In this document: positions 1 through 44,163 of the stretch, in pieces
How positions within the stretch are numbered: position 1 is the stretch's first letter
Layout of the letters: each line of letters opens with the position of its first letter
IMG/VR virus record: IMGVR_UViG_3300045988_126665
Direction: 5' to 3' (one strand)
Length of the DNA stretch: 44,163 nucleotides
From: a virus
Program-made: the position numbers and the translations under genes
Notes under the pieces: model-generated
Database searches by the model: none
Told to the model about the DNA's origin: nothing
What the model saw: only the letters and a program-made list of their open reading frames with translations

Positions 1-99
1 GATGCGCTTTGAGAAGGAAAAGACTTGGGAGTTGAAACGAAGATTGCAAACTTGGAAGAGGAACGATGACGAAAGAAAGGCACGATACCAAAGGACGGC
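1..99. repeat. Terminal direct repeat copy 1 (identical to 44065-44163); circular-assembly overlap
   Basis: nt 1-99 are identical to nt 44065-44163; an ORF reads through the junction without interruption. Confidence 0.95.
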
Positions 100-163
100 A
101 GCTCCGACAACCCCTGACAACTCACTTGACGCAAAAGAAGTGCTTAAAAATCTTGGAATATGA
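1..163 (+). CDS. 3' end of wrap-around replication initiator / replisome-organizer gene (continues from 43361-44163)
   Basis: Frame leaving 44163 continues at nt 100 and stops at TGA 161-163; ATGA overlap with dnaB start at 160. Confidence 0.7.
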   Translation, partial: MRFEKEKTWELKRRLQTWKRNDDERKARYQRTAAPTTPDNSLDAKEVLKNLGI

Positions 164-1443
164 GAGAGAAAAACCCACTATCAATAACGGAGTTCGCCAT
201 CCCCAACGATTTCAAGCTGGAGGTGACAACCCTGTGCGAAATGATAACAGGCACAAACCTTTTGAGAGAGGTATGGGACTGCACTTGCCTTGATATGTTC
301 TACGACAAGCGATGCAAGGATACATACAGGGCAATAAAGGAGATGTACGAGAATAGGGAAAAAATAGACTTTATGACTATTTCCACACGAATAGACAAAG
401 CCTTTTTCACCCACGAATTGATAACCAATTCCGCCTATGTCATAAACGCATTTGAGTTGCGTGCGCATTGTATGGCATTGGTGGAGATAATGCAGAAGCG
501 CAAATTCTATTTCTTCTGTGCCGAGGGACTACGAATGTCAGTACAGCCAACCACCACGGAGGGAGAATTGTTCGAGCAATCCGAGCAACTGAAAAAGAGC
601 CTACAAGAGGGCACTCTAACGGATAGCACGGAGTTACTTGACGATGTTGTGGAAAAGGTTGTCGACCATATTCAGAATAACGATTTCAAGCGCATCGCCA
701 CGGGCTTTCCATCTTTGGACAGACTGACCTACGGAGGATTGGCAGCAGGCAACCTCGTTATCTTGGCTGCAAGACCATCGGTGGGCAAGACGGCATTTAT
801 GCTCCAAATGGCGAGTACGAGTGCGGAAAGACAAATCCCTACATTGGTGCTTTCGCTGGAGATGACGAATGTGGATTTGGCGAAAAGGCTATTGTGCAGC
901 ACCGAGTATGTCAATTCGTACCAAATGGCGAGCGGAGAGATGGATTGGCAGAGTTTCGAGAGGGCAAAGGCAGTCTTGGCGAAAAAGACCTTGTATATGG
1001 ACGAAAAGCCGAGCACCATAGAGGATGTCTGTGCGCTTATCACGAAGAACCACCACAGAGGGCAGTGCGAAATTGCCTTTGTGGACTACTTGCAGTTGAT
1101 GTCATCCACGGAAAGGGCGGAAAGTCAGAACATACAGGTAGGCGAAATGACAAAGAGGTTGAAGAAATTGGCAAAAGCCTTGAAAATACCTATTGTATTG
1201 CTTTGTCAGTTAAATAGGCGAGTAGCGAGCGAGAACCGAGCACCACAACTCTATGACCTACGAGATAGCGGCTCAATCGAGCAAGATGCGGATATAGTGC
1301 TTATGCTGGAGCGTAAGCAGGATGCAGAGGGCAACAACACGAAAGAAGTAAATATGTATCTTCGCAAGAACAGGGAGGGCATCAAGGATGTCACCATACG
1401 ATGCGAAAGTAATGACAACTACACAAAATTTTATGAAATATGA
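160..1443 (+). CDS. dnaB: Replicative DNA helicase, DnaB family
   Basis: 427 aa; Walker A ARPSVGKTAF; IAFVDYLQLM Walker B region; DnaB signature LRDSGSIEQDADIVLML. Confidence 0.93.
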   Translation: MREKNPLSITEFAIPNDFKLEVTTLCEMITGTNLLREVWDCTCLDMFYDKRCKDTYRAIKEMYENREKIDFMTISTRIDKAFFTHELITNSAYVINAFELRAHCMALVEIMQKRKFYFFCAEGLRMSVQPTTTEGELFEQSEQLKKSLQEGTLTDSTELLDDVVEKVVDHIQNNDFKRIATGFPSLDRLTYGGLAAGNLVILAARPSVGKTAFMLQMASTSAERQIPTLVLSLEMTNVDLAKRLLCSTEYVNSYQMASGEMDWQSFERAKAVLAKKTLYMDEKPSTIEDVCALITKNHHRGQCEIAFVDYLQLMSSTERAESQNIQVGEMTKRLKKLAKALKIPIVLLCQLNRRVASENRAPQLYDLRDSGSIEQDADIVLMLERKQDAEGNNTKEVNMYLRKNREGIKDVTIRCESNDNYTKFYEI

Positions 1444-2072
1444 GACGTTATAAAGAATTAGCCGACAAGTACCTCAAGCAAAGGGGACTGCGAGTGAATG
1501 GGGACGGCACGCAATTATTAGTCCCTTTCTACATTATGGATATTGCCTACCAAATCTATTCAAAGGAGGTACGCAATCAGGAGTTCCGGCACGAAGCGAG
1601 AAAGTACCTCACGGACTTTGCGAATGAATACAAAGCCTTTAATTGGGATTTGTTCCGGTGCTTGGACTTGGAAGAAACGGAGTTCGTTACGGACGAAATG
1701 GACAGGCTTGGAGTGTATCTACACAACTATGTGGAGATGTACCGTATGGAGTTATACACCTCTTTGGATGTCTATGGGGAGAAAGCAAGAAATGTCCTAT
1801 CATCCATATTGCTTTGCGACCTGTTGGTGCAGATTTCGGGGATACTCTGGACTACGGAATACACCACCTTGCCTTTCGGGAAAGGCGAAACGAATATGCA
1901 CCTCAAGCGGATGCGAAAAAGCCTAACGAGGGTAATGAACAGTTACGAGAGGGACTTGAATGTGGATTTCATCTGCAACCTCAATAACGGAGAGAGATTG
2001 AACAAGACTTGCTATGTGCTGGCGAACAAAGCTGTGCTATGGCTTAAAAAGGAGGAAAGCGATGAAGACTGA
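1440..2072 (+). CDS. Hypothetical protein (replication module)
   Basis: 210-aa ORF, ATGA overlap with dnaB stop, same strand operon. Confidence 0.7.
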   Translation: MRRYKELADKYLKQRGLRVNGDGTQLLVPFYIMDIAYQIYSKEVRNQEFRHEARKYLTDFANEYKAFNWDLFRCLDLEETEFVTDEMDRLGVYLHNYVEMYRMELYTSLDVYGEKARNVLSSILLCDLLVQISGILWTTEYTTLPFGKGETNMHLKRMRKSLTRVMNSYERDLNVDFICNLNNGERLNKTCYVLANKAVLWLKKEESDED

Positions 2073-2397
2073 ATTTCAATATAACGAATATGGAGTATGC
2101 ACCAATCCGAAAATTGTATTCACACGCAATCTGGGTGAATGGGAAATACAAGTGGAGATAGCACAAAGTCCAAACGGCAAATGGGATTTTGGGTATATCA
2201 TAAATTACAACACAGGCGGAGGGTGTCGTCCTGTTATGCTCCAAAAGGATGATAGGGGATTTACCGAAGAAGAAGCGAGGGTGCAAGCCTTGAAAGCGGT
2301 TGAAAGTTTCGTACGGAAAACGCGGGAGACGAACAAAGAAGACCAGAGCCGTTTATTGGATATTATCTGGGAAGAAATGCAACCAAAATTATTTTAG
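2062..2397 (+). CDS. Hypothetical protein
   Basis: ORF open from 2014; first ATG at 2062 is preceded by GGAGG. Confidence 0.6.
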   Translation: MKTEFQYNEYGVCTNPKIVFTRNLGEWEIQVEIAQSPNGKWDFGYIINYNTGGGCRPVMLQKDDRGFTEEEARVQALKAVESFVRKTRETNKEDQSRLLDIIWEEMQPKLF

Positions 2398-2399
2398 TT

Positions 2400-2885
2400 A
2401 TGAAGACATACATCGGAATAGACAACGGAGTATCGGGGACTATTGCAGTCCTCTCTCCGTCAGGCAACCACTTCGGCAAAATACCGACCAAAAAGGAGCA
2501 AGACTACACCAAGGCGAAGAAGAACATTACACGGCTTGACTACGGCCAATTTAAGGCTATTTTAGAGCCTTATAGGGGCGAAGAAACAATAGTGGTTATG
2601 GAACGCCCAATGGTCAATCCCACGAGGTTTTTAGCTACTGCATCGGCCTTGCGTTGTCACGAGGCGGAATTGATATGCATCGAGGAATTGTGCTTGCCTT
2701 TGCGGTACATAGATAGCAAGGAATGGCAAAGAAATATGCTACCAAAGGGCGCAACCGACCTAAAAAAGGCAAGTTTGGATATTGGCAACAGATTGTTCCC
2801 TAACTTCAAGGACTACAAGCATTTAGATAGGGATAGTCTATTGATAGCGGAGTATGCAAGACAAAAAATCTATAATTTTTTGTAG
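2400..2885 (+). CDS. RuvC-like Holliday junction resolvase (RNase H fold), putative
   Basis: 161 aa; N-terminal YIGIDNGVSG, VVMERP and C-terminal DRDSLLIAEYA match the D-E-D acidic pattern of RuvC-type resolvases. Confidence 0.5.
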   Translation: MKTYIGIDNGVSGTIAVLSPSGNHFGKIPTKKEQDYTKAKKNITRLDYGQFKAILEPYRGEETIVVMERPMVNPTRFLATASALRCHEAELICIEELCLPLRYIDSKEWQRNMLPKGATDLKKASLDIGNRLFPNFKDYKHLDRDSLLIAEYARQKIYNFL

Positions 2886-2914
2886 AATTATTTGGAAATG
2901 TAAAATAATCGTTA

Positions 2915-2922
2915 TACCTTTG
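2915..2922 (+). promoter_or_regulatory. Bacteroidota-type -7 promoter box TACCTTTG
   Basis: TAnnTTTG match in intergenic DNA, TTTG at 2891-2894 about 20 nt upstream. Confidence 0.55.
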
Positions 2923-2927
2923 CAAAT

Positions 2928-3043
2928 GAAAGGAGAGGCGTAGTGAGTACGCAGAGAGAATTGAAAATAGTGTTTAAGTTTAATAAGTGTGAATAAATCG
3001 GTATTAGTTACAGTTTCGCATAATTCTTCCCTCCTTTCTTTTT
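2928..3043 (+). promoter_or_regulatory. Structured leader / attenuator candidate upstream of 3070 gene
   Basis: GAAAGGAG (2928-2935) pairs with CTCCTTTC (3031-3038) followed by T5; internal hairpin GCGTA-gtgag-TACGC 2938-2952; no ORF. Confidence 0.25.
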
Positions 3044-3069
3044 AGTTTGACAATATTAAAAGAAAAAAT

Positions 3070-3288
3070 ATGAAAAAGGTATTAGTAATTGTAGAAATGG
3101 CTTGCGTGTATGCGCTTATATTAGCCGCTATTATCGGAGTGCTGGGTATGCTTGGATGCGGAATAACCGACCTCTTTATTGAGGTGCCGAGAGAATACTA
3201 TGCGTTCTTCGGATTGCTTGTTTTAATCCCTTTGCTTTTGGGATATGCGTACGAGGGTATTAGTCACTTAATTCAGCGAAGAAAATGA
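3070..3288 (+). CDS. Small membrane protein (two hydrophobic helices)
   Basis: 72-aa ORF with two long hydrophobic stretches. Confidence 0.6.
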   Translation: MKKVLVIVEMACVYALILAAIIGVLGMLGCGITDLFIEVPREYYAFFGLLVLIPLLLGYAYEGISHLIQRRK

Positions 3289-3488
3289 AAGCAGGTGACA
3301 TTGTTGTAAGCCGTATGACGGAACACCAAAGGTGGGGTACGGCAATCTTCATAGGTACTTGGCGATGCGGAGGGTTTGACTGGAACGAGGTGTAGATTAT
3401 CGGGAGATGCGGAACGGAGATGCACGAATATTGCCTACCTTTGAACGAAGAAACTTGGAAATTGATAGGAACAACCAATAATTATTAG
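3285..3488 (+). CDS. Small protein interrupted by in-frame TAG at 3393-3395 (36-aa product in standard code, 67 codons if read through)
   Basis: ATGA-coupled start at 3285; same frame stays open after TAG until TAG 3486-3488, ending 4 nt before next gene. Confidence 0.3.
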
Positions 3489-3492
3489 CATT

Positions 3493-3771
3493 ATGAAATC
3501 ACAGAAAGACATTATCAAGGACGCATTGTTTCGTGGAGAAACATTAGACCAGTTGTCTATGTTGTTCGACTATGGGGTCAGCAATCATACGGCAATAATG
3601 ACATTAGTCCGCAGGGACTTGCAGGGGACTAAATTTTATGTAGTCACGGAGTGGAGAAAGGCGAGGTCAAGAAAGACAGGTAGGGAGGTGCGCTATGCCG
3701 TTTATTACATCCCGCACAGGGTGCGCAAGCCGTCCCTTTGGGAGCGAATAAAGCAAGCAAGGAGGAGGTAG
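3493..3771 (+). CDS. Hypothetical protein
   Basis: 92-aa ORF, basic C-terminus, operon context. Confidence 0.65.
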   Translation: MKSQKDIIKDALFRGETLDQLSMLFDYGVSNHTAIMTLVRRDLQGTKFYVVTEWRKARSRKTGREVRYAVYYIPHRVRKPSLWERIKQARRR

Positions 3772-3772
3772 T

Positions 3773-3958
3773 ATGTACTATTGGCTGAATGTGTTCGGAG
3801 AGGTGGAGCATAGTGACATAGAACTCTCGTGGGCGAAAGAATTAAAGCAGAGTGGCAACTACTTCCAGAGCGAGGCGGAAGCCGTATTGATGAGGATGCG
3901 AATAAGGAGGATATTGAATGCGGGTAAGGAGAAAGACAATCTGGGGGAAGATAAATAG
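3773..3958 (+). CDS. Hypothetical protein
   Basis: 61-aa ORF, GGAGG upstream, starts 2 nt after previous stop. Confidence 0.55.
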   Translation: MYYWLNVFGEVEHSDIELSWAKELKQSGNYFQSEAEAVLMRMRIRRILNAGKEKDNLGEDK

Positions 3959-4337
3959 TAATGGCGAGCTGGTGGTGCGTCTTGCGGACTTGGATGAGTT
4001 TTGCAAGATGCACCCCAATCGTTCTATCATCCTCAGAGCGGAAATACAAAGCAAAGAGCCGTCTTGCAAGTTGAAGGCATATTTCTTCGGCTATGTGATA
4101 AAGGAGGTGCAGAGGGCTTTCTACGATGCTGGGGAGGATTGCACGGAAGAACAGACCTACAACCGAATTAGGGCGGTATGCCCTTTGTTCCTTTCGGAGG
4201 AAAGGGTAGAGGGCAAGTGGAAGGTACGGATGAGGGAGTGGGAGGAATTGGACAGTGCGGAGGCGGTGGAGGTAGTCGCTTGGATACAGAGGTATATGGC
4301 GGAGAATTATTATACAATCTTGAATGACCCGATATGA
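3918..4337 (+). CDS. Hypothetical protein
   Basis: 139-aa ORF; ATG 3918 preceded by AAGGAGG (3904-3910); overlaps previous ORF by 41 nt. Confidence 0.65.
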   Translation: MRVRRKTIWGKINSNGELVVRLADLDEFCKMHPNRSIILRAEIQSKEPSCKLKAYFFGYVIKEVQRAFYDAGEDCTEEQTYNRIRAVCPLFLSEERVEGKWKVRMREWEELDSAEAVEVVAWIQRYMAENYYTILNDPI

Positions 4338-4765
4338 TAACTACAAGGGAAGAATACGAGTATGCAGTATCAAGGGGCTATGAGCCTTTGACGGATGCAA
4401 GGTTGCCAATGGACATACATCTGAGGGAAGAAATCCAAAGGGAGTTGTTCGGCAAGAACACTATGGAGGATAACGCAAAGTTCTACAAGTGGTGCATCGA
4501 GCACAAGCCGAATATCTGTGAGGAATGTGGCAAGCCCATACGATACGCAAGCGCAACGAATGTGAGCCACATACTTACTCGGGGGTCGCACCCCGAGTGC
4601 GCTCACGACCCGAGGAATGTGAATATCTTGTGTGCGGAACACCATAATCAGTGGGAGCATAGCACTACTCGTAAAGCTATGATAATCAATGCGAAGAACG
4701 AGCGGACGATAGAATTATTGAAGAAAGAATACAATTTATTGCGGAAAAATTTTGTACTTTATTGA
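4334..4765 (+). CDS. HNH-like endonuclease, putative
   Basis: 143 aa; CEECGKP...SHILTRGSHPECAHDPRNVNILCAEHHNQWEH resembles the Cys/His-Asn-His HNH core. Confidence 0.5.
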   Translation: MITTREEYEYAVSRGYEPLTDARLPMDIHLREEIQRELFGKNTMEDNAKFYKWCIEHKPNICEECGKPIRYASATNVSHILTRGSHPECAHDPRNVNILCAEHHNQWEHSTTRKAMIINAKNERTIELLKKEYNLLRKNFVLY

Positions 4766-4773
4766 AGAATTAC

Positions 4774-4781
4774 TATATTTG
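4774..4781 (+). promoter_or_regulatory. Bacteroidota-type -7 promoter box TATATTTG
   Basis: TAnnTTTG in the 4766-4804 gap, TTTG at 4751-4754. Confidence 0.55.
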
Positions 4782-4804
4782 CATATAATTTAATACACAA
4801 CATT

Positions 4805-5215
4805 ATGGAAAAGAAATTAACAAGATTTAGTTTAGAGGAATTGCAAGCCAATCCGAAACGGAAAGTAGTCACAGATGACGGCAGAGATGTGCGTATTGTC
4901 TGTGTTGACAGAATGGACGGAAAAAATAGATGCGACAAGGCTATGACATACAGGGATAAATTGACAGAGAGCCTCGAAAAGGCAGGTTTCCACAAGGGAA
5001 ACTACGGGGGATTGTATTTCAAGAAACTCGTTGAAGAACAAGTGTTAATCCGAGTCATCTCTGAAGATTATGTAACTAACAATGCGGAGGTCTATAACTC
5101 TTATAGTGGCAAGAGTTATGGGGATATGAGTTACGAGACGAATTGCCTATATGCGTTAGGGATTGAAGAAAAAGCAAGAAACTTTGGAGAAGTATGCAGG
5201 AAAGCAATGTTATAA
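4805..5215 (+). CDS. Hypothetical protein
   Basis: 136-aa ORF following a promoter box. Confidence 0.7.
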   Translation: MEKKLTRFSLEELQANPKRKVVTDDGRDVRIVCVDRMDGKNRCDKAMTYRDKLTESLEKAGFHKGNYGGLYFKKLVEEQVLIRVISEDYVTNNAEVYNSYSGKSYGDMSYETNCLYALGIEEKARNFGEVCRKAML

Positions 5216-5505
5216 AGTGCCGTGACCTTATGATAGGTGACTGGATACAGGATGACCACGGATTTAGGTTCTATATAGTCGGACTTGGCGAAGACTATGC
5301 CTATGGCACTTTTGAGGGAAACGAAGCCGACCCGTGGGAGTTCGATAATAAGATAGAGCCTTGTTATGGCATCCCAATGGATGAGGTGAGAGAGCAGGTG
5401 GAGGCAGTGACGGAGATAACAATGGATTTCGATTACCTACACGAGTTTCAGCAGTATTTGCGAGTTACAGGAATGAGGGAAGAAGCAAACAAAATCAAAT
5501 TATAA
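5194..5505 (+). CDS. Hypothetical protein (alternative start 5230)
   Basis: 103-aa ORF; 22-nt overlap with upstream gene if 5194 is used. Confidence 0.6.
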   Translation: MQESNVIKCRDLMIGDWIQDDHGFRFYIVGLGEDYAYGTFEGNEADPWEFDNKIEPCYGIPMDEVREQVEAVTEITMDFDYLHEFQQYLRVTGMREEANKIKL

Positions 5506-5511
5506 ATAAAT

Positions 5512-5625
5512 GGCATTGTGTGGTATAATGGTATAATCGCTTGGGTATCCAGTGCAAGTAGGTGGAGTTAAATTTTAATTCGGTGGTACTGCGAGAGATG
5601 CGGGTTCAAGTCCCGCCACAATGCC
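5512..5625 (+). tRNA. Atypical tRNA-like gene (114 nt; canonical T arm and acceptor-type helix, no clear anticodon loop)
   Basis: GGCATTGTG/CACAATGCC closing helix, GG-containing D-like region, T arm GCGGG-TTCAAGT-CCCGC at 5600-5616; central arm replaced by a long irregular helix. Confidence 0.45.
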
Positions 5626-5803
5626 TTTAATTCGGAGCAAAAGAATGATAAACCCAAATAGCATTTGCGCTGCGGAAAACGAGAAAGGGATGTACGAGGA
5701 AAGTGCATATATGTACGAAGTTTCCGCAATGGAACGGAATGGACATAAACGCAAAGGGTGCTTGGGACATCTTCTGCGAGGGAAAATTCAAAAAGGAAAA
5801 GAA

Positions 5804-6235
5804 ATGAAAAGATTAGTAAAATTTTTGTGGCAGTTGCCACAAAACATAATAGGCTTGTTGCTTGTTATGGTAGTTAGAGCTGACACTATCAAGAGGGTAG
5901 ACGGCAAGCGGATATGGTACTCCGAGAAGATGAGAGGGGCGGTAACTCTGGGCGAGTTCATCGTTATCAATATGGATAAGTATTATTCCGCTCCTACGAG
6001 CACGGAAAGGCACGAAATAGGGCATTATAAGCAGAGCCTTATATTTGGGTGGCTTTATTTGTTTATCATCGGTATTCCGAGCATTATTCACTGCAAGTTG
6101 CATAAGGGAGGAAACTATGGGCATTTCTACACGGAGATGTGGGCGGATGAGGTCGAAGAATTGAAAATCCCTATGGTATGGCTGTCCGTTGTATTGCATT
6201 TGGTGGTGTTGTTTACAATATTGTTGTTGGTATGA
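5804..6235 (+). CDS. Membrane protein with HExxH zinc-metalloprotease-like motif (alternative start 5693)
   Basis: 143 aa from ATG 5804; several hydrophobic helices; TERHEIGHYKQS contains HEIGH. Confidence 0.55.
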   Translation: MKRLVKFLWQLPQNIIGLLLVMVVRADTIKRVDGKRIWYSEKMRGAVTLGEFIVINMDKYYSAPTSTERHEIGHYKQSLIFGWLYLFIIGIPSIIHCKLHKGGNYGHFYTEMWADEVEELKIPMVWLSVVLHLVVLFTILLLV

Positions 6236-6561
6236 CAAGGCAGGAATACAATAAGCATTACTACCAGTTGCATCGCAAGCGGATATTGGAGCGGAGCAGA
6301 AATCGGTATTGGGAGAAGAAAGGGGATATAAGCAAGCAGGCCGAGTGCAAGGCAAGGCGCAAGAGCCGTTACGATAAGCGATACAGGGAGGAAAACCGAG
6401 CCTATTGGCGGTGGTACTACCGAGAGAATAAAGAGCGATTGAGTGAATATAGCAAAGAATACTACAAGAAGAATGCAGACAGACTTAAAGAGCAAGCCCG
6501 AGCCAACTACCAAAAGGCAAAGAACGGAGGAAGAAAAGGAAAAGCGCAGGGAGTACGATAG
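6232..6561 (+). CDS. Basic Tyr/Arg/Lys-rich repeat protein, N-terminal part (probably continuous with 6443-7159 via a +1 frame change)
   Basis: ATGA-coupled start; repeated Y-x-x-x-N/R-x-E...YY units; ends at TAG 6559-6561. Confidence 0.55.
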   Translation: MTRQEYNKHYYQLHRKRILERSRNRYWEKKGDISKQAECKARRKSRYDKRYREENRAYWRWYYRENKERLSEYSKEYYKKNADRLKEQARANYQKAKNGGRKGKAQGVR

Positions 6562-7159
6562 GGTATACCAAAAGAAGAACCGAGAGAGGTTGTCGCAAAG
6601 GCAGAGGGAGCGCAGGGCGGAGAAAAGGGCGGAGAGAGCCAAAAACAAGCCCGTAGAAGAGCCGAAAGAGCCAAAGCCGATAAAGAGTACCCCAAAGCCT
6701 TTAATGCCGCCTAAAACGGCCGAAAATAAGGTCGGAATAAAAGGGGAGGCAGTAAGGCGGAGTAGGGTCAAGGAGAAAAGGGTATTGGCGGTGGATGTTC
6801 CCAAGCCAATAAACGAAACTTTAATTAAAAAATTGGGTTGGATAATGAGCGAAGAAAGGAAATATATTTTATCCGAAGTGTTGTACGGAATAACTCCAAG
6901 CAAGAAGGGAACGGAATTGCGAGATGCGCTGGAATACTTTGAGAGGGTACTATTTACGGCAGAGCAGTTGGAGGTGTTTGGAACGAGGTTGAGGAAGATG
7001 GTGGTAGCGATGAACCTGAACGAGCCGAGAAATCAAATCAAGGTCATCACGGAAAGGCAGAATGAAACAATCATCGGATTTAAGTTTGAGGATGAATGGG
7101 GCAAAATAATGTTCGTAAGGTTCAAAGAAATTAAGGGAAACTATTGCGAAAGTGACTAA
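6443..7159 (+). CDS. Basic repeat protein, C-terminal part (frame +1 relative to 6232-6561)
   Basis: Frame opens at GTG 6443 right after a TGA; the same repeat motif (EKRREYDRVYQKKNRERL) continues here; 119-nt overlap with upstream ORF. Confidence 0.6.
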   Translation: MNIAKNTTRRMQTDLKSKPEPTTKRQRTEEEKEKRREYDRVYQKKNRERLSQRQRERRAEKRAERAKNKPVEEPKEPKPIKSTPKPLMPPKTAENKVGIKGEAVRRSRVKEKRVLAVDVPKPINETLIKKLGWIMSEERKYILSEVLYGITPSKKGTELRDALEYFERVLFTAEQLEVFGTRLRKMVVAMNLNEPRNQIKVITERQNETIIGFKFEDEWGKIMFVRFKEIKGNYCESD

Positions 7160-7178
7160 AGATTAGTATATTAGAGAT

Positions 7179-7451
7179 ATGAAAAATCTTATTATTATTA
7201 AGTGGTGCTTGAAGTTTTTACAAAAAAGGTGTAACATCTTTTTTATGTGCGCGTGCAACAATGGCGAGGCGTTTATCGGATTGCAAGGGAAAAAGGAAAT
7301 TTTGGATACTTGCTTGCAGGAGCTGATGAAGAACGGAAAGGATGTGAAAGAGTGGTTTATCGACGGAATGGTTAAGTATCTGGACAAGTATCAAAGCGAA
7401 AAGAAAATCTTTTTGGAAAGGTTGGAAAATGCTGAACGAGATACACAATGA
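7179..7451 (+). CDS. Hypothetical small protein
   Basis: 90-aa ORF overlapping methyltransferase start by 23 nt; no motif recognised. Confidence 0.35.
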   Translation: MKNLIIIKWCLKFLQKRCNIFFMCACNNGEAFIGLQGKKEILDTCLQELMKNGKDVKEWFIDGMVKYLDKYQSEKKIFLERLENAERDTQ

Positions 7452-8190
7452 AGATTGCCTTACAGGGATGATGAAAATACCCGACAGGTCGGTGGACTTA
7501 ATCTTGTGCGACTTGCCTTATGGCGGAGCAATCAAGCGAGGAGGAGTGGAGTGGGATGAGAAGATAGACCTTGATGCGTTGTGGAGGGAGTATAGGCGAG
7601 TAATCAAGAAAGGCGGCAACATCCTATTCTTTGCATCGGGGACATTTGTAGCGAGTGTTATTGCGAGCAATCCAAAGTGGTATAGGTACAATTTGGTATG
7701 GGTTAAAAATCGTATTTCGGATTTCTTCCACGCAAGCCAAAAGCCTATGAGTAAACACGAGGACATTTTGGTATTCGGAGCGAAAGGAAAGCACACCTAC
7801 AATAGCGGAGTGGTATCATCCCGAGGAGCCGAATACACGAAGGGCGGAGGAAAGTGCTATGCAGGGAGCATAAGGCGGAGCGGAGAAAGAAAGTCCAAAC
7901 GCAACTACCCTACCACGATACTTGAATACGCAAGCGTCCAAAAGCAGAGGGTCGCATCCGAGAAGCCGTTGGGGCTTGTGCGTAAGCTGGTGAGGATGTA
8001 TTCCAACGAGGGAGATGTAGTGTTAGACCCTTGCGTCGGGAGCGGCACCACGATAGTCGCTTGCAGGTTGGAGGGAAGAAACTACATTGGATTTGAGAAG
8101 AACGAAGAAAATTTTAAGATAGCATCCATTCGGATTGCGGAGTTTGCATCCGAGGCGGAAAATAAAAAATTGTTTGAAAATTATGGGTAA
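7429..8190 (+). CDS. DNA methyltransferase, N6-adenine/N4-cytosine (beta class, motif IV before motif I)
   Basis: 253 aa; DLILCDLPYG (D/SPPY-type motif IV) precedes VLDPCVGSGTT (FxGxG AdoMet motif I); no nuclease partner nearby. Confidence 0.9.
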   Translation: MLNEIHNEDCLTGMMKIPDRSVDLILCDLPYGGAIKRGGVEWDEKIDLDALWREYRRVIKKGGNILFFASGTFVASVIASNPKWYRYNLVWVKNRISDFFHASQKPMSKHEDILVFGAKGKHTYNSGVVSSRGAEYTKGGGKCYAGSIRRSGERKSKRNYPTTILEYASVQKQRVASEKPLGLVRKLVRMYSNEGDVVLDPCVGSGTTIVACRLEGRNYIGFEKNEENFKIASIRIAEFASEAENKKLFENYG

Positions 8191-8467
8191 CAGGTTAAAG
8201 GGGTTTTTGCGCCTGAGTGCAATCCCCAAGAATTTAGTGCAGACCACCAAGAGTGGTGCAAAGGGTGTGTATATTTCGGTGTCCGAATTGAGAGAAAAAG
8301 GAAAATTCGGGGAGACGCACACGGTAACCATCTGGGATAAGGATGCGAAGAAAGCAGTATATATTTGCGACCTTAAGCCAGATGATTGGGAAGACAGGAA
8401 GGGGGCTGAAAATTCACGAGTTGAAAATTCACGGACTGACGGGGGAAACGATGACTTGCTGTTCTGA
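8183..8467 (+). CDS. Small SSB-like protein, putative (acidic C-terminal tip DDLLF)
   Basis: 94 aa from ATG 8183; C-terminus GGNDDLLF resembles the SSB acidic tip; the last 20 codons are built from the AAAATTCAC repeats (ENSRVENSR). Confidence 0.35.
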   Translation: MGNRLKGFLRLSAIPKNLVQTTKSGAKGVYISVSELREKGKFGETHTVTIWDKDAKKAVYICDLKPDDWEDRKGAENSRVENSRTDGGNDDLLF

Positions 8468-8551
8468 GCGAAGAAAGCTAAAAATTTCGGGTGGGGTGGA
8501 AAATTCACTTCACCCGTTTTTCTTTCGAAAATTCACGGACTAAAAATTCAC
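8409..8551 (+). repeat. Five direct copies of AAAATTCAC (three extended to GAAAATTCACGGA); iteron-like
   Basis: Copies at 8409, 8424, 8500, 8528, 8543; further isolated copies at 10947 and 38961. Confidence 0.85.
8488..8525 (+). terminator. Intrinsic terminator candidate ending the early/replication operon
   Basis: CGGGTG...CACCCG stem (8488-8493 / 8511-8516) followed by TTTTTCTTT. Confidence 0.5.
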
Positions 8552-8558
8552 GGAGGTA

Positions 8559-8597
8559 GTGCCGGCTGTCTGTGCCGGCTATCTGTGCCGGCTATCC
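8559..8597 (+). repeat. 3 x 13-bp perfect-phase tandem repeat GTGCCGGCTRTCY
   Basis: 8559-8571, 8572-8584, 8585-8597; each contains the palindrome GCCGGC. Confidence 0.9.
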
Positions 8598-8607
8598 CTG
8601 TGGGTGC

Positions 8608-8624
8608 GTGCGTATAATACGCAC
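8608..8624. repeat. Inverted repeat GTGCGTA-taa-TACGCAC
   Basis: 7-bp perfect arms read directly. Confidence 0.8.
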
Positions 8625-8658
8625 GAATGTGCGGAGGCATACCCGTGGGTATCTGAGT

Positions 8659-8692
8659 TGTCCTTTTGTCGAGTATTCAGGCGAAAAGGACA
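8659..8692. repeat. 9-bp perfect inverted repeat TGTCCTTTT ... AAAAGGACA (16-nt spacer)
   Basis: Arms 8659-8667 and 8684-8692; no flanking T-tract, so not an obvious terminator. Confidence 0.8.
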
Positions 8693-8695
8693 AAA

Positions 8696-8791
8696 ACGGC
8701 CTAAATTCGGACTTATACGGCCTTATTGGTATAAGACTACCAAAACGGATTATAAACCCAAAGAAACGGCCTAAAATTAAGTCGTACGGCC
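8696..8791 (+). repeat. Four dispersed copies of ACGGCC (three as AACGGCCTAAA / TACGGCCTTA)
   Basis: Copies at 8696, 8717, 8766, 8786. Confidence 0.75.
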
Positions 8792-8821
8792 GTGTTCGTT
8801 TCTTGTCAGTAAGTCAAAGAG

Positions 8822-8857
8822 TATAAAGAGAAAGAAAGTAGGCACAAGTGGCCTACT
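8822..8857 (-). terminator. Intrinsic terminator of the AAA+ operon
   Basis: Minus-strand hairpin AGTAGGC-cacttgt-GCCTACT (8837-8857) followed by TTCTTTCTCTTT. Confidence 0.65.
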
Positions 8858-9629
8858 TTGCGTTTTCGATTGTTTCGATGTTATAATAGTCAAAGTTTGG
8901 AAAATTTTTAATCATTAAACCTTTTGCGAAAGAAGTGGAAAGGGTAGTGCCGTATCCGTTGGAATATGCTTGTATATTAGCCCTTTCCTCCAGTGCGAAA
9001 ACAACACGACGTAAAAAAGACGGGTGGCAAAGTGGAAAGGCCGTGCGAAGTAGATCAAAGTGTTCATCGGACGATTTTAGTTTAACACTCCACATAATAT
9101 ACTGTTTAATAGTTCGGAAATAAACTAAACAGCACGCAAAAAGGTTCACCCGGTAGCCTTCGGCCTCTTTTGCGTATATGTAATTAAATAGCTTTGTGGA
9201 GGCTTTGAGAATTTCATTTGCCGGGGTTGTTTGAGGGGTGGAAATGTCGTATATGATATTAAGTATCTTTGCGGACTTTGTGAAAGTTCGACGACAATTA
9301 TACATATTTACCGGATGCCCGGCCATTACCGCCCCTATATTCGGAACAAAGCCTTGCGCGGATCGGTATATCTCAATTCCGGAAGTCTTTTGCCTTTGTG
9401 CGTTTAATTTAGGTGTGTTCGGGGCTGCTAGTATTTTCTTTAATAGTTCGTTATCTCCATTTTGCAAAAGGGATAAAGCCTCTTCGAGGCTTTTTGTACC
9501 GGAAAATATGAAACTTCTTTCTGAAACATCATCAGAAGTGCGGTTTTTCTCACAGTTCGGAGTGCGCTCGATATATTTGCATACTTCCTGAACTGAATTA
9601 AAAGTAAAAATTTTGTCTATTTTCTCCAT
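8853..9629 (-). CDS. Hypothetical 258-aa partner of the AAA+ ATPase (possible degenerate vWA-like adaptor)
   Basis: Starts 8 nt after the ATPase stop, same operon; KILNIIYDISTPQT is only a weak MIDAS-like match. Confidence 0.7.
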   Translation of the reverse strand: MEKIDKIFTFNSVQEVCKYIERTPNCEKNRTSDDVSERSFIFSGTKSLEEALSLLQNGDNELLKKILAAPNTPKLNAQRQKTSGIEIYRSAQGFVPNIGAVMAGHPVNMYNCRRTFTKSAKILNIIYDISTPQTTPANEILKASTKLFNYIYAKEAEGYRVNLFACCLVYFRTIKQYIMWSVKLKSSDEHFDLLRTAFPLCHPSFLRRVVFALEERANIQAYSNGYGTTLSTSFAKGLMIKNFPNFDYYNIETIENAK

Positions 9630-9637
9630 ATCCGTAA

Positions 9638-10873
9638 CTATTTAGCAAGATTCGCAAGTGCTTTTGTATATTCGTTGTTGTTATCCATACGGCAAACGAG
9701 TTCGGAAATAACATCCTTTGAAAGTCCTTTCACAAGAGTGTTATCCAGTACCGTAGCTTTATTCATTTCCCTGAACTTATAAAGGCGTGCAATAAGTCTG
9801 TATCCGCAAATAAGGTGTATTTTTGTGTCCTTTGCTGCAAGTCGGAGGCCGTGAACAAAGCTAAAAATTTCCATATCATTACCGCAAAGGGCTTTTTCAA
9901 TTCTTTCATCATAGTCCACGGGGATAAAAATAAACCTATCTCGACTACTTTCATCCATCTGGAAACGGCCACAATATTCCTCAGTAGCGCCTAAACCGTT
10001 GGTGTTACCGGCTGCAGCACAGTAAAAATTTTCGTGCTTTTTCACTTTGCCACAGTTCGGAAAGGTGAAATAGCCGTTTGCGAGTGCTGCATTTAGAGCA
10101 ATGATAGCCTCCGCCGTGGAGTTGTCCAGTTCATCGAACATTATTAAACCGCCCTTTGTCCACGCCTCGTAAAAGGGCGTATTTTGATAGTTTCCGTTTG
10201 CGTCGGTGTATCCCGACAAATCGAACTTTGTCAAGATGGTATTTTGGTAGTAAAAATCCACATTCAAAGCCTTTGCAAGTTGCTCGCAAATAACATTCTT
10301 TCCAGAACCCGCAGGGCCGTAAAAGTATATATTTTCGCCCGCGCAAAGGTATGAAAGTGCATCAGGGAATATTTTATGTGTTAGCCCTTCTACTTTTGCC
10401 GTGCCTTTAGGCGTTTTCACCTCCAGAGCGGCCGATGATGGTGCGTTCTTTTTGAGGTCATCTATTTGCGCTTGTAGACTGGATATAACAGTATTTTGCA
10501 AGTAATCTACAAGCGGATCAAGTAGTCCGTTCGGGGTTGTTGTGTTTGTCTGTTTCATTTCAGTTTCTTTTTTAGTTTCCATTTTTTGAGTTGTGGGTTT
10601 CGGTTCACTTTTTGGGTTTACACCGACTTTTTTTGCGCAAAGTAGTAGAGGGGTGCGCGAATTGGCATTGAGTGCAAAATTTACCTCCACCATCGCATCA
10701 TCATTCTGAACTACCAAAGTAGCACAAGAAGATGAACCGTATCGAGGATGGCCAGGAACGCCAAAAAATTTAGTCTCTTCTGGAATGTTGTTTTTTGTTA
10801 CATAGTTCAGGACCTCAATTTGGAGGGCTGTAAAATTACCCCTGAGGGGTTTGTCTGTAAGTGTTTTAAGCAT
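9638..10873 (-). CDS. AAA+ ATPase, MoxR/CobS (AAA_5)-like, with unknown ~190-aa N-terminal region
   Basis: Walker A YGPAGSGKN (Asn in place of Ser/Thr), Walker B LIMFDELD, sensor AAAGNTNG, Arg motif SSRDRF; the listed 10909 start is TTG inside the promoter box, first ATG is 10873. Confidence 0.85.
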   Translation of the reverse strand: MLKTLTDKPLRGNFTALQIEVLNYVTKNNIPEETKFFGVPGHPRYGSSSCATLVVQNDDAMVEVNFALNANSRTPLLLCAKKVGVNPKSEPKPTTQKMETKKETEMKQTNTTTPNGLLDPLVDYLQNTVISSLQAQIDDLKKNAPSSAALEVKTPKGTAKVEGLTHKIFPDALSYLCAGENIYFYGPAGSGKNVICEQLAKALNVDFYYQNTILTKFDLSGYTDANGNYQNTPFYEAWTKGGLIMFDELDNSTAEAIIALNAALANGYFTFPNCGKVKKHENFYCAAAGNTNGLGATEEYCGRFQMDESSRDRFIFIPVDYDERIEKALCGNDMEIFSFVHGLRLAAKDTKIHLICGYRLIARLYKFREMNKATVLDNTLVKGLSKDVISELVCRMDNNNEYTKALANLAK

Positions 10874-10874
10874 A

Positions 10875-11067
10875 TCTAAAAATTTTGATTGTTGTCGTTT
10901 CGGATGCAAAGGTAGTTATTATTTTCGTAACTGCAAATTTTTTTGAAAAATTCACTCAAATAATTTGCATAAACTTTGATGAAAAATAAAAATAATTGTC
11001 TAAAAATTAGCTGTTTACAAAAGTAAAAATTTCCGTCTAAAAATTTCGGTTGGAGAAATCTAAAAAT
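10875..11067 (+). repeat. Four copies of TCTAAAAAT around the AAA+ operon promoter
   Basis: Copies at 10875, 10999, 11036, 11059. Confidence 0.7.
10907..10914 (-). promoter_or_regulatory. Bacteroidota-type -7 box TACCTTTG (minus strand) for the AAA+ operon
   Basis: Plus-strand CAAAGGTA; 34 nt upstream of ATG 10873. Confidence 0.6.
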
Positions 11068-11097
11068 ACCCGCCGGGGGTGTTGTGCCTGTTTGCTC

Positions 11098-11133
11098 GGG
11101 GTTCAGGGGTTCAGGCGGTGCAGCCGTGCAGCC
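11098..11133 (+). repeat. Two adjacent tandem octamer duplications GGGGTTCA x2 and GTGCAGCC x2
   Basis: 11098-11113 and 11118-11133 read directly. Confidence 0.85.
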
Positions 11134-11230
11134 GTGGAGAGCCTCCAGTAATCGAGTGGTCAGTTCAAACAAACCCACGGAGTGAAAAAAGCCCTTTATT
11201 TGCGTTTATAGGTTGTTGGTGGTATCGTTA

Positions 11231-11238
11231 TACCTTTG
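11231..11238 (+). promoter_or_regulatory. Orphan plus-strand -7 box TACCTTTG inside the minus-strand island
   Basis: TAnnTTTG; no credible ORF before the hairpin at 11322. Confidence 0.45.
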
Positions 11239-11321
11239 CGACATATAAAGCCGTTTATTTGCCCTCAAATTGAGTTACACGGCAAAAGACAGAAAGACAA
11301 GGACCGAATAAAAAAGAAAAA

Positions 11322-11339
11322 AGCCCCTCGAAAGGGGCT
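11322..11339. terminator. GC hairpin AGCCCCT-cgaa-AGGGGCT; terminator for the minus small-ORF operon, possibly bidirectional
   Basis: 7-bp stem; on the minus strand it is followed by TTTTTTCTTTTTTATT. Confidence 0.7.
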
Positions 11340-11362
11340 AAGCTATTTAATTCGCACAATTT

Positions 11363-11524
11363 TTATACAACGTCCAGTATCAGCCAAAATTCTAACTCCT
11401 TTATATAAAGGCTTATAAGATTGTAAAAGGGCCCAAGCCTCAAGCGTTGCACAATATAAAGGTTCATCTTCGGCAAAAAATCTGATATATAAAGAGATTT
11501 GTAATTTTCTGTTTTTCTTTTCAT
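11363..11524 (-). CDS. Hypothetical small protein (53 aa)
   Basis: ATG 11524 lies 21 nt after the upstream stop; ends 24 nt before the terminator hairpin; below the ORF-track cut-off. Confidence 0.35.
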   Translation of the reverse strand: MKRKTENYKSLYISDFLPKMNLYIVQRLRLGPFYNLISLYIKELEFWLILDVV

Positions 11525-11545
11525 AACATCTTAATTTTAAGGGGT

Positions 11546-11824
11546 TTATAAAATTATATACGAGTTATAAGCCGTCTCCACCCGCAAGCCCTCGGCCGTT
11601 TCAAAGGCGTAGGTGAAAAAGTTACAAGTATGAGATATGATATAACCTAAACTTGTAGCATTCTCTTCTTGCCTTTTTTTTTCGCAAAGGAATAAGGCCC
11701 TTTTTTTCGCCGAACTGCAAGATGCATAAACGTCGTGTAAAGATGTAACATGATTTTGCCTTGAAATCTCGAAAGCGTGCAAAAACTGAAGTCCTTTTTG
11801 TGAATTTTTAGAAATGTGTTTCAT
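11546..11824 (-). CDS. Hypothetical protein (92 aa)
   Basis: ORF with its own promoter box at 11893-11900. Confidence 0.6.
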   Translation of the reverse strand: MKHISKNSQKGLQFLHAFEISRQNHVTSLHDVYASCSSAKKRALFLCEKKRQEENATSLGYIISHTCNFFTYAFETAEGLRVETAYNSYIIL

Positions 11825-11892
11825 AAATAAAATTTTTTAATAAGTAAGTAAATAAATATCATTGTTCAGGCTTTCCTCTCTGAACTCGATTG

Positions 11893-11900
11893 CAAAGGTA
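11893..11900 (-). promoter_or_regulatory. Bacteroidota-type -7 box TACCTTTG (minus strand)
   Basis: Plus-strand CAAAGGTA upstream of the 11824 start; hairpin GTTCAG...CTGAAC lies in the leader. Confidence 0.55.
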
Positions 11901-12307
11901 TAACGGATTTTCGATATATGCAAATTTTCTATTAAATTTTCTTCACCTTTTTTGCATATATTTTATTATGTTCTTGAGTTTCAATAGGTTGCAAGGTTAA
12001 AATTTTTTTGAGCGAAATAAGAAAATACAGATAAACGCAGCTACTTATATCTCTGGATGCAGTAGGTTGTTTACGCCTTTATTTGTATATATGTAGCTAG
12101 GTTGCTTTCGCTTTTGTAGGGGGTTACCTTTCGTGATGCGCTTATTACTTTCACGTCCCCAAAATGTAATCCTCTCATTTTCACCCACTTAAACCCCGAT
12201 ACTTATAGTATTACTTTAAGTAGAACGCACCACGGAGCGCACTCAGATAGCACCCAAAGAAAGGCGCAAAGCCAGCCAGAAGGGGCGCTAGCGAAGTAGC
12301 TCAAAAT

Positions 12308-12385
12308 ATACAAAAAGTCGCTTTTTTGCCGTTTTGGTCTCCGAAAACACGGGGAAAACACTTTTTGGGACTTACAAAAAGTCGC
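12308..12385 (+). repeat. Direct repeat TACAAAAAGTCGC x2, 64 bp apart
   Basis: 12309-12321 and 12373-12385. Confidence 0.8.
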
Positions 12386-12432
12386 ATTTTAGGCAAAAAG
12401 GGGCAAAAGATGATAAAGGGGCGTTACACATC

Positions 12433-12472
12433 TGGACATCTGGACGCCTGGACGCCTGGACGCCTGGACGCT
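12433..12472 (+). repeat. 5 x 8-bp tandem repeat TGGACRYC (TGGACATC, TGGACGCC x3, TGGACGCT); pac/terS-site candidate
   Basis: Perfect head-to-tail phase, 175 nt upstream of terS. Confidence 0.9.
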
Positions 12473-12541
12473 CGGTGCGTCAAGCACTTCGGAGAGCAGC
12501 CACGGGGCGACATAACTAACAAGGTGGGGGCTAATCTGACA

Positions 12542-12572
12542 CCCCCGGGGGCGGAGCGGTGGAGGGGGGGGG
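12542..12572. repeat. C5G5 palindrome (12542-12551) and G9 homopolymer (12564-12572)
   Basis: Read directly; the most GC-rich patch of the window. Confidence 0.85.
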
Positions 12573-12619
12573 AGTTAGTCCGCCCATAGTGCGCGGTACT
12601 AAAATTAAGAAATAAAGTG

Positions 12620-12627
12620 TATCTTTG
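12620..12627 (+). promoter_or_regulatory. Bacteroidota-type -7 box TATCTTTG for terS-terL
   Basis: TAnnTTTG 20 nt upstream of ATG 12647; GGAGG at 12635-12639. Confidence 0.55.
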
Positions 12628-12646
12628 TGAGAAAGGAGGAAAGAAA

Positions 12647-13180
12647 ATGGGAAAATTGGACAATACATCAGTAGAGCGGAGGGTAGGAGTGATGCGAGAT
12701 TTGTCGGAGGGTGAGACTATGAGTGCGGTTGCGAGGAAGTACGGGATGGGGAGTAATACTGTGAGGGACATCAGGGGGGAGGCATTAGAGGCTTGGAGAG
12801 AGGCGAACATAGGGGCGATGGACGATATGATAAGTAGGGAGATGATGCGTATAGACAGTTTGGAGGAGGTAGTGATGCGGGACTACGAGAACAGCAAGCG
12901 TTCGTTAAAGCCTATGGAGTATGCGGCATTGATGGCGAGGGGGTTGAGTATGGACGAGATAGACGAGTGTTTTGCGAGCAGGCCTCAGAGTGGAGACCCG
13001 AGGTACTTGGACACTTTGTTGCGCATTGGGATGCAGAGGATGCGATTGATAGGTGCGGTTGGCAGGAGTGATAGGCGGAAGCAGACTATCAACCAGTACA
13101 ACTTCGGGAATTTGAGTGAGGAGGATATGCGCAGGATAGTTGGAGAGATGCAGGACGGCAAGTACAGGGAGGGCAGGTGA
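12647..13180 (+). CDS. terS: Terminase small subunit, putative
   Basis: 177 aa from first ATG (the listed 12617 start is GTG upstream of the promoter box); N-terminal HTH-like SAVARKYGMGSNTVRDI; stop overlaps terL start. Confidence 0.6.
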   Translation: MGKLDNTSVERRVGVMRDLSEGETMSAVARKYGMGSNTVRDIRGEALEAWREANIGAMDDMISREMMRIDSLEEVVMRDYENSKRSLKPMEYAALMARGLSMDEIDECFASRPQSGDPRYLDTLLRIGMQRMRLIGAVGRSDRRKQTINQYNFGNLSEEDMRRIVGEMQDGKYREGR

Positions 13181-15669
13181 TGAACGAGGAGATGTATGCG
13201 GAGCAGATGGTGCGGTATATGTCGGAGCGTGATTTGGGGATATATCTGCGTTATTTGCATCCAGAGTTAGAGATGACGAAGTGTCATCGTAACTACTACA
13301 AGATACTAAACAAGTTTGCTCACAAGGAGGTTAAGAAGTTAATTATCAGTGCGCCTCCTCAGTTTGGAAAAGCATTGAGGATAGATGAGCCTGTATTGAC
13401 TACAGGGGGGTGGAAGAGCCACGGAGAGTTAGTAGAGGGCGACTATGTGTTTGGTGAGGACGGAAAGCCGAAGAGGGTATTGTGGAATAGTGGTGCATAT
13501 AGTTGGCGTACGAGGAGGGTAGAGATGGCAGGCGGAGAGAGTATGGTATGTGCGCCAGAGCATTTGTGGAAGATATATTCCGACCACGATGATAGGAGGG
13601 GTCGTGTAGAGGAGATATTGGAGACGCAGAACATTTTCAATCGTAAGCATCGTAGACATCCGTACATAGCGGTCAATCGTGCGATAGAGTGCGAGGAAAG
13701 GGAGTTGCCTATTGAGCCGTATTTGTTAGGGTATTGGCTTGGGGATGGATATTCTCGTCAGGGCAAGATATGTAGCGGAAAGGAGGATGCTTGGAATTTG
13801 AGCCGGTTTGGTGTTGTCGAGGAACGCAAAGGTGGCAAGATGTACATAGTTAGGGTAGAGGGTTTGTCGAAGAAGTTGAGGGAAAACAACCTAATACAGA
13901 ACAAGCATATTCCCGAGGAATACTTTTTAGCATCCGTCGAGCAGAGGCTGGCATTGTTACAGGGCTTAATGGACACGGACGGATACGCATCGAAGAGGGG
14001 ATATTGTGAGTTTTGTCAAAAGGAGGGTCAGTTAGGCGAGGATGTCTATACTTTGCTCCGAAGTTTGGGATACGAGCCTACGAAGAAGTACGAGAGGGCT
14101 ATGTGTAATGGCAAGGATTGTGGCAGGAAGATACGCATCACATTCAGTCCCGACAAGGGGGATGAGTTATTCCGCTTGCCGAGAAAGCAGGCGAGGGTAG
14201 ACAACAAGGAGGCAGTAGACCGAAATGACAAGAAGAAGTTTTTCATCGTTGGTATAAGGGAGAGCGAGGACACAATGGTTAATTGCATCCAAGTAGAGGG
14301 TGGTATGTACCTTGCTGGTCGTGCGCTTATCCCTACCCACAATTCCGAGGGAAGCAGTAGGGGATTGCCGAGTTTTCTTATGGGTATGCGTCCGAGTGAC
14401 AGTATAGTTATTGGTAGTTACAACACGGAATTGGCGAGGACGTTCAATTCGGATGTACAGAGGTGGATGCGCACGGATGCTTATGGTGCGGTCTTTCCTA
14501 ACACTATCATCAGTGACGGCAGGGAGAACAGGGAGTACAAGTGCAACGCGGACGAGACGCAGGTAGTCGGTGAGGACGGCAGTGGGTTGAGGGTAGTCGG
14601 CAGGGGCAGTTCGTTGACTGGTAGAAAGGTGGATGTAATGATTATGGACGACTTGTACAAGGACTACAATGAGGCGAGCAGTCCGATAGTGCGGAACAAG
14701 ACTTGGAGGTGGTACACGAGTGTAGTCTTGTCCCGATTGCAGGATTGGGGACAGCAGTTGATGGTGTTCACGAGGTGGAACGAGGATGACTTGATAGGAC
14801 GGATTATGCAGACGGAGAGGGTAGTGAAGATAGAGAGGTGGAGCGATTTAGACAAGGTTGGTGACGATTGGGCGTATGTGAACTTTCCGGCTATCAAGGT
14901 GGGCGCTCCTACGGAGATAGACCCGAGGGAGGATGGTGAGGTAATTTTCCCGAGCCATAGTAGTTTGAAGACCTTGTTGGCGAAGAAGAGGGCTGACCCT
15001 TATGTGTTCGAGTGTTTGTATCAAGGCAATCCGTTCAGTGAGGACAACAAGTTGTATGGTGAGTTCAAGACCTACACGGACAAGGGCGAGTATGGAGTAT
15101 TGGTGCGCAAGGGGTGTTGCATAGACGTAGCTGGCAAGGGAGGGGATGACACTTGCAGTATCTGTTACGATGTGTATAGGAGCAAGAACAATGTGTACAA
15201 TGAGCAGACGAGGCGGTTTGAGCCTTTGGTATTCATATTGGTGACGGACATTTACTTGAGCAATGCTGGAGTAGAGGAGACGAGCATAGTGATACCTCAA
15301 CAGATAAATATGCAGGGCAGTCAGGTTGTGTGGTGCGAGCGGAATGCAGGTGGAGAGCAGTTCGGAATGAGTATAGCGAAGAAGGTGCGTGCGAAGATAG
15401 AGTTGTATTTCAGTGAGGGCAACAAGGAGGCGAGGATTATCAATTCGGCTGGGGATGTAATGTCTCAGATTATCTTTCCGTTGGGGTGGGAGAGCAGGTG
15501 GCCGAAGGCGTTCAAGGAGCTGGACGGCTTTGTTAGGCATTTCAAGGCGAATGCGCACGACGATGTTCCGGATGTATTGAGCAGTATTGTACAGAGGGAG
15601 ATACTATGCAAAAATCCCACACGAGGATATGTGGGATTTAGGAATAGGGGCATTAGGAGGGCGAATTAG
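13180..15669 (+). CDS. terL: Terminase large subunit, intein-containing
   Basis: Walker A PPQFGK|S split by insert; Walker B VDVMIMDDL; nuclease-domain acidic motifs downstream; TGATG coupling to terS. Confidence 0.9.
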   Translation: MNEEMYAEQMVRYMSERDLGIYLRYLHPELEMTKCHRNYYKILNKFAHKEVKKLIISAPPQFGKALRIDEPVLTTGGWKSHGELVEGDYVFGEDGKPKRVLWNSGAYSWRTRRVEMAGGESMVCAPEHLWKIYSDHDDRRGRVEEILETQNIFNRKHRRHPYIAVNRAIECEERELPIEPYLLGYWLGDGYSRQGKICSGKEDAWNLSRFGVVEERKGGKMYIVRVEGLSKKLRENNLIQNKHIPEEYFLASVEQRLALLQGLMDTDGYASKRGYCEFCQKEGQLGEDVYTLLRSLGYEPTKKYERAMCNGKDCGRKIRITFSPDKGDELFRLPRKQARVDNKEAVDRNDKKKFFIVGIRESEDTMVNCIQVEGGMYLAGRALIPTHNSEGSSRGLPSFLMGMRPSDSIVIGSYNTELARTFNSDVQRWMRTDAYGAVFPNTIISDGRENREYKCNADETQVVGEDGSGLRVVGRGSSLTGRKVDVMIMDDLYKDYNEASSPIVRNKTWRWYTSVVLSRLQDWGQQLMVFTRWNEDDLIGRIMQTERVVKIERWSDLDKVGDDWAYVNFPAIKVGAPTEIDPREDGEVIFPSHSSLKTLLAKKRADPYVFECLYQGNPFSEDNKLYGEFKTYTDKGEYGVLVRKGCCIDVAGKGGDDTCSICYDVYRSKNNVYNEQTRRFEPLVFILVTDIYLSNAGVEETSIVIPQQINMQGSQVVWCERNAGGEQFGMSIAKKVRAKIELYFSEGNKEARIINSAGDVMSQIIFPLGWESRWPKAFKELDGFVRHFKANAHDDVPDVLSSIVQREILCKNPTRGYVGFRNRGIRRAN
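13372..14343 (+). mobile_element. Intein (324 aa) with LAGLIDADG homing-endonuclease domain, class-3-type signature
   Basis: Begins ALRIDEPVLTTGGW after GK, ends LIPTHN before Ser; LAGLIDADG motifs at 13723-13755 and 13954-13992; block B EHLW, block F VNCIQVE, block G PTHN. Confidence 0.85.
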
Positions 15670-15875
15670 TCCTCCTTTTTCTTTTCGCTCCGTTTTTGGA
15701 GTATCATCGTAAAGAGGGTGCTCCACTCAGTTATGAGCATAAGGGCGAAAATAAAGCCGATAGGGAGCAGTATAGGCAGTAGAGCCACTATGGGACTGAC
15801 GATGCCTATAAACGCAAGTATGACCCCTAAAACGAGCCATACTAGCCAAATTGCGGTAAATGTAAAATTCTTCAT
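15666..15875 (-). CDS. Small membrane protein (two TM helices)
   Basis: 69-aa hydrophobic ORF convergent with terL. Confidence 0.6.
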   Translation of the reverse strand: MKNFTFTAIWLVWLVLGVILAFIGIVSPIVALLPILLPIGFIFALMLITEWSTLFTMILQKRSEKKKED

Positions 15876-16096
15876 TTCGTTGGTTTCTTGATATTGAGTT
15901 TAGAAAGGGCAAATTCCACGAGTGTATGAATGTCCTCGAATAGGAATTGCGCTTGTTCTTCTTCGCACTGGTCTTTGAGCAGGGCGATGTTCTTCCGAAT
16001 GGTGTCAGGGTGATAGTGCAGACGGAAGATTGGTCTTTGTGCCGGTCTTATGCCGGTGATGACTGGAGTGACTGTCTTTTTCATTTCAGTGGACAT
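15872..16096 (-). CDS. Hypothetical protein
   Basis: 74-aa ORF, 4-nt overlap with downstream gene. Confidence 0.6.
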   Translation of the reverse strand: MSTEMKKTVTPVITGIRPAQRPIFRLHYHPDTIRKNIALLKDQCEEEQAQFLFEDIHTLVEFALSKLNIKKPTK

Positions 16097-16224
16097 TTAG
16101 GGATTTGGAAGTGGAATGCATTTGCTTGGATGCAGAAGTACTCCACTTTCTTGTTAGTTTTGCATCCTCTTATTTCACGAAAATTGCATCTTTTGCAGTA
16201 TTCTCTTACTTTTTCGTCCGTCAT
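16081..16224 (-). CDS. Small Cys-rich protein (47 aa; CxxC...C...C...C), putative zinc-binding
   Basis: ATG 16224 lies 2 nt after the dut stop; its stop overlaps the next start; below the ORF-track cut-off. Confidence 0.4.
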   Translation of the reverse strand: MTDEKVREYCKRCNFREIRGCKTNKKVEYFCIQANAFHFQIPKCPLK

Positions 16225-16226
16225 AG

Positions 16227-16787
16227 CTATTTACCTGTTGAGCCGTAGCCGTTAGTACCTCTGTCGGTGGATGAGAGTTCATCCACTTCTTCAAATTCAA
16301 TTTGAGGGATTGGCATTATTATCATCTGGGCAATTCTTTCTCCAACTGCATATAGGCGAGGAAGAAAAGGCGTGTAACCTTGTGGGACATCTGGGTAGCA
16401 ATCTTGTCTACCATAGAATGTAACGAAGCTATCATCCCACTCCGTTTCGTCTATGCCGTACCAATCCGTTTCGTCCTTTCCGATTTCTTTATTAGTCGCC
16501 ACCACTAATGTAGGCTTGAATTTAGCCGTCACTTCGCCCCTGTAATGGGCATCTATAACGGCAACCGCATTGGATAGGGCTAAATCTTTCCGACAGATAG
16601 AGCTACGAGGGAAAATCAAACCTACATAGCCTTCTGGGATTTCAAAGGCAAGCCCAAAGCCATAGGTGACATTGCCTTCCGCATCAAATACACGGCTTAC
16701 GGCAGTCAAATCAAAGCCGGCATCGGTAGGGTGCGCTTTACTTGGCAAGACTGCATCTTCTCTTAATTTCTTTACTTTTACTTTCAT
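16227..16787 (-). CDS. dut: dUTPase (trimeric type) with a ~40-45-aa insertion between motifs III and IV
   Basis: Motifs AGFDL, PRSS, IDAHYRGEV, GERIAQMI, RGTNGYGSTG; first ATG after the promoter box is 16787. Confidence 0.9.
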   Translation of the reverse strand: MKVKVKKLREDAVLPSKAHPTDAGFDLTAVSRVFDAEGNVTYGFGLAFEIPEGYVGLIFPRSSICRKDLALSNAVAVIDAHYRGEVTAKFKPTLVVATNKEIGKDETDWYGIDETEWDDSFVTFYGRQDCYPDVPQGYTPFLPRLYAVGERIAQMIIMPIPQIEFEEVDELSSTDRGTNGYGSTGK

Positions 16788-16886
16788 AATAAACAAAAAG
16801 CCACTCAATATGTGAGAGAGGATTTTCTGATGCGAAAAATACATATCAAGTGGCCGTATTGTTATATCTCTATTCCTCTTCTCACT

Positions 16887-16904
16887 ACAAAGATAGTGAA
16901 AATT
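16887..16904 (-). repeat. 18-bp repeat ACAAAGATAGTGAAAATT, copy 1 (contains the dut -7 box TATCTTTG at 16888-16895)
   Basis: Identical to 17394-17411. Confidence 0.9.
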
Positions 16905-17235
16905 CGTGAACCTCCAAAGTTCAATACATATCGGGGTCTTTTAATCCCTCATACCCAATCAAGGTCAAAGAATCAAAACTAAGGCTTTGGCCGAAATTTT
17001 GCCATTCAAGTCGTTCTCGCATCCCCGTTTTGTTTTTGTGCGTGGCTTGAATCCCCCCTCTACACTTTCGTGCCTTTTAGGTTGCTCCACAAGGTTGTAT
17101 GAGGTCGTATGATGTGAGTAGCACAGAGCATACACTTGAAAAGTTCCTTGTGCGTATGTTGCAAGGCTTGCAGTTGGATTGAGTTTATAGGGTCTATCCG
17201 TATCAACACCCTCTCAGTCAAAGTACATTTGTCTA

Positions 17236-17273
17236 TCAAACGAAAAGCCCCCCGAAATTTGACTTCCGAGGGG
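17236..17273 (-). terminator. Strand-specific intrinsic terminator
   Basis: Minus RNA CCCCUCGGAA-gucaaa-UUUCGGGGGG (10 bp, two G-U pairs) then CUUUUCGUUU; the plus-strand version has two C-A mismatches. Confidence 0.6.
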
Positions 17274-17286
17274 CATCTTTTTGCAC

Positions 17287-17385
17287 CTACATACACTCCA
17301 AAGAGAGTATAACGGGGATAGCTGCAAAAGATATATTCCGTATATTTCCTTTGTATAACCACCAAGTCCCCATCTCGGCAATCAT
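17287..17385 (-). CDS. 32-aa hydrophobic-tailed peptide, candidate small gene
   Basis: ATG about 10 nt after the -7 box at 17395-17402; stop 14 nt before the terminator; MIAEMGTWWLYKGNIRNISFAAIPVILSLECM. Confidence 0.3.
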   Translation of the reverse strand: MIAEMGTWWLYKGNIRNISFAAIPVILSLECM

Positions 17386-17393
17386 TTGATACC

Positions 17394-17411
17394 ACAAAGA
17401 TAGTGAAAATT
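17394..17411 (-). repeat. 18-bp repeat ACAAAGATAGTGAAAATT, copy 2 (contains -7 box TATCTTTG at 17395-17402)
   Basis: Identical to 16887-16904. Confidence 0.9.
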
Positions 17412-17455
17412 TTTGGTTCTGCAATTCTTTTTCTACAAATATCAAAAAGATTTTA

Positions 17456-17463
17456 TATATTTG
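17456..17463 (+). promoter_or_regulatory. Bacteroidota-type -7 box TATATTTG for the structural operon
   Basis: TAnnTTTG 53 nt upstream of ATG 17517, divergent from the minus-strand promoters. Confidence 0.55.
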
Positions 17464-17516
17464 CAGATGTAGGCAAAGGGTAAGCCGGAGTATAAACCTT
17501 TTAATTTTATAAGATT

Positions 17517-18131
17517 ATGAGAATTTGTCCTTGTACTACTACCGCAGCTTTGCCTGACATCCCGAAGACCGAATGCAAGCAGAGTTTCGGACAGATACAG
17601 AAACTTGCACTTGTTCGTATCTATTCAACAGGTACTACCAAAAACAAGTTTGACAACACTAACGACATCAAGAAGCTTGCAACTTGGCAGAAATTCACCC
17701 AAGCTACTGACGGAACGAAGATAGTCGTTACTCCTTTCGTGGAAGCCCCTACGCAGGATGGCGGAGATGCCATCACCTTTGGTGGCGGAAACGACACTCT
17801 TGGTGGAGTGGAGATGAGGGTCGGCAGAAATGCTACCAATATGTCCTTTGCGCTCCGAGAGTGGTCACAGGGTGCTATCAAGGCTTTGAAGGCACTTGAA
17901 TGCGAGGGCGCACTGGGTGTGTACCTTATCAACGAACACGGACAGATTGAGGCAAGAAAGGTAGGTGAGGAGTATTTCCCACTTCCTATTCAGTCTCTCT
18001 TTGTGGGTGACAAAATTCACGGAGGATTGCAGGAGCCTGACAGCAATGCTTTGCAGTTCTCTTTCGCTCCGAACTACTCCGACGACTTGGAGATAGTTAC
18101 CGCTGAGTTTAACGCAGTAACCGACCTTTAA
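17517..18131 (+). CDS. Virion-module protein, function unknown
   Basis: 204-aa ORF, first gene of the late operon. Confidence 0.7.
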   Translation: MRICPCTTTAALPDIPKTECKQSFGQIQKLALVRIYSTGTTKNKFDNTNDIKKLATWQKFTQATDGTKIVVTPFVEAPTQDGGDAITFGGGNDTLGGVEMRVGRNATNMSFALREWSQGAIKALKALECEGALGVYLINEHGQIEARKVGEEYFPLPIQSLFVGDKIHGGLQEPDSNALQFSFAPNYSDDLEIVTAEFNAVTDL

Positions 18132-18134
18132 GGT

Positions 18135-18344
18135 ATGGCTGCGAAGAAGACACTTGTTGCACTTGCTCCGAAAGGGAGCAAGGCAACAGAGTTCTTTGAG
18201 ATAGAACACGCAGAAAGGATACTAAGACTTCACAACTGCGCTTGGGAAGTAGTGGATGACAATTTAGAATGGACTGGAAATGAGTTTGTCAAAAAGCCAA
18301 ATACAAGCCGAGTTAAATCAGTCGAGCAAAAGACCGCAGATTAA
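18135..18344 (+). CDS. Hypothetical small protein
   Basis: 69-aa ORF 3 nt after the previous stop. Confidence 0.5.
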   Translation: MAAKKTLVALAPKGSKATEFFEIEHAERILRLHNCAWEVVDDNLEWTGNEFVKKPNTSRVKSVEQKTAD

Positions 18345-20013
18345 CGAAGCATTAAGACAGCAGGAAAGGATAAAGTTCCACGCAGATACGAATATGTCTG
18401 CCGTGATGGGAAGACCATACAATGACTTCTGCCTTTACCTCAAATCTTTGTTGCCGACAGACAAATACCTAAACTGCATCAACAATCTAAAATTTCCTCT
18501 ACCTACCAACAAGATAACAGATAGGATTTTCACCATACTTGCAAAGGTGCACGATGGACGCAACCCCGCTATTGATTATCAGTTTAGGAGCGTGGATGCG
18601 AAAGCCGATTGGGAGAGATACCGCACGATGATACTCGGGGAGCCGGGTGTATGGAGCAACAAGATGTGGGATTACTTCAAGACCGAAATAAACTGCATCT
18701 TGGTTGTGGATATGCCTAACGAAGAAAGGGAGGGAAAATCCGCTCCTTACTTCTACCCTGTTTCCATAGCGGATGTAGTATCATACGGCACCAATCCCTA
18801 TAACGGCAGTATGGAGTGGCTTATTTTCAGAAGGGCAGATGAAAAGGTTGTAGTTATCGACGATACATCCTACCGCATCTTCGAGGTCAAAAATACCTCT
18901 CTTGTGGCGCTTGTGTCAGAGTCCCCTCACGGACTTGGCTATTGCCCTGCAAGGTTCTTTTGGAATGAGCCATTGAGCCTATCCAATCCCGATGTGAAGA
19001 AATCCCCATTGAGCAAGGTACTTGCCGATTTGGATTATTATCTTTTCCGCGAGTTATCAAAGAAACACCTTGACTTATACGCATCTTTCCCTATCTATTC
19101 CGGATACGAGGAGGAGTGCGACTATACGGATGCGGACGGCAATTGTTGTCACCACGGCTATATGCAAAAGCCTGACGGCACTATGGTGCTGGATGTGACT
19201 GGCAATCCTGTTGCTTGTCCTATCTGCAAGAGCAAGAAGTCCCTTGCTGGTGCAGGCTCGTACATAGAGATACCTGTTCCTGCGGACGGAATGCCCGATA
19301 TGCGCAACCCGATACAAATGCTCGGTATAGACCGAGATAGCCTTGACTACAATGTGGAGGATTTGGACAGGATACGCAAGGAGATAATCGCATCTTGTGT
19401 TGGGGTGGACAGTTCTATCATCAACGAGGCGTCCCTTGCCGACAAGCAGGTGGATGCATCGTATGAGAGCAAGGACAATGTATTGAACCGAGTGAAGAAA
19501 GGCTTTGAGGATGCCCAATGGTGGGTTGATACCACTATCTGCAAGTTGCGCTATCCCGACACTTTCATTTCTGCGAACATCAACTACGGAACGGAGTTCT
19601 ACACTCTTACACCCGAAGTGTTGCGCAGTAGGTACAACAAGGCAAAGGAGAGCGGAGCGAGTGACACGGAGCTGGATGCGTTGAGGTCGCAGTTGATTGA
19701 GACGGAGTACCGGCACAACCCGATGCAGATGCAGAGGATGCTGTTGCTATCCGAATTGGAGCCGTATAGACACTTGAAGAAGTCCGAAGTATTGAACCTG
19801 TTTAACAATGGGATTATAGATGCTGAGGAAGTAATCTTGAAGAACGATTTTAGCGGCTTTGTTAGTCGGTTTGAAAGAGAGAATACGAACATCTTGGACT
19901 TCGGGGCAGATGTTAGCCACGAGGCGAAGATTGAAACTATTTATAACACATTATTAGAGTATGCGAGAGAACGCAAAAGTAACAAGAGCGACATACAAGC
20001 TCCCGAAAGGTGA
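18280..20013 (+). CDS. Portal protein, putative (alternative start 18394)
   Basis: 577 aa; size and position upstream of scaffold and capsid genes; no motif-level proof. Confidence 0.55.
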   Translation: MSLSKSQIQAELNQSSKRPQINEALRQQERIKFHADTNMSAVMGRPYNDFCLYLKSLLPTDKYLNCINNLKFPLPTNKITDRIFTILAKVHDGRNPAIDYQFRSVDAKADWERYRTMILGEPGVWSNKMWDYFKTEINCILVVDMPNEEREGKSAPYFYPVSIADVVSYGTNPYNGSMEWLIFRRADEKVVVIDDTSYRIFEVKNTSLVALVSESPHGLGYCPARFFWNEPLSLSNPDVKKSPLSKVLADLDYYLFRELSKKHLDLYASFPIYSGYEEECDYTDADGNCCHHGYMQKPDGTMVLDVTGNPVACPICKSKKSLAGAGSYIEIPVPADGMPDMRNPIQMLGIDRDSLDYNVEDLDRIRKEIIASCVGVDSSIINEASLADKQVDASYESKDNVLNRVKKGFEDAQWWVDTTICKLRYPDTFISANINYGTEFYTLTPEVLRSRYNKAKESGASDTELDALRSQLIETEYRHNPMQMQRMLLLSELEPYRHLKKSEVLNLFNNGIIDAEEVILKNDFSGFVSRFERENTNILDFGADVSHEAKIETIYNTLLEYARERKSNKSDIQAPER

Positions 20014-20335
20014 GGAAGCTTATGTCCACTACACCATTGAGAAGATTGCCTTTAATCCGAAGACAGGGCAGAAGATTAGCCGTCAAGAGGTGGTAAAGAC
20101 CAATCCGAAGATGTTTGACAATGTAAAGAGAAACCTTGAATTGCAGGGCTTTACTGTCAATGTATTGTTTCATCCCGAGGGCAAGTACAACGAGGAGGTC
20201 ATTGTAGAGACGCCCGAAGAAAGGATGCGCAAGGAGATAGAGGCCGAAGTGAGAGCGGAGTTCGAGAAGAAGTTCGAGAAGAAAGTTGCCGACACCGAGG
20301 AGAAGAAAATTGGAAGACCACGAAAGGAGAATTAG
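19961..20335 (+). CDS. Hypothetical protein with charged C-terminus
   Basis: 124-aa ORF overlapping the portal end by 53 nt. Confidence 0.5.
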   Translation: MRENAKVTRATYKLPKGEEAYVHYTIEKIAFNPKTGQKISRQEVVKTNPKMFDNVKRNLELQGFTVNVLFHPEGKYNEEVIVETPEERMRKEIEAEVRAEFEKKFEKKVADTEEKKIGRPRKEN

Positions 20336-20337
20336 TT

Positions 20338-21213
20338 ATGCTTACACAAGAGATTATTGTTGCGAATGATGCGCTTAAAGGGTTGAGCGATGAGCAGATT
20401 GGAGCAATCGTCACCTTATCGGAGAACGATGAGAACGAGCAGTTTCGAGTTAAGTTTGGCGAGCACTATCGTCAGTTGGATGAAAGCATAGAGAAACACT
20501 CCGGAGTGGCAAGGAATGGTGCGGAGAAGACCTACGACTATCTGCCGAGAGCGATTGACGCAATGAAAGCAGGGTACGAGGAACAAATCAAGACCCTCAA
20601 AGAGCAGGCAGCCAGCAAGGCGGACGAAGTAACTGCCGCAGAGTTGGAGACTACGAGAGCGGAATTAAAGAGCACCAAAGAGCAATTCAATACCCTACAA
20701 GAGCGATATAACTCTTTGGAGGGGGAGAGTGCCAAGAAGCTCCTTAACTACCGAATAGACCACGATTTTGAGGTCGCAAAGTCAAGTATCAAGTTCAAGG
20801 ATGGACTGAACGAGGTGGCTTTGGACACTCTGGTCAAGCAGGCAGTGGAGAAAGTAAAGGGCTTTAATCCGAAATACGAGGAAAGAGGCGGAAAGGAGGT
20901 ACTTATTTTCCACGACAAGGATGGTTCACCGATGAACAATCCCGAAAATAAGCTAAATCCGTACACCGCAAAGGAGCTTTTGATAAAAGAGTTCACAAAT
21001 TTTGGTATATTAGCGGAGAAAGCCAAGACTGGAACAGGAACAACCGAGAAACAAGTCACTCCAACCTTGACTGCAAGCACGCAGGCAGAGGCTATGGAGA
21101 TTGCCACGAAAGACCTCCTTACGAGGGGACTTGTCAAAGGTTCTACCGCTTTCCAAAAGGAATTGGATAAGTATTGGCGAGACAACAAGATTGCCGAGCT
21201 ACCATTGAAATAA
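20338..21213 (+). CDS. Scaffolding protein, putative
   Basis: 291 aa, Glu/Lys/Ala-rich coiled-coil-like sequence immediately upstream of the capsid gene. Confidence 0.55.
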   Translation: MLTQEIIVANDALKGLSDEQIGAIVTLSENDENEQFRVKFGEHYRQLDESIEKHSGVARNGAEKTYDYLPRAIDAMKAGYEEQIKTLKEQAASKADEVTAAELETTRAELKSTKEQFNTLQERYNSLEGESAKKLLNYRIDHDFEVAKSSIKFKDGLNEVALDTLVKQAVEKVKGFNPKYEERGGKEVLIFHDKDGSPMNNPENKLNPYTAKELLIKEFTNFGILAEKAKTGTGTTEKQVTPTLTASTQAEAMEIATKDLLTRGLVKGSTAFQKELDKYWRDNKIAELPLK

Positions 21214-21264
21214 CAACGGACAAAGGGGAAGTCTATAAAGTATCACAATAAAAAGTTCTAAACT

Positions 21265-22368
21265 ATGACATTAGTAGCAACTAAAATTCAAGCAATCCGT
21301 GAAAAGAACACGAGGCTTGACAAAAACGAAAATCGCTTGAGCGATTATGGTGCTTTGAACTTCTTCCGAGTTCAGAGCCAGAGAGCACCGCTCCTCACCG
21401 AGAAGATGAGAGAGGATGCAAAGAGGTCAGCAGGAGCTGACATTCAGGTTCCCGTACTGAAGTATGACGGAACTGTATCAGTAAGCAACACTCGTACTTG
21501 TACTGTTGCCGATGCGGAGAATACATCTGCGCTTGTAGATGTCACTTTCGTAACCTACGCAATAGGTTTCACTATGGTGCCGGGTCAGTATTCCAACAAC
21601 GATATTGACTACGAGAAGGACTTCTGGGCAAAGATGCAGAAGTGTGCGAGGTCACTTGGTGCTGCGCTTGATAGTGCCGCTATTGCTGCGCTTGAGAGCA
21701 ACAAGACGAAGGTACTTGCAGACACCTTGCTTTATGGCAAGACTGCGGACACACTCCAAGTGCCTTTCGGTTCAAGAGAGAACATTCTTGGCGACATCGA
21801 GCCAATTATGGAGGCTAATGACTTCTACGGCAAGGTGAACATCATCGGAAATGCTGGTGTTAAGTCTATCATAGGAAAGCTTATGGAGCTTGGCACTTAC
21901 AACGAGGTGGACAAGACCATGGAGTACGAGGGAAAGGACTTCTATTTCTCAAATCGCCTTGCAAATGCAAGTGGCAAGTATGCTACTTTCTACGCAGTAG
22001 AGGAGGGCAGTGTGGATATGCTTTATCGCTACGACAGAGCAGCCGCAAGAGGAGCAGAGAGCGGTACTCACCAGTGGGATGTTGTCAATATGCCGTTTAT
22101 TGACATCCCAGTCGGTCTGCACTACTACGAGGAAGTGGGCGACCAGAGCAAGATTGCTGGAGCGGCTACTGCCGATATGGTTTGCGATGTCAAGGAATAC
22201 TATGGTTTCAGTGTGGATGTTGCGTTCATCGTAGCATACAACTCTGCACCGGCTACTTTGGCAAACCCAATCATCAAGGCAGAGGTAGAAAAGGGTCTTG
22301 ACTACACTCAGCAGGTAGTTGTAGCCAACACTACTACCAACCCAGTACCTACGAAGACAATAGCGTAG
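21265..22368 (+). CDS. Major capsid protein, putative
   Basis: 367 aa, follows the scaffold-like gene and is followed by a terminator-like hairpin. Confidence 0.6.
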   Translation: MTLVATKIQAIREKNTRLDKNENRLSDYGALNFFRVQSQRAPLLTEKMREDAKRSAGADIQVPVLKYDGTVSVSNTRTCTVADAENTSALVDVTFVTYAIGFTMVPGQYSNNDIDYEKDFWAKMQKCARSLGAALDSAAIAALESNKTKVLADTLLYGKTADTLQVPFGSRENILGDIEPIMEANDFYGKVNIIGNAGVKSIIGKLMELGTYNEVDKTMEYEGKDFYFSNRLANASGKYATFYAVEEGSVDMLYRYDRAAARGAESGTHQWDVVNMPFIDIPVGLHYYEEVGDQSKIAGAATADMVCDVKEYYGFSVDVAFIVAYNSAPATLANPIIKAEVEKGLDYTQQVVVANTTTNPVPTKTIA

Positions 22369-22380
22369 GCGCAAGAAAAT

Positions 22381-22434
22381 AGTCTTTCAAAGGGGGAAAG
22401 AGAGTTGAAACAAGACTTTCTTTCTCCTTTTTTC
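22381..22434 (+). terminator. Terminator/attenuator candidate after the capsid gene
   Basis: Imperfect stem AGTCTTTCAA...TTGAAACAAGACT followed by TTCTTTCTCCTTTTTT. Confidence 0.45.
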
Positions 22435-22460
22435 GTAAATTTGGAAAAACAAAAATTGAT

Positions 22461-23744
22461 ATGATACGAATAAGAGAGATAGTAAATGCCTTTCAAGGCT
22501 TGGTGGGTTGGGAGCAATCCCGAGCAAGGGAGTACACCATCGGCGAGGAACTGACCCGCTCCGATAGCGGACTGACCTTTCAAGATGCGCATCCTATGCT
22601 GACACTGAGGGCAATGAAAGGAATAATGCCGAAAGACTATGTTTATTCGGAGTATGACATCCGCAAGACCTATTCTCGTGGGGATGTTGTGGCATACGGA
22701 GAGGAATTGTACCGAAGCATAGTAGACGAAAATACGGGGCATAGTGTGCTGGATGAGGAGTATTGGGAGTTGTACCACGCGCTGACGGAATACATATCTA
22801 AACTCACCGATAGCGGAATAAAGGCGGTTGTGCAAAGGTTTGTGACGGAAAAGGTGGTAGGGCTTGAAACGAGGAACATCATAGACCGCAGAACCCTTTT
22901 TGACGGCACAGGGCGCATAGAGAACAGGACCCCGAACAAGGGACACCTCGTAGGCTTTGAGATTACACCAGTGAGGGCAAACGGAGCGACTATGAAGATA
23001 GAGCGCATCGGCTTGCAGTTTACGGGGAACATAGGCAAGGTTAAGGTATATTTGTTCCACTCTTCGCACAGAGAGCCTGTGTGGACAAAGGAGCTAAATT
23101 ACACCGCAACAAGGGGTACTTATCAGTGGTTTGACCTACCCGAAACATACTTGCCGTATTTCAGCCACGATTTCAATTCGGGAGGTACTTGGTACTTGGT
23201 TTATTCGCAGGCGGAGCTACCCGACTATATGGAGAGCATCAACTTTGGTAGGGATTGGAGCCGAGAGCCTTGTGGCACTTGCAACAAGGGCGACCTCAAT
23301 GTGTATAGGGCTATGGGCAAGTGGGTGCAGTTGTCACCTTTCTATGTGAACATAGAGGATTGGGACGGCTTGCTTTGGGACATAGCGGACAACATCTACA
23401 CCAATGGGGACAACTATGGACTGAACTTACAGTTCTCTATGGGGTGCGACCTCACGGACACTATCATCTCTATGCGAAGTGACTTTGCGAACGTCATCCA
23501 AAAGCAGGTGGCGACCACTGCACTCAAAGCCCTTGCTATGAACCCCGAAGTAGAGGTGAACAGGGTGCAGTTCAATGCGGATAGAAATGACATCCTCTTT
23601 GAAACGGAGGGAAACGGACAAGGCATCCGGGGATTGAGAGGGGAGTTGGATAGGGCTTTCAAGGCTTTGAGCATAGATACGAGGGGATTAGACCCTCTTT
23701 GCTTGACCTGTAAGAACGGAGGAATACATATAGGCTCAATATAA
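22461..23744 (+). CDS. Virion structural protein, function unknown
   Basis: 427-aa ORF in the head-tail joining region. Confidence 0.7.
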   Translation: MIRIREIVNAFQGLVGWEQSRAREYTIGEELTRSDSGLTFQDAHPMLTLRAMKGIMPKDYVYSEYDIRKTYSRGDVVAYGEELYRSIVDENTGHSVLDEEYWELYHALTEYISKLTDSGIKAVVQRFVTEKVVGLETRNIIDRRTLFDGTGRIENRTPNKGHLVGFEITPVRANGATMKIERIGLQFTGNIGKVKVYLFHSSHREPVWTKELNYTATRGTYQWFDLPETYLPYFSHDFNSGGTWYLVYSQAELPDYMESINFGRDWSREPCGTCNKGDLNVYRAMGKWVQLSPFYVNIEDWDGLLWDIADNIYTNGDNYGLNLQFSMGCDLTDTIISMRSDFANVIQKQVATTALKALAMNPEVEVNRVQFNADRNDILFETEGNGQGIRGLRGELDRAFKALSIDTRGLDPLCLTCKNGGIHIGSI

Positions 23745-24247
23745 TGTTGGAAGTATTAACGGAATTAGAAAGGGGAATAACTGCCTTTTGCGACAATATG
23801 GATGGCTTTGTGAGGGACAGCTTGGCATCTCGCAAGGAGGAGCTATTGGATATGCAGAGGGAGCAGTTGTTTGATGGCAAGTCTTCGAGCGGAGAGGATT
23901 TGCGCCCACTCTATTCCGAGGACTTAAAGCCTAACGGATACTTCAACACCTTGCAGGCGGCAGATAACTACAAGCGGTGGAAAGAGCAACTGACCTATCC
24001 GTCCAATGCGGTACGCAATCCCGATGCGCCTAACCTTTATATCAACGGCAAGTTCCATCTTGAGTTGGACATAGAGTTTGCGGATGAGTATTTGTGTTTT
24101 TGTGGCAGTACGAGTTACTCTCGCAAGATTATAAGCAAGTACGGAGAGGGTAATTTCGGACTGACGAAAGAGAGGTGGAGAGAGGTGTCGGAGGAATACA
24201 TTAAGCCAGATTTGGTAAGGAATTTTTTTGAAATGATAGAGATATGA
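23744..24247 (+). CDS. Virion structural protein, function unknown
   Basis: 167-aa ORF, TAATG coupling. Confidence 0.7.
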   Translation: MLEVLTELERGITAFCDNMDGFVRDSLASRKEELLDMQREQLFDGKSSSGEDLRPLYSEDLKPNGYFNTLQAADNYKRWKEQLTYPSNAVRNPDAPNLYINGKFHLELDIEFADEYLCFCGSTSYSRKIISKYGEGNFGLTKERWREVSEEYIKPDLVRNFFEMIEI

Positions 24248-24918
24248 AAGTTTACATTAAGGAAGATAGTCGCTTGTTCGATGCATCAGTGGCGCAAATT
24301 CAGTTGCGCTTGGCTCAGAACATAGGTTGGTTGGACAACATCTTCGGATTGACGGAGCGACTGACGGAGCGTAAGGACGGCAAGACCTTTACGAGCGCAA
24401 ACATCTATACGAACAAGGGTAGGTACATACAGGTAATGCCGTGTGCGGAGCTGGGCAATTTTTGTTTCTTCTACTTGCGTGACCCACAAAAGGTGTGGGA
24501 GAAATCCGCAAGTGTGCTAAAAAGCCCGTTTTCAGTGGTTTTTTGGTACGATGTGGACAAAGTATCGTCTTCGCCCGCTAAACGCAATAGAGAGGCCGTT
24601 AAGGAGCAAATAGTGGCAGTTTTGGGGCAGTTTCATCTTCGTGGAGTTACCTATTCTCTTGAATACATCTATGAGCAACCCCAAAATGTGTTTAAGGACT
24701 TCGACTACGACTACAAGGTCAATCAGTTCTTGATGCATCCGTATGGAGGATTGAGGATAGACGGAGAATTGAGGGTGAATGTGGCTTGCTTGAAATCTTT
24801 GTTCGGGGATTTCAACAATGACTACAATCTGGACTTCAATGTAGATAGGTTGGCACAGTATCTTCGTGGGGACTACACCGACGATTACAATTTGGACTTT
24901 GACATAGATTTGATATGA
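24244..24918 (+). CDS. Virion structural protein, function unknown
   Basis: 224-aa ORF, ATGA coupling. Confidence 0.7.
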   Translation: MKVYIKEDSRLFDASVAQIQLRLAQNIGWLDNIFGLTERLTERKDGKTFTSANIYTNKGRYIQVMPCAELGNFCFFYLRDPQKVWEKSASVLKSPFSVVFWYDVDKVSSSPAKRNREAVKEQIVAVLGQFHLRGVTYSLEYIYEQPQNVFKDFDYDYKVNQFLMHPYGGLRIDGELRVNVACLKSLFGDFNNDYNLDFNVDRLAQYLRGDYTDDYNLDFDIDLI

Positions 24919-25163
24919 TAGAGTTCGGAATAGCAATAGTATTAGTGGCTTTGTTCGTGAAGTTCCTACGAACCTTGGCGGAGAAGTGGGGCATTTTGTC
25001 CTACTTGCAGGCGCACGCACCGAATGACTTTCTCTACAAGTTGTTCACTTGTGAGTTTTGTCAGTCCTTTTGGTTAGGATTGGGCACTTGCATCGTGTTA
25101 GTGTTGCTTGGCGCACCGATATATTGGTTGAGTATTCCTATTTTTAGTTGCAACATACGATGA
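24915..25163 (+). CDS. Small integral membrane protein inside the tail module
   Basis: 82 aa, three hydrophobic segments, ATGA coupling on both sides. Confidence 0.6.
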   Translation: MIEFGIAIVLVALFVKFLRTLAEKWGILSYLQAHAPNDFLYKLFTCEFCQSFWLGLGTCIVLVLLGAPIYWLSIPIFSCNIR

Positions 25164-25915
25164 AAGAAGAAAAGATAAACGGACATAGGTTTGAGTTCTA
25201 CGATAGCATAGAGGATATGCCGATTGTGCGCTTTCACAAGTATAGCAAGTATATGCTGGTGGCGAGTGGCATAGGGGATAGCATAGCGGATGTGGATGAG
25301 CATATTGAGAAGATTATGAAGTTGGTGGACTTTGACACCGCAAAGGCAAAGAGGGAGCTATTGAATTTGCGTCACAACATAGTCACCATATTGAATGAGC
25401 AGGACATCCGGCACATAGGCTTTATGTACTTTGTGTATTCGGTGGACGGCAAGGTTTGGGAGGATTTTTCCGACAGCGGAGTACACAAGCTATACGAGAT
25501 GGTTATGGACGCATCGGAATTGGCTATGGCAAGGGCAGAAAGGGGCATTAGAGAGCGATTAGACGAGGAGTTGAGGGATTACTTCCCTCAGGTGTTTGAG
25601 AGCGAAAATAAGAACCTTTTAGACTATGCACGCAAGCGAGCCTTGTTACAGATAGACGAGGTCCTGAACGATACCGACAATTCTGCGGAGATAGCAAAGT
25701 TAGGGGAACTGTTGAGTATTGGCTACAAGCCTTTGATTTTTGACGGCAAGGAGAGTGTGGAATTGCAGTTCGACAAGCAGTTCGAGCAGATGTGCTTGGC
25801 TTTGAGCAAGGAGTTCGGAGGAAAGGCAAAGGAGTATTCCGTTATGGAGTATTATTCCGCATACGAGCGGTTGGAAAAGATAAACAAGGAGTTGGAACGA
25901 ATAAAAAAGAAGTGA
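25160..25915 (+). CDS. Helical protein upstream of tape measure (tail assembly chaperone-like position)
   Basis: 251 aa from first ATG; in-phase A_AAA_AAG heptamer at 25903-25909 just before the stop. Confidence 0.6.
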   Translation: MKEEKINGHRFEFYDSIEDMPIVRFHKYSKYMLVASGIGDSIADVDEHIEKIMKLVDFDTAKAKRELLNLRHNIVTILNEQDIRHIGFMYFVYSVDGKVWEDFSDSGVHKLYEMVMDASELAMARAERGIRERLDEELRDYFPQVFESENKNLLDYARKRALLQIDEVLNDTDNSAEIAKLGELLSIGYKPLIFDGKESVELQFDKQFEQMCLALSKEFGGKAKEYSVMEYYSAYERLEKINKELERIKKK

Positions 25916-25916
25916 T

Positions 25917-28900
25917 ATGGAAAACAATCCGATTAAATACAATGACTTGGTCAGTCCCGATGTACAACAGGGCTTTCAAGATTGGATAGACCAAATTAAG
26001 CAGTTGCAGGCGCAAAGCGAGGTTTCCATAGAGGAAATCAAGAAGAAGATGACGGAGCTACGCAAGCAGATGACATCCCCGAGCGGAGGTGGCGGCAACA
26101 TCCCTAAACCGGACACGAAGCCTGTTGTGGACGAGATAGACAAGTTGCGAGAGGTGTATCGTAAGTTAAAGGTGGATGTTCAGTTGTACGATGATGCAAT
26201 TAAAGCCCTGAACAATAGCGAGAGGGAGAGAAAGAGGGTACTGCAAGCGAATACCGAGATAGAAAGGTCAAGGGAAAACTCCTACGACCAACTTTCCGCT
26301 CAATACACTGCGCTAAAAACCCTCGTAAACAATATGACTACTGCGGAAAGGGAAAATACGGATGCCGGAAAGGTACTTGTGGAGAACCTAAAAGAAATCT
26401 ACGAAAAGATGAATATGCTCCAACAAGCGACTGGTAAGTTTCAGTTGCAGGTCGGTCAGTACGGCAAGGCAGTCAGTGGCTTGAACATAGCGACCACGCA
26501 AGTATTGCGAGAGTTGCCGGCACTTGCGGTCAGTCCGACTACCTTTGCGATAGCCATCTCCAACAACATCCCTATCTTGCAGGACTACATCATCAAAGTA
26601 AGGGAGAGCCGTACTGCACTTTTTGAGCAGATAGCTGCGGCAGAAGCGGCAGGAGAGGCGGAGAAAGCGGCCGCATTGAAAGCGGAGGCGGCTAAATACA
26701 AAAATCTATCCGTCACCAAACTATTGGTGAAATCTATCTTCTCTTGGCAGTCTGCATTGGTGCTTGTGCTTACTGTCTTGCCGATTGTATTGAGAAATCT
26801 TGCGAAGAAGCGCAAAGAGCAGGCGGAGTATAATGACATCTTGAAAGAAACGATAGACCTTACGGAGGAGTTGAGCAAGGCTGACTTAAAGGCAGGTCAA
26901 GAGGGTGCGAAATCTGCGACAAAGGCTAAAACTCTCTACAACATTTCGCAAGACTTGAATAGGAGTTACGAGGAAAGGATTGCAGCGGCAACCGAATTAA
27001 AGAGGTTATATCCCGAGTATTTGGGGAATATGGATGCGGAGGTTATTGTTGCTGGCAAGGCTAAAATTGCTTATGATAGTCTTACGGATGCGTTGATAAG
27101 GAAAGCAAAGGCGCAAGTCTACTTGGAAAAGATTTCCGAGATAGAGGCTAAAAAATTTGCTGCGGAGGAAGCGCACACGAAGAAGATAGCGGAATACGAA
27201 AGCCTAAGTGGCAAAAAGCATACTATCGTGTCCCCCGGTGCAGCAGGTGGTTCGGTTGTGATTTCTACGATTGCGGACTATTCCAAATCCATAGAGAAAG
27301 AGAACAAGCGGTACGAAAAGCAGATGACGGAATTTAACAAACTCCAACAAGAATTGGAAGACCGCATCAGTGGCTTTGGCTTGCTTTCGGAGAAGAAAGG
27401 CAGTGGAGCTGGTGGCAAGGATACGAAGATAGGCGACTATTTCTTCGATATGATGAACGAGTATATCAATTCTATGGATGAGGGATTGGGTAAGGCTTTG
27501 GCGAAACTCACCTATTCATATAGGCAGTCGGAGAAGAAGTACGAGGATGCGAGAAACGAGTTGCTGGAAAAGCAGAAGACCGCAGACGCAAAGGAGCGAG
27601 AAGAAATAGACAAACAACTTGCCTATATCAACAATGCTATTGTTGCATCTCGTACTGCATATATGAAAGAGCGAGAGAAACTCCTACTGACGGAAGTGCC
27701 TGAGGTGGATGAAGAATTTGTGGATGCGGAATTTGTTGCGTTAAAAACGCAATTAGAGCAGGAGAAAGCACTTCGGGAGAGCGCAATCTATGCTACCTAT
27801 GAAGCGCAGGCGAAGACGGGCAAGGACTTGGAACTATTGAAGAAGAACACCAACGATGCCCTCTTGCAGTCGGAAATTCAGTATTGGACGGACTATCTGC
27901 AAGTATTGAAAGATAGTGGCAACCTCACCATAGAGGAATACAACAAGGTCATCGCCAAACTGATGAGCCTACAAGGCAAGACCGGCACTACCGCCACAAA
28001 GGAGCAAAAGCGGAAAAAGAGAAGGAATTATGGCGGTTGGTTTGAGTTCTTCGCTGCACAAAGCAGTGAGTATGGCGAAAAGGATGAGAACGAGAACCGC
28101 AAAGTACAGGACAAGTACATAGACTTCTTCAAGAACATAGACAAGGCGATGTTGCAGAGCCTTGACTATATGAAAGATTGGATGGAAACGAGAGTGAAGA
28201 TGGCGGAGATTGCGGTGGAGAGCGCAAAGAAAGAGCAGGATGCCGCCAAATCCCTCTTGGAGTACGAATTGGAGGCGAGAGCCAATGGATATGCCAACAA
28301 TGTTTCCTATGCACGCAAGGAGTACGAGGAAAAGAGGAAACTCACGAAGAAAGCGGCACAGGATGCACAAGAATTGGCGAGAATACAAAGGGCGATAGAT
28401 ACCGCGCAACAAATCCAATCGCTTATCACCGCCACTGCGAACATCTGGTCGGCAGAGGGATTGAAAGGTATTGCTGGTGTTCCTTTGGCTTTGGCGGCTA
28501 TTGGTTCTATGTGGATTTCCTTTGGAGCTGCAAAGATTAAGGCAGAGCAATTAGCCAATGCCCAGACGGAGCAGTACGGAGAAGGTATGAGCGAATACTT
28601 GAATTATGGTGGTTCGCACGCAAGCGGAAACGACATAGACTTCGGTCGCAAGCCCGACGGCACAAGGCGGAGAGTGGAGAGAGGTGAGATGATAGGTGTC
28701 ATCAACAAGCGGAATGTACGCAAGTACGGAGTGGAGAGGGTGTCCGACATTATTTCTTCGCTCAATCACGGAACATTTGAGCAGTCCTATGGCAATGCCT
28801 TTGGTGGGAACATTACAATGCCACAAGGAGCCGACCTACACAAGCTGGAGAGGGGAGTGAATGAGTTGGTCGAGCAAGGCGGACAAAAGGTAATGAATGT

Positions 28901-28955
28901 AGGCGGAAAGACCATAATGTACTATAAGAACACGAAGAAAATCATAAGGAGTTAA
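25917..28955 (+). CDS. Tail tape measure protein
   Basis: 1012 aa, long coiled-coil-like Ala/Glu/Lys regions plus hydrophobic segments (LVLVLTVLPIVL, GVPLALAAIGSMWISFGAA). Confidence 0.8.
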   Translation: MENNPIKYNDLVSPDVQQGFQDWIDQIKQLQAQSEVSIEEIKKKMTELRKQMTSPSGGGGNIPKPDTKPVVDEIDKLREVYRKLKVDVQLYDDAIKALNNSERERKRVLQANTEIERSRENSYDQLSAQYTALKTLVNNMTTAERENTDAGKVLVENLKEIYEKMNMLQQATGKFQLQVGQYGKAVSGLNIATTQVLRELPALAVSPTTFAIAISNNIPILQDYIIKVRESRTALFEQIAAAEAAGEAEKAAALKAEAAKYKNLSVTKLLVKSIFSWQSALVLVLTVLPIVLRNLAKKRKEQAEYNDILKETIDLTEELSKADLKAGQEGAKSATKAKTLYNISQDLNRSYEERIAAATELKRLYPEYLGNMDAEVIVAGKAKIAYDSLTDALIRKAKAQVYLEKISEIEAKKFAAEEAHTKKIAEYESLSGKKHTIVSPGAAGGSVVISTIADYSKSIEKENKRYEKQMTEFNKLQQELEDRISGFGLLSEKKGSGAGGKDTKIGDYFFDMMNEYINSMDEGLGKALAKLTYSYRQSEKKYEDARNELLEKQKTADAKEREEIDKQLAYINNAIVASRTAYMKEREKLLLTEVPEVDEEFVDAEFVALKTQLEQEKALRESAIYATYEAQAKTGKDLELLKKNTNDALLQSEIQYWTDYLQVLKDSGNLTIEEYNKVIAKLMSLQGKTGTTATKEQKRKKRRNYGGWFEFFAAQSSEYGEKDENENRKVQDKYIDFFKNIDKAMLQSLDYMKDWMETRVKMAEIAVESAKKEQDAAKSLLEYELEARANGYANNVSYARKEYEEKRKLTKKAAQDAQELARIQRAIDTAQQIQSLITATANIWSAEGLKGIAGVPLALAAIGSMWISFGAAKIKAEQLANAQTEQYGEGMSEYLNYGGSHASGNDIDFGRKPDGTRRRVERGEMIGVINKRNVRKYGVERVSDIISSLNHGTFEQSYGNAFGGNITMPQGADLHKLERGVNELVEQGGQKVMNVGGKTIMYYKNTKKIIRS

Positions 28956-28959
28956 GACT

Positions 28960-31119
28960 ATGCAACCGAATTATAGATTTATTCTACGCAAGGGGAACAC
29001 CACTTCACAAAGGAGGGTGTACCCTTTGTTCAACGATGATGTTACCCTCAAATGGGAGCACGATAACGGAGAGTATTATTTCCGCAAGAAACTTTCGGGG
29101 ACTTTCACCTTTGTCAATGATGACTTTGACTTTGTGTATAATTCCGACCTTGAAACGGAGTTTGCCCTGTTGGTATACGAGGATACGCAGTTGTTGTGGG
29201 AGGGAAAATTCTACAAGACGGATTGCGTATTCAACATAGACGATAGGACATTTACTACAAGCCCCGAGATGAGGGACATCTATTCGGATGTATTGAGCGG
29301 AATAGAAAAGGAGTTTGACTTGGTGAAGTTACTTCCCGAGATACAAGCCATTCAGTTGGACAAGCGGAGTATGATACAAATCTATGCGCTTGGCGAGAGC
29401 AGTGTCACCTGTTTCTTTCGGGGGATGACTTGGGAGCAACCTTGTACGGAGGTGGACAGCGCATCGGATATGGTGAATAAGTATTTCTTCGCGGAGATGA
29501 TGAAGAAACGACTTGTAGAATTGAGCGGAGTAGAGGGCATACCGCCCACTATCTATGGCGACATAACCGACCCAAATGTACCTTTCTCTTTCTCACGAGG
29601 AGAATACACCTTTACTATGGCAACAGGAGGGGCACAAGGTGGCTATTACGCAACACTATTCAAAAAGGGTGTTGCAATGTGGAAATCCAATGTTCTTGGC
29701 GCATCAACTTATCCAGATAAATTCAAAATGAACCCAATAGCAGGTTCGGGAGCAAGCGGAGTGATAGATGTATATATCAACGATGTGGCTTTCTATGGAA
29801 GATACCTTTGCGATGTGGACGAAGTGAAGATTGGTAGCACTACCTTGCACCCGAAGAAGCTTTCCAGCGAGGATATGGTGAGCGACAATAGGAATTTCCG
29901 CAGGGCGGTTGGATATGCGTATAAAAATACCCTCACCCTATACGATGTGATTTCATCCAAAGTGACGGAGTGGTTCTATGACACGGGATTGTACTACCAA
30001 AAACCTCCGCACGGAGGGAGCACGGGAATAAGGGACTATTACCCTGTTGCGATGACATATTGGACGGGAGTATCGTTTTGGTTTAGGTTTGACTTGTACG
30101 ATAGTGCGATTGAGCCGTTGTTCCGCAAGGAATACACCTTGAAAGACGCATATCCGCTATCGTCAGTGATAGATAGGCTATTGCAGGAGGCTACTGCATC
30201 TTCGTCAAGTGCCATCAGTTTCTATGGCGAGCCAAAGTATAGCAAGTTCCTGTATGACTATTCCAACCCGATAGACCCCAATGCAAATTACAAGCTGTTC
30301 ATTACGCAGAAATCCAACATCCTTGCAGGCGAGTACGAGCAACCGGCACAAAAGGCGGTAATCACCTTACGGCAGATACTTGATATGCTCCGGGATGCAT
30401 TTAGGTGCTATTGGTGGATAGAGTGGGACGGAGAGGAGGGCGAGTATATGTTGCGAATAGAGCATATTTCGTACTTTATGCGAGGCGGGTCTTATTCTTC
30501 CGCTCCGAATGTGGGAATAGACTTGACGCAGTTAGTCAATCCGAGGAACGAGAAGAAATGGTCTTATGGGGTCAATCAAGTGAAGTACAACAAGGACGAT
30601 TTGCCTGAGCGATACGAGTTCAAGTGGGCGGATGACACTACCGAATACTTTGAGGGCAATCCGATTGAGATAGTCAGCAAGTTTGTCAAGAGCGGAGAGA
30701 TAGAGAGTGTATTGGTCAATAGGTTCAATTCCGACTTGGACTATATGCTACTCAATCCGTCAGCGAGCGAGAGTGACGGCTTTGCGCTTATCAGTGCGGT
30801 GAAGAACAACGGAAAGTGGAAAGTACCATACTTGCAGGTTAGCGACGACATCTCATTACAGAACGGCTTTCTTTCTTTCTACAAGCTGCAAGAGTTCTAC
30901 CTGTATGATATGCCAGCTTGGAGCATCAAGGTGAACGGAGTGCAAAGGCAGAGCATAGGAATAAAGAAATCTATGACGCAAGAGGTGATATGCCCTTATA
31001 GTGAGTTTGACTTGCAGGAATTGGTGCGTACGGATGTCGGGGATGGTCAGATAGATGCGGTCACTATGAACATAGATAGCAAAATGTTGGAAATTTCTTT
31101 GGTTTTCACTCCAAAGTAA
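28960..31119 (+). CDS. Tail tip / baseplate protein, putative
   Basis: 719-aa ORF directly after the tape measure gene. Confidence 0.55.
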   Translation: MQPNYRFILRKGNTTSQRRVYPLFNDDVTLKWEHDNGEYYFRKKLSGTFTFVNDDFDFVYNSDLETEFALLVYEDTQLLWEGKFYKTDCVFNIDDRTFTTSPEMRDIYSDVLSGIEKEFDLVKLLPEIQAIQLDKRSMIQIYALGESSVTCFFRGMTWEQPCTEVDSASDMVNKYFFAEMMKKRLVELSGVEGIPPTIYGDITDPNVPFSFSRGEYTFTMATGGAQGGYYATLFKKGVAMWKSNVLGASTYPDKFKMNPIAGSGASGVIDVYINDVAFYGRYLCDVDEVKIGSTTLHPKKLSSEDMVSDNRNFRRAVGYAYKNTLTLYDVISSKVTEWFYDTGLYYQKPPHGGSTGIRDYYPVAMTYWTGVSFWFRFDLYDSAIEPLFRKEYTLKDAYPLSSVIDRLLQEATASSSSAISFYGEPKYSKFLYDYSNPIDPNANYKLFITQKSNILAGEYEQPAQKAVITLRQILDMLRDAFRCYWWIEWDGEEGEYMLRIEHISYFMRGGSYSSAPNVGIDLTQLVNPRNEKKWSYGVNQVKYNKDDLPERYEFKWADDTTEYFEGNPIEIVSKFVKSGEIESVLVNRFNSDLDYMLLNPSASESDGFALISAVKNNGKWKVPYLQVSDDISLQNGFLSFYKLQEFYLYDMPAWSIKVNGVQRQSIGIKKSMTQEVICPYSEFDLQELVRTDVGDGQIDAVTMNIDSKMLEISLVFTPK

Positions 31120-31130
31120 AGAAAAAAAAC

Positions 31131-31138
31131 TATCTTTG
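31131..31138 (+). promoter_or_regulatory. Internal -7 box TATCTTTG
   Basis: TAnnTTTG in the 31120-31182 gap. Confidence 0.45.
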
Positions 31139-31182
31139 TAGCAAGGAGAAAGGGTTACTCTTTGCAGTAAATCTAAAAGGAT

Positions 31183-32358
31183 ATGAGTAACAGGAACAAC
31201 ATTTCTCCTTTTCCATTTTTTTTAGACAAGGGAGAACAGATAAAATGGTATGCTTTCGGGAGGGATTATGTTTATCTTTCTCCGAAGAGATACATCTTGC
31301 CTTTCCAGATACAAAGAGCGGAGAGAAAAGACTTCACTCCGTCCGATGAGATTACAGGGGACTACATAGACGGCTACCTTGATGAGCTGGGCGACCTCGT
31401 AGAAGAAAGTGGATACGGCTCGGGAGTAGGCAGGATAGATGCGAGCGAGATTACAAACGGTTACCTGTATATCAACAATATGCCGTCACCAATCTACTAT
31501 ACCATACTCTCAAAGAGATATAGAGCATCCCAGATTGTGTTTGTAAATGCAAGCGGAAAGGTACTTAAAATAGAAAATCCTATTCTTAATTCGGAGGGCA
31601 GTACTACTTGGAGCGGAGTTGTGGCTATTCCGTCAGGCACTGCCACAATCTATGTAAATCAGTACAACACGGAAGTAACCGAAGAAAACGCAACCTACAA
31701 CAAGGTGGCTATCATCCCGAAGACGATAAAGAGTGCAGTCTTGCGAGATGCGAAAACCGATGAGAAGATAGCGGACTTGACTTTGGCTTTTTCGTATATC
31801 ATCATTGAGGGCAGAGATTACATAGTCCACAAAGGCGAAGAAACAGCCTTTTTAGAGGGCTTTACGGACAAGATGTACTTGGAGTTGTCGGACGGCATAG
31901 ACACTTGGTATTCGGCTTATTTTGGCTTTTGTGAGCCTTGTATGAGGATAGAGTGGTACGACGTGGAAGACTTCATAATGGACGCAGGAGCGATAGTGTA
32001 CTCCAATGGCTACAAGAACGAGATGTTCTTCGATGCGGAGATAGGTATGCCCGAATACGAGTTCGAGGAGGAAGTGGCGGAGAGAAACGGCTACCAATTC
32101 CCGATTAGTCAGATTTCCTACAAGAAATACAAATTCACGATACTTGTTCCGGAGGAGGTGTGCGATGTTATGCGTTTCATCCGATTGAGCGACAATATAA
32201 ACATCTCCACGAATGAGAACACCTACAAGGCGACCTCTTTCTTGATTACACCAACTTGGGCGGAGCAAGGTTACTTGGCGGAGGTTGCGTGTGAGTTCAC
32301 AACGGACACTGTGGCGAAGAAGATAGGAAAGGGAGTTACCATAGCAAAGAATGTTTAA
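31183..32358 (+). CDS. Tail protein, function unknown
   Basis: 391-aa ORF in the tail module. Confidence 0.65.
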   Translation: MSNRNNISPFPFFLDKGEQIKWYAFGRDYVYLSPKRYILPFQIQRAERKDFTPSDEITGDYIDGYLDELGDLVEESGYGSGVGRIDASEITNGYLYINNMPSPIYYTILSKRYRASQIVFVNASGKVLKIENPILNSEGSTTWSGVVAIPSGTATIYVNQYNTEVTEENATYNKVAIIPKTIKSAVLRDAKTDEKIADLTLAFSYIIIEGRDYIVHKGEETAFLEGFTDKMYLELSDGIDTWYSAYFGFCEPCMRIEWYDVEDFIMDAGAIVYSNGYKNEMFFDAEIGMPEYEFEEEVAERNGYQFPISQISYKKYKFTILVPEEVCDVMRFIRLSDNINISTNENTYKATSFLITPTWAEQGYLAEVACEFTTDTVAKKIGKGVTIAKNV

Positions 32359-32377
32359 CGAATAAAAATTACTGATT

Positions 32378-34513
32378 ATGGATTACGAAAAACTAAAAGA
32401 GGTAATTGCCAAACAGATAAAGGAGAATGGGCGAGGGGAGATAACTGGTCCTGTTCTTCAAGCGGTGCTTATGGCAATGGTGGATAGCCTTGGCGAGGTC
32501 TATCCGCAGACCTATACGGAGGAGCAGAAAGCGCAGGCGAGAGCGAACATAGATGCGCTATCCAACTATGACGGAGAGATAACCAAAGAGAAACTCTCCG
32601 CAGAGGTGCAGACTATCTTGGATGATGTGGCGAACAAGCAGAACATCACCGATGAGAGCCTTGCTACCATAGCGAAGACTATCGTCGGAGCGATAAACGA
32701 GGTCTACAAAGGTGGATTGGAGGATGCGTCTATCGCCACGAGCAAGATTGAAGACGGAGCCATAACTGAACCGAAGTTAGACACTACTCTTAAAACAAAG
32801 GTTAATAACAACGTTAAGGTGGTAGAGCAGGCATTAACAGACGCGGAGATAGATATTTCTTCAAAGAACTTGAAGTTTAGAGACGAAAATGGCAATTTCT
32901 TTGCGGATAAAGCATCGTATGATGCAGTTGCAAAATTATCTAAAAAGCCTCAATTTTCAGTATTCGGAACAAAGTGTACGGAAAACAATTTCGGTGCAGG
33001 GTGTGAAGACAATGTGTTTGGCAATAAATTCGTGTCAAACACGTTAGCAGCAGGTTGTAGTTCCAACACGTTTGGAAATAATTGTGCGGAGAACATATTA
33101 GGGTCATATTGTACTGGCTGCACGTTTGGAAATAATTGTTATGGCAATAAGATAGACCTTTATTGTTATGGTGTCTTAATAGGAAATTATTGCAGGTTCA
33201 ATGAATTAGGTGGACATTTGAAGTACATAAAAATTGATGATGGAGTTTCTAATGTAGTATTGATTCACAATGCTGCCCTTACGATGCAATATCTTTCAAA
33301 CATTCATATTTTATCTGGGGTATATGGCAAAAATGACGAAGCCCTTGTCATCCACATCCCAGATGAATACTTAAACTCCCCCCGAGAACTCATCATCACC
33401 ACTAAAAGAACAGATGGTGGTCCATCAACCCCTAAAGACCTTGTTATGTACTATGCTGATGAGGTTGTAGATAAGCAGAACAAACAAGACACTACTCTTG
33501 AAACCACATCAAAGGAAGTTGTAGGGGCTATCAATGAATTGTTCAACGGAGGTGTAAGGGACAAATCTATTGATGTAAGCAAGATTGCAGATACCGCGGT
33601 TACTAAGGATAAACTCGCAAACAACTCAGTTACCACAGACAAAATAGCAGATAACTCTATAACAATGAGTAAGCTGAAAAAGGCAAAGAGTTCCTTTCCA
33701 GATATAGCTATGGCTGTTTACCACGCTTTGCAAATTACATTAAAAGATTATCACCAAACAGGTTCAGTTTACCTTTTTAGTAATGGTGTAAATTTCACTG
33801 ACGAAACTGATATATACGTTGCGCTTGAGCGCCTCGTTAATGCACTTGGCACTGGAATTACAATACAGGTGAAAGAAACTGATGATGATGGTTTGGTAAC
33901 AACTTATTTTGGTACTGTTGTTGGTTTCAATAGACTTGATGATGAAATCTCTGCAATAGTGAGGGACCAGTATAACTCTTCAAAGGACTATTTCGTTGTA
34001 ATCAATACTGTAAACTATGAGTTTACCACGAAGATTTGTCTCACCGACCAACTACCCAAGATTGCATCTCTTGAAACGGATGTTGCCTCGCTTCTCGGAA
34101 AGGTCGGGATGAATGTGAAAGTACTTGGAAGAGCGTTTGATAAAGATAATAATTGGGTGAATTTAGATGAAATTTCAGATGTGGGATTTTATCTTCTTCC
34201 AGATGGAGAAAAGTATCTTGGGAAATACCAAAATCTTCCCCTCGCAATAAAGTACGGTGACATAAAGTTTATGTGGATAGACAAATATGACACTAATGAA
34301 ATACGACAGAAGATTTTAACTATGGCGAGTAGCGGAGGATTGAATAACAACATACACTTTGGTTGGTTATATAGAGACCAGTACAAGGGTGTTTGGAATG
34401 ATTGGAATTATGTGGATTTCACCCAACAAATTATTGATGCTTTGGGTAAGAAACTCGACAACACCTCCACCCTCACCGACACCGAGGTAAACAATATTTG
34501 GGATAACAATTAA
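32378..34513 (+). CDS. Tail fibre / receptor-binding protein with internally duplicated GAINE-type module and Cys-rich FGNNC repeats
   Basis: 711 aa; DDVANKQN...GAINEVYKGG (about 32622-32785) is repeated as DEVVDKQN...GAINELFNGG (about 33459-33615); NNFGAGC/NTFGNNC/CTFGNNC units. Confidence 0.7.
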   Translation: MDYEKLKEVIAKQIKENGRGEITGPVLQAVLMAMVDSLGEVYPQTYTEEQKAQARANIDALSNYDGEITKEKLSAEVQTILDDVANKQNITDESLATIAKTIVGAINEVYKGGLEDASIATSKIEDGAITEPKLDTTLKTKVNNNVKVVEQALTDAEIDISSKNLKFRDENGNFFADKASYDAVAKLSKKPQFSVFGTKCTENNFGAGCEDNVFGNKFVSNTLAAGCSSNTFGNNCAENILGSYCTGCTFGNNCYGNKIDLYCYGVLIGNYCRFNELGGHLKYIKIDDGVSNVVLIHNAALTMQYLSNIHILSGVYGKNDEALVIHIPDEYLNSPRELIITTKRTDGGPSTPKDLVMYYADEVVDKQNKQDTTLETTSKEVVGAINELFNGGVRDKSIDVSKIADTAVTKDKLANNSVTTDKIADNSITMSKLKKAKSSFPDIAMAVYHALQITLKDYHQTGSVYLFSNGVNFTDETDIYVALERLVNALGTGITIQVKETDDDGLVTTYFGTVVGFNRLDDEISAIVRDQYNSSKDYFVVINTVNYEFTTKICLTDQLPKIASLETDVASLLGKVGMNVKVLGRAFDKDNNWVNLDEISDVGFYLLPDGEKYLGKYQNLPLAIKYGDIKFMWIDKYDTNEIRQKILTMASSGGLNNNIHFGWLYRDQYKGVWNDWNYVDFTQQIIDALGKKLDNTSTLTDTEVNNIWDNN

Positions 34514-34526
34514 ACGAAAAAAGAAT

Positions 34527-35882
34527 ATGGCATACAAATATTTGAATGACGATGGGCTTAAAGCCTATACTAAAAAGGTCAAGGAATATATTTCTTCCTT
34601 GTTGCCTACTAAATCCGTCACCTATGCCGAATTAAAGGCTTTGAGGGATGCAGGAGGACTTTTAGCAGGTAGAAAATACCGCATCACTGACTTTGTGACT
34701 ACTTCCGTACAAGCGGAAACTCGTAGTGCTGGTCACGCATTTGACATTATCGTAGTTGCGGACGATGAGAGCACTTTGAACGAAAACGCAAGGGCAATAC
34801 TCCACAAGGGCGACACTTACTTTGCGGACTGCAAATTGAGTGCTTGGGAACTGAAATACTGCCTTGACAACGATACCAATCGCTTTGCTTGGGCGGATGC
34901 TGCTAACGGCAAGGGTGTTGTGTGGTGGATGAAAGACGAATGGGACAACGAGTGCTACTATGACTTCAAGAACATCCAATACAAGTTATATGCAGGCACG
35001 GGCGATTCTTGGAATAAATATCTTGAAGACCTTAAAATAGGAGCAGAAGATATTGTTCCATATCGCCTAACGAAAGGTTTATCCGAAGCAGAATTAGGCA
35101 AGTACTCTTTTGACATAGATAATGACAATTTCATTTGGGCATATACTTGGTCTGCTTATGAAGACACAAAACAAACTTTTGATAAATCCTTAAAGGCAGA
35201 TGGCACGAAAGATGCCTATGATGATATTGTCCACGACTGCAAAGTGGGAGCAAATTGGGAAACATTGCAACAAGATGACGAAACTGTGTATAGTAGAATT
35301 TCGCTCAATTTCTATATTGCAATTCCTTTTTTCCTTGATTCCAAGGACGAAAGTTTTAGAACTTACAGTGTGAAGATTGGCGAAAATTGTCACGATATAG
35401 TAACAGGGCGAAAATGTAACTCCAACTCCTTTGGAAACAACTGCTACTATTGGACTTGCGGAAACGACTGCTCCTCTTGGACTTGCGGAAACGACTGCTA
35501 CTCTTGGACTTGCGGAAACAACTGCTACTATTGGACTTGCGGAAACGGCTGCTCCTCTTGGACTTGCGGAAACGACTGCTACTATTGGACTTGCGGAAAC
35601 GAAGTACAAAATACGAAGATACTACAAGACTATGTTTCCTACTTCCACTTGGACAGTGGCGTATCAAATGTAACAATACAGTCAAGTGGCACACCTACAA
35701 GTGGTACTCCGCTCAAAAATTTCATTGTCAAAGCAGGTGTAAAGGGTGCATCGTACACTGCTAAACTTGCAATCGTAATAGATGCATCTTCTTTCCCTCT
35801 CAATTCGGACTATGAGTGGACAATAGCGAAAAACTCAAGTGGTGCAATCAAGCAGTATTGTGAGGCAGATTTGATAAATTAA
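34527..35882 (+). CDS. Tail fibre / receptor-binding protein with WTCGNxCxx nonapeptide repeats
   Basis: 451 aa; six consecutive Cys-rich 9-aa units. Confidence 0.7.
   Translation: MAYKYLNDDGLKAYTKKVKEYISSLLPTKSVTYAELKALRDAGGLLAGRKYRITDFVTTSVQAETRSAGHAFDIIVVADDESTLNENARAILHKGDTYFADCKLSAWELKYCLDNDTNRFAWADAANGKGVVWWMKDEWDNECYYDFKNIQYKLYAGTGDSWNKYLEDLKIGAEDIVPYRLTKGLSEAELGKYSFDIDNDNFIWAYTWSAYEDTKQTFDKSLKADGTKDAYDDIVHDCKVGANWETLQQDDETVYSRISLNFYIAIPFFLDSKDESFRTYSVKIGENCHDIVTGRKCNSNSFGNNCYYWTCGNDCSSWTCGNDCYSWTCGNNCYYWTCGNGCSSWTCGNDCYYWTCGNEVQNTKILQDYVSYFHLDSGVSNVTIQSSGTPTSGTPLKNFIVKAGVKGASYTAKLAIVIDASSFPLNSDYEWTIAKNSSGAIKQYCEADLIN
35430..35600 (+). repeat. 27-bp tandem repeat (about 6 copies) TGGACTTGCGGAAACGACTGCTMCTMT, coding
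   Basis: Units start at 35451, 35478, 35505, 35532, 35559, 35586, with a degenerate copy upstream. Confidence 0.95.
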
Positions 35883-35884
35883 GT

Positions 35885-36358
35885 ATGGAGAAGAAATTTA
35901 CAATCGGAAGCAGGGCATTCTTCACTGGGATGCCCAACTTCCAAAGCAAAGACACAGATGTATTGATTTGGACGGATGAGCCAAAAGGATATGAGCATTA
36001 CAAGCAGACCTCTATGGGCGGTCGGTGTACAATGGAATGGGCGAAAAAGGAAAAGGCGGAGTTCCTTTCCTTTGCACTGAGGGAAAGGGCTTGCGGATTG
36101 GAGTTCGGAAAGTTCCTCGTTACGGAGTTTGCAAGTGAGTTAGGACTGACTATTGCCGACCTCACTATGCTTTACGAGCACTTCAAGGAGCGAATAGACG
36201 AAAAGCACAAGTACCAGCACGAGGTGTACAAAGCCTATGTAGAGAATAATGGGTTCTATCTCACCGACAAGCAGAGGGAAAAAGCTTATAAGGTATACAA
36301 GAAAGAAAGGCCTGAATATTTTGCCAAGGGATTAAGTTTAACAAATAAAGGAAAATAA
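35885..36358 (+). CDS. Hypothetical protein
   Basis: 157-aa ORF. Confidence 0.65.
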   Translation: MEKKFTIGSRAFFTGMPNFQSKDTDVLIWTDEPKGYEHYKQTSMGGRCTMEWAKKEKAEFLSFALRERACGLEFGKFLVTEFASELGLTIADLTMLYEHFKERIDEKHKYQHEVYKAYVENNGFYLTDKQREKAYKVYKKERPEYFAKGLSLTNKGK

Positions 36359-36361
36359 TAT

Positions 36362-37411
36362 ATGGCACAGATTACACAAATAAAGCCAGAAGCACTAAAT
36401 GTTGCCTCACAGATGATACTCCAAGAGATAAACCTCATAGGCACGGATGCGGATAGAAAAGCCAAGCTAGCCAAATTCGAGACTGATTGGAAGGCTTTGA
36501 CTGGTGCAAGTGATATGAAAGGAGCAAGATTTGTGGGAATGGTTACTTGGGATTATGGCGGTGATGGTATGGAACGCGACGCACAAGGAGTTTTCACTTA
36601 CAATGCTGGTGACGAAACAGGTGATTATGAAGGTTATTTTGGCGTAGTTAAAGGTATGATGTTTTCAAGGGAGTCCCCCCTTGCAGAAGTAAAAATAGAC
36701 TTAGACCCATCACGCAAAGGAGAAATAACAATTACACCTCTTGCTACGCAGTCTGATGTAGATAATGTTTTGGAACTTGCCAATGCTGTCAAAGCCTTTG
36801 GAGCAATAGAGTTAAAGGCAAGCGACAATGCAGCTAACAAGGCAGCACTTACCACTTACCGCAAAATCCTCACCGATGCAGGTGTAAGCACTACCAATGG
36901 CTATTCCGTTCCAGTTAGGATAACAGGCAATGCACAGGAGTATCACGGAATGCTGAACATCGGCACGGGAGCCTTACTTTCGGGAATAGTTACAGATGTA
37001 AACGAAAATCATCACTATCCGTTCAATGTAAGCACCGCTGATGGGGCTATCACCTTTGACGCAAACAACTATTTCCTCGAAAAGACCTCAAATGAGGTTA
37101 CAGAGATGTTGGATGCAATCAAGTATTCATACACCCCAGTACCGCTCACGGCTACCACCTTGTCGAACAAGGCGCAGTTAGAGGTATTCCTTTCCAAAGT
37201 ACCAAATGCACAAGTTATGCACGTCACCTACAAGGATGTGTATGCAGGTACTCTCCACAAGATAAACGGAGATTGGTTTGGTATTTTGGTGAAGAACACA
37301 AACAATTACGAGGATGCACTACAAGTGAAGTTGCAGGCGGATGGTACTCTCATAGAAGGCACAACCTCTCTTGCACAGGTTAATGCGAAGTTGGACAATA
37401 TAATTGGATAG
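36362..37411 (+). CDS. Hypothetical tail-associated protein
   Basis: 349-aa ORF. Confidence 0.65.
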   Translation: MAQITQIKPEALNVASQMILQEINLIGTDADRKAKLAKFETDWKALTGASDMKGARFVGMVTWDYGGDGMERDAQGVFTYNAGDETGDYEGYFGVVKGMMFSRESPLAEVKIDLDPSRKGEITITPLATQSDVDNVLELANAVKAFGAIELKASDNAANKAALTTYRKILTDAGVSTTNGYSVPVRITGNAQEYHGMLNIGTGALLSGIVTDVNENHHYPFNVSTADGAITFDANNYFLEKTSNEVTEMLDAIKYSYTPVPLTATTLSNKAQLEVFLSKVPNAQVMHVTYKDVYAGTLHKINGDWFGILVKNTNNYEDALQVKLQADGTLIEGTTSLAQVNAKLDNIIG

Positions 37412-37415
37412 AGAT

Positions 37416-37997
37416 ATGGCAACAATAGAAAAGTTAGATAGCATTTCCGCATCAAAGGCAGCTATCAAGGCGGCAATACAGGGAAAAGGTGTTAGTTGCG
37501 ACGACACCCTTGCCGAGTATGCCAATAGAATTAAGGCTATTCCAACTGGTTCCAGTATAAAAGTAGAAGAATTACGCACTATAACTATACTTGAAAATGG
37601 TTCCTTCTCTGTTATACCCAGTACAGGCTTTGATGCTATGAAGAGTGTAAAGATAGATGTCAAGGTACCTCAGGAAATAGGAAAAATAGAAATTGAACAG
37701 AACATAGATGAGTTGGTTGTCGGAACTGTCATAAGCTTTACAGTTAATCCTGTTTCTGAATTGAATTTACTCAGCCTATACGGACAAATAGGAGACGCAA
37801 CAGGTACTGATAGAAGAGATTATGGTTTAGATACACTCTTTGTAGACCACGCTGGAATAACTGATGCTTACGTTATTATAACTGAAACTTCTCAAACAGG
37901 TGTAATAAAACGTTGGTTAGCTGAAACGGGTATAGATTACGAAACATTTACTAATGTTACATTAACAATCGTACAAGAAATCACTATTACACAATGA
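37416..37997 (+). CDS. Hypothetical tail-associated protein
   Basis: The listed 37404 start is TTG; first ATG is 37416; N-terminal KAAIKAAIQGKGV...LAEYANRIKAI motif resembles fibre-type proteins. Confidence 0.55.
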   Translation: MATIEKLDSISASKAAIKAAIQGKGVSCDDTLAEYANRIKAIPTGSSIKVEELRTITILENGSFSVIPSTGFDAMKSVKIDVKVPQEIGKIEIEQNIDELVVGTVISFTVNPVSELNLLSLYGQIGDATGTDRRDYGLDTLFVDHAGITDAYVIITETSQTGVIKRWLAETGIDYETFTNVTLTIVQEITITQ

Positions 37998-38587
37998 TAG
38001 GGGACGCAATAAATACAGCACAGAGTATTTCCAACTTCGGAATGTTGGCGGTCACGGCAGGGTTCTTCCTTGTTCTTTCCGCAATACTTATGGTTACTTG
38101 TTTCAGGTGGTTTATGCGTGTAATAAACAACACTATGGACAATCAAAAGAAGGCTATGGAGGAATTAGTCACTGAAACGAAATCGCAGAACGACAAGTTG
38201 GATGACATAGCCGAGGGACTGAAAGTGGAAACTCAATTAAGGGTCAAGACCATCAGTGGATTGGTGTTTGACTTGGGAGTGGAAACCGCAGTCAAGATGA
38301 TTGAGCAGGTCAGAACCGAGAACCACATCGTAGACAAGGACGCAACGGAGCGAAAGATACGCAGCCTATGCACCAATGTGCACGATGACCGCAATTCCAA
38401 GCTGGATTGTTTCACCTACCGAGGAAAGAAACTCTCTACCTACACGGATGACAAGTGGATTGATTGGGTAGCGGAGGTTGTCAAGAGCGAGGTTTATTCC
38501 GACCACGAGCAAAGGCTTGTGAGGACGAATGTGGAAACAATCTATGCGAAGATTAAGTTAGAGTTTTACAAGAATATCAACTTATGA
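37994..38587 (+). CDS. Membrane-anchored protein (single N-terminal TM), lysis cassette neighbour
   Basis: 197 aa; hydrophobic FGMLAVTAGFFLVLSAILMVTCF. Confidence 0.6.
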   Translation: MIGDAINTAQSISNFGMLAVTAGFFLVLSAILMVTCFRWFMRVINNTMDNQKKAMEELVTETKSQNDKLDDIAEGLKVETQLRVKTISGLVFDLGVETAVKMIEQVRTENHIVDKDATERKIRSLCTNVHDDRNSKLDCFTYRGKKLSTYTDDKWIDWVAEVVKSEVYSDHEQRLVRTNVETIYAKIKLEFYKNINL

Positions 38588-38955
38588 TTAAGAGCAAGTA
38601 TTTTTCCGAGAAAGAATTTAGGCGGTGCAATCCACCTTGCAGTCTGCAAGATATGGACGAGGATGCGATGACCTACTTTGACCGAGTAAGGGAAGACGCA
38701 GGAATACCGCTTGTTATCAATTCGGCTTATCGTAGTCCGGATTGGGAGAAGAAACAGGGCAGGAGCGGCAATTCAGCTCACACGAGGGGAATGGCACTTG
38801 ACATCAGGTGTACCACTTCCGCCAACCGATTTAAGATTGTCCGTGCGCTTATGGACAACTACTGCACGAGGATTGGTGTGGGGAAGACTTTCATCCACGC
38901 TGACTTTGACCCGACACTTCCGCAGGAAGTTATGTGGGATTATTACGAAGATTAA
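38584..38955 (+). CDS. Endolysin, peptidase M15 family (zinc D-Ala-D-Ala / L-Ala-D-Glu peptidase fold)
   Basis: 123 aa; INSAYRS, SAHTRGMALDI and FIHADFD match the H-x6-D ... H zinc ligand pattern. Confidence 0.8.
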   Translation: MIKSKYFSEKEFRRCNPPCSLQDMDEDAMTYFDRVREDAGIPLVINSAYRSPDWEKKQGRSGNSAHTRGMALDIRCTTSANRFKIVRALMDNYCTRIGVGKTFIHADFDPTLPQEVMWDYYED

Positions 38956-38975
38956 CAACCAAAAATTCACAGAGT

Positions 38976-39248
38976 ATGAAGAAGATTTTCAAACTTATCT
39001 GGGGCTATATGCAGACTGACGGACTACTGCATTTGCTCGTATGCTATGCACTTGTAGTTACACTTGCATTGTTCGACACGGCTATTTTCCCGATAGCAGG
39101 TACTATGGTGGCTGTCTTTTGCGCAGTAATCAAAGAATGTTGGGATGCATCGTACAAGCACGCAACGAAGAAACAAATCATCCACGATTTAGTCTTTGAT
39201 GCGCTGGGCATACTAATAGCGATTGGGATATGTCTTTTGAGGGGATAA
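38976..39248 (+). CDS. Holin-like membrane protein
   Basis: 90 aa from first ATG (the listed 38934 start is GTG); three hydrophobic segments; adjacent to the endolysin. Confidence 0.5.
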   Translation: MKKIFKLIWGYMQTDGLLHLLVCYALVVTLALFDTAIFPIAGTMVAVFCAVIKECWDASYKHATKKQIIHDLVFDALGILIAIGICLLRG

Positions 39249-39703
39249 AGAACATTTGTCTTGGAATGGTGATAGGGGCGGTCGCAGGATTGCTCCTATT
39301 TGCCTATTTTAAGCCACCTAAAACGATAATAAAGACCGAAGTGGAGGAAGTTATCGTAAGGGACACTATAATCGTCTTAAAGCCTACCGAAATTGAGCGG
39401 AGGATAGTAGACACGATGTATGTGGCGGTGAGGGATACGATAGTTCGGAATGACACTACCTATGTCACACTACCGAGGGAAGAAAGGGAATATGCCGATA
39501 GTACCTACCGAGCCATAGTGAGCGGATATTCCCCACGATTGGAGAGCATAGAGGTTTATCCGACCACAATATACCGAACAAAGACCGAGTATTTGAACCA
39601 AAAATTCTCATTGGGCATACAGGTCGGCATAGGGTATTGCGGAGAAATAAAACCCTACATAGGTATTGGAGTTTCGTATAATTTGTTTAACTTTGCATTG
39701 TAA
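39230..39703 (+). CDS. Membrane-anchored lysis accessory (spanin-like position)
   Basis: 157 aa, N-terminal TM ICLGMVIGAVAGLLLFAYF; last gene of the late operon. Confidence 0.4.
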   Translation: MSFEGIKNICLGMVIGAVAGLLLFAYFKPPKTIIKTEVEEVIVRDTIIVLKPTEIERRIVDTMYVAVRDTIVRNDTTYVTLPREEREYADSTYRAIVSGYSPRLESIEVYPTTIYRTKTEYLNQKFSLGIQVGIGYCGEIKPYIGIGVSYNLFNFAL

Positions 39704-39751
39704 GTAAACGATGGCAAATAATTTTCATTTTAAGATTTAGCTTTAGCGAAG

Positions 39752-39782
39752 AAGTCCGTGTTGTGAAATACGGACTTTTTTC
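39752..39782 (+). terminator. Strong intrinsic terminator of the late operon
   Basis: AAGTCCGTG-loop-TACGGACTT stem followed by a T run to 39781. Confidence 0.8.
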
Positions 39783-39783
39783 G

Positions 39784-39791
39784 TACCTTTG
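39784..39791 (+). promoter_or_regulatory. -7 box TACCTTTG driving an ORF-less unit
   Basis: TAnnTTTG immediately after the late terminator. Confidence 0.5.
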
Positions 39792-39796
39792 CAGCA

Positions 39797-39887
39797 GTTT
39801 CATAAAGAAGTGGGTTTAGTAAGTGAACGCGCGAGGTTTAATTTTCGTGCAAAGGAAAGTCTGAGTTGCGAAATTCAGGCTTTTTTT
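39797..39887 (+). ncRNA. Candidate ~90-nt sRNA (promoter-to-terminator unit without ORF)
   Basis: Bounded by the -7 box at 39784-39791 and the terminator AGTCTGA-10 nt-TCAGGCT (39858-39881) plus T7 (39881-39887). Confidence 0.35.
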
Positions 39888-39888
39888 A

Positions 39889-39896
39889 TATATTTG
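39889..39896 (+). promoter_or_regulatory. -7 box TATATTTG driving a second ORF-less unit
   Basis: TAnnTTTG directly after the T7 tract. Confidence 0.4.
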
Positions 39897-39937
39897 TATA
39901 TATTTTCAAGTCTTAAATCAAATTTTACCTTTCCCCT

Positions 39938-40013
39938 TGTCGGGAGATACGGAGAAAGAATGTTGACATATAATTTATATTGTTTTTGTTCTTCTAACTC
40001 TGTCGGGAGATAC
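39938..40013 (+). repeat. 13-bp direct repeat TGTCGGGAGATAC x2 (39938-39950, 40001-40013)
   Basis: Second copy sits in the loop of hairpin TTCTAAC...GTTAGAA (39992-40021). Confidence 0.85.
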
Positions 40014-40064
40014 AGTTAGAACTGAATGTTTCATAATTACTTTATTTTTAATGTTGTGTAAAAA

Positions 40065-40100
40065 GGGGATTGTGCTGCCGGAATTGACAATCCTCTTTTT
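40065..40100 (+). terminator. Intrinsic terminator
   Basis: GGGGATTGT...ACAATCCTC 9-bp stem followed by TTTTT. Confidence 0.65.
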
Positions 40101-40159
40101 CGTTTTCAAAAAATTTCACAAAAATTGTAGAAAAATTTGCATATGTCATAGAAAGTATA

Positions 40160-40167
40160 TACCTTTG
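40160..40167 (+). promoter_or_regulatory. -7 box TACCTTTG, early promoter
   Basis: TAnnTTTG 28 nt upstream of ATG 40196; TTTG at about -33. Confidence 0.6.
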
Positions 40168-40195
40168 CCAAAGAAATCAAAAAAAACACAACATT

Positions 40196-40540
40196 ATGAA
40201 AGAGTTTGAAACACTTACTAAAGAGGTTCTGGAAAGGGAACGGCAGTATGGCAGGTTACTCTGCGAATGGAAATGCAAGGGATACGAGGGGAACGAGGAA
40301 TATGGCGGATGGTGTCTATTCATTAACTACAAGAAGGACAAGTGGAGGATAATCACCATTACGGGCGATGACCTCAGCAAGGGCGGAATGACCCACGAGG
40401 GAGAGTTCTACTTTGCGGACTATGACTATCTGGTACAAGCAAGAATTTTTACATCCTCCACGAAGATAGGGAGCGAAGAAGATAAATACATTAAATCACA
40501 AATCAAAAATGGCAAAGAAAACTTATTACGAGAAGATTAA
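40196..40540 (+). CDS. Hypothetical early protein (promoter-proximal)
   Basis: 114-aa ORF, first gene after the early promoter, overlaps the HTH gene by 32 nt. Confidence 0.65.
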   Translation: MKEFETLTKEVLERERQYGRLLCEWKCKGYEGNEEYGGWCLFINYKKDKWRIITITGDDLSKGGMTHEGEFYFADYDYLVQARIFTSSTKIGSEEDKYIKSQIKNGKENLLRED

Positions 40541-40724
40541 GGCACGCAGGGAAGAGTTGGGTCTTACACGCAAGGCGGTTGCCACTGCAATCTATGGCAA
40601 GGGAGAAAGGACACTTGCCAACTACTACAACCTCGAAAGGGGAATAACAAAGCAAATCAAGTTCAAGGACTTGGCGAGAGTGAGCAAGGCTTTGAATATG
40701 AGTTTGGATGAAATATTCAATTAG
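40509..40724 (+). CDS. XRE/Cro-type helix-turn-helix transcriptional regulator
   Basis: 71 aa; LGLTRKAVATAIYGKGERTLANYYNLERG...DLARVSKALNMSLDEIF fits the HTH_3 pattern. Confidence 0.75.
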   Translation: MAKKTYYEKIKARREELGLTRKAVATAIYGKGERTLANYYNLERGITKQIKFKDLARVSKALNMSLDEIFN

Positions 40725-40731
40725 AAACAAT

Positions 40732-41790
40732 ATGGAAAAGGGACAAACACAGATTGCTTTCGGCACTACTGCCGAGCAGATGAAAGCATTGTATTTCAAT
40801 GCCACAACATTAAAGGATGTTGCTTACAGGTTGTATCAGCTCAACTCAAGGGGAGAGAGATACTACTACACTTTCGGAACGGACGGAGAGCCTATCTTCT
40901 TCCCGAGTGTAACGACAGTGCTCCACAAGGTCGCACCCGAGAACAGGGTACTGACGGATTGGAAGTTGCGTCTGGGCAAGGAGGCTGCGGACAACTACAC
41001 AAACGAGAGAGCTGCCTATGGTACTTTCATCCACGGACTTATTGAGCAGTTGGTCATTTCTCGTAGGTTTAATCTGGAAGAAATCAAGGAGAAACTTGAA
41101 AAGTATGTAGAGAGGGAGAAACTTCCTTACGGCTTTGTGGAGAGCCACATAGAGGAGGCAAAGGCGGATATGGTGGCATTTGCCAAGTGGATGAGGGACT
41201 ATGACGTCAGACCTATTGCGGTGGAGGTGGCTTTGTACTCTCCGACTATGGGGGTGGCAGGAATGATAGACCTCGTGGCGGACATTAGGGAATACCCAAT
41301 ATCCAAAGAGGAAGAAATGGTCGCAAAGGCAAGTGACGAGGGCAAGGCAAGGGAGAAATACGGCAAGCGCATCTATGCCATAATAGACTTCAAAAGCGGA
41401 AAGAAAGGCTTTTACGATAGTTATGCACAGCAGTTGGAGATATACCGCAGAATGTGGAACGAGACTTTCCCCGAAATGCCTATTTCCCGAATGTTCAACA
41501 TCGCTCCGAATGAGTGGATGGGCACGGCAAAGAAAGTGCCGTCTTACAATTACGAGGAACAGACGGACAACCCCGCAATAGCAAAGGTAGACCCAATACT
41601 CGCTTTGTTCGCCTGCGAGGAGGAGCAGGATAGGAAGATAGTGAACATCTCTGGTGTGATAGACCTCAACGAAAAGGAGGAGAACAATGTTCAGGTGTTC
41701 AACCTTGCGGAGCTGGTGAAAGAGAATAGGAAGAAGATTGAGGAAGCGGAGAGCGCAGAGGATGAAATTGAAGAAGATGAATTATTTTAG
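40732..41790 (+). CDS. PD-(D/E)xK (RecB/YqaJ-like) exonuclease, putative (alternative start 40708)
   Basis: GMIDLV, AIIDFKSGKK and QQLEIY match the D ... (D/E)xK ... QxxxY arrangement. Confidence 0.65.
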   Translation: MEKGQTQIAFGTTAEQMKALYFNATTLKDVAYRLYQLNSRGERYYYTFGTDGEPIFFPSVTTVLHKVAPENRVLTDWKLRLGKEAADNYTNERAAYGTFIHGLIEQLVISRRFNLEEIKEKLEKYVEREKLPYGFVESHIEEAKADMVAFAKWMRDYDVRPIAVEVALYSPTMGVAGMIDLVADIREYPISKEEEMVAKASDEGKAREKYGKRIYAIIDFKSGKKGFYDSYAQQLEIYRRMWNETFPEMPISRMFNIAPNEWMGTAKKVPSYNYEEQTDNPAIAKVDPILALFACEEEQDRKIVNISGVIDLNEKEENNVQVFNLAELVKENRKKIEEAESAEDEIEEDELF

Positions 41791-41793
41791 GTT

Positions 41794-42465
41794 ATGAAAG
41801 GTAGGATTAAGAGGGAGGTGGCGGTATCGCCACTTCCTCCAAGATTAGGAAAAATCAAATGCGGAAAGAGAAGTGAGAAAGGCTTTCCGCAGTCGGTGGA
41901 CTACTTCATAGCCACAGGCAAGTATGCACCTTTGTTCGATGCGGTGTATCCGCACGCAAATAGTCTATTGGTGTACTTTCCGAGCGATGACCCGGAGCAA
42001 GTATGTAGGGAGAATTATGTTTACAGGGACAATGCCGGCAGAAAGGTTGCAGAGGGAGACGGAGAGGAATTTTTGATATGGAGCGAGAGAAAGCAGGCGA
42101 GAGTGAGATGCAACATCTCCGACAATCCCGACATTATGGCGCAAGTGGAGAAGAAGTACCCGAGCAAGACAGGGTGGCAGGTCACTCTGACCTTGAATGT
42201 AGTGTTGCCTTTGGTGAACAAGATTTATGGGGTATGGACATTTGAGACGAAGGCGAGCGCAAGTAGCATCCCACAAATACGAGACACCTTCGATGCGATG
42301 CTGGAGAGCAATGGACACATAAGCGGAGTATTGTGCGACTTGAATGTAGCCTTTGCGAAATCCGACAATCCATCGGGTAGCCGTTTCCCAGTAGTCACTT
42401 TGGTGCCGAACGAGACGGAAACGAACATAGCGAAAGTACAAGAAGTTAAAATGTTAGGGCGATGA
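41794..42465 (+). CDS. Hypothetical protein next to the exonuclease (possible ssDNA-annealing/binding partner)
   Basis: 223-aa ORF; function inferred only from position. Confidence 0.6.
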   Translation: MKGRIKREVAVSPLPPRLGKIKCGKRSEKGFPQSVDYFIATGKYAPLFDAVYPHANSLLVYFPSDDPEQVCRENYVYRDNAGRKVAEGDGEEFLIWSERKQARVRCNISDNPDIMAQVEKKYPSKTGWQVTLTLNVVLPLVNKIYGVWTFETKASASSIPQIRDTFDAMLESNGHISGVLCDLNVAFAKSDNPSGSRFPVVTLVPNETETNIAKVQEVKMLGR

Positions 42466-42938
42466 ACAGGGACAAGAGCGAAATCTTCGGTTATCTTTCT
42501 TCGCAGAGTTGGTTTCCGAGGTTTATGGAATTGATGAACAAGTACCAAGACAGCGAGAGTTACAAGCAGAGCATCTTGGCAGGGAACAAAAGGGAGTACA
42601 CTCTATTGTCGGCTTTCCCTTACAAGGAATTGAGCGAAAAGGAAAAATTGGAGTGGATAGAGCGCCACAATGAGTTTTTCTTTTGGTATAGGGGAATGAG
42701 GGGCAAGAGCACAAGCCACAAAGCGCACGGGGAACAAGAGGCGGAAAGAGCGACAAAGAGGAGAGCGCTGGAATGGGAAAAGCGAAAGCAAAAAGGGGAG
42801 AGAGTAGAGTACCAAGACCCCACGAATACTGCAAAGAGAAACCTTGAAGCCGCCAAATTGTTTTTGGCAAAGCGAAAGCAGAAAAAGGGGCATAGGAGCG
42901 CAATAAAGCGCAAAGACGATAAGAGTATCCAAAAATAG
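42462..42938 (+). CDS. Hypothetical protein with very basic C-terminus
   Basis: 158-aa ORF, ATGA coupling. Confidence 0.65.
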   Translation: MNRDKSEIFGYLSSQSWFPRFMELMNKYQDSESYKQSILAGNKREYTLLSAFPYKELSEKEKLEWIERHNEFFFWYRGMRGKSTSHKAHGEQEAERATKRRALEWEKRKQKGERVEYQDPTNTAKRNLEAAKLFLAKRKQKKGHRSAIKRKDDKSIQK

Positions 42939-42983
42939 TTATAAACGGCTTAAAATAGCCTTAAATTAAGTTACACAACAATT

Positions 42984-43187
42984 ATGAGTGCAAGTTACGA
43001 ATATGATGAATGTCCTTACTGCAATGGCAGTGGGTACGAAATGACCGAGGACGGATTGGTGGAATGTGAGTATTGCGACGGCAGAGGTATAATGCTTACG
43101 GACGACCCCGCTTACTTGAAGTATATGGAGCGATTTAGACCCGACCCAGACGATTTGTACGAGGAAAAGCGAACGAGATTCGATTAG
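42984..43187 (+). CDS. Small DnaJ-type zinc-finger protein (two CxxCxGxG units)
   Basis: 67 aa; CPYCNGSG and CEYCDGRG. Confidence 0.65.
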   Translation: MSASYEYDECPYCNGSGYEMTEDGLVECEYCDGRGIMLTDDPAYLKYMERFRPDPDDLYEEKRTRFD

Positions 43188-43212
43188 ATATTGGAAAAAC
43201 CGAAAAAGTTAC

Positions 43213-43220
43213 TACCTTTG
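43213..43220 (+). promoter_or_regulatory. -7 box TACCTTTG upstream of the replication genes
   Basis: TAnnTTTG in the 43188-43360 gap. Confidence 0.55.
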
Positions 43221-43227
43221 CATTAGA

Positions 43228-43346
43228 GTTAGTCCGAAAGGACAGCTCACAGATTGAAAGTCAGCAATCTGGTGAAATAGAAATTTACAAGAGAGCCTTT
43301 GAGTAGGGAGTGGACTGACTTACACACCCGAAAAAGGGCTTTTTTT
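43228..43346 (+). promoter_or_regulatory. Structured ~120-nt leader with pseudoknot potential ending in a T7 tract
   Basis: GTCC-gaaa-GGAC (43232-43243); CAGATTG-aaagtcag-CAATCTG (43250-43271); loop AAGTCAG complementary to CTGACTT (43315-43321); CCC-gaaaaa-GGG then T7 (43340-43346). Confidence 0.3.
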
Positions 43347-43360
43347 AATTTTAGTTATTT

Positions 43361-44163
43361 ATGAATAGTTTAAGCAGAGAAGGTAAACATAGAATTTATA
43401 GTTTTACTGCCGAATGGGCGATGGCTTTTGGAATAAATGGCGCAGTCTTATTGAGCAATCTTTATTTCTGGGTGAAAAAAAATAAAGAGAACGATGTCAG
43501 TTTCCACGATGGTCGCTATTGGACTTACAATACTCTGGATGCCTTTGCGGAACAATATCCGTTCTGGAGCAAAGACCAAATAAAGCGCATAATGAAAGAA
43601 TTGCGAGATAAGGGAATTATATTGGTAGGTAACTACAACACTAACAAGTACGATAGAACCCTTTGGTATAGCATAGATTTCGATAAAGTGGAAAGTATGT
43701 TAATGGATGTGGCGAAATCGCCATATCAAGATGGCGAAAGTACCACACCTATACCAGATATATACACAAATATAAACTCAATAAAAGAAACTAATACTAT
43801 AAATAGTATTAGCAAAGAAAAAAGCATTTTCTTTGGCGACCCACAAATGTCAAATCAAAGCACCGAGGGTGATACACCATCCCCCTTAAACAACCAAAAA
43901 GGAAAAGACTATTCTATGACCCCCCTTAATAATCCCCCCCTATCGGCAACCCGAGAGGAAAGGGAGCAAGCCTTCCGAGAGCAGGCCGACAAGTTTATCC
44001 CAGAGTATGGGCGGAAAATGATAGATGCCTTCTGCGACTATTGGACGGAGTTCGGAGGAAAGAAGATGCGCTTTGAGAAGGAAAAGACTTGGGAGTTGAA
44101 ACGAAGATTGCAAACTTGGAAGAGGAACGATGACGAAAGAAAGGCACGATACCAAAGGACGGC
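43361..44163 (+). CDS. Replication initiator / replisome organizer (winged-helix N-terminus), 5' part; wraps to nt 100-163 (288 aa in total)
   Basis: No stop before the window end; joined length 867 nt is in frame; N-terminal LLSNLYFW...DGRYWTYNTLDAFAEQYPFWSKDQIKRIMKELRDKGII resembles DnaD / phage replisome-organizer wHTH domains; directly upstream of dnaB. Confidence 0.65.
   Translation, partial: MNSLSREGKHRIYSFTAEWAMAFGINGAVLLSNLYFWVKKNKENDVSFHDGRYWTYNTLDAFAEQYPFWSKDQIKRIMKELRDKGIILVGNYNTNKYDRTLWYSIDFDKVESMLMDVAKSPYQDGESTTPIPDIYTNINSIKETNTINSISKEKSIFFGDPQMSNQSTEGDTPSPLNNQKGKDYSMTPLNNPPLSATREEREQAFREQADKFIPEYGRKMIDAFCDYWTEFGGKKMRFEKEKTWELKRRLQTWKRNDDERKARYQRT
44065..44163. repeat. Terminal direct repeat copy 2 (identical to 1-99)
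   Basis: Exact 99-nt identity with the window start. Confidence 0.95.

Follow-up and report, generated by a model that had tools for sequence, protein, structure and literature searches.

The AT-rich minus-strand island at positions 8822-11900 of the 44,163-nucleotide viral sequence analyzed here (the window) is built around a tightly packed two-gene operon, in which the gene of a MoxR-class AAA+ ATPase is followed by that of a DUF7192 partner. This operon has long belonged to a Bacteroidota phage lineage, in which it has been inherited vertically. From family membership, conserved pairing and synteny, sequence motifs and predicted folds, we lean towards the view that the ATPase and a dedicated adaptor of reduced vWA type form an old conserved phage pair that remodels a client, likely a host-directed one.

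The four minus-strand ORFs of the initial annotation were recovered at the same coordinates. The DNA methyltransferase and terminase genes flank the pair, which is on the opposite strand, with the replication module on one side and the terminase on the other. The AT-richness and AAA codon preference noticed by eye were borne out by calculation. GC content is 0.393 in 8822-11900 versus 0.449 elsewhere in the window, making the island the 3-kb stretch with the lowest GC, and GC3 ranges from 0.388 to 0.396 in the four ORFs versus a mean of 0.543 in 36 plus-strand ORFs (Mann-Whitney p = 0.0012). AAA/(AAA+AAG) reaches 0.70-0.74 in the ATPase and partner genes, versus a typical 0.3-0.4. Third positions are just as AT-rich in the other minus-strand unit, that of the dUTPase (16227-16844), and in some tail genes.

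The ATPase gene (9638..10873, minus strand) encodes 411 aa from its ATG, in an ORF reaching back to a TTG at 10909, and its product matches Pfam AAA_5 (3e-10) and PHROG 249 (2e-49). The protein is a MoxR-class AAA+ ATPase, in agreement with the MoxR/CobS type first proposed. It consists of a lineage-specific alpha+beta N-terminal domain (residues 1-82, nt 10628-10873, minus strand), a disordered low-complexity linker (residues about 84-119), a helix (119-143) with a beta-hairpin (149-162), and the AAA+ core (169-411). In its AlphaFold model (pLDDT 75.5), a hairpin inserted ahead of helix 233-240 corresponds to the helix-2 insert, and hairpin 268-278, ahead of the sensor-1 strand, to the pre-sensor-1 hairpin. 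The N-terminal region of about 190 aa originally left unassigned can be narrowed down: about the first 95 residues are indeed lineage-specific, but residues 96-165 fall in the family profile. The best Foldseek match in the PDB was CbbQ2 (6l1q, E 4.3e-11, TMt 0.67), followed by NorQ (E about 1e-10), cso-CbbQ and Rea1, all of which act together with vWA/MIDAS partners; by sequence, the top PDB match was the midasin AAA module.

All motifs quoted in the initial annotation can be read in the translations. In the Walker A motif GPAGSGKN (residues 186-193, 10295..10318, minus strand), Asn193 occupies the position of the usual Ser or Thr, which normally coordinates Mg. The Asn that had been described as atypical is real and does not vary among 57 relatives, but it is not specific to this gene: GKN alternates with GKT across the wider family, GKN being common to the Kayvirus, Enterococcus phage and bacterial (L020) ATPases and the canonical GKT occurring in those of Listeria, Rhizobium, Mycobacterium and Acinetobacter phages. 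Judged from these alignments, it is a family polymorphism and no defect, and the protein may still be an active ATPase. The Walker B motif LIMFDELD (10124..10147, minus strand; D247, E248) is invariant in alignments A4 and A5. Further downstream are the sensor-1 region AAAGNTNG (9995-10018) and the arginine-finger region SSRDRF (9932-9949), both on the minus strand; N290, T291, D312 and R313 are unchanged in six distant phage homologues.

The partner gene (8853..9629, minus strand) starts 8 nt past the ATPase stop codon and encodes a 258-aa DUF7192 protein (Pfam PF23822, 1.9e-26; PHROG 1909, 1.5e-31); a literature search for DUF7192 returned no paper. Its AlphaFold model is confident (pLDDT 88), and the five best PDB matches in Foldseek are NorD chains of NorQ-NorD complexes (top E 4.5e-5), with low TM-scores (0.27-0.31) and an rmsd of about 10 Å. 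Weaker matches are also vWA proteins: a TFIIH subunit, complement convertase entries (9qk2, 9u62), TRAP and vWF A1. In BFVD, 12 other DUF7192 proteins lead (TM 0.6-0.73), followed by about a dozen phage proteins annotated as CobT or vWA (E 1e-6 to 4e-3). PD-(D/E)XK nucleases appear as weak matches low in both Foldseek lists, with probabilities of 0.02-0.44. At the sequence level, a Pfam VWA or CobT model matched none of the 77 DUF7192 family members, and hhalign of the DUF7192 profile with the CobT-like vWA protein of Gordonia phage GMA7 gave no match. The modelled fold leads us to predict that the partner is an adaptor resembling a reduced vWA domain, like those of NorD and CobT.

The initial annotation had seen in this protein only a weak D-x-S-like match (IIYDISTP). 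The motif is indeed degenerate, but the predicted fold does match NorD and CobT-like vWA proteins. The MIDAS-equivalent position, D128-I-S-T-P (9234..9248, minus strand), a degenerate DxSxS, comes after strand 122-128 of the model and ahead of helix 137-156. The family consensus there is N-x-S-x-S, with Asp in 12 of the 77 sequences; as the motif is not conserved, any client binding would not use the canonical metal site. A long beta-hairpin (residues 160-185, 9075..9152, minus strand; strands 160-171 and 176-185 in the model) has an almost invariant base (G158, Y159, V161, K185) and a variable tip with indels. By analogy with the NorD finger (PMC13036017) and with the CobT shaft, which goes into the CobS pore (bioRxiv 10.64898/2026.07.21.739949), this hairpin is a candidate for a finger entering the ATPase pore. 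In column statistics on the 77 sequences, AFPLCHPSFLRR (9006..9041, minus strand), which includes the invariant R207, stands out as the best-conserved motif of the family. The invariant positions, namely G93, P106, R207 and the H202-P-S motif, are located away from the MIDAS position.

All nine related contigs carry the pair at one locus, with amino-acid identities as low as 51% for the ATPase and 37% for the partner, and the low GC3 of the pair is repeated in the three relatives measured. The compositional deviation is thus an ancient one that has been preserved. The ATPase and partner genes stand next to each other in the window and in L003-L013, L017 and L018, as well as in Kayvirus (gp041/gp040), Listeria LP-124 (gp093/gp094), Mycobacterium phage Faith1 (gp136/gp135) and an Acinetobacter phage; they are also adjacent, in reversed order, in an Enterococcus phage, and are separated by two small ORFs in Rhizobium phage P106B. 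All the phage lineages that we examined (Kayvirus, Pecentumvirus, cluster L mycobacteriophages, and phages of Rhizobium, Acinetobacter and Enterococcus) have them as neighbours, as do bacterial TelA operons. By tblastn, 416 phage records contain the ATPase and 322 the partner, with 236 of 236 Staphylococcus records matched in both searches; presence in all of these is as compatible with a general function in phages as with an accessory role. Neighbours of the pair in Kayvirus (L002) and in the Acinetobacter phage (L027) are mainly small ORFs without known function, not structural genes, and an ArdA-like anti-restriction gene and a serine recombinase come after it in L003, L017 and L018. In two contigs (L008 and L009), a natural nonsense allele (TAC to TAA) interrupts the ATPase just ahead of Walker A; it may be an assembly or sequencing error in two records possibly from one sample.

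As initially proposed, the island comprises two self-contained minus-strand transcription units. The Bacteroidota promoter pattern TTTG-N17-21-TAnnTTTG has 8 matches in the window versus 1.05 expected. One (10907..10937, minus strand) consists of TTTG, 19 nt and TACCTTTG, 34 nt upstream of the ATPase ATG; another (11893..11924, minus strand) precedes the small-ORF unit. Both fall at the promoter positions given in the initial annotation. The intrinsic terminator of the ATPase-partner operon (8835..8859, minus strand), a 9-bp stem with a T-rich tail, overlaps the partner stop codon, and that of the small-ORF unit (11322..11339, minus strand) has a 7-bp GC-rich stem followed by TTTTTTCTTTT. With a host-type promoter and a terminator of its own, the operon could be read by host RNA polymerase in the absence of phage factors. 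Its expression may be early. Clustering of short repeats around the island was also confirmed. The sequence TCTAAAAAT has 5 matches versus 1.0 expected, all inside 10875-11812; four are plus-strand boxes within 10875..11067, one in the 5' leader beside the ATPase start codon and three upstream of the promoter. This four-box layout recurs in L008 and L010, and L012 has two boxes. The sequence AAAATTCAC has 9 matches versus 0.94 expected, with five copies, within 8409-8551, in a plus-strand array (8405..8551) downstream of the convergent gene 8135-8467; every relative, even at about 51% ATPase identity, keeps this cluster in the same position. Tandem repeats are present at 8559-8596 and 12432-12471.

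The slot just upstream of the pair, in which the two small ORFs lie, varies between relatives, and it is the only part of the island that acts like a variable cargo site. Both small ORFs of the initial annotation are present, but they differ in credibility. L006 has a homologue of the 92-aa ORF (11546..11824, minus strand) at 38% identity (E 5e-10), and L010/L011 have a frameshifted copy; family searches assigned the ORF to no family, and it is probably a real accessory gene. The 53-aa ORF (11363..11524, minus strand) is doubtful as a gene: it lacks a family match and an intact homologue, its only trace elsewhere being a frameshifted copy in L008/L009. This hypervariable slot and a 202-aa protein (P0228), in which the ATPase N-terminal domain is fused to the C-terminal half of DUF7192 as by deletion, both point towards an accessory or host-directed role.

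True homologues of the window pair are the PHROG 249 and PHROG 1909/DUF7192 pairs of Kayvirus, LP-124 and Faith1, with the same domains and the same adjacency at 25-36% identity; the window clade adds its own N-terminal domain. Homologous ATPase-DUF7192 pairs also occur in Bacilli-type metagenome contigs (L019, L020, L024), in operons of the order TelA, unknown, AAA_5, DUF7192. These operons also encode a member of the TelA family and a conserved protein, about 415 aa long, that belongs to no family, and their ATPases are longer (603-727 aa), that of L020, also GKN, having a long N-terminal region rich in charged residues. No PADLOC model matched the pair or the TelA operon contigs.

Among characterized systems, NorQ-NorD, a MoxR AAA+ ATPase with a vWA partner that puts iron into nitric oxide reductase (structures 9qh4-9qhg, PMC13036017), resembles the window pair in the structural matches of both proteins within the same complexes, in adjacent genes with the ATPase first, and in the helix-2 insert and pre-sensor-1 hairpin. 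In contrast, sequence similarity is absent, the window pair is encoded by a virus, and nothing suggests a metalloenzyme client. The partner is much shorter than NorD (258 versus about 600 aa), without the long N-terminal domain or linker and with a degenerate MIDAS, and the ATPase differs from NorQ by its GKN Walker A and an extra N-terminal domain of about 165 aa. CbbQ-CbbO, the Rubisco activase that includes the best single structural match of the ATPase, also remodels via an adaptor, as suggested here, but CbbO is about 770 aa long with a functional MIDAS, and its client Rubisco is irrelevant to phage and host. Similarity to CobS-CobT lies in the CobS-like phage family PHROG 249, in the structural rank of phage CobT-like vWA proteins next after DUF7192 proteins, and in the gene order of the Gordonia phage GMA7 'CobS/CobT-like' pair (gp72/gp71). 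Viral MoxR-class accessory remodelling factors have precedents. In Acidianus two-tailed virus (ATV), the MoxR-vWA pair p618/p892 drives tail development (PMC7824862). The MoxR ATPase of phage Bas54 (gp0063) is needed to overcome the predicted defence system DS-28 (bioRxiv 10.1101/2025.11.20.689424). For the window proteins, both are functional precedents only.

The steps of a possible mechanism can be derived from NorQ-NorD and CobS-CobT. The ATPase would assemble into a hexameric ring on which the DUF7192 protein docks, with a finger, perhaps hairpin 160-185, going into the central pore. Such a physical complex, coupled by a finger in the pore, would pass the ATP-driven motion of the ring via the adaptor to a bound client protein, which would be remodelled. 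The lineage-specific N-terminal domain, on its flexible linker, would probably recruit or localise this client. The remodelling module of the initial annotation remains a fair description.

The same machine could instead serve a phage protein, as a chaperone in the assembly of virions or of the replication or packaging machinery. We give this reading a smaller but appreciable share of the probability. A virion-assembly role has been proposed for viral MoxR-vWA chaperones (PMC7824862, citing ATV); the position of the pair between replication module and terminase and its presence in every matching Staphylococcus record, by either search, would fit, and the conserved repeat arrays beside it could be ori or pac elements. 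However, the operon is on the opposite strand, under host-type signals and away from structural genes, natural relatives carry a nonsense allele and a deletion-like protein, structural genes are not the main neighbours in Kayvirus or the Acinetobacter phage, and virion genes are absent near the cellular homologues in TelA operons. It is rather unlikely that DUF7192 is a substrate, regulator or enzyme organized around the invariant AFPLCHPSFLRR and activated or unfolded by the ATPase, its NorD likeness being a Rossmann-like coincidence. The low NorD TM-scores, the missing sequence link to vWA families in Pfam and hhalign, the degenerate MIDAS, the remote invariant residues and the nuclease matches speak for it. 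Yet the top five PDB matches are one vWA protein, roughly twelve other viral matches carry vWA or CobT annotations, nuclease probabilities remain low, the ATPase is independently best matched by NorQ and CbbQ, and strict adjacency to a MoxR-class ATPase is typical of vWA partners.

Recent acquisition of the island as a moron from an AT-richer donor, conferring exclusion or anti-defence, was the interpretation of the initial annotation. It would account for the separate promoters and terminators, the deviating composition and the slot that truly differs between relatives, but for the ATPase-partner pair it is largely refuted by the conserved locus, from which the pair is missing in none of the nine contigs, by the recurrent low GC3 and by other AT-rich genes in the window, and we consider it very improbable. 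Most remote is the reading as a genuine CobS/CobT cobaltochelatase motor, in which the pair would serve porphyrin or cobalamin biosynthesis as an auxiliary metabolic gene. PHROG 249 is labelled 'porphyrin biosynthesis', and many GenBank phage records repeat this mislabel for the pair. However, the NCBIfam CobS/CobT equivalogs and the Pfam CobS and CobT domains were all unmatched, the short partner has neither the long linker and canonical VWA of CobT nor its M48C-like N-terminal domain, no CobN-sized ORF exists outside the tail module, and the pair also occurs in Staphylococcus and Listeria phages and TelA operons.

We return to an ATPase with a dedicated adaptor. As the fold of the partner matches NorD and CobT-like vWA proteins, the rule that MoxR ATPases work with vWA partners would hold in these phages in a reduced form. 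An accessory role is suggested by the natural nonsense allele and the ArdA-like neighbour, and our best guess is that the client would be a host protein or complex, remodelled to take over the host or to counter its defences, and not a structural protein of the phage.

The window corresponds to a nearly complete tailed-phage genome (~44 kb). Its left arm encodes, on the plus strand, a DnaB-like helicase, a Holliday-junction resolvase, an HNH endonuclease and an N6/N4 DNA methyltransferase; from 12.6 kb onwards the same strand carries the small and large terminase, portal and head genes and tail-sized ORFs. Minus-strand coding is confined to two short stretches, an island at 8.8–11.9 kb and a dUTPase unit at 16.2–17.4 kb. 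The four island ORFs were all found at the coordinates given by the initial annotation, and the protein motifs that it quoted are exact in the translation: an ATPase gene (9638–10873, 411 aa), a partner gene separated from it by 8 nt (8853–9629, 258 aa), and two small ORFs of 92 aa (11546–11824) and 53 aa (11363–11524). In a pattern scan of the window, the Bacteroidota promoter TTTG-N17-21-TAnnTTTG gave 8 matches versus 1.05 expected by chance, which identifies the host as a member of the Bacteroidota, as had been assumed. Both proposed island promoters are among these eight matches: one, at 10907–10937 (−), precedes the ATPase ATG by 34 nt, and the other, at 11893–11924 (−), precedes that of the 92-aa ORF by 69 nt. 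The two predicted terminators are likewise present (8859–8835 and 11339–11322, both on the minus strand). We placed the ATPase start at 10873 because the relatives start at ATG; an upstream TTG start (to 10909), which would take in the promoter, was discarded.

Additional signals were observed around these genes. Another full promoter match (9856–9888, −) lies within the 3′ portion of the ATPase gene and precedes the partner start by about 230 nt. A promoter-like box, TACCTTTG, at 11231–11238 (+) faces the minus-strand terminator at 11322–11339. A plus-strand small RNA at 11244–11348 was considered and set aside, the box having no proper −33 element and the T-run of the hairpin being on the minus strand. 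The second minus-strand unit (16227–17395) consists of a dUTPase gene (205 aa), preceded by a Bacteroidota-type promoter at 16888–16918 (−), and a 111-aa ORF, with GC3 values of 0.41 and 0.46.

The ATPase belongs to the Pfam AAA_5 family (40.6 bits for a cut-off of 22, E = 3.2e-10) and matches PHROG 249, a CobS-like phage family labelled "porphyrin biosynthesis", over residues 96–393 (E = 2e-49). The best match in a sequence search of the PDB was an AAA module of midasin. An AlphaFold model built on 57 homologues (mean pLDDT 75.5) shows a small alpha+beta N-terminal domain (residues 1–82), a disordered low-complexity linker (84–119), a long helix (119–143), a hairpin (149–162) and an AAA+ core beginning at residue 169. 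Within the modelled core, short strands forming a hairpin (222–230) are inserted ahead of helix 233–240, and a second hairpin (268–278) precedes the sensor-1 strand (283–288). These hairpins are predicted to be the helix-2 insert and the pre-sensor-1 insert described for the MoxR/CobS group (bioRxiv 10.64898/2026.07.21.739949). When the model was compared with the PDB using Foldseek, the top 21 matches were CbbQ or NorQ, led by CbbQ2 (6l1q, E = 4.3e-11) and including many NorQ chains and cso-CbbQ, followed by Rea1. The assignment to MoxR/CobS-type AAA+ ATPases made from the sequence alone is thus borne out by the two family matches and by the closest structures. D247 and E248, R313 and N290 are invariant in six distant homologues, including those at 29–32% identity; judged by position, they would be the Walker B residues, the arginine finger and the sensor-1 Asn.

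The N-terminal domain is an orphan specific to the window's clade. An exhaustive search with residues 1–85 against 1.84 billion representatives returned only 12 hits, each of them either a fragment of an ATPase from this family or a spurious repeat protein. The Kayvirus ATPase is devoid of this domain, and the Enterococcus phage ATPase has a different N-terminus.

The Walker A motif reads GPAGSGKN and deviates from the canonical GxxxxGK[ST]. The Asn (Asn193, in GxxGxGKN) is invariant among 57 relatives in the window's clade, and GKN is also found in the Kayvirus and Enterococcus phage homologues and in bacterial ATPases from three loci (L020, L023 and L025). Canonical GKT occurs in homologues from Listeria, Rhizobium, Mycobacterium and Acinetobacter phages and in two bacterial ones. 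Since both forms adjoin a gene for a DUF7192 protein, the family of the partner, and have their other catalytic residues intact, the Asn reads as a tolerated family polymorphism, with no sign of an inactive protein in these sequences.

The partner is a member of Pfam DUF7192 (PF23822; 93.5 bits for a cut-off of 27) and matches PHROG 1909 (E = 1.5e-31). DUF7192 proteins are called hypothetical in public records, and a full-text literature search for DUF7192 found no paper. A profile of 77 DUF7192 homologues detected nothing in the PDB by sequence. The AlphaFold model of the partner is confident (pLDDT 88, pTM 0.80): its five best Foldseek matches in the PDB were without exception NorD vWA chains from the NorQ–NorD cryo-EM structures of 2026 (best E = 4.5e-5), with probabilities of 0.99–1.00 for four of them and 0.72 for the fifth. 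The corresponding TM-scores are low (0.27–0.31; 0.27–0.38 over the NorD, vWA and CobT matches). Weaker PDB matches were again vWA domains, from a TFIIH subunit, complement convertase entries (9qk2 and 9u62), TRAP and vWF A1. Among the BFVD viral models, 12 DUF7192 proteins came first (TM 0.60–0.73), followed by about 12 phage or archaeal-virus proteins annotated as CobT-like or vWA (E = 1e-6 to 4e-3). With the ATPase model pointing to CbbQ/NorQ and the partner model to NorD, the two predictions thus independently indicate two halves of one kind of complex.

The vWA link could not be recovered from sequences. In a Pfam scan with E up to 1, not one of the 77 DUF7192 members matched a VWA or CobT model. 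Alignment of DUF7192 by hhalign with the 607-aa CobT-like vWA protein of Gordonia phage GMA7 gave nothing (probability 0.3%), and the link therefore stems from structure; the ATPase profile showed only generic AAA+ similarity to the GMA7 ATPase (E = 5e-4). At the position of the MIDAS, after strand 122–128, the window partner reads D128-I-S-T-P. The DUF7192 consensus there is N-x-S-x-S, with Asp in 12 of the 77 sequences, and the downstream Thr and Asp of the DxSxS...T...D signature are not conserved among them. The invariant residues of the family lie away from the MIDAS: G93, P106, and R207 within AFPLCHPSFLRR. We consider it quite probable from the models that DUF7192 has a vWA-like fold, in which case it would be a reduced adaptor devoid of a working MIDAS. 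A PD-(D/E)XK nuclease fold was also considered for DUF7192 and rejected, its Foldseek probabilities being 0.02–0.44.

Other identities were searched for the island proteins. No CobS/CobT equivalog or domain model was found among NCBIfam and Pfam matches at E up to 1, and the only ORF above 830 aa in the window is a 1012-aa tail-module gene, itself without annotation. With no CobS/CobT model match and no ORF of CobN size outside the tail module, a cobaltochelatase CobS/CobT identity seems very improbable. PADLOC yielded no defence-system match for the island proteins, the only hit being a P-loop-only match to IetA (E = 0.028), and neither NCBIfam nor PADLOC gave anything useful for any of the four.

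In every lineage examined, the ATPase and partner genes are immediate or near neighbours. They are adjacent in nine contigs related to the window (L005–L013), in a second gut lineage (L003, L004, L017 and L018), in Kayvirus (gp041/gp040), in Listeria phage LP-124 (gp093/gp094), in an Acinetobacter phage (gp070/gp069; hhalign probability 98%), in Mycobacterium phage Faith1 (gp136/gp135, with a paralogue, gp127) and, in reverse order, in an Enterococcus phage (L001); in Rhizobium phage P106B (L015) two small ORFs separate them. Cluster L mycobacteriophages have two DUF7192 paralogues, located in Faith1 (L016) at 3785–4636 and 7485–8336; gp135 adjoins the ATPase gene and gp127 lies about 3 kb away. 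By tblastn, 416 GenBank phage records contain the ATPase and 322 the partner. Each of the 236 matching Staphylococcus records was hit in both searches, phage K relatives and phages recovered from therapeutic cocktails among them, and the ATPase is present in 70 Listeria phage records, P100-like Pecentumvirus included, and in about 80 mycobacteriophages. The pair also recurs in contigs of gut Bacteroidota phages. A megablast search with window positions 8000–13000 found no match among GenBank phages, which therefore include no annotated close relative.

A cellular version of the pair was found on three Bacilli-type contigs (L019, 717–5945; L020, 288–5918; and L024), in an operon encoding, in order, TelA, a conserved familyless protein of about 415 aa, an AAA_5 ATPase of 603–727 aa and a DUF7192 protein. 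The proteins of this operon had no meaningful match in PADLOC. Scanning a genome collection for cellular DUF7192 with a second alignment retrieved only 4 MAG loci.

The initial annotation suggested that the AT-richer island is a moron of recent acquisition. The compositional part of this proposal held: the GC content of the island is 0.393 versus 0.449, making it the lowest-GC 3-kb stretch of the window; GC3 is 0.388–0.396 in the four island ORFs versus a mean of 0.543 in 36 plus-strand ORFs (Mann–Whitney p = 0.0012); and AAA is preferred over AAG (0.70–0.74) in the ATPase and partner genes. GC3 is similarly low in the dUTPase unit, on the same strand as the island, and in several tail genes. 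The island also has its own promoter and terminator at the level of motifs. Recent acquisition of the pair was not borne out. All nine related contigs carry the pair at the same locus, on the opposite strand between the N6/N4 methyltransferase and terminase genes, with the methyltransferase gene followed by a conserved gene of 94–110 aa. This synteny holds at ATPase identities of 92, 86, 68 and 51% and partner identities of 90, 75, 52 and 37%. The same deviation appears in the three relatives measured, in which GC3 is 0.34–0.44 for the pair and 0.51–0.71 for the flanking terminase and methyltransferase genes. The deviation is therefore real, yet old and maintained, and bears no mark of recent transfer. 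The initial annotation had set against its own reading the prospect of a characterised housekeeping homologue, syntenic in all relatives and without compositional deviation; conserved synteny was found in all relatives, whereas no characterised housekeeping homologue emerged and the deviation persists.

Patchiness among the relatives concerns only the small-ORF slot, which extends from the ATPase promoter to the small terminase gene (11825–12616 in the window; same place in L005–L012) and is hypervariable. It is occupied by genes of 131 aa in L008, 118 aa in L010, 60 aa in L012 and 80–101 aa in L005–L007, mostly without mutual similarity. For the 92-aa ORF, a single intact homologue is present in L006 (38% identity), and L010/L011 carry a frameshifted copy; the 53-aa ORF left only a frameshifted trace in L008/L009. 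Neither small ORF of the window could be assigned to a family. Since the slot genes differ from one relative to another, we conclude that a variable cargo slot adjoins a conserved anchor, the pair.

Two clustered 9-mers reported around the island were confirmed. TCTAAAAAT occurs 5 times versus 1.0 expected, always within 10875–11812, and AAAATTCAC occurs 9 times versus 0.94 expected, with five copies within 8409–8551. A layout of four TCTAAAAAT boxes upstream of the ATPase gene (10875–11067) is found again in L008 and L010; L012 has two such boxes. The AAAATTCAC cluster downstream of the partner gene (8405–8551) is kept in all relatives, the most distant included. Boxes of both types are all on one strand and their positions are conserved in L005–L012. 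They are conserved cis elements, probably bound by a phage DNA-binding protein, and may either regulate the island or serve replication or packaging. The two motifs merge into (T)CTAAAAATTCAC at 11800–11812 and 8539–8551. Two AAAATTCAC boxes lie inside the 3′ end of a 110-aa ORF (8135–8467, +) that is convergent with the island and present in all relatives (66–93% identity); this ORF has no Pfam or PHROG family.

The tandem repeats said to bracket the island are present at 8559–8596 and 12432–12471. Both are GC-rich, direct and non-coding, the former made of 2.9 copies of GTGCCGGCTATCT and the latter of 5 copies of CTGGACGC; GGGGTTCA and GTGCAGCC, at about 2 copies each, form further non-coding GC-rich direct repeats at 11098–11136. 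A long related repeat in L012 (7041–7277) reads as a repeat peptide. The GC-rich repeats around the island may function as pac or ori elements close to the terminase genes.

Two other features of the window were observed. An Rfam tRNA match at 5514–5624 (+; 35.7 bits, above the gathering score) has an anticodon loop enlarged by a 47-nt insertion; ARAGORN reported no tRNA at this position, which may correspond to an intron-bearing or otherwise interrupted tRNA gene. The large terminase gene (13177–15669, +) encodes 830 aa versus 505–507 aa in the relatives, and a LAGLIDADG_3 domain (residues 255–306) lies inside its N-terminal ATPase part, where it is probably part of an intein with a homing endonuclease.

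A mechanism can be proposed by analogy with CobS–CobT, in which a shaft of CobT inserts into the ring of CobS, the far side of CobT being the binding site of the client subunit (bioRxiv 10.64898/2026.07.21.739949). The phage ATPase would form a hexameric ring into which a single DUF7192 adaptor plugs, the candidate pore finger being the long partner hairpin of residues 160–185, whose base is conserved and whose tip is variable and bears indels. The ATPase N-terminal domain, carried on its flexible linker, would likely recruit or localise the client.

We propose that the function of the pair is accessory and probably host-directed, because its operon carries an autonomous host-type promoter and adjoins the variable slot, and because disrupted forms exist. 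In L008 (5303–5305) and L009, at 92% ATPase identity, a single TAC-to-TAA change creates a nonsense codon at Tyr183, just before Walker A, beside an intact partner gene; this may be either a loss-of-function allele present in nature or an artefact of assembly or sequencing, and the second possibility tells against an accessory role. P0228, a 202-aa protein retrieved in the representative search, joins the N-terminal domain of the ATPase directly to the C-terminal half of DUF7192, as would result from the loss of about 1.5 kb across the pair, and may alternatively be an assembly chimera. Gene context in the second gut lineage points in the same direction: the pair is followed by a 127-aa ORF, a gene for an ArdA-like anti-restriction protein (PHROG 2059, E = 5.5e-7) and a serine recombinase/invertase gene, with a DNA methyltransferase gene upstream on the other strand (L003, 3172–5514; L017, 6018–8778; and L018). 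A further argument is phage Bas54, in which a MoxR ATPase is needed to overcome a predicted defence system (bioRxiv 10.1101/2025.11.20.689424), a precedent by description whose homology is not established; no MoxR gene was found in the 30–75 kb stretch of rV5.

The pair could instead serve a general phage function, for instance as an assembly chaperone, a role proposed for viral MoxR–vWA pairs (PMC7824862). Its universality in matching Staphylococcus phage records fits such a role as well. Transcriptome or proteome papers on Kayvirus and Listeria phages do not mention the gene. We favour the host-directed reading over the assembly reading, with strong confidence in neither. A broader extension of the host-directed reading seems to us improbable as a whole: the pair, in its GKN or GKT form, would be a widespread unrecognised phage machine captured from, or aimed at, a bacterial TelA-linked MoxR–vWA envelope-stress or defence module, and used early in infection to dismantle or hijack a host assembly, for counter-defence or takeover, with the ATPase N-terminal domain setting the target and the upstream small ORFs forming an anti-defence island anchored by the pair.

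MoxR–vWA pairs and phage CobS/CobT-like genes were already known. What is new is that DUF7192 can be recognised, from its predicted fold, as a cryptic vWA-like partner with no MIDAS, that it is strictly paired with a distinct AAA_5 subfamily in phages that differ widely, and that the family shows a GKN/GKT polymorphism and includes a bacterial version of the pair linked to TelA. The reduced vWA-like reading makes two hypothetical genes a testable ATPase–adaptor–client question, to which the TelA operon and the tolerated Walker A Asn add further leads. Many phage records label the ATPase "porphyrin biosynthesis" or CobS, which would wrongly class it as a metabolic gene; the evidence presented here argues against that label. 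The finding matters mainly because phage K relatives and P100-like Listeria phages carry the pair and because it is misannotated as a metabolic gene.

What the first reader, a model, noticed from the sequence alone, without database searches (positions are those of the whole stretch)
13372..14343. Class-3-type (Ala1, Trp-Cys-Thr) LAGLIDADG intein splitting the Walker A P-loop of the large terminase
TerL is about 320 aa longer than expected, and its P-loop is interrupted: ...LIISAPPQFGK | ALRIDEPVLTTGGW ...(324 aa)... GRALIPTHN | SEGSSRGL.... The insert carries the following Hint and homing-endonuclease blocks:
- a block-A-like start;
- block B, GESMVCAPEHLW;
- two LAGLIDADG motifs, LLGYWLGDGYS at 13723-13755 and LLQGLMDTDGYAS at 13954-13992;
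- block F, VNCIQVEGG;
- block G, LIPTHN, followed by Ser at +1.

Residue 1 is Ala rather than Cys or Ser. Trp in block B, Cys in block F and Thr before the HN sit where the class 3 (WCT) signature is defined, so splicing would go through a block-F cysteine. Deleting 13372-14343 restores a canonical GKS Walker A. This is a mobile element inside the packaging ATPase of a probable Bacteroidota phage.
Basis: partly seen in the sequence, partly recalled or inferred. Interest (0 to 1): 0.7.

Follow-up and report, generated by a model that had tools for sequence, protein, structure and literature searches.

The report
Class 3 intein splitting phage terminase
The DNA-packaging motor gene of this gut phage is interrupted, inside its ATP-binding loop, by a self-splicing and self-spreading protein element (an intein with a homing endonuclease); the reading is correct, but this kind of element is already well known in phage terminases.

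Summary
ORF 13177-15669 (+) encodes an 830-aa large terminase. Codons 13372-14343 form a 324-aa in-frame insert between Lys and Ser of the Walker A motif (PPQFGK|S).

Six intein-free relatives (about 90% DNA identity downstream of the insert) lack exactly this 972-bp segment. Their TerL is 506 aa, the predicted spliced length.

The insert is a bifunctional intein:
- Its N- and C-terminal splicing blocks align best with the solved class 3 DnaB mini-inteins 6bs8, 6rix and 6riy.
- The middle is a LAGLIDADG_3 domain.
- The AlphaFold model (pLDDT 94.6) superposes on PI-SceI-type intein endonucleases.

Ala1, His64, Trp66, Cys305, Thr322, His323 and Asn324 are invariant in 117 TerL inteins at this site (113 confirmed Ser+1).

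The element appears to be active. dN/dS is 0.08-0.14, endonuclease included. Synonymous divergence inside it is less than half that of the flanking exteins, with sharp borders. Three phage lineages carry both intein-plus and intein-minus alleles.

The kind is known. Tori et al. (2010) already listed class 3 inteins in terminase P-loops. Mycobacteriophage Phaux and Bacteroides phage BF766P4 carry relatives at the same site. Verdict: a new member of a known kind. Splicing chemistry is inferred, not shown.

The parts
13177..15669 (+). Large terminase (TerL) precursor ORF. It is 830 aa from GTG 13177, or 829 aa from ATG 13180.
   Evidence: ORF list. PHROG phrog_38 terminase large subunit, E = 8e-70. 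NCBIfam psiM2_ORF9 and Pfam T7 terminase RNaseH-like domain hits in the C-terminal part, both below their curated cut-offs.
13177..13371 (+). N-extein, 65 aa, ending in the first part of Walker A (SAPPQFGK).
   Evidence: Alignment to intein-free TerL P0002, P0014, P0056 and P0071. DNA alignment to L001-L006 stops at 13373-13381.
13372..14343 (+). Intein, 324 aa: a Hint splicing domain split by a LAGLIDADG homing endonuclease.
   Evidence: Clean 972-bp indel against intein-free loci. PDB sequence hits to class 3 DnaB inteins. AlphaFold model pLDDT 94.6 and Foldseek matches to PI-SceI, TliVMA and PI-PfuI.
13372..13413 (+). Block A (ALRIDEPVLTTGGW). Ala1 is at 13372-13374, so there is no N-terminal nucleophile.
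   Evidence: Aligns to ALALDTPLPTPSGW of 6bs8. Ala1 is invariant in 117 of 117 family inteins.
13534..13569 (+). Block B (GESMVCAPEHLW). His64 (B:10) is at 13561-13563 and Trp66 (B:12) at 13567-13569.
   Evidence: H and W align with the HQW of 6bs8 and 6rix. Both are invariant in 117 of 117 inteins, and in the wider alignment A2.
13723..13755 (+). LAGLIDADG motif 1 (LLGYWLGDGYS). The putative catalytic Asp125 is at 13744-13746.
   Evidence: Coordinates. Asp125 is conserved in 115 of 117 inteins. The model shows a helix here.
13954..13992 (+). LAGLIDADG motif 2 (LLQGLMDTDGYAS). The putative catalytic Asp203 is at 13978-13980.
   Evidence: Pfam LAGLIDADG_3 covers residues 190-241, E = 7e-8. G198, L199, M200, D201, D203 and G204 are invariant; T202 is Thr in 116 of 117.
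14278..14304 (+). Block F (VNCIQVEGG). Cys305 (F:4), the proposed first nucleophile, is at 14284-14286.
   Evidence: Aligns with VRCVEV of 6bs8 and 6rix. Invariant in 117 of 117 inteins and in A2. Its role is defined in PMC2807308.
14326..14346 (+). Block G (LIPTHN) plus the +1 residue. Thr322 (G:5) is at 14335-14337, His323 at 14338-14340, Asn324 at 14341-14343 and Ser+1 at 14344-14346.
   Evidence: Aligns with VPTHN of 6bs8. T, H and N are invariant in 117 of 117 inteins; the +1 residue is Ser in all 113 hits where both junctions were located.
14344..15669 (+). C-extein, 441 aa: the rest of the ATPase (Walker B, VDVMIMDD) and the RNase H-like nuclease domain.
   Evidence: About 90% DNA identity to intein-free loci from 14349 onwards. 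Protein alignment A1.

Best explanation
Segment 13372-14343 is a bifunctional, mobile intein inserted between Lys and Ser of the TerL Walker A motif.

Proposed sequence of events:
1. TerL is translated as an 830-aa precursor. Its ATP-binding loop is split, so it presumably cannot package DNA (inferred).
2. The Hint domain (residues about 1-105 and 291-324) excises itself and joins the exteins, giving a 506-aa TerL that reads GKS.

The intein starts with Ala and carries the Trp66 / Cys305 / Thr322 triplet. Splicing should therefore follow the class 3 route (inferred from characterised relatives):
1. Cys305 in block F attacks the Lys(-1)-Ala1 peptide bond, forming a thioester branched intermediate.
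2. The N-extein is passed to the hydroxyl of Ser+1.
3. Asn324 cyclises and releases the intein.
4. An O-to-N shift forms the Lys-Ser peptide bond.

The central LAGLIDADG domain (about 106-290) would cut intein-free terL alleles at the GK|S-coding site during co-infection. Repair then copies the intein in (homing). The population data shown here are consistent with this. Cleavage itself is inferred.
For: Structure and sequence:
- The insert is in frame, and precisely this segment is absent from relatives about 90% identical in DNA downstream of the insert (79-82% upstream) whose TerL has exactly the spliced length.
- The best solved relatives are class 3 DnaB inteins (6bs8 E = 8.6e-10; 6rix; 6riy). 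Both the N- and C-terminal splicing blocks align, and A1, H, W, C and THN match residue for residue.
- LAGLIDADG_3 is above its cut-off.
- The model has pLDDT 94.6 and pTM 0.92. It matches PI-SceI (TMq 0.76) and the class 3 Msm DnaB intein (TMt 0.79).

Conservation:
- Ala1, His64, Trp66, Cys305, Thr322, His323 and Asn324 are invariant in 117 inteins (69 distinct, identity to the window intein down to about 55%) at the same TerL site.
- His, Trp, Cys and THN are also invariant in relatives 35-40% identical that sit in other exteins.

Mobility and function:
- dN/dS is 0.08-0.14 over the intein and 0.08-0.14 over the endonuclease domain.
- Window versus L007/L008: intein dS is 0.18-0.24, against 0.47-0.79 in the exteins.
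- Third-position differences are 10% in the intein against 22% in the exteins for window versus L007 (Fisher p = 1.3e-5), and 13% against 23% versus L008 (p = 2e-4). The drop is sharp at both borders.
- Intein-plus and intein-minus alleles share the same 90% cluster in three TerL lineages.
- Across lineages, the inteins are 55-65% identical while their exteins are 44-54% identical.

Literature:
- The class 3 mechanism and the WCT triplet were defined and tested by mutagenesis (PMC2807308, PMC5222942) and studied structurally (PMC7664689).
- TerL inteins from mycobacteriophages splice, and their endonucleases cut (PMC5050341).
Against: - No experiment here shows splicing, the requirement for Cys305, or DNA cleavage.
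- The WCT signature alone does not exclude direct attack by the +1 residue. PMC5222942 states that such inteins could in principle use the class 2 or the class 3 route until Cys F:4 is mutated.
- Grafting WCT onto a class 1 intein did not give splicing (PMC7664689), so the triplet is necessary but not sufficient.
- The lower dS of the intein could partly reflect different codon constraints rather than recent transfer.
Confidence: 0.85

Rival explanations
1. It is a genuine splicing intein, but it does not use the block F cysteine. Ser+1 attacks the N-terminal junction directly (class 2-like), or another non-canonical route is used.
For: Ala1 rules out only the class 1 route. [quoted passage not shown]
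Against: - All known class 2 inteins (KlbA) lack WCT (PMC2807308).
- Every WCT intein whose Cys F:4 mutant is reported in the papers read (MP-Be DnaB, Msm DnaB-1, Mle DnaB, Bvi IcmO) needed Cys F:4.
- Cys305 is invariant in 117 of 117 relatives, and in relatives within other exteins.
- The nearest solved relatives are class 3 inteins; Msm DnaB-1 has been shown to be class 3 by mutagenesis.
Confidence: 0.07
2. It is a decayed intein that no longer splices, or whose endonuclease is dead. On this reading the terL copy is defective, or the element is only inherited vertically.
For: Splicing and cleavage were not tested. Some class 3-like inteins are pseudogenes, for example Arthrobacter Arth_1007 (PMC3196547, listed).
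Against: - The reading frame is intact, and all catalytic residues of both domains are present and invariant.
- dN/dS is about 0.1 in both the Hint and the endonuclease parts.
- The genome looks complete, with a 99-bp terminal overlap, and has only one terL.
- Copies 94% identical occur in independent metagenomes.
- The intein is younger than its flanks.
Confidence: 0.04
3. It is not a protein-splicing element. It would instead be either a native accessory domain of this TerL or a group I intron carrying an in-frame LAGLIDADG ORF that is removed at the RNA level.
For: LAGLIDADG ORFs are common in group I introns. Large insertions do occur in phage proteins.
Against: - Relatives about 90% identical in DNA downstream of the insert lack the segment precisely, so it is not a native domain.
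- The segment's two ends form a Hint domain homologous to solved inteins, with THN|S at the exact border.
- The reading frame is continuous through both junctions.
- No Rfam intron family reaches threshold anywhere in the window.
Confidence: 0.01

Closest known systems
Class 3 (WCT) inteins defined on the mycobacteriophage Bethlehem DnaB intein, with the M. smegmatis and M. chimaera DnaB-1 mini-inteins as solved structures (6bs8, 6rix, 6riy; PMC2807308, PMC5222942, PMC6195587, PMC7664689)
   Same: - There is no nucleophile at position 1 (Ala).
- His B:10, Trp B:12, Cys F:4, Thr G:5, His-Asn and a Ser/Thr at +1 are present.
- Insertion is after the Lys of a P-loop GK[S/T].
- They are the best sequence match in PDB (E = 8.6e-10), and the splicing domain fold matches.
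   Different: - The solved DnaB inteins are mini-inteins without an endonuclease, and they sit in a replicative helicase. This one keeps a full LAGLIDADG domain and sits in TerL.
- Sequence identity in the splicing blocks is only moderate.
Mycobacteriophage TerL P-loop intein ('TerL1-a' site of Kelley et al. 2016, PMC5050341), for example the phage Phaux terminase
   Same: - The host protein is the same and the insertion point is the same...NGK|ALDVETPILTGNGW ... HHLW ... VCIQ ... TPTHN|T in Phaux.
- It is a full-length LAGLIDADG intein, 33.8% identical over all 324 aa.
- TerL inteins from other sites (b, c, e, f, g) spliced, and two had active endonucleases.
   Different: - The extein is an unrelated TerL family (terminase_1 of actinobacteriophages, against a Terminase_6/T7-like TerL here).
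- The +1 residue is Thr rather than Ser.
- The host phylum differs.
- My equation of Phaux with site 'a' rests on the K|T junction, not on the paper's tables.
TerL of the cultured Bacteroides fragilis phage BF766P4 (OP172679.1, CDS WAX07545.1, annotated 'hypothetical protein')
   Same: - The TerL family and the site are the same: VPPQTGK|ELSDS... HEW ... NCIQVEGGVYLVG..VPTHN|SEGSSRKLPSFLLG.
- The protein is 834 aa.
- The host is in Bacteroidota.
   Different: - The intein is only 31% identical.
- Its first residue is Glu, not Ala.
- The database record does not annotate it as an intein.
PI-SceI, TliVMA and PI-PfuI: class 1 inteins with LAGLIDADG homing endonucleases
   Same: The overall two-domain architecture is the same: Hint plus a LAGLIDADG endonuclease. 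These are the best structural matches to the whole model (TMq 0.67-0.76).
   Different: - They begin with Cys1 and have Asp at F:4, so they use class 1 chemistry.
- They sit in different exteins.
- Sequence identity is 12-18%.

Membership tests
Intein (Hint-domain protein-splicing element) | In-frame insertion that is absent from close homologues; removing it restores a colinear host protein. | tested here: met
   P0002 is 506 aa, the exact spliced length, and 93.5% identical. DNA of L001-L006 aligns up to 13373-13381 and again from 14349.
Intein (Hint-domain protein-splicing element) | Splicing blocks A, B, F and G, and the Hint fold. | tested here: met
   phmmer aligns residues 1-67 and 292-324 to the DnaB mini-inteins. 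The AlphaFold model (pLDDT 94.6) matches intein and Hedgehog Hint structures.
Intein (Hint-domain protein-splicing element) | C-terminal His-Asn followed by a Cys, Ser or Thr at +1. | tested here: met
   THN|S at 14335-14346. T, H and N are invariant in 117 inteins; the +1 residue is Ser in all 113 hits where both junctions were located.
Intein (Hint-domain protein-splicing element) | Demonstrated excision and extein ligation. | not testable with these tools
   This needs protein expression with SDS-PAGE or mass spectrometry.
Class 3 intein (Tori et al. 2010) | No Cys, Ser or Thr at intein position 1. | tested here: met
   Ala1 (GCA, 13372-13374). It is Ala in 117 of 117 relatives.
Class 3 intein (Tori et al. 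2010) | WCT triplet: Trp at B:12, Cys at F:4, Thr at G:5. | tested here: met
   Trp66, Cys305 and Thr322 align with the W, C and T of 6bs8 and 6rix. They are invariant in the family and in the wider alignment A2. The positions are as defined in PMC5222942.
Class 3 intein (Tori et al. 2010) | Ser or Thr (rarely Cys) at +1. | tested here: met
   Ser+1 (TCC, 14344-14346). It is Ser in 113 of 113 TerL relatives.
Class 3 intein (Tori et al. 2010) | Closer to experimentally proven class 3 inteins than to class 1 or class 2 inteins. | tested here: met
   The top three PDB sequence hits are class 3 DnaB inteins (E from 8.6e-10 to 4.2e-7). Class 1 inteins match only through the endonuclease, at E about 0.06 or worse.
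Class 3 intein (Tori et al. 2010) | Absolute requirement for Cys F:4, and a thiol-labile block F branched intermediate. | not testable with these tools
   This needs a C305A mutant and trapping of the intermediate, as in PMC2807308 and PMC5222942.
LAGLIDADG homing endonuclease (two-motif, monomeric type) | Two LAGLIDADG helices, each with a conserved acidic residue, in an alpha-beta-beta-alpha-beta-beta-alpha fold. | tested here: met
   Pfam LAGLIDADG_3 scores 33 bits against a cut-off of 22.5. The motifs are at 13723-13755 and 13954-13992, with Asp125 conserved in 115 of 117 and Asp203 in 117 of 117. The fold matches PI-SceI and the bI3 maturase.
LAGLIDADG homing endonuclease (two-motif, monomeric type) | Site-specific cleavage of the intein-free allele. 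| not testable with these tools
   Only indirect evidence is available: purifying selection on the domain (dN/dS 0.08-0.14), intein dS below extein dS, and presence/absence polymorphism.

The most novel reading that the evidence does not exclude
The intein may be more than a parasite: it could act as a conditional switch on DNA packaging.

Its only initiating nucleophile is a cysteine (Cys305). The related class 3 Msm DnaB-1 intein is reported to respond to oxidative stress (PMC6195587, abstract only). Splicing of TerL in this phage of anaerobic Bacteroidota might therefore be blocked by oxygen or oxidants, so that virion assembly is held back until the host returns to a reducing environment.

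A second, smaller possibility concerns the junction codons. All six sampled intein-free alleles read AAG|AGC, while intein-bearing alleles read AAA|TCN. The AAG|AGC form may be a target-site variant that resists the endonuclease, which would make this a visible arms race.
Probability: 0.1. Interest if true: 0.55.

Novelty: new member of a known kind. Interest (0 to 1): 0.25.

Why it matters
For annotation:
- The correct TerL product of this phage is 506 aa, not 830 aa.
- The 972-bp segment should be removed before terminase phylogenies or packaging-type predictions are made.
- Public records, such as Bacteroides phage BF766P4, carry the same kind of element unannotated.

For biology:
- The locus adds a well-sampled natural system for studying intein homing in uncultured gut phages. 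Intein-plus and intein-minus alleles co-occur in at least three TerL lineages of human-gut-type phages.
- It also adds one more class 3 intein with an apparently intact endonuclease to the protein-engineering toolbox.

It does not change what is known about intein mechanisms or their distribution. Class 3 inteins in terminase P-loops have been described since 2010.

Tried and rejected
1. **Co-conversion tract from comparison with intein-free alleles.**
   - Identity between window and L002 dips to 74-79% around the junction, against about 91% further downstream.
   - The excess is mostly non-synonymous. The N-terminal 65 aa are also variable among the intein-free homologues themselves, and the lower identity extends more than 800 bp upstream into the neighbouring gene.
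   - I therefore do not claim a co-conversion tract from this comparison.
   - The only junction-proximal signal I keep is the codon difference: AAA|TCN in intein-plus alleles against AAG|AGC in all six intein-free alleles. In another lineage the intein-free allele uses TCA, so this is suggestive only.

2. **P0001-type TerL as the donor of the window's intein.** Rejected: that intein is only 65% identical. The real close relatives (94-95%) were hidden inside the P0002 90% cluster and were found only by listing cluster members.

3. **Intein-only word-indexed protein search.** It missed most TerL inteins and mainly returned dCTP deaminase inteins. The exhaustive representative search gave the true family size.

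4. **Megablast of window 1-25000 against cultured phages.** It found nothing, so there is no close cultured relative at the DNA level.

5. **A second intein in the window.** tblastn with the intein found none. The DnaB-like helicase P-loop (GKT) is uninterrupted.

6. **Active-site geometry.** The structure tool returns no coordinates, so distances around Cys305 could not be measured.
Full report
**1. The observation**

The window holds one long ORF on the + strand, 13177-15669. It is 830 aa from GTG, or 829 aa from the ATG at 13180.

- Reading the DNA, codon 66 is GCA (Ala) at 13372-13374. It follows directly after ...AGT GCG CCT CCT CAG TTT GGA AAA (SAPPQFGK).
- Codons 13335-13343... more precisely 14335-14343 are ACC CAC AAT (Thr-His-Asn), followed by TCC (Ser) at 14344-14346.
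- The segment 13372-14343 is 972 nt, 324 codons, in frame and without stops.
- Removing the segment gives a 506-aa protein that reads SAPPQFGKSEGSSRGL, a canonical [AG]xxxxGK[ST] Walker A.

**2. The host gene and the genome**

- The ORF is a large terminase. PHROG phrog_38 gives E = 8e-70. The C-terminal part gives NCBIfam psiM2_ORF9 and Pfam T7-terminase RNaseH-like domain hits, both below their curated cut-offs.
- The window is a complete-looking siphovirus-type genome. Bases 1-99 are identical to 44065-44163, so the unique length is 44,064 bp.
- It encodes a DnaB-like helicase, resolvase, methyltransferase, dUTPase, portal, head proteins, tape measure and tail fibres.
- The spliced TerL is 44-46% identical to TerL of Bacteroides fragilis phages of the B40-8 group, and of Parabacteroides, Alistipes and Elizabethkingia phages.
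- Of 75 records matching the portal, 74 are named phages of Bacteroidota genera and one is an unnamed 'Bacteriophage' record.
- The Bacteroidota promoter consensus TTG-N19-TAnnTTTG occurs 6 times, against 0.86 expected.
- A Bacteroidota host is therefore well supported, though still inferred.

**3. The insert is not part of the native protein**

- The protein search returned intein-free TerL homologues. P0002 is 506 aa, exactly the spliced length, and 93.5% identical over the exteins. P0014 is 83% identical, P0056 80% and P0071 79%.
- P0056 and P0071 read PQTGK|SECSSRGL and PQFGK|TEASSRGL across the site.
- At the DNA level, six gut-metagenome contigs carrying P0002 (L001-L006) have the same neighbours: a 177-aa upstream gene and a dUTPase downstream.
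- They align with the window up to 13373-13381 and again from 14349, at about 80% identity upstream and about 90% downstream.
- The difference is a clean 972-bp indel.

**4. What the insert is**

- Pfam finds LAGLIDADG_3 at residues 190-241: 33 bits against a cut-off of 22.5, E = 7e-8.
- Against all PDB sequences, the three best hits are DnaB mini-inteins: 6bs8 (E = 8.6e-10), 6rix and 6riy.
- Two matched stretches cover residues 1-67 and 292-324, that is, both halves of the splicing domain.
- Foldseek labels 6bs8 'The class 3 DnaB intein from Mycobacterium smegmatis', and 6rix/6riy the MchDnaB-1 intein. PMC7664689 describes the latter as class 3.
- An AlphaFold2 model was built from residues -5 to +5 with a 51-sequence alignment. 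It has mean pLDDT 94.6 and pTM 0.92.
- Its best structural matches are full intein-endonucleases: PI-SceI at TMq 0.76, then TliVMA, PhoVMA and PI-PfuI. The class 3 Msm DnaB intein follows, with TM 0.79 normalised on the target.
- The element is therefore a Hint splicing domain (about 1-105 plus 291-324) interrupted by a two-motif LAGLIDADG endonuclease.

**5. The class 3 signature**

The literature defines class 3 inteins by three features (PMC2807308, PMC5222942, PMC7664689):
- absence of a Cys, Ser or Thr at position 1;
- almost always Ser or Thr at +1.

This intein fits all three:
- In GESMVCAPEHLW, His64 is B:10 and Trp66 is B:12.
- In MVNCIQVEGG, Cys305 is F:4.
- In LIPTHN|S, Thr322 is G:5, His323 G:6, Asn324 G:7 and Ser G:8.
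- These assignments do not rest on counting alone. HMMER aligns H, W, C and THN onto the same residues of the class 3 structures.

Conservation supports the assignment:
- I extracted 117 inteins (69 distinct, identity to the window intein down to about 55%) from the TerL hits at this same site.
- Ala1, His64, Trp66, Cys305, Thr322, His323 and Asn324 are invariant in them. Ser+1 is present in all 113 hits where both junctions were located.
- In a wider alignment that includes relatives 35-40% identical from other host proteins, His, Trp, Cys and THN remain invariant.
- The B:7 position is Ala rather than the Thr of class 1 inteins. In the Bethlehem DnaB intein that position was shown to be dispensable.

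**6. Evidence that the element is alive and mobile**

*6a. Close relatives.*
- Listing the members of the 90% clusters showed that intein-bearing and intein-free TerL alleles sit in the same cluster in three lineages: P0002, P0008 and P0053.
- In the window's own lineage, P0424 and P0428 (829 aa) are 94% identical to the window TerL, intein included.
- Their contigs, L007 and L008, come from two further sequencing runs.

*6b. Selection.* Nei-Gojobori dN/dS among the three intein copies is 0.08-0.14 overall and 0.08-0.14 in the endonuclease domain. Both activities are under purifying selection.

*6c. Age relative to the flanks.*
- Between the window and L007/L008, synonymous divergence is 0.18-0.24 inside the intein. 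It is 0.47-0.52 in the C-extein and 0.59-0.79 in the N-extein.
- Against L007, third-position differences are 33 of 324 in the intein and 110 of 505 in the exteins (Fisher p = 1.3e-5). Against L008, p = 2e-4.
- The change is abrupt at both borders. There are 24 differences in the 150 nt before the intein, 10 in its first 150 nt, 8 in its last 150 nt and 24 in the 150 nt after it.
- The intein copies thus share a more recent ancestor than the genes around them. This is what homing between diverged alleles produces.

*6d. Across lineages.* Inteins are more alike (55-65%) than their exteins (44-54%).

*6e. Junction codons.*
- The three intein-bearing alleles read AAA|intein|TC(C/T/G). All six intein-free alleles read AAG|AGC.
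- Changing Ser AGC to TCN needs two substitutions. The sampled empty sites are therefore not simple precise deletions of these inteins.
- In another lineage the empty site uses TCA, so I treat this only as a hint of co-conversion or of target-site variation.

**7. Mechanism**

Shown here: the architecture, the catalytic residues, homology to proven class 3 inteins, absence from close relatives, and the population signatures of mobility.

Inferred from characterised relatives:
1. The precursor is inactive because the P-loop is split. Kelley et al. reached the same conclusion for TerL inteins by mapping insertion sites onto a pentamer structure.
2. Cys305 attacks the Lys-Ala1 bond and forms a block F thioester branch.
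3. The N-extein moves to Ser+1.
4. Asn324 cyclises.
5. An O-N shift gives GKS.
6. The LAGLIDADG domain cuts empty terL alleles during co-infection, and repair copies the intein in.

**8. Rivals**

- A class 2-like direct attack by Ser+1 cannot be excluded without a C305A mutant. It is unlikely, given the invariance of Cys305 and the behaviour of every WCT intein whose Cys F:4 mutant is reported in the papers read.
- A decayed intein is contradicted by the intact residues, the low dN/dS and the single terL in a complete genome.
- A native domain is excluded by the intein-free relatives (about 90% DNA identity downstream of the insert).
- An RNA intron is contradicted by the Hint domain ending exactly at the borders, by the continuous reading frame, and by the absence of any Rfam intron match.

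**9. Comparison with what is known**

- Tori et al. [quoted passage not shown]
- Kelley et al. (2016) found TerL to be the commonest intein host in mycobacteriophages. They described a 'classic' P-loop insertion between the invariant Lys and the Thr, and showed splicing and endonuclease activity for several TerL inteins.

In cultured phages, 742 records match this intein. Two were examined at the junction:
- Mycobacteriophage Phaux TerL reads NGK|ALDVETPILTGNGW...HHLW...VCIQ...TPTHN|T and is 33.8% identical.
- Bacteroides phage BF766P4 has an 834-aa 'hypothetical protein' that reads PPQTGK|ELSDS...HEW...NCIQVEGG...VPTHN|SEGSSRKLP.

The exhaustive search found 17,481 50%-identity representatives matching the intein at E <= 1e-3, and 2,634 at E <= 1e-30.

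**10. Verdict**

The element is a new member, at most 65% identical to the intein of any other TerL lineage among the 120 best hits, of a well-described kind.

- No paper in the held library links inteins with Bacteroides-phage terminases beyond one Crassvirales review, which I did not read. The occurrence in this phage group therefore seems not to have been described there.
- That is an extension of range, not of concept.
- Interest is low to moderate. The main practical value is correct annotation, plus a naturally polymorphic system for studying homing.

Noticed in passing
window 5514-5624 (+): A tRNA-like gene. Rfam tRNA scores 35.7 bits (gathering 29) over the full model, with perfect acceptor and T arms, but there is a 41-47-nt insertion in the anticodon arm. 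Default ARAGORN finds nothing. With introns allowed, ARAGORN calls tRNA-Thr(GGT) with a 41-nt 'intron'. The insertion is too short for a group I intron, and I have no explanation.
   Followed up: partly
window 1-99 and 44065-44163: A 99-bp exact direct repeat at the two ends of the window. This is most simply an assembly overlap of a circular or circularly permuted complete genome of 44,064 bp.
   Followed up: no
window 35406-35621 (+), inside ORF 34527-35882: A tandem array of about eight 27-nt units (9-aa repeats, 74-100% identical) within a 451-aa ORF. The ORF has no PHROG match and lies among the tail-fibre genes.
   Followed up: no
P0013 and P0091 (1159 and 1158 aa TerL relatives); the equivalent window position is about 15560-15580 (KANAHDD|VPDVL): Some relatives carry a second intein, this time class 1-like...ANTHDDM|CFVAGTMI...GILVSN|CDALTG, with a precomputed Pfam PF13403 hit (my identification: Hint_2). 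It sits next to the HDD motif of the nuclease domain, in addition to the P-loop intein.
   Followed up: partly
P0128-P0240 (dCTP deaminases, several named from Actinomycetota): Full-length relatives of this intein (34-38% identical; Ala1, THN, Ser+1) sit in dCTP deaminase after ...RLEGK|SSLGRLGL. This is a GK|S context resembling a P-loop in a protein that is not a P-loop NTPase. It looks like extein switching guided by a similar target sequence.
   Followed up: partly
L013 1282-3783 (Bacteroides phage BF766P4, OP172679.1, CDS WAX07545.1): A cultured B. fragilis phage has a TerL annotated only as 'hypothetical protein'. It contains an unannotated W-C-T intein at the same GK| site, and its first residue is Glu rather than Ala.
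   Followed up: partly
window 13369-13371 and 14344-14346, compared with L001-L008: The codons flanking the intein differ systematically between alleles. The three intein-bearing alleles have AAA (Lys-1) and TCC/TCT/TCG (Ser+1). All six intein-free alleles have AAG and AGC. This may reflect co-conversion or a cleavage-resistant empty site.
   Followed up: partly
protein clusters of P0002, P0008 and P0053: Clustering at 90% identity merges intein-containing (829-840 aa) and intein-free (503-512 aa) TerL alleles under one representative. As a result, the closest intein-bearing relatives of the window were invisible in the ordinary homology search.
   Followed up: yes
window 160-1443 (+): The phage's DnaB-like helicase has an uninterrupted P-loop (ARPSVGKTAF), although DnaB P-loops are the classic home of class 3 inteins. 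There is no second intein anywhere in the window.
   Followed up: yes
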